NCBI GenBank assembly: GCA_013416795.1
Contig: RQSC01000653.1
Coordinates: 2,558 to 22,385, forward strand
Source: Prasinococcaceae sp. CCMP 1430
Taxonomy: Eukaryota > Plantae > Prasinodermophyta
Direction of reading: 5' to 3'
DNA: 19,828 nucleotides
Position numbers and translations under genes: made by a program. The notes beneath the pieces are model-generated. The model saw only the letters and a program-made list of their open reading frames with translations, had not been told where the DNA came from and did no database searches. Position 1 is the first letter of the stretch, and every line of letters begins with the position of its first letter. Below, piece after piece: positions 1 to 19,828 of this stretch.

Positions 1-244
1 CCCCCCCCGGCGCGCGCGCCAATCCTAATTCGTAACGGACCGACCTTAATTTCTCCCCCGCGACCTTATGAGCGCTCCGAGTTGGGCGCTCGCTGCGCTC
101 GCTGTGGTAATCTTCAGGGCACGAATTCCGGCGCGCACGGCTCCTCTATCAGCGGCTAGTCGCTGGTGGGTTTTGGCGCGGCGCGGCGCTTTCACCTGCG
201 AGCAGTGGCTCTCAACAGCGCGCTACGCAAATTCCAACGCTAAA

Positions 245-293
245 GGGTTTAGGGTTTAGGGTTTAGGGTTTAGGGTTTAGGGTTTAGGGTTTA
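245..293 (+). repeat. Interstitial plant-type telomeric repeat, (GGGTTTA)x7
   Basis: Seven perfect GGGTTTA units at 245-293 (six full TTTAGGG at 248-289), preceded by TAAA and flanked by non-telomeric sequence on both sides. Confidence 0.95.
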
Positions 294-523
294 CCACGGT
301 CTGCGCCGCTCGCGCCGCGCGCCGCCGCGCCCCGCCGGGGAGGAGCCGAGTCTGGCGGAGGGATCGCCCCATTGATTTTGATGCGTTCGCGCGCGCGCGC
401 CCCGCGGATCACCACCCCCCACACCTACCCTTTCGTCATAACGGGCACCCCCCGCGAACGGCGGCTCTCCGAGGCGCACGGATGAACAGGAAACAGTTGA
501 ACACACGCGCAGCACACGCGCCC

Positions 524-586
524 GCGTTCCTCGCGGACGACAGTAGGGGGCGTTCCTCGCGGGCGCGCGCGCGTTCCTCGCGGGCG
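524..586. repeat. Three copies of 13-bp GCGTTCCTCGCGG
   Basis: Exact copies at 524-536, 550-562 and 571-583. Copies 2 and 3 extend to GCGTTCCTCGCGGGCG. Confidence 0.8.
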
Positions 587-1003
587 TTGAAACATCTCGC
601 GCGCGCGGGCGCCACGGCGCGCGCCGCGCGAGCGACCGGCCTCGGATCGCGCGGAGCCGCCGGCCGAAAGCCGGGCGCCGCCGCGGACCTTTGATAGTGT
701 TTTGATATCGTCTTCCGGGGGCACGCGCGCGCCGAAAGAAGGGCGTTGTCCCGCGCGTTCCCTGCGCGCGCGCTCCGCACAGGAGCGCGCGGCGAAGACG
801 CGGCCGCTGTCTGATGCGGGGGGGGGGGGAGAGGAGGGGAGGCGCTAAGCCACAGCCGCGTGCGAGGAGTGTGCCACAACGCCGCCTCGAGCGGAGTGGA
901 GCCGCTCCGGCGGCTCCGTCCCGCTCATCCCTCCCTCTCTCTGCCGCCCGGCGACACAATCCGCCTTGCGCGCACGGCACCCACGCCGAGGGTGGCCGAG
1001 AGC

Positions 1004-4000
1004 ATGCGCTCGCTCACCGCAGCCCTTGCCCTGTGTGTACTCACTGGCTGGGGGGTGCGTGCCGCTAATGCGGTGTGCACCACGGGTGGCTGCCAGGTAC
1101 GGTGTTGGCGCGTGTTACGTGTGCTGACTGAGGGCGCGTGTAGCTGCCGCTCCGGCCTTGGTGTGTTCATCCTCGCTGCGTGGCGTGCACACTCTCTGCG
1201 TGCCACCTGCGGAGTGTGTTTGAAGTGCCCCGATGTGCAGCTGTAGGGCGTGCGTGACTGCCACAGCTACCGGCACCCCCCTGCCCCTTTGCACGATCGA
1301 TCGCGCGTGCGTGTGCAAAGTCGCTGCTGACGCTTCATGCCATCGCACACGTGGACTGCGAAGTGCACGACCTCTTGCGGAATCTCCGTGTTTCACTGGA
1401 CTGATTGGTGCAAGACAAGCAGTAGCTGCAGCTCCGCAGAATATCATGACCCATGGTTTGCGACTCGTATTACTGGGATGAATGTGATTCCTACTACTGC
1501 CCCGCCGCCGCCGACGACGACGACGGCGACGACGGCTACTGCGCCTCCGGTTGTCCGGAGGGGTGGATAGACGACGGCATGTGCGACAGTGCTTGCGACA
1601 ACGCCGCTTGCAACTACGACGGCCAGGACTGCATGTGCGCCTCCGGTTGTTACGACCATTGGATCAACGACGGCATGTGCGACAGCGCGTGCAACAACGC
1701 CGCTTGCAACTACGACGGCAGTGACTGCGACAACGACAACGACAACGACTACGACTACGACTACGACTACGACTACGACTACGACTACGACTACGACTAC
1801 GCGAGCCCTCCTCCGCCTCGACCCCCACCGCCTTCACTTCCACCGCCCTCACCCCCATCGCCGCCGCCACCCGGCTGTGCCCCGTCGTGCCTTCACTCCA
1901 TGCTCGACGACGACACCTTGCACGCCGAGTGCAACAACCCGGCGTGCTGCCACGACGGCGGCGCCATCGTCGCCCACATGCTCTCCGCCCTCGCCTCTGC
2001 CATCGTCGGGGCCATGCAACTCGGCCCGGGCGTGACCTACCACGGCGATGCCGCGGCCGCCCTCGAGCCCGTGTGCGAGGGCGTGCGCGACGCGGGCGGC
2101 TCTCTCACAGGCGCCGACGACCCCGACCAGGCGATGCTGCGCGAGATGGCGTGCGGCATGCGGGCCAACGCCCTCACCGAGGGCGTTGGCCTCTTTGGCG
2201 TCGCCGAAGACTTCGTCACCCCGCTCGATTGGGCGGCGTACGAGCCGCTGCTCGACGGCTACGTGGCCGAGCTGGCCGCCTACGAGGCGGACCTGGCCGT
2301 CGCGGAGACGCAGCTTTTGGTCTTGCAGCAGGGCCAACAGCTTAGCGACGAGCTCGATGCGCTCGGTGAGCGCATGGACGCCAACTTCGACGCCCTCGAG
2401 GCGCGCGTGGACGAGGTGAGCGAGCAGGTGGAGGCCGCGCGTGACGATGTTGCAACAAACCACCGCCTGCTGCTCTCCACGCGCGCGCTGGTGGAGACGA
2501 CGTACGACGCCGTCATCTCGGAGGCCAAGACGACGCGCGACATAATCCTGGACGACCTTGACGACATCGCGCAGCAGGTTGGCCGCGTCCAGGCCGACCT
2601 GGCGACCATCGAACGCAAGGCGCAGAGCGCCGACGGCTGGGACGCCGACGGCGATGATCGCGTCTCAGCGCGCGAGGCGGGTGACTTCCTGGCCGAGATG
2701 CAGCTGATGGCGGGCCGCGGCAGGGAGCTGTGGGGCACACTGACTGACGAGGGGGTGAGTGGCTTCCGGGCTGCCCTGAGCGCCGCGGGCATCAACGTCC
2801 CGACGTCTCTGCGGAGTCTGCAAGCCGCGCCGTCGGTCGCAGCCGCCGCCCGCGACGCGCTCGAGCTGCTGCGGGACCAGGGCCTGCTCGAGGCCGAGGG
2901 CGCGGCGATCATCTCTGGCGTCGCTTTCGACACGACTTCGTGGACCAGCCTCCTCAACGACGCACGCAGCGAGCTTGGTGACATCGGCGACTGGGTCGCC
3001 GCCAAGGTGGAGCGCCTCCAGGCCGCCATGGCCGCAGGGGCCGCGGAGGACATCGGCGTGCTGGTTGAGACTGGCTCGGCTGTTGCCAAGGCGGCCAAGA
3101 GCTGCGGTCAACTTGCCTCGGTCATTTCGGGCAACTTTGCCGGACTGCTGAGCGCTGGCTCGTGCGCGTCGTCGGCCGTCGGCGCTGCGCGTTCGGTCTT
3201 CGAAAATGGCAACGAAATCGTCGATGCTGTCAAGAGCGTAGGGAGCACCGTGGGCCGCGCGACCCGCTCCGTCGCCAGCTTCGTCGGCGGCCTCTTTGGC
3301 CATCGCCATCACCGTCACAGGCGGGCGCTGCTCGCGCTCGGTTCGAACGAGACGACCCTGGCGAATCTCGAGCGTGCGCTGAACGCTTACACCAACGTCA
3401 TCATGATGTCCGTCGACGAAGAGCTCGGGGCGGAGCCCAACGCCTCGGCCCCGCTGACCTTTGATTTCGACGCCGATGCCGCGGTGGAGCGCCTCGTTGC
3501 GCGCACCGGCGAAGACGCCCGCGGGGCGATCGAGCTGAGCGTTCGCGCCGCCGCGCAGGCGTCAGCTGCGCGCGCGGCCTGGCAGAGCAGCGCGCTTCGG
3601 GCGTCGACGCTGAGCGCGATGGAGGAACTGGGCCGCATTCGCGCTCGTGCGAGCGCCACCGCTGACGAGTGCGTCCCCGAGGGCGCCATCGGAGAGGCGT
3701 CCAACGCCGCCCGCCCGAGCCAATTGCCGCGCGAGCGGCTCATGGCCTACGCCGCCACGCGCTACATCCCGGGCCTTCGCCAGCAGATCGACCAGACGCG
3801 CTTCCTCGCGCTCGACGCGCTCCACACGTACACGCGGCAGTTCCGCTACACCTTCCTGCGCGCGTCGGGCGTGGAGTCGACGCTCTCGCTGGAGCTTGAC
3901 TCGGCGCAGCTGCAGTCCATTCTGAACACCATGCAGGCCGAGGCGCTGAGCGATCTGGCGGAAAGCGGCAGGCCACCGCAGCGCACGACGGTGTCTCTGT

Positions 4001-4995
4001 CGATCGGCGCCTCTGACGTCGTGGCCACCGCCGAGGGCCTGGAGGTGTACGTGCCGCTGCCGCCGCGCGGCGGGTACTACTACGACGTTCGGGTGCGCGA
4101 CGTGATGGCGTTCGTCGACGGGATCGCCGACGGGGAGGGCGGCGACACTTCGCTCACGTTGTCCATCGCCAAGGGCGCGTCGTCGCGCATCATCGATGGC
4201 GACGGCGAGGTGCTGGCCTTCAGCCATGCGCCGCCGTTGCCCTACTCATTTACGTACGACCTTGAGACCTGCAGGCCACTCACCAACACGGTGCCCGACG
4301 CGACATTCATCCCGTACTCACCCTACGGCCTGTGGACGGTGGGCTTCCCCTCGCACGGCGGTGCGCTGAGCGCCTCGCAGCTAGCCACGGTGACTGCAGT
4401 GCGGCTGATTTTCGATGTCGAGTTCGCCACCGACCCTCGCGCGGCGCACACCAACTTTTTCGGCGTCGGCAGCGACGCAGAGGAGCTCGTGGACGCCGAG
4501 AATCCCGCACCGGAGGCGTGCATCACGCCAGCCTCCGCCGGCGGCTCGGGCGTGCCGCCGCCAATAGCACGACCCGACGGCAGCGGGGATTCTGGAGGTA
4601 GCGATGCGCCGACTGGCGACGAGTCATGCGCGCGGCACAAGGACTGCGGCTTGACGAGCTACTGCGACACGGCCATGAAGTGCTTCGCCTGCGAGCTGTG
4701 CTGCGCGTACGGCGATGCATACGACGGCGCGTGCCCTGCAACCTGCGGCTGCGCCGCATCGAGCGGAGGCGGCAATGCGAAGGATAGGAAGAGCAAGAGC
4801 AAGAACAAAACCAAGAGCAAGAACAAGAGCAAGAGCAAGAGCAAGAAGAAGAGCAAGACGAAGGAGAAGAAGCTCTCAAAGAAACAAGTCAAGAAGCTCT
4901 GCAAGAAGGCAAAGAAGTCCAAGAAGAAGTGCAAAAAGGGCGACGCCAAGAAGAACTGCAAGTTCAGCAAGAAGAAGGGCTGCGCCCCCAAGTAG
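1004..4995 (+). CDS. Large secreted multidomain protein (LNR/Notch repeats, Pro-rich tract, coiled coil, EF-hand, C-terminal beta domain, Lys-rich tail). Exon 1 1004-1096, exon 2 from 1364; main open frame 1453-4995
   Basis: ATG at 1004 starts a signal-peptide-like MRSLTAALALCVLTGWGVRAANA. Donor CAG|GTACGG at 1097, branch GCTGAC at 1326-1331, first downstream AG at 1362-1363. The join gives GGCQ-CTTSCG...DWCKT, then a frame break near 1462 leads into the 1180-aa ORF. Two LNR repeats (CxxGC...WIxDGMCDSACxNAACNYDGxDC) plus a degenerate third; EF-hand-like loop DADGDDRVSARE at 2641-2676; stop TAG at 4993-4995. Confidence 0.85.
1097..1363 (+). other. Spliceosomal intron 1 of the secreted protein gene (267 nt, GT..AAG)
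   Basis: GTACGG donor, CTGAC branch point, first downstream AG. The phase-0 join restores a coherent Cys-rich motif. Confidence 0.65.
1540..1728 (+). repeat. Tandem duplication (96-nt period) encoding two LNR repeats
   Basis: Units 1540-1635 and 1636-1728 both begin TGCGCCTCCGGTTGT and share GACGGCATGTGCGACAG and AACGCCGCTTGCAACTACGACGGC. Confidence 0.9.
1729..1800 (+). repeat. Coding microsatellite (GACAAC)3(GACTAC)9 = (DN)3(DY)9
   Basis: Read directly from the sequence, in frame with the 1453-4995 ORF. Confidence 0.95.
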
Positions 4996-5262
4996 AGACG
5001 GGCCGGATGGCGGCTGCGATCGCCGCCCGCACGAACCAGACGAATCCGAACAACCCCGAGCATGAATCACCCGCCCGAACCATGCTCGCTGCTCCCTGGC
5101 TGGCTGGCGGGGTCCAGTGCGCGCAGGCATCCGCACAGAGCCATGGCATCCATTGTGATAGTCCGACCTGCCGATGGTCATTCATTACGTATGATAAATT
5201 GAAAAGGCGCAACCCCGCTGGCACCGCAAGCACGCGCGGTCACGATCGTCGCGCACATCGCC

Positions 5263-5333
5263 CACACGAACTTGATCGCTCAAACGAACTCGATCGCTCT
5301 CACGGACTTAGTGAGCGCTCACACGAACTTGCT
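5263..5333. repeat. Four degenerate 18-21 bp tandem units overlapping the PIP5K stop codon
   Basis: CACACGAACTTGATCGCT / CAAACGAACTCGATCGCT / CTCACGGACTTAGTGAGCGCT / CACACGAACTTGCT. Confidence 0.75.
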
Positions 5334-8125
5334 CCTCATGAATTCCTGGAAGCGCCTCGAGTACCTGACCGGGTCGACCGCCGAGATGGTCCTGCCGTCG
5401 TGGATGATGCTCTTGAAGACGTTCTCCGCCTGCTTCTGCGTGTTGTATTCCTCTGTTTGCGCGCAGGGGACGCGCGCGGCGAGCGAGCACGCGCGCGGGC
5501 CACACGCGTCAGCCAGCGCATCGCGCGGGAGGCACGAAGACGGGCCTCGCTCGCGCGTCGCTCGCGCCTCGCGCGACGGCGCACTGCACGCAGCCAGCCA
5601 GCCGCGAGAACGCACGCAGGAAGTCGATGACGCCGAAGTAGAGCACGCAGTCGCGCACGGCGGGGTCGTTGTCTTCGTCCCCCTCCTCGTCCCCCTCGTC
5701 GACCCCCGCCTCCGTGTCGCTGAAGGAGGAGACTGCGCCGCTGCCCAGGACGCGCCGCCGCCTGTTGCGCTGCGTCCGATGGTCCGGCGGCACGGCCACT
5801 GCGGCCATGTTGACCCCGAGCTCCACGCGCCCGTGGCCGAAGGCGTGCGCGAGGGCGTCGGTGCCGCCGTCCGCGCCGGGCAGCGGCCGCAGCGTGTGCG
5901 AGCGCTGCGGGCGCGCGGTCACCACCTTGACCAGCTCGTGCCGCGGCAGCGCCCGCGGGGCCGGGTCGACGCGGCGCGGGTCGACTCCGAGGTCGCGCCG
6001 GTGGTCGACCTCGAGCACGCGCTCCAGGGAGGAGGCGATCTCGCTGAGGGCGTCGCCGTTGCCCTGGGGCCCCGCCTCGCGCCCTTCGCCCCCCTCGGCC
6101 CCTTCGCCCCCCTCGCCCTGCTGCCTCGCCTCGGCTCCCCCGCCCCCCTCGCCGTTCGCGGCGTCCCTGTAGTGCACGCCGAGGAGCAGCGAGTAGTCCA
6201 TCACGCGGCACCGCTCCAGCAGGTGGCAGTCGTGCACCATCTGCCGCATGAGCTTCTCCCTCCACGTGGCCTCCATCTTGAACACGACGGGCAGGTCCAG
6301 GTCCTTCAGTATGGTCGTCGACTTCAGCTGCTTGTCGGGCGCCGTCAGCCGCCCCTGCGTCGAGCCCTTGAGGTCGTACCGGCGGTGGATGCGCAGGTCC
6401 GTGCAGAAGAGGTTGCCCATCACCACGAAGCGCACGTTCCGCCCGCCGCTCGGCTTGACGCGGTACATGCCCAGGAAGCGCGTGAGCAGAGTCTGCGGGT
6501 ACTTGCGCACGTGCGCGTGGTAGCGCGGCAGCATCTCCATGAGCAGCTTGCACTCGTGCTTGCGCATGGTCTTGATGATGAAGCGATCGTCGTCGCTGAT
6601 GAAGAAGACGCTGCCGCTCTTGCCGGGGGAGCCCATCTGGCTGAGCGCCTTGTCGCCGCACACGCTGAGCATGTAGTCGCCCGTGTCGACGCCGAAGAGC
6701 GCGCGCAGCTCCTGGAACACCGCCGGGCAGTAGTCCTTCCACTTGAAGTCGCCCGAGCTGTGCGGCGGGGTGGTGGGCCCGCCCGTCCGCGGGAAGGACA
6801 CCTTGACCTTGGCGCGGAAGTCCGAGCCGACCACCTCGGAGGGCGCGCCCCGCGCGGCGAGCCGCCCCACCGAGTGGCGGATACCCAGCTGCAGGTTCAC
6901 CATGAGCTCGTACGAGCGGTGGCCCTTGTACACGGTCTCGCCCAGCCGCTCGTTGCCGCTCAGGCTGGTATAGAGCATGCGCTTGCCCTTCTTGCGCCGC
7001 CGCCGCGGCAGGTTGCGCGGCAGCTCACGCAGCTGCTCGCTCACCACCACCCCCGCCGAGTACTCGCGCACCATGACGCAGCGCGGCGCCTCGGAGCCGC
7101 CGCCCCCCCCGCCCCCGCCCCCGCCCCCGCCGCCGCCGGACGCTCCTCACGCCGCCGTCGCTCGTCGCGCTGCCGTCGCTCCTCACGCCGCCGTCGCTCG
7201 TCATGCCGCCCGAGCCGTCCGCGTCCCCGGACCCGCCGCCGCCGCCCTGCCGCCGCCGCCGTCGCTGCTGCTGCTGCTCCTGCTGCTGCTGCTGTCCCTC
7301 CGCGCCGCCCGCGCCCCCCGCTGCCTGGCCCCGCGCGCTGCCGGCCGCAGCGGCGACGCTCCTCCCTTTGGCGAGCCTCTTGGCCCTGTTGGCGTCCTTG
7401 GACCGCTGCGCCTTGTTCGGCCCCACCCCCGCCGGGTAGAAGATGCCCCGGCCGTGCTTGACCCCGTCCCTCCACTCGCCGTCGTACACGGACGTGTCCG
7501 CCCACGTGAAGATGCCGTGGCCGTGCTCGTGCGAGTCGCGCCACTCGCCGTCGTACCTGTCGCCGTTGGCCCACACGAAGGTGCCGTGGCCGGACATCTC
7601 GCCGGCGTGCCACTCGCCCGAGTACTCCGAGCCGTCGGCCCACTGGTAGCGCCCGGGGCCGTCGCTCATGCCGTTTCGCCACAGGCCCTCGAACGTGTCG
7701 CCGTTCGGGTAGTCCTTGCGACCTGCGGCGCGCAGAGGCGGAGGGGGAGCAGGGGAGGTGTGTGTGTGTGTGTGGTAACGAGAGAGGGAGGTGCAGCCTT
7801 AGATCTGTCAGTGCTGCGCGCGCCTCGTCCCACGCGGCGCACGTCAAGCGAGCGCCGGCGCGCTCGCCGGCGCGCCGGCGCGCCGCGCCGCGGCTCGCAT
7901 CGCACCCAGCCCGTGCTTGACGTCCTTGACCCAGCTGCCCTCGTAGCGCGTCCCGTCGGGCGACGTGTGCGTGCCCACGCCCTGCATGCAGCCGTCCATC
8001 CACTCGCCGTCGTACGTGGCGCCGCTCCCCCACGCGTAGCGCCCGCGGCCGTGCTTCAGGCCGTGCAGCCACTCGCCCTCGTAGCTCGACCCGTCCGCCC
8101 ACACGTAGCGGCCGCTGCCGGACGG
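5319..8125 (-). CDS. PIP5K: MORN-repeat phosphatidylinositol-4-phosphate 5-kinase (plant subfamily B type), 5'-partial. Exons 8125-7906, 7722-5616 (frame discontinuity at ~7186-7090), 5452-5319
   Basis: Seven full plus one partial MORN repeats (YEGEW...KHGRG). Kinase motifs MVNLQLGIRHSVG, FKWKDYCPAVF, SPGKSGSVFFISDDDRFIIKT, YDLKGS, LKDLD, MDYSLLLGVH. Splicing out 5615-5453 restores IDFLQEY...ISAVDP.YS.RF. The first exon(s) probably lie in or beyond gap 8205-8395. Confidence 0.95.
5453..5615 (-). other. PIP5K last intron (163 nt, GTGCGT..ACAG)
   Basis: Phase-1 join C|AG restores the conserved IDxLQEY; GCTGAC branch point present. Confidence 0.9.
7723..7905 (-). other. PIP5K intron (183 nt, GTGCGA..CGCAG)
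   Basis: Join restores MORN continuity KHGLG-RKDYPNGDTFEGLW. Confidence 0.9.
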
Positions 8126-8204
8126 CTGCGGGAGCGCGAGCCGCGCGAGCCGCGCCCGCGGCGGATCGTCAGCGCTCGCGGGCTGACCCCGTCTGCGGCG
8201 GCCG

Positions 8205-8395
8205 NNNNNNNNNNNNNNNNNNNNNNNNNNNNNNNNNNNNNNNNNNNNNNNNNNNNNNNNNNNNNNNNNNNNNNNNNNNNNNNNNNNNNNNNNNNNNNNN
8301 NNNNNNNNNNNNNNNNNNNNNNNNNNNNNNNNNNNNNNNNNNNNNNNNNNNNNNNNNNNNNNNNNNNNNNNNNNNNNNNNNNNNNNNNNNNNNNN
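8205..8395. other. Assembly gap (191 N)
   Basis: Run of N. Confidence 0.99.
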
Positions 8396-8402
8396 GTAGA
8401 CT

Positions 8403-8427
8403 CACACACACACACACACACACACAT

Positions 8428-8462
<35 letters not shown>
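8403..8462. repeat. (CA)n microsatellite
   Basis: About 60 bp of CA with one TG interruption. Confidence 0.95.
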
Positions 8463-8465
<3 letters not shown>

Positions 8466-9460
8466 CACACACCCCACCCTCCCGCCCTGGCGTCCTCCGT
8501 GGCGCCCCTCTTCCCGGCCCCCCGCCCCCCGCTGGCCCTCTCCGCGCCCGCTCCCCGTCGGTGCCCTGCCTGCCGGTGTTGGCGCCGTGCCGGCCCTTGT
8601 TGATTGACCCAATTGGCGCCGCCGCGGTCGCGCGCGCGACCGCGACACCGTTCGCACCCCGCCACAAATCCCATCCAGTCCTTCCCCCGCCAACGAAACA
8701 GCCAACCGAACAGCCGGAGTCACATCATCCTAATAATAAAAGATGGGATTCCTGGCCGGAAACCCCCCATCTCTCGCTCGCTCGTAACACCCCTCCCACC
8801 TCTCGGCCCGCGCACATCTTCCATCATCATCCGGCGCTTCCTGCCTGTGTGCTCCAGCCGATCGACACAGCTCTCTGGCTGGTTTTTTGTGTTTCCCGTT
8901 TCCCCCCTTGAGCTCAAAATCTGTGTGTTCTCCTCCCTTCCCTCTTCCACGCCAGCCTCGTTCCCGCGCGAGCCTCTCTTCTGTTGTGTCTTTTCCCAAC
9001 GGGCGGATTTCGCCCCAGCCCTGGTCACAGCGTGCGTTGCCTTCGTTGGTATGAACGCATGCCGGAAAAAAAGGCGGCGGGCGGCAACTCAAACGGCCAG
9101 GGGGGGGGCGGCGCGCGCGGCGCGCAGGCAGGGACGGGGGAGGGGGGAGCGAAGTGTGTGTGTGTGTGTGTGCGTGGGGACAGGAGGGGCAAGGGGGCAC
9201 GGGGACAACGAAGGGTGGGAGGGGGGGGGCAAGGCGGAGCAACAACGGGAAAGAAGGGAGGGCGCGGGACGCCACACGCTGCCGCGCGCGCGCCGCACAC
9301 GTAGCCCGCCCGCCCGCGGCCGCACGCCGCGCTCTATCCCGCTCAAGGGAGACCGGCCCCTCCCCGCCCCCGAGCGCGCGCGCGAGCGCTCGCCCGCCCG
9401 TTCGCACTCTCGCCCGTTCGCCCGTTCGCCCGCGGCAGCGCCCCGCGCCGCTGCGCCGCC

Positions 9461-9993
9461 ATGGCGTCCACCATCGGCATGATGGACGAGGCGTACTTCG
9501 TCGGGCGCAACGAACTGCTCGCGTGGATCCGCTCGGTGACGGGCGTGGCGCTCGACAAGGTCGAGGAGGCGTGCACCGGCGCGGTCTACTGCCAGGTGAT
9601 CGAGGCGCTGCACCCCGGCACCATCAAGCTCGCGCAGGTCAAGACCAAGGCGCGCTCAGAGTACGACTACATCTGCAACTTCAAGCTGCTGCAGAAGGCC
9701 TTCGACAAGCTCAGGATCCAAAAGGTGCGCGCGAGAGAGAGAGCGGCCGCGCCGCGCGGAGGCGCCCGCACGGCCCGCGCAGCCCTCTGACCCTGGACCG
9801 CGCGCCGCGTCGGCCGCCCGCCCGCGAATTCCGCACGCTCGCCGGCCGCGCGAAGCGCATCGAGGTGGACCGGCTGATCAAGGGCAAGCCGCTGGACAAC
9901 ATCGAGTTCTGCCAGTGGTTCAAGCGCTACAGCGACACCGTCACCGGTGGCGGCGATGCCGTCGGCTCGGACGCCATAAAGGCGCAGGTCGCG
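9461..9993 (+). CDS. EB1: Microtubule end-binding protein EB1 (RP/EB family), CH domain. Exons 9461-9724 and 9856-9993; 3' part not found
   Basis: [22 protein letters not shown]...[13 protein letters not shown]...HPG...[19 protein letters not shown], spliced to [25 protein letters not shown], matches the plant/algal EB1 N-terminus. Intron 9725-9855 (GTGCGC..GCGAAG). Likely next donor GTGCGT at 9994. Confidence 0.92.
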
Positions 9994-10146
9994 GTGCGTG
10001 CAGCCCCCGCACTGGCCTGCGCCGTCCGCGCGCGTAACAGCCTCCTCCCCCCCCTCCCTTTCCCCCCCCGCCTCGGCGCCCTTCTCCCTCGAGCTGCTGA
10101 CGCCTCCCCCGGCCTCGGCGCGGTCGCGCCGCGGTGCCCCGCCTCG

Positions 10147-10695
10147 TCAACCTGGCCTCATCTCTGCCCAACCGCGCCCGCGCACACACGCCACCTCTTC
10201 CCCCACCCCCTCGCCCTGCGCGCGCACACGCACGTTGCGCGGGTTCGTGCCTGCCTCCGCCTGCTTGAGCCAGCACTGCCCAGCACACCACGACGCCTCC
10301 CTGCAGAACACCCATACGTTGCAGCCGCGATGTGCCGTGCAGCGTGCACAGCACTCGCCGGCATTGGCAGCGGGCGCCGCGGCACGGGGGCCCGCGCCCG
10401 CCTGCACCACGGCGCCGTCGAGCTCCACGTGCGGCCTTGACGCGCACAGCGGCGCCTGCGCGCGTGCCAGCACAGGCGGTAGGGCCGCGTGCACAGCCTT
10501 CGCGATCACAAGTGAAGCCCCCCCCCTCCTCGCCACGGACGGGGCCAGGCTCTCCAGCCTTGCCCCGCCCATCCCCCTAGCACTCAGCACATGGTGCAGG
10601 AAGGCCATCGTCGCGCCCAGCGCCCCTGCCGCGAGCACCACCGCCGCAGCCGCTCGCGCCATGCTGCGGCCGCGCCGCGTGCCACGCGGGCGCAT
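10147..10695 (-). CDS. N-terminally anchored or secreted protein with an Apple/PAN-like Cys-rich domain; possibly 3'-truncated
   Basis: ATG at 10695 or 10662, then hydrophobic [19 protein letters not shown]. Motif VELDGAVV...[20 protein letters not shown]...CAGQCWLK has the PAN/Apple-like CC..C....CNVW..C...CWLK pattern. Confidence 0.7.
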
Positions 10696-10854
10696 CGCAG
10701 CGGCCCAGACGCCGCCGCCGTCCTCCCCCCACACACCTCGCCTTCCGCCCGGTGCCACCCGCGCTCGCGGGTGGGCGCGAGCGCCGCTGCTGCGCTGCAG
10801 TGTGGCGTCCGCGAAGTCCAAGTCAGCCCACCGGCACCGAGCGTGCGTGCGTTT

Positions 10855-10902
10855 CGGGGTTTTGTTTTGAGGTAGCGGGGTTTTGTTTTGAGGTAGGGTT
10901 TA
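10855..10902. promoter_or_regulatory. 21-bp direct repeat x2 ending in a telo-box, between divergent genes
   Basis: CGGGGTTTTGTTTTGAGGTAG at 10855-10875 and 10876-10896. TAGGGTTT (reverse complement AAACCCTA) at 10894-10901. The repeat is seen directly; the regulatory role is inferred. Confidence 0.5.
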
Positions 10903-11062
10903 CACTACCGCGCCCGGCCCGGCCGGAAGGGTGCAGGTCGAGCAGCTCTATCCACACTGTGTGTGTGTGGCTCACGCTCACGCGCCGCGCTCGGCGCGGC
11001 GGGGCACTGCGCACCGGCGGGGCGGCCACACTGCGCACGGTGGGAGGGCGGGCTGGGGCGTG

Positions 11063-12882
11063 ATGGCGCTTGCTGGGGCTCGCCCAGCGGGGCGGGGCAT
11101 CGCCGCGCAGGGCGGGCGCGTGCNGCGCGCGAAGGCCTGGCTTTCAGCGGCGAGCCCGAGCCAGAGTCCGAGCCCGACGCAGTGGGTGGCGCGGCGTCGG
11201 TGTCCGGCGTCGTCGATGGCGCCGGCGCGCGCCCCCCGCCGCCACCGGTGGGAGAGGACGAGCACATGCCTGGCGCGGATGGCGACGGGGAGGGCAGCTG
11301 GGAAAAGGCGTACGAGTTCCGTGACGCCGATCTCATCGCGCGGACGCGCGACATGGCCGCGCGCCGCAGGCGGCGGCCGAAATCCGCCGACGCCAGCCGC
11401 AGCAAGGTGCGCTACATCGGCCCGCCACCGCCGGGCACGACCAAGGTGAAGCCATTTTCGTTCGACAACCGCGACAGCCGCCCGCGCAAGACGATATCGC
11501 AGATGCGCCTCGAGCAGGACCTCGCAGCTGCGAAGGCGCGCGAGGAGGCGGAGCTGAAAGTGCGCTTCAAGGCGAAGCCCATCCCCTCTAGCACGCTGCT
11601 GCCCCTGTACGCGCAGCTCGTCGAGGCATCCGAGCAGCGGCGCGACGAGGTGCGGCGCATGTGCAAGGAGTGGCTCAAGTCCGTCGAGGCGCCATTCTCC
11701 TTCCAGGACCGGCAGACCAAGTCGAGCGCGATGGCCAAGGGCCTGGCGGAGGCGCCAGGTGCCGTGCCCGAGGGCCCGGCCTTCAGGGCCAACCCCGTGC
11801 CCGCGCATGTCAAGGAGCTGCGCTACATGGAGATGGTGGCGGATGACCACAAGCGTGCTTTTGTCAACAAGGCGCTCGCCGAGGCCAAGTTCCGCGAGTC
11901 GAGCCTGCCGCCGCGCATGAAGGCGCATGCGCAGCGCCTCAAGGAGCAAGAGGGTCAAGAGGTGGTGGTGCTCGACCCCGAGTGCACCTTCAAGCCGCAC
12001 ATCAAGCACTCAATCCCGGACTTCAACGCCCAGCACGCCAAATTTGAGGCGGCGCTTGCGGCGCGCCGCAAACAGCTGCCGAGCACCGAGGTACAGCCGT
12101 TCACGCTGGCCTCAAAGGAGCGGCAGGCACAGGAACGCATCAAGCGAGACGCCATGCTTGCCAAGGCACGCAGGAAAGCCGCGCGCGACGAGGCCGAGGC
12201 CATCGAGCATCGCTGGCCATACTACTCAGAGCGCGGTGCCGTGCCCAAGAAGGCCATGCCCGACTTCACCAAGCTGCAGCGCAGCTTCGGCGAGAAGCTC
12301 AACGCGTCGCGCGCCGACTTCAAGCCGACTGTCCTGAAGCCGTTCAAGCTTGGACGTGACCAGACCGACCGTGAGATGGCGCGCAGCCGAGAGGCGCTCG
12401 CCAAGGCCGACGCGCCCGTTTTCGCGCACCAGCGCCCCACACGCGCCGAGGAGCTGCGTCTCAAGGCCACCAGGGAGGCCACCGCCGAGGGCCGCTTCGA
12501 CAGCGCGGCGGAGCGTGACGCCAAGGAGCAGCAGCGTCGCAAGCTCGATGCGAAGCGTCGTGAGGAGGCGTGGGCGGCCATGCAGAAGAAGAAGAAAGTC
12601 GAGGACGACAGCCTCGGTCTTGGCGACGGCACGGACGCGCCGCCTCCCGCGGAGGGCGTCGGCGCCGCCGTGGATGCACCCGCGATCGTGCCCGCAAAGC
12701 CCCCAGCATCGTCAGCAGCGGAGGCCGCGGCGGTCGTTGATGATGGCCACGATGGCGAGTCGTTGCATCGCCAGGCGCGTCACAAGCAGGTTGAGGAGCG
12801 CGCTGCCGCCATAGTTGAGCAGACACTCCTCGAGCACGGCGTGCTCGACTACGTCGAAGGCACGGGTTTGACTCCGCGCTGA
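11063..12882 (+). CDS. FAM161: FAM161-family (UPF0564) centriole/basal-body microtubule-binding protein; start uncertain
   Basis: KPFSFDNRD...EEAELKVRFKAKPIPSSTLLPLYAQL...RRDEVR...PFSFQDR...FRANPVP...LPPRM...FKPHI...IPDF...TEVQPF follows the FAM161A/B pattern. Possible starts: ATG 11063 (different frame, joined across the N at 11124) or ATG 11266. Stop TGA at 12880-12882. Confidence 0.85.
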
Positions 12883-13039
12883 GTTGGTCGCACTCGGCTG
12901 CCGCCGCCTCAGACCGGCGGCGCGAAAGTAGCACGGGGCTCGACTCTGCAAACGCCAGTCATTCACACACAGCAATCATGTTACAAAGTCATCAGGTTTA
13001 GTTGTGATTCCGACGCACCCCCCAGCTGCACGCACACAG

Positions 13040-13239
13040 CACCTGCGCGCGAAAGAGAGAGAGGTCCCGCCGCCGCGGAGGCGGAGGCGCCCGCTTCGCC
13101 CGCGACCGCGCTCACCCCCAGCAAGCGCGCCAACATCATGCCCGAGGGCACGCCCAAGTCGGCGATGAAGCAGCCCACGCCGCTCCAGGCGGCCACGCCG
13201 GTCGACGCGTCGCCGATGGCCGTCGACGACGCGCAGTGA
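13040..13239 (+). CDS. Orphan putative terminal exon (GPAAAEAEAPASPATALTPSKRANIMPEGTPKSAMKQPTPLQAATPVDASPMAVDDAQ*)
   Basis: Open frame with almost exclusively G/C-ending codons from ~13063, TGA at 13237-13239, and an upstream acceptor-like CACACAG ending at 13039. Parent gene unresolved (EB1 or FAM161). Confidence 0.45.
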
Positions 13240-13502
13240 GCCCGCCCGAGGGCCGCCGCTCGGACACTTCATTTCCGCAACGCGAAGGCGCGCGGCACGT
13301 AAAGCCACGACTCTGTACACGAGAGCGCGGCGCCGCGCCGCAGCGCGCGTCGACGCGCGCCCGGGGCCGCCAAGCGAGGTGTCTCGAGAGCTTACAGGGC
13401 GCGACGCGCGACGGGCCGCGCGGCTGCCGCTCGTGGCCCCGCGCGCGCGTCGCGCCCGCGCCTCCCCTCCCCTCCCCTCCCGGCGCGCCGCGCCGCGCGC
13501 GT

Positions 13503-15826
13503 CTAGAAGTCGTCCCTGCCGAGCAGCTTGGGCACGAGCGTGAAGAGCAGCGGAATGAGGCCCACGCCCGAGATGGAGAGCTTCTCGTTGGTCGAGAGGC
13601 GCGTGGTGACCTGCCCCTGCCCCCTGCTGTTGATGTTAGCGCGCACCGTCATGGCCGTGTCGGGCGTCAGGTTGAACTGGGAGGTGCCGTTGACGCCCAG
13701 CGCCGTGTCGTTGCGCCAGTGCATGAGCGAGCCGCCGATCGAGTGGCGCGTGGTGACCGAGGGATCCTTGGAGCCCAGCATGAGCTCGGCGTTGCCGCCC
13801 ATCGCCTTGTCGCCGCGCGCCTCGATCACGCCTCCCGACACCACCAGCTTGGTGCCGGGGCGGATCTTGAGGCGGTTCTCGAGCTTGACGCCCTTGGCCA
13901 CGCAGCCGGCGACCTTCGCCAGGCTGATCCCCGCCGCCGTCTTGTTCATGGCCCGGTTCTTCCAGCGCGTCTCCGCGCGCGCGGTGTACGCCATGTCCTT
14001 GCCCACCGTCTGCACGTCCACGCCCGCCGTGGACACCACGCGCTTGGTGTGCTTGACGCTCGCCTCGCCCTCCAGCGTGATGTTCGTGTCGGTCTTGTTC
14101 TTCGTGATCTGCCCCGAAATGTTGGCGGGCGTCGCCGAGCGCAGCCGCCTCTTGCGCGGCAGCACCGAGTTGGCGGCGTCCTCGACCACGAAGGGCTTCT
14201 CCATGCTGAAGCCCTCGATGCCCGTCTCGTGGTCCCAGCCGTGGCTCTCCATGACGGGGCGCATCGCCCAGCTGTTGGCGCTCTCGACGAAGCGATAGCG
14301 GTGCGCGGGCGTGTCGCCGTCGAAGGTCGGCGGCATCGCCGGGTCGGGCGCGGGCACCTCCACCTGCGGGCGCGCGGGGCCCGCCTCGGCCGCCGCCGCC
14401 GCCGCCGCCGCCTCCTCCTCCTCCTCGTCCTCGGGGAAGAGCTCCTCCTCGGGCGGGTACTCCTCGCCCTCGGCCCCGTCGTCGGCCAGCTTGCGCGGCG
14501 AGCGGCTGGTGATGAGCGAGCTCAGCAGGAAGGGCAGCGGCGCCGCCTTCTGCTGCTGCCCGCCCGCCGCGCCGCCGCGCCCGCCGGGGCCGCCGCGCTG
14601 NNNNNNNNNNNNNNNNNNNNNNNNNNNNNNNNNNNNNNNNNNNNNNNNNNNNNNNNNNNNNNNNNNNNNNNNNNNNNNNNNNNNNNNNNNNNNNNNNNNN
14701 NNNNNNNNNNNNNNNNNNNNNNNNNNNNNNNNNNNNNNNNNNNNNNNNNNNNNNNNNNNNNNNNNNNNNNNNNNNNNNNNNNNNNNNNNNNNNNNNNNNN
14801 NNNNNNNNNNNNNNNNNNNNNNNNNNNNNNNNNNNNNNNNNNNNNNNNNNNNNNNNNNNNNNNNNNNNNNNNNNNNNNNNNNNNNNNNNNNNNNNNNNNN
14901 NNNNNNNNNNNNNNNNNNNNNNNNNNNNNNNNNNNNNNNNNNNNNNNNNNNNNNNNNNNNNNNNNNNNNNNNNNNNNNNNNNNNNNNNNNNNNNNNNNNN
15001 NNNNNNNNNNNNNNNNNNNNNNNNNNNNNNNNNNNNNNNNNNNNNNNNNNNNNNNNNNNNNNNNNNNNNNNNNNNNNNNNNNNNNNNNNNNNNNNNNNNN
15101 NNNNNNNNNNNNNNNNNNNNNNNNNNNNNNNNNNNNNNNNNNNNNNNNNNNNNNNNNNNNNNNNNNNNNNNNNNNNNNNNNNNNNNNNNNNNNNNNNNNN
15201 NNNNNNNNNNNNNNNNNNNNNNNNNNNNNNNNNNNNNNNNNNNNNNNNNNNNNNNNNNNNNNNNNNNNNNNNNNNNNNNNNNNNNNNNNNNNNNNNNNNN
15301 NNNNNNNNNNNNNNNNNNNNNNNNNNNNNNNNNNNNNNNNNNNNNNNNNNNNNNNNNNNNNNNNNNNNNNNNNNNNNNNNNNNNNNNNNNNNNNNNNNNN
15401 NNNNNNNNNNNNNNNNNNNNNNNNNNNNNNNNNNNNNNNNNNNNNNNNNNNNNNNNNNNNNNNNNNNNNNNNNNNNNNNNNNNNNNNNNNNNNNNNNNNN
15501 NNNNNNNNNNNNNNNNNNNNNNNNNNNNNNNNNNNNNNNNNNNNNNNNNNNNNNNNNNNNNNNNNNNNNNNNNNNNNNNNNNNNNNNCGAGCGCGGCCTC
15601 GGCCTCCGCGGCGGCGTCGGCGGCGAGCGCCTGCGCCTGCTCCGCGGCGACGTCGGCGACGGCATCGGCGACGTCGTCGTCGTAGTCGTCCTCCTCTTCG
15701 GTGTCGCTCGGGTATTCCTCCTCGTCGTACATGGCGCCCTCTTCCTCCGAGGTGGTCACGTCGCTCTCGGAATCTGTCGCGGGCGCGGCGGCGGCGGGGC
15801 GGCGCGCGTCAGCGGCCGCCTCGCGC
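13503..15826 (-). CDS. TOC159: Toc159-family (Toc159/132/120/90) chloroplast import receptor, partial: M-domain 14600-13503, acidic A-domain fragment 15826-15588; G-domain presumably in the gap
   Basis: PLPFLLSSLITSR...VEVPAPDPAMPPTFDGDTPAHRYRFVE...W..RPVMESHGWDHETGIEG...GQITK...S.KH...AGVDVQTVGKDMAYTARAETR.KN...NKTAAGIS...GVKLENRL are characteristic M-domain motifs. Upstream acidic DSESD..EEEGAMYDEEEYPSDTEEEDDYDDD. Stop at 13505-13503. Confidence 0.92.
14601..15587. other. Assembly gap within the Toc159-family gene
   Basis: Run of N. Confidence 0.99.
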
Positions 15827-16666
15827 NNNNNNNNNNNNNNNNNNNNNNNNNNNNNNNNNNNNNNNNNNNNNNNNNNNNNNNNNNNNNNNNNNNNNNNNNN
15901 NNNNNNNNNNNNNNNNNNNNNNNNNNNNNNNNNNNNNNNNNNNNNNNNNNNNNNNNNNNNNNNNNNNNNNNNNNNNNNNNNNNNNNNNNNNNNNNNNNNN
16001 NNNNNNNNNNNNNNNNNNNNNNNNNNNNNNNNNNNNNNNNNNNNNNNNNNNNNNNNNNNNNNNNNNNNNNNNNNNNNNNNNNNNNNNNNNNNNNNNNNNN
16101 NNNNNNNNNNNNNNNNNNNNNNNNNNNNNNNNNNNNNNNNNNNNNNNNNNNNNNNNNNNNNNNNNNNNNNNNNNNNNNNNNNNNNNNNNNNNNNNNNNNN
16201 NNNNNNNNNNNNNNNNNNNNNNNNNNNNNNNNNNNNNNNNNNNNNNNNNNNNNNNNNNNNNNNNNNNNNNNNNNNNNNNNNNNNNNNNNNNNNNNNNNNN
16301 NNNNNNNNNNNNNNNNNNNNNNNNNNNNNNNNNNNNNNNNNNNNNNNNNNNNNNNNNNNNNNNNNNNNNNNNNNNNNNNNNNNNNNNNNNNNNNNNNNNN
16401 NNNNNNNNNNNNNNNNNNNNNNNNNNNNNNNNNNNNNNNNNNNNNNNNNNNNNNNNNNNNNNNNNNNNNNNNNNNNNNNNNNNNNNNNNNNNNNNNNNNN
16501 NNNNNNNNNNNNNNNNNNNNNNNNNNNNNNNNNNNNNNNNNNNNNNNNNNNNNNNNNNNNNNNNNNNNNNNNNNNNNNNNNNNNNNNNNNNNNNNNNNNN
16601 NNNNNNNNNNNNNNNNNNNNNNNNNNNNNNNNNNNNNNNNNNNNNNNNNNNNNNNNNNNNNNNNNN
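15827..16666. other. Assembly gap (probably holds the Toc159-family 5' end)
   Basis: Run of N. Confidence 0.97.
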
Positions 16667-17511
16667 CCTGGCCGCGTCGGGGCGGGCGCGCTGGCGGCGC
16701 GCGCGCGCGCTGTGGCGCCCGCCCGACGCGCAAGGATTGAAGCAAGGGATGGAAGGAAAGGAAAGGAAGGACAAAAAGGAAGGAGGCGGAAGGCGCGGCC
16801 GCCGGGCACACGCGTTCGGTCGATTTGGCCGATTGGTTGGATTGTTGATTGGGTGCGTTCGGTGGGATCGGATCCGAGGTCTGCTGTTTGCCCGCGCGCG
16901 CGCCGCGCACACCCGGCACGGGCGGAGATGTCCAACCAAGCCAGGATGAGAACTCCACCCAAGCCAAGCCAGATGGGCCAGCCAGAGGGAGCGGAGCGGC
17001 GATCCATCGATCCATCGGTCGGCAGATTTTGTTAGAGTTTTCAGCCAGCCGCCGGCCGGTCCATCGATGGATGGATCGATCGAGATCGCGGCCGCCGCCG
17101 CCACAACCAACCACCCCCACATCAGTCAGTCAGTCGGATATCGATATCCATATCATCATACCCCAAACCCGAACCCAAACTCCACCCCAAACCCCCATCA
17201 CTTTTCATCCCGTCGCGATACATTGCACGGATCCGCGAACATTTCGCACGGCATCGCGCACGTTTTTGCACTCGTCGATACCTAAAAACCTGCGGAAGGA
17301 GCAAGGGGGCTTGAGAGCGCGCGTGTGCCACCCGTGCGTGCGCCTGCGCACGCGCAGAGGTGCGCAGCAGCCCAGGCAGGGGGGTGGGGGTGGGGATGGG
17401 GGAGGCCTTGCCGCCGTGCGGTGGCCTGGCCACAGCGCGGGCGCGGGGCGTGGGCGAGGCTGCTTGGGAGGAATCCGGGGAGGGGCGCCCGGGCGCGTGT
17501 TGGCGGGGGCG
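16667..17511. promoter_or_regulatory. Putative bidirectional promoter / 5' UTR region between the Toc159-family gene and Toc34
   Basis: AT-richer, non-coding-like segment between divergent genes. ATCGAT at 17006, 17063, 17075 and 17140; perfect palindromes at 17060-17071 and 17136-17149. Confidence 0.5.
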
Positions 17512-17547
17512 ATGGCGGCGATGGCGGCGGCGGCGGCGGCGGGGCGC

Positions 17548-18483
17548 NNNNNNNNNNNNNNNNNNNNNNNNNNNNNNNNNNNNNNNNNNNNNNNNNNNNN
17601 NNNNNNNNNNNNNNNNNNNNNNNNNNNNNNNNNNNNNNNNNNNNNNNNNNNNNNNNNNNNNNNNNNNNNNNNNNNNNNNNNNNNNNNNNNNNNNNNNNNN
17701 NNNNNNNNNNNNNNNNNNNNNNNNNNNNNNNNNNNNNNNNNNNNNNNNNNNNNNNNNNNNNNNNNNNNNNNNNNNNNNNNNNNNNNNNNNNNNNNNNNNN
17801 NNNNNNNNNNNNNNNNNNNNNNNNNNNNNNNNNNNNNNNNNNNNNNNNNNNNNNNNNNNNNNNNNNNNNNNNNNNNNNNNNNNNNNNNNNNNNNNNNNNN
17901 NNNNNNNNNNNNNNNNNNNNNNNNNNNNNNNNNNNNNNNNNNNNNNNNNNNNNNNNNNNNNNNNNNNNNNNNNNNNNNNNNNNNNNNNNNNNNNNNNNNN
18001 NNNNNNNNNNNNNNNNNNNNNNNNNNNNNNNNNNNNNNNNNNNNNNNNNNNNNNNNNNNNNNNNNNNNNNNNNNNNNNNNNNNNNNNNNNNNNNNNNNNN
18101 NNNNNNNNNNNNNNNNNNNNNNNNNNNNNNNNNNNNNNNNNNNNNNNNNNNNNNNNNNNNNNNNNNNNNNNNNNNNNNNNNNNNNNNNNNNNNNNNNNNN
18201 NNNNNNNNNNNNNNNNNNNNNNNNNNNNNNNNNNNNNNNNNNNNNNNNNNNNNNNNNNNNNNNNNNNNNNNNNNNNNNNNNNNNNNNNNNNNNNNNNNNN
18301 NNNNNNNNNNNNNNNNNNNNNNNNNNNNNNNNNNNNNNNNNNNNNNNNNNNNNNNNNNNNNNNNNNNNNNNNNNNNNNNNNNNNNNNNNNNNNNNNNNNN
18401 NNNNNNNNNNNNNNNNNNNNNNNNNNNNNNNNNNNNNNNNNNNNNNNNNNNNNNNNNNNNNNNNNNNNNNNNNNNNNNNNNNN
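17548..18483. other. Assembly gap upstream of or within Toc34
   Basis: Run of N. Confidence 0.99.
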
Positions 18484-18484
18484 G

Positions 18485-19645
18485 ATGGGGCTGGCGCCGC
18501 GCCCCGCCGACTCGGCGGCGGCGGGCGCCCCGGCGGACGCGTCGGAGTCCGAGGGGGAGTCGGTCGCGGCGTCGTGGGCGGGCCTCGCGGCGATGCCCGC
18601 GGCCACGCAGGCGGCGCTGCTCGCGACCGTGCGCGAGATGCAGGCCAAGGGGCGCGACAGCCTGACCGTGCTGCTGGTGGGCAAGGCCGGCATGGGCCGC
18701 TCCGCGCTGTGCAACAGCATGCTCGGCGAGCGCGTCGTCGCGGGCCCGGGCGGCGTCTTCGCGCGGGGCGCGCCGGGCGCGGGCGCGGACGCGCCGCGCT
18801 CGTACTCGCGGAGCGCGGCGGGCTTCACGCTGACCGTGATCGACACGCCGCCGCTGGTGGAGGGCGACTGCGTCGACGAGTCGGCCGTCGCGGCGCTCAG
18901 CGAGTTCGTGGGCGACCTGGAGGACGGCGTCGACGTGGTGGCGTACGTGGATCGCCTGGACAACTACCGCTGCGACGCGCGCGACCGCGAGTGCTGCCAG
19001 GCGATCACGCGCGCGTTCGGCGGGCGCGTGTGGGAGCGCACCGTGCTCGCGCTCACGCGCGGGCAGTACACGGTGCCCATGGAGGGGGTGAGCTACGACG
19101 ACTACCTGGAGAAGCGCTCCGAGGCGCTCGCGGGCTGCGCGCGCGGCGCGGGCGCGCCCGCGCGGGCGGCGCTGCTCGCCGTGCCGTGCGAGAACGGCAG
19201 CCGCTGCGCGACCAACGAGGGCGGGGAGAAGGTGACCCCCGACGGCGCGGCGTGGCTGCCCACGCTGTTCGCAGCGTGCGCGGAGACGGCGCTCGCGGCG
19301 GGCGACGGGCCCATGCACCACGACGCGGAGCGCATGGCGCGCTCGTGCGACCGCAAGGGCCGCCTGTGGATGCTGCCGCTGCTCGCGCTGCAGGCGGCGG
19401 TGCTCTTCCCGCTGGCGCGCGCGGCGTGCCGGTGGGACAACGAGCGCGAGCTCAAGGAGCGCACGCCGCGCCGCGCGCCCGCCACGCTGCCCAAGGCGGT
19501 GGCGGACGCGATGGCGGCCAGCGAGGACGACGACCTGCTCGGCGGCGGCGGGGCGGTCGTGGGGGCCGCGGACGCGGCGAGCAGCGACGTGTCCCTCGAT
19601 GACTTCGAGGACGACGAGGACGACGACGAGGACTTCGAGGCCTAG
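18485..19645 (+). CDS. TOC34: Toc34/Toc33 chloroplast outer-envelope import receptor with degenerate GTPase motifs; true start may be upstream (e.g. ATG 17512)
   Basis: Collinear with plant Toc34: WAGL..MPAATQ..LL...SLTVLLVGK.G.G.S...NS.LGERVV...SRS.AGFTLTVIDTP.LVEG...DVVAYVDRLDNYR.D..D......IT..FG..VW...YDDYLEKRSEAL...EN..RC..NEGGEKV.PDG.AWLP.L, then TM WMLPLLALQAAVLFPL and an acidic tail. Stop TAG at 19643-19645. Confidence 0.95.
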   Translation: MGLAPRPADSAAAGAPADASESEGESVAASWAGLAAMPAATQAALLATVREMQAKGRDSLTVLLVGKAGMGRSALCNSMLGERVVAGPGGVFARGAPGAGADAPRSYSRSAAGFTLTVIDTPPLVEGDCVDESAVAALSEFVGDLEDGVDVVAYVDRLDNYRCDARDRECCQAITRAFGGRVWERTVLALTRGQYTVPMEGVSYDDYLEKRSEALAGCARGAGAPARAALLAVPCENGSRCATNEGGEKVTPDGAAWLPTLFAACAETALAAGDGPMHHDAERMARSCDRKGRLWMLPLLALQAAVLFPLARAACRWDNERELKERTPRRAPATLPKAVADAMAASEDDDLLGGGGAVVGAADAASSDVSLDDFEDDEDDDEDFEA

Positions 19646-19828
19646 CGCGGCGGCGGCCGGCGGGTCCCGGGTGGCGGGCGGACGGCTGGACGGAGGAAGG
19701 GCGCGGGCTGGCAGGGAGGGGACGGGGGGGGGTATGCCGGCGCGCTGGGGACGCCCCCGGCCGCGCGCGAGTAACGCAACAGAGCCGCGGACGCACCGCC
19801 ACTTGCGCCGCCGGCGAGCGCGCGCGCC

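What the first reader, a model, noticed from the sequence alone, without database searches (positions are those of the whole stretch)
18680..19060. Toc34 with three degraded nucleotide-binding motifs: candidate pseudo-GTPase import receptor
Seen in sequence: G1 reads GKAGMGRSA (Arg codon at 18698-18700) where plant Toc34 has GKGGVGKSS. G3 reads DTPP (18842-18853) instead of DTPG. G4 reads LTR (19052-19060) instead of LTH. The switch-I S.FQSE segment is replaced by GPGGVFARGAPGAG. The dimerisation segment DRLDxYR (Arg at 18968-18970), the TM anchor and an intact ORF are all retained. Established knowledge: the P-loop Lys, DxxG Gly and G4 His contribute to GTP binding or hydrolysis in Toc GTPases. 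Inference: concerted loss in an otherwise conserved protein suggests a naturally nucleotide-independent Toc34 acting as scaffold or arginine-finger donor for Toc159.
Basis: partly seen in the sequence, partly recalled or inferred. Interest (0 to 1): 0.8.

Follow-up and report, generated by a model that had tools for sequence, protein, structure and literature searches.

The report
Chloroplast import receptor with altered GTP site
A marine green picoalga makes a normal-looking, expressed chloroplast import receptor (Toc34) whose key GTP-handling lysine is an arginine, so it probably cannot hydrolyse GTP; this is a natural test of whether that activity is needed.

Summary
ORF 18485-19645 (+) is a Toc34 orthologue: pea Toc34 E 8e-49, and the AF2 model matches Toc33/34 crystals at TM 0.85-0.92. 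It reads GKAGMGRSA (R72), DTPP (P123) and LTR (R192), with a divergent, longer switch I. The arginine finger (R162), G5 and the membrane anchor are retained. An independent culture RNA assembly and two marine metatranscriptomes carry the same codons and end about 55 nt after the stop.

Only one of the three "degraded" motifs is truly unusual. Among 68 Toc34-like representatives, G4 Arg occurs in 17 and a non-Gly G3 in 16, though Pro occurs only here. P-loop Arg occurs in 2: a Tara Oceans sister species (69% identical, GRS/DTPG/LTR) and an unrelated core-chlorophyte transcript.

The pocket motifs are the best-conserved parts between the two sister species (85-92% against 71% overall). dN/dS is at most 0.43. 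The neighbouring Toc159 appears canonical.

Best reading: a hydrolysis-dead, weak-binding small receptor paired with a canonical Toc159, not a nucleotide-free scaffold. The engineered atToc159 K868R bound GTP 4.5-fold less well and showed no detectable hydrolysis.

A second, canonical Toc34 elsewhere in the genome could not be excluded. The true N-terminus lies in an assembly gap.

The parts
18485..19645 (+). Toc34 orthologue ORF as visible in the window (386 aa plus stop); 5' end probably incomplete
   Evidence: Pfam AIG1 8.2e-21. Pea Toc34 1h65 E 7.8e-49 and Chlamydomonas Toc34 7vcf_G 1.5e-39. AF2 pLDDT 84.9, Foldseek TMt 0.85-0.92 to Toc33/34. Placed inside the Toc34 clade.
17548..18483 (.). 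Assembly gap (N run) that probably hides the acidic N-terminal segment and the true start codon
   Evidence: Gap map. In L005, an acidic stretch homologous to the N-terminus of P0001 and Prasinococcus Toc34 lies upstream of the MGLAPRP motif. DNA contig X1 record 1 extends 303 nt upstream of 18484.
18680..18706 (+). G1 / P-loop GKAGMGRSA; Arg72 (18698-18700) replaces the invariant Lys
   Evidence: Among 68 other representatives: K 60, R 2, A 1 in a misaligned chimeric row. 121 of 123 P-loops in the best 153 hits have K.
18737..18808 (+). Switch-I region (residues 85-108), longer and Gly/Ala/Pro-rich; the plant S-x-S-P-F-Q-S-E segment is not recognisable
   Evidence: Alignments. AF2 pLDDT falls to 58-81 here. 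Only 54% identical to the sister species. Environmental variant A93G.
18842..18853 (+). G3 DTPP; Pro123 replaces the DxxG Gly
   Evidence: Pro is unique among 68 representatives, but S, A, D or H occur in 16. The sister species P0001 has DTPG and Prasinococcus has DTPD.
18950..18970 (+). DRLDNYR dimerisation motif with arginine finger Arg162 (equivalent of atToc33 R130)
   Evidence: R in 55 of 67 filled positions among the representatives. The segment is 90% identical to the sister species.
19052..19060 (+). G4 LTR; Arg192 in place of His
   Evidence: R in 17 of 66 representatives, including Chlorella, Auxenochlorella-like and Pedinophyceae.
19190..19216 (+). G5 ENGSRCATN (Glu236-Asn237 retained)
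   Evidence: The segment is 91% identical to the sister species.
19355..19432 (+). C-terminal membrane-anchor helix (residues 291-316)
   Evidence: AF2 helix 290-325. The conserved hydrophobic W-x-x-P-L-L-A-L-Q segment aligns with the anchor of other Toc34s.
19433..19642 (+). Post-anchor tail of about 70 residues ending in an acidic run (DDFEDDEDDDEDFEA), predicted to face the intermembrane space
   Evidence: Shared with P0001. Similar acidic ends are seen in P0018, Tetraselmis, and Chlamydomonas and Monoraphidium Toc34.
19646..19706 (+). 3' UTR; RNA contigs end at 19699-19706 while DNA contigs continue
   Evidence: tables 2 and 8.
13506..14600 (-). Membrane-anchor (beta-barrel) domain of the Toc159-family receptor, head-to-head with Toc34; its G domain lies in N gap 14601-15587
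   Evidence: Pfam TOC159_MAD 9.3e-89. L005 shows the G domain with GKTGVGKSA, DSPG, LTHA and ENH motifs.

Best explanation
The ORF encodes the orthologous small TOC receptor (Toc34) of a marine green picoalga. Its nearest named relative for this protein is Prasinococcus capsulatus. The protein keeps the Toc34 G-domain fold, the DRLDxYR dimer motif with its arginine finger, the G5 motif and the tail anchor. It is transcribed and under purifying selection.

Its own catalytic site is altered. The P-loop Lys is Arg, a change fixed before the split from an uncultured sister species. In this species the G3 Gly is also Pro, which has no backbone NH to sense the gamma-phosphate. Switch I has been rebuilt.

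Inferred mechanism: the protein still has a constrained pocket and probably binds guanine nucleotide weakly, but hydrolyses it little or not at all. It would act as the non-hydrolysing half of the Toc34-Toc159 G-domain heterodimer. In that role it docks and positions Toc159 and supplies Arg162 in trans to Toc159's GTP. The neighbouring canonical Toc159 would carry the only working GTP switch.

Shown: identity, motif states, expression, conservation and distribution among relatives. Inferred: loss of hydrolysis, weakened binding, heterodimer role.
For: Identity and fold. Motif states.

Real and expressed: the codons are identical in DNA run X1 and in RNA-type run X15. Two metatranscriptome contigs of 1206 and 1158 nt span the ORF and stop at about 19700, while DNA continues. 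Their few differences spare the motifs; the three synonymous ones lie at codons 170 (G domain), 263 and 352.

Fixed in a lineage: sister species P0001 (69% identical, Tara Oceans contigs) has GRS and LTR. Eight population variants of it keep them.

Rare: 60 K against 2 R among 68 representatives, and 121 of 123 P-loops in the best 153 hits have K.

Constraint: Nei-Gojobori dN/dS is 0.43. This is an upper bound, because GC3 is 0.99 and dS is near saturation. There is no rate acceleration relative to Prasinococcus: path lengths are 0.97 against 0.88. G1, Arg-finger, G4 and G5 segments are 85-92% identical to the sister species, against 71% for the G domain.

Experimental precedent: atToc159G-K868R has 4.5-fold lower GTP affinity and no detectable hydrolysis, yet still docks at chloroplasts (PMC2173378). 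atToc33 nucleotide binding and dimerisation are 'not essential in vivo' (Aronsson et al. 2010, pmid 20444229, title seen). An AF3 TOC model names K49/S50/S51, H160 and N209 as Toc33's own GTP contacts and R130 as the trans contact (bioRxiv 10.1101/2025.10.27.683105).

Partner: the adjacent Toc159 has canonical GKS, DxPG, TH and ENH motifs in the noisy copy L005.
Against: There is no biochemical measurement. Arg can still contact phosphates, and co-evolved changes such as R192 and the new switch I might restore activity. The strong conservation of the pocket motifs fits an active GTPase equally well. G3 and G4 variation is common in algal Toc34s that are presumed functional, for example DTCG in Chlamydomonas and DTPS/LTR in Chlorella. 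Motif deviation in this family is therefore a weak predictor of activity. The Toc159 G-domain motifs come from an error-prone single-read contig. The heterodimer prediction gave no verdict. A second, canonical Toc34 in the same genome was not excluded.
Confidence: 0.55

Rival explanations
1. It is still a working GTPase. Arg72 substitutes functionally for Lys, and the other changes are neutral or compensatory lineage-specific variation, so the receptor cycles GTP much as other Toc34s do.
For: The pocket motifs are the best-conserved segments between the two sister species. Ser73, Asp120, Thr121, Glu236 and Asn237 and the P-loop glycines are all kept. G3 and G4 variants are widespread in algal Toc34. 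K868R in atToc159 retained measurable GTP binding.
Against: The same substitution abolished detectable hydrolysis in the paralogous TOC GTPase (PMC2173378). Lys is kept in 60 of 63 representatives with a residue at that position. Pro123 removes the backbone NH that contacts the gamma-phosphate in DxxG GTPases (established knowledge). Switch I is unrecognisable.
Confidence: 0.2
2. The protein is a fully nucleotide-independent pseudo-GTPase: the pocket is empty and the protein is a pure scaffold and arginine-finger donor.
For: G1 Arg, G3 Pro and a rebuilt switch I occur together in one protein. The arginine finger and anchor are retained. atToc33 nucleotide binding is dispensable in planta (pmid 20444229).
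Against: An unused pocket should drift. Instead G1, G4 and G5 are 85-92% identical to a relative that is 71% identical overall, and the Mg/phosphate and guanine-contact residues persist. The sister species keeps DTPG. K-to-R reduced GTP binding only 4.5-fold in atToc159.
Confidence: 0.15
3. It is one of two Toc34 paralogues. A canonical copy elsewhere in the genome does the GTP-dependent work, and this copy is a specialised or regulatory isoform, comparable to GMS versus GKS immunity-related GTPases or to atToc33 versus atToc34.
For: The rest of the genome could not be searched with these tools. Land plants do carry two Toc34 isoforms (papers listed).
Against: No second prasinodermophyte-like Toc34 appeared in the exhaustive representative search or in the word searches with this protein and with Prasinococcus Toc34. 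This copy sits head-to-head with the Toc159 gene. It branches where the species' orthologue is expected, as sister to Prasinococcus. Earlier notes on this genome mention no other Toc34, but that is weak evidence. From my own knowledge, green algae usually have a single Toc34.
Confidence: 0.12
4. It is an artefact or a decaying pseudogene.
For: The locus is flanked by assembly gaps and its start is missing.
Against: The codons are identical in independent DNA and RNA assemblies and in field metatranscriptomes. The reading frame is open and dN/dS is at most 0.43. The sister species and its population variants conserve the same states. The fold is predicted with high confidence.
Confidence: 0.01

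Closest known systems
Toc34/Toc33 small receptor GTPases of the chloroplast TOC translocon (pea Toc34 1H65/3BB1, Arabidopsis Toc33 3BB3/3BB4, Chlamydomonas Toc34 7VCF_G)
   Same: AIG1-type G domain, 36-39% identity and TM 0.85-0.92 to the crystal structures. DRLDxYR arginine-finger motif, G5 ENx motif, C-terminal tail anchor, acidic N-terminal region, and a Toc159 gene next door.
   Different: The P-loop has Arg for Lys, G3 has Pro for Gly, and G4 has Arg for His (the last is common in algae). Switch I is longer and unrecognisable. A post-anchor tail of about 70 residues ends in an acidic run.
Engineered atToc159 K868R (Smith et al. 2002, PMC2173378) and atToc33 nucleotide-binding/dimerisation mutants (Aronsson et al. 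2010, pmid 20444229)
   Same: The P-loop substitution is the same, in the paralogous TOC GTPase. That mutant binds GTP 4.5-fold less well, shows no detectable hydrolysis and still docks at chloroplasts. The Toc33 mutants still support import in planta.
   Different: Those are laboratory mutants in plants. Here the change is natural, fixed in at least two species and accompanied by other pocket changes.
GMS-type immunity-related GTPases (Irgm proteins) and other pseudoGTPases that keep the fold but alter G1 (from my own knowledge, not tested here)
   Same: A natural replacement of the P-loop Lys in one member of a pair of GTPases that interact through their G domains. The altered member acts as regulator of the canonical one.
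   Different: A different family (IRG versus AIG1/TOC), Met rather than Arg, and a cytosolic immune function. Only the logic is shared.
Toc34-like transcript P0018 (core-chlorophyte clade, Logan contig of run ERR2041026)
   Same: GKPTAGRSS P-loop (Arg), DTPH at G3, LTRGG at G4 and an acidic C-terminal end. This is the same combination of states.
   Different: Only 33-36% identical. It lies inside a well-supported core-chlorophyte clade (97*) that excludes the window's protein, so the change arose independently.

Membership tests
Toc34/Toc33 (small TOC receptor), membership by descent | AIG1-type G domain with best sequence and fold matches to Toc34/Toc33 | tested here: met
   PF04548 8.2e-21. 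1h65 7.8e-49, 3bb1, 3bb3 and 7vcf_G. Foldseek ranks 1-15 are all Toc33/34, TMt 0.85-0.92.
Toc34/Toc33 (small TOC receptor), membership by descent | Branches within the Toc34 clade, apart from Toc159-family G domains | tested here: met
   Toc34 and Toc159 are split by a 100* branch. The window protein with P0001 is sister to Prasinococcus Toc34 (SH-aLRT 89).
Toc34/Toc33 (small TOC receptor), membership by descent | Single C-terminal tail-anchor helix after the G domain | tested here: met
   AF2 helix 290-325. A hydrophobic segment aligns with the anchors of other Toc34s. No dedicated TM predictor was available.
Toc34/Toc33 (small TOC receptor), membership by descent | DRLDxYR dimerisation motif with arginine finger (atToc33 R130) | tested here: met
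   DRLDNYR with R162 at 18968-18970.
Toc34/Toc33 as an active GTPase | G1 GxxxxGK[ST] with the phosphate-binding Lys | tested here: not met
   GKAGMGRSA; Arg72 aligns with Lys.
Toc34/Toc33 as an active GTPase | G3 DxxG Gly | tested here: not met
   DTPP. However, 16 of 67 representatives also lack the Gly, so it is not strictly defining in algae.
Toc34/Toc33 as an active GTPase | G4 T-H and G5 E-N guanine contacts (atToc33 H160, N209) | tested here: inconclusive
   G5 is kept. G4 His is replaced by Arg, a state found in 17 of 66 representatives.
Toc34/Toc33 as an active GTPase | Binds and hydrolyses GTP | not testable with these tools
   Needs recombinant protein. The only proxy is atToc159 K868R.
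TOC complex component | Located in the chloroplast outer envelope and associated with Toc159 and Toc75 | not testable with these tools
   Only gene adjacency to Toc159 is available. The complex prediction gave no verdict.
pseudoGTPase (fold kept, nucleotide binding and/or hydrolysis lost) | Loss of catalytic or binding residues together with measured loss of activity | tested here: inconclusive
   Residue-level criterion met for G1 and G3. Activity was not measured. Pocket conservation argues against complete loss of binding.

The most novel reading that the evidence does not exclude
Green algae have at least twice independently fixed a catalytically dead small TOC receptor with a P-loop Arg. 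One case is the clade holding this alga and its Tara Oceans sister species. The other is an unrelated core chlorophyte. If this protein is the sole Toc34 in its genome, chloroplast protein import in these algae runs with a single hydrolysing GTPase (Toc159). Toc34's conserved role would then be structural and regulatory (docking and arginine-finger donation) rather than enzymatic.
Probability: 0.35. Interest if true: 0.7.

Novelty: new variant of a known kind. Interest (0 to 1): 0.55.

Why it matters
[quoted passage not shown] Plant mutants suggested they improve import but are not essential for it. A wild alga, its sister species and an independent chlorophyte lineage have fixed the very P-loop substitution that kills hydrolysis in the laboratory. 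They nevertheless keep the rest of the protein under selection, next to a canonical Toc159. This offers a natural system to ask which functions of Toc34 need its own GTPase cycle. It also gives ready-made revertant experiments (R72K, P123G). Finally, it cautions against reading G3 and G4 deviations in algal Toc34s as loss of function, because they are common.

Tried and rejected
1. The word-index protein searches with the window protein (whole, and residues 27-310) returned only 4 and 2 hits, because Ala-rich words swamped the candidate list. The exhaustive representative search was therefore used.

2. P0006 (86% identical, DTPP/LTR) first looked like a second independent relative. Its contig L005 turned out to be a low-coverage, indel-ridden copy of the same locus (94% nt identity with 30 gap openings). 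It is used only to see what lies in the window's N gaps, not as independent support.

3. Complex prediction of the Toc159 G-domain fragment (from L005) with the Toc34 G domain gave no verdict (score 0.00). This is neither support nor evidence against.

4. I looked for a canonical paralogue among high-GC hits. P0003, P0011 and P0013 have similar GC3 (0.93-0.98). P0003 and P0011 sit on other metagenome contigs (from their sample names I take these for lake samples; not checked), and all three group with the Mamiellales-type sequences. They were not taken as the same organism.

5. A word search with Prasinococcus Toc34 found only Prasinococcus itself and Chlamydomonas Toc34.

6. The 'long stem branch' was considered as a sign of relaxed constraint and rejected. 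The path from the common node is 0.97, against 0.88 for Prasinococcus.

7. dN/dS is only an upper bound because GC3 is 0.99. No codon-model test was possible with two sequences.

8. Literature searches for Toc34 with pseudo-GTPase or pseudoGTPase, or with Prasinoderma, found nothing. The library does not cover most subscription journals.

Full report
**What is there.**
The window is about 70% G+C and is broken by five N runs. Directly after the gap 17548-18483, an ORF runs from ATG 18485 to the stop at 19643-19645 on the + strand (386 aa).
- Pfam gives AIG1 (8.2e-21).
- The best solved relatives are pea Toc34 (1h65, 7.8e-49), Arabidopsis Toc33 and Chlamydomonas Toc34 (7vcf_G, 1.5e-39). The Toc159-type chain of 7vcf is far behind at 5e-07.
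- An AlphaFold2 model built on 57 homologues has mean pLDDT 84.9. The G domain is above 94 except for residues 81-100. The model includes a C-terminal helix at 290-325.
- Its 15 best Foldseek matches are all Toc33/34 crystals, with target TM 0.85-0.92.

This is a Toc34.

**The observation.**
Every coordinate in the finding is right:
- GKAGMGRSA at 18680-18706, with Arg72 at 18698-18700.
- DTPP at 18842-18853.
- LTR at 19052-19060.
- DRLDNYR, with Arg162 at 18968-18970.

The HMMER alignment to pea Toc34 puts these opposite GKGGVGKSS, DTPG, LTH and DRLDAYR. It also shows the plant switch-I segment replaced by a longer Gly/Ala/Pro-rich stretch.

**Is it real and expressed?**
- A DNA contig of run X1 covers 18484-19828 with no difference.
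- Two contigs of a 2015 run of the same organism (RNA by guess) cover 18521-19699 with 0-1 differences.
- Two marine metatranscriptomes each give one contig across the ORF (18495-19700 and 18549-19706), with 7 and 5 differences.
- None of the differences touches the four motifs. Three are synonymous, at codons 170 (in the G domain), 263 and 352.
- The other four are amino-acid changes in the N-terminal region, the switch-I insert (A93G) and the tail.
- All RNA contigs stop about 55 nt after the stop codon while DNA contigs run on. That is what a transcript end looks like.

**Relatives.**
The exhaustive search of 1.84 billion representatives gave 1005 hits.

The nearest is P0001, 69% identical, found on eight Tara Oceans and other metagenome contigs.
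- It reads GKGGMGRSA, DTPG and LTRGQ.
- Eight population variants of it keep all three states.

The second hit, P0006, sits on contig L005. That contig proved to be an error-rich low-coverage copy of the window's own locus.
- It is not independent evidence.
- It does show what the window's gaps hide.

The closest named protein is Prasinococcus capsulatus Toc34 (42% identical).
- It reads GKNGMGKSS, DTPD and LTHGQ in two independent assemblies.
- In the tree, the window protein and P0001 form a 100* pair that is sister to Prasinococcus (SH-aLRT 89).
- The Mamiellales (Ostreococcus), Pyramimonas/Cymbomonas, Mesostigma/Chlorokybus and plant-type sequences are all canonical.
- The Lys-to-Arg and His-to-Arg changes therefore arose after the split from Prasinococcus and before the split of the two sister species.
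- Pro123 is specific to this species.

**How unusual are the three changes?**
Counts are over 68 other Toc34-like representatives.

| Position | States among representatives |
|---|---|
| P-loop | K 60, R 2, A 1 (a misaligned chimeric row) |
| G3 | G 51, S 9, A 5, D 1, H 1 (Pro only in the window) |
| G4 | H 49, R 17 |

- The DTPS/LTR combination is normal in Chlorella, the Auxenochlorella-like cluster and relatives. Tetraselmis has DTPS and Chlamydomonas has DTCG.
- The P-loop Arg is the rare event. Across the best 153 hits, 121 of 123 P-loops have Lys.
- The second Arg case, P0018, is a transcript contig from run ERR2041026. It reads GKPTAGRSS, DTPH and LTRGG.
- P0018 lies inside a 97* core-chlorophyte clade that excludes the window protein. 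The change has therefore arisen at least twice.

**Selection.**
- Nei-Gojobori dN/dS against P0001 is 0.43 (0.43 in the G domain). GC3 is 0.99 and pS is 0.41, so dS is close to saturation and the true ratio is lower.
- The lineage is not accelerated. From the node shared with Prasinococcus the path lengths are 0.97 and 0.88.
- The pocket-lining segments are the best conserved between the two sister species. G1 is 85% identical, the Arg-finger strand 90%, G4 92% and G5 91%. The G domain as a whole is 71% and switch I is 54%.
- Ser73, Asp120, Thr121, Glu236, Asn237 and the P-loop glycines are all retained.
- A pocket that no longer did anything would be expected to drift, and this one has not.

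**What the changes should do.**
- An AF3 model of the plant TOC complex lists Toc33 K49, S50, S51, H160 and N209 as contacts to its own GTP. It lists R130 as the contact to Toc159's GTP (bioRxiv 10.1101/2025.10.27.683105).
- The window equivalents are R72, S73, A74, R192, N237 and R162.
[quoted passage not shown] 2010, pmid 20444229; title seen).
- Pro at the DxxG Gly removes the backbone NH that senses the gamma-phosphate (established knowledge of P-loop GTPases).

Taken together, the most likely state is weak nucleotide binding with little or no hydrolysis.

**The partner.**
- Head-to-head with Toc34, at 13506-14600 (-), lies the membrane-anchor domain of a Toc159-family protein (TOC159_MAD 9.3e-89).
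- Its G domain falls in the gap 14601-15587.
- In L005 that G domain reads GKTGVGKSA, DSPG and LTHA, followed by the Asp that contacts the partner's GTP, and ENH. All are canonical, with the caveat that L005 is noisy.
- A heterodimer prediction with this fragment gave no verdict.

**Caveats.**
1. The true N-terminus is missing. L005 and P0001 show a conserved acidic segment upstream of the MGLAPRP motif. It resembles the acidic N-termini of other algal Toc34s, so the start codon lies in the gap.
2. I could not search the rest of the genome for a canonical paralogue. None surfaced in any protein search, but this is weak evidence.
3. Nothing here measures nucleotide binding.
4. The organism is coded in the run table. 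'Prasinococcus-lineage marine picoalga' is an inference from the tree and from earlier notes of this scan.

**Verdict.**
The gene is a genuine, expressed and selectively maintained Toc34 orthologue with a naturally fixed P-loop Lys-to-Arg change and, in this species, a G3 Pro.

It is best read as a hydrolysis-impaired small receptor working with a canonical Toc159. The 'nucleotide-independent scaffold' version is less likely because the pocket is still the most conserved part of the protein.

It is a new variant of a known kind. I found no description of it in the searchable literature. Interest is moderate: it gives a natural handle on an old question, although plant mutants had already shown that Toc33's GTPase is dispensable.

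Noticed in passing
window 13506-14600 (-), with gaps 14601-15587 and 15827-16666: The Toc159-family receptor gene lies head-to-head with Toc34. Only its membrane-anchor domain is readable in the window. The same arrangement is seen in the noisy contig L005 (TOC159_MAD genes at 4327-5335, Toc34 at about 9659-10770).
   Followed up: partly
window 17548-18483 (N gap); L005 about 9480-9660: A conserved acidic N-terminal segment of Toc34 (EDDYDPEDDLDADD... in L005, NDFDSEDDLDAEVEE in P0001, acidic in Prasinococcus) lies upstream of the apparent ATG. No start Met is visible next to it in either relative, so a short 5' exon or an unusual start is possible.
   Followed up: partly
L006 75-1310 (P0018, Logan contig of run ERR2041026): An unrelated core-chlorophyte Toc34-like transcript independently carries a P-loop Arg (GKPTAGRSS) together with DTPH and LTRGG. 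The organism is not identified.
   Followed up: partly
P0177 / P0196 (Prasinococcus capsulatus Toc34): G3 reads DTPD, an acidic side chain where the gamma-phosphate-sensing Gly normally sits, in an otherwise canonical Toc34. It is confirmed in two assemblies.
   Followed up: partly
window 19433-19642 (+): There is a long post-anchor tail ending in a run of Asp/Glu (DDFEDDEDDDEDFEA), presumably in the intermembrane space. Similar acidic C-termini occur in P0001, P0018, Tetraselmis, Chlamydomonas and Monoraphidium Toc34 but not in the plant-type sequence. It may be an algal trans-side binding site for basic transit peptides.
   Followed up: no
window 18485-19645: Codon bias is extreme: GC3 is 0.992 in this gene, against 0.885 in the sister species. 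This makes synonymous-rate estimates unreliable for this genome.
   Followed up: partly
L005 (ENA ERZ28548065, record named chicken_3__NODE_1398, coverage 0.48): A 22-kb contig of this alga's Toc159-Toc34 locus turns up in an assembly whose record name suggests a chicken sample. It has many indels. It is probably cross-sample carry-over or a mislabelled error-prone read.
   Followed up: no
L001-L004 (Tara Oceans and other metagenome contigs carrying P0001): All contigs of the sister species end 700-800 nt upstream of Toc34, just where the window has its gaps. The region between Toc34 and Toc159 (acidic-domain repeats, very high G+C) seems hard to assemble in both species.
   Followed up: no
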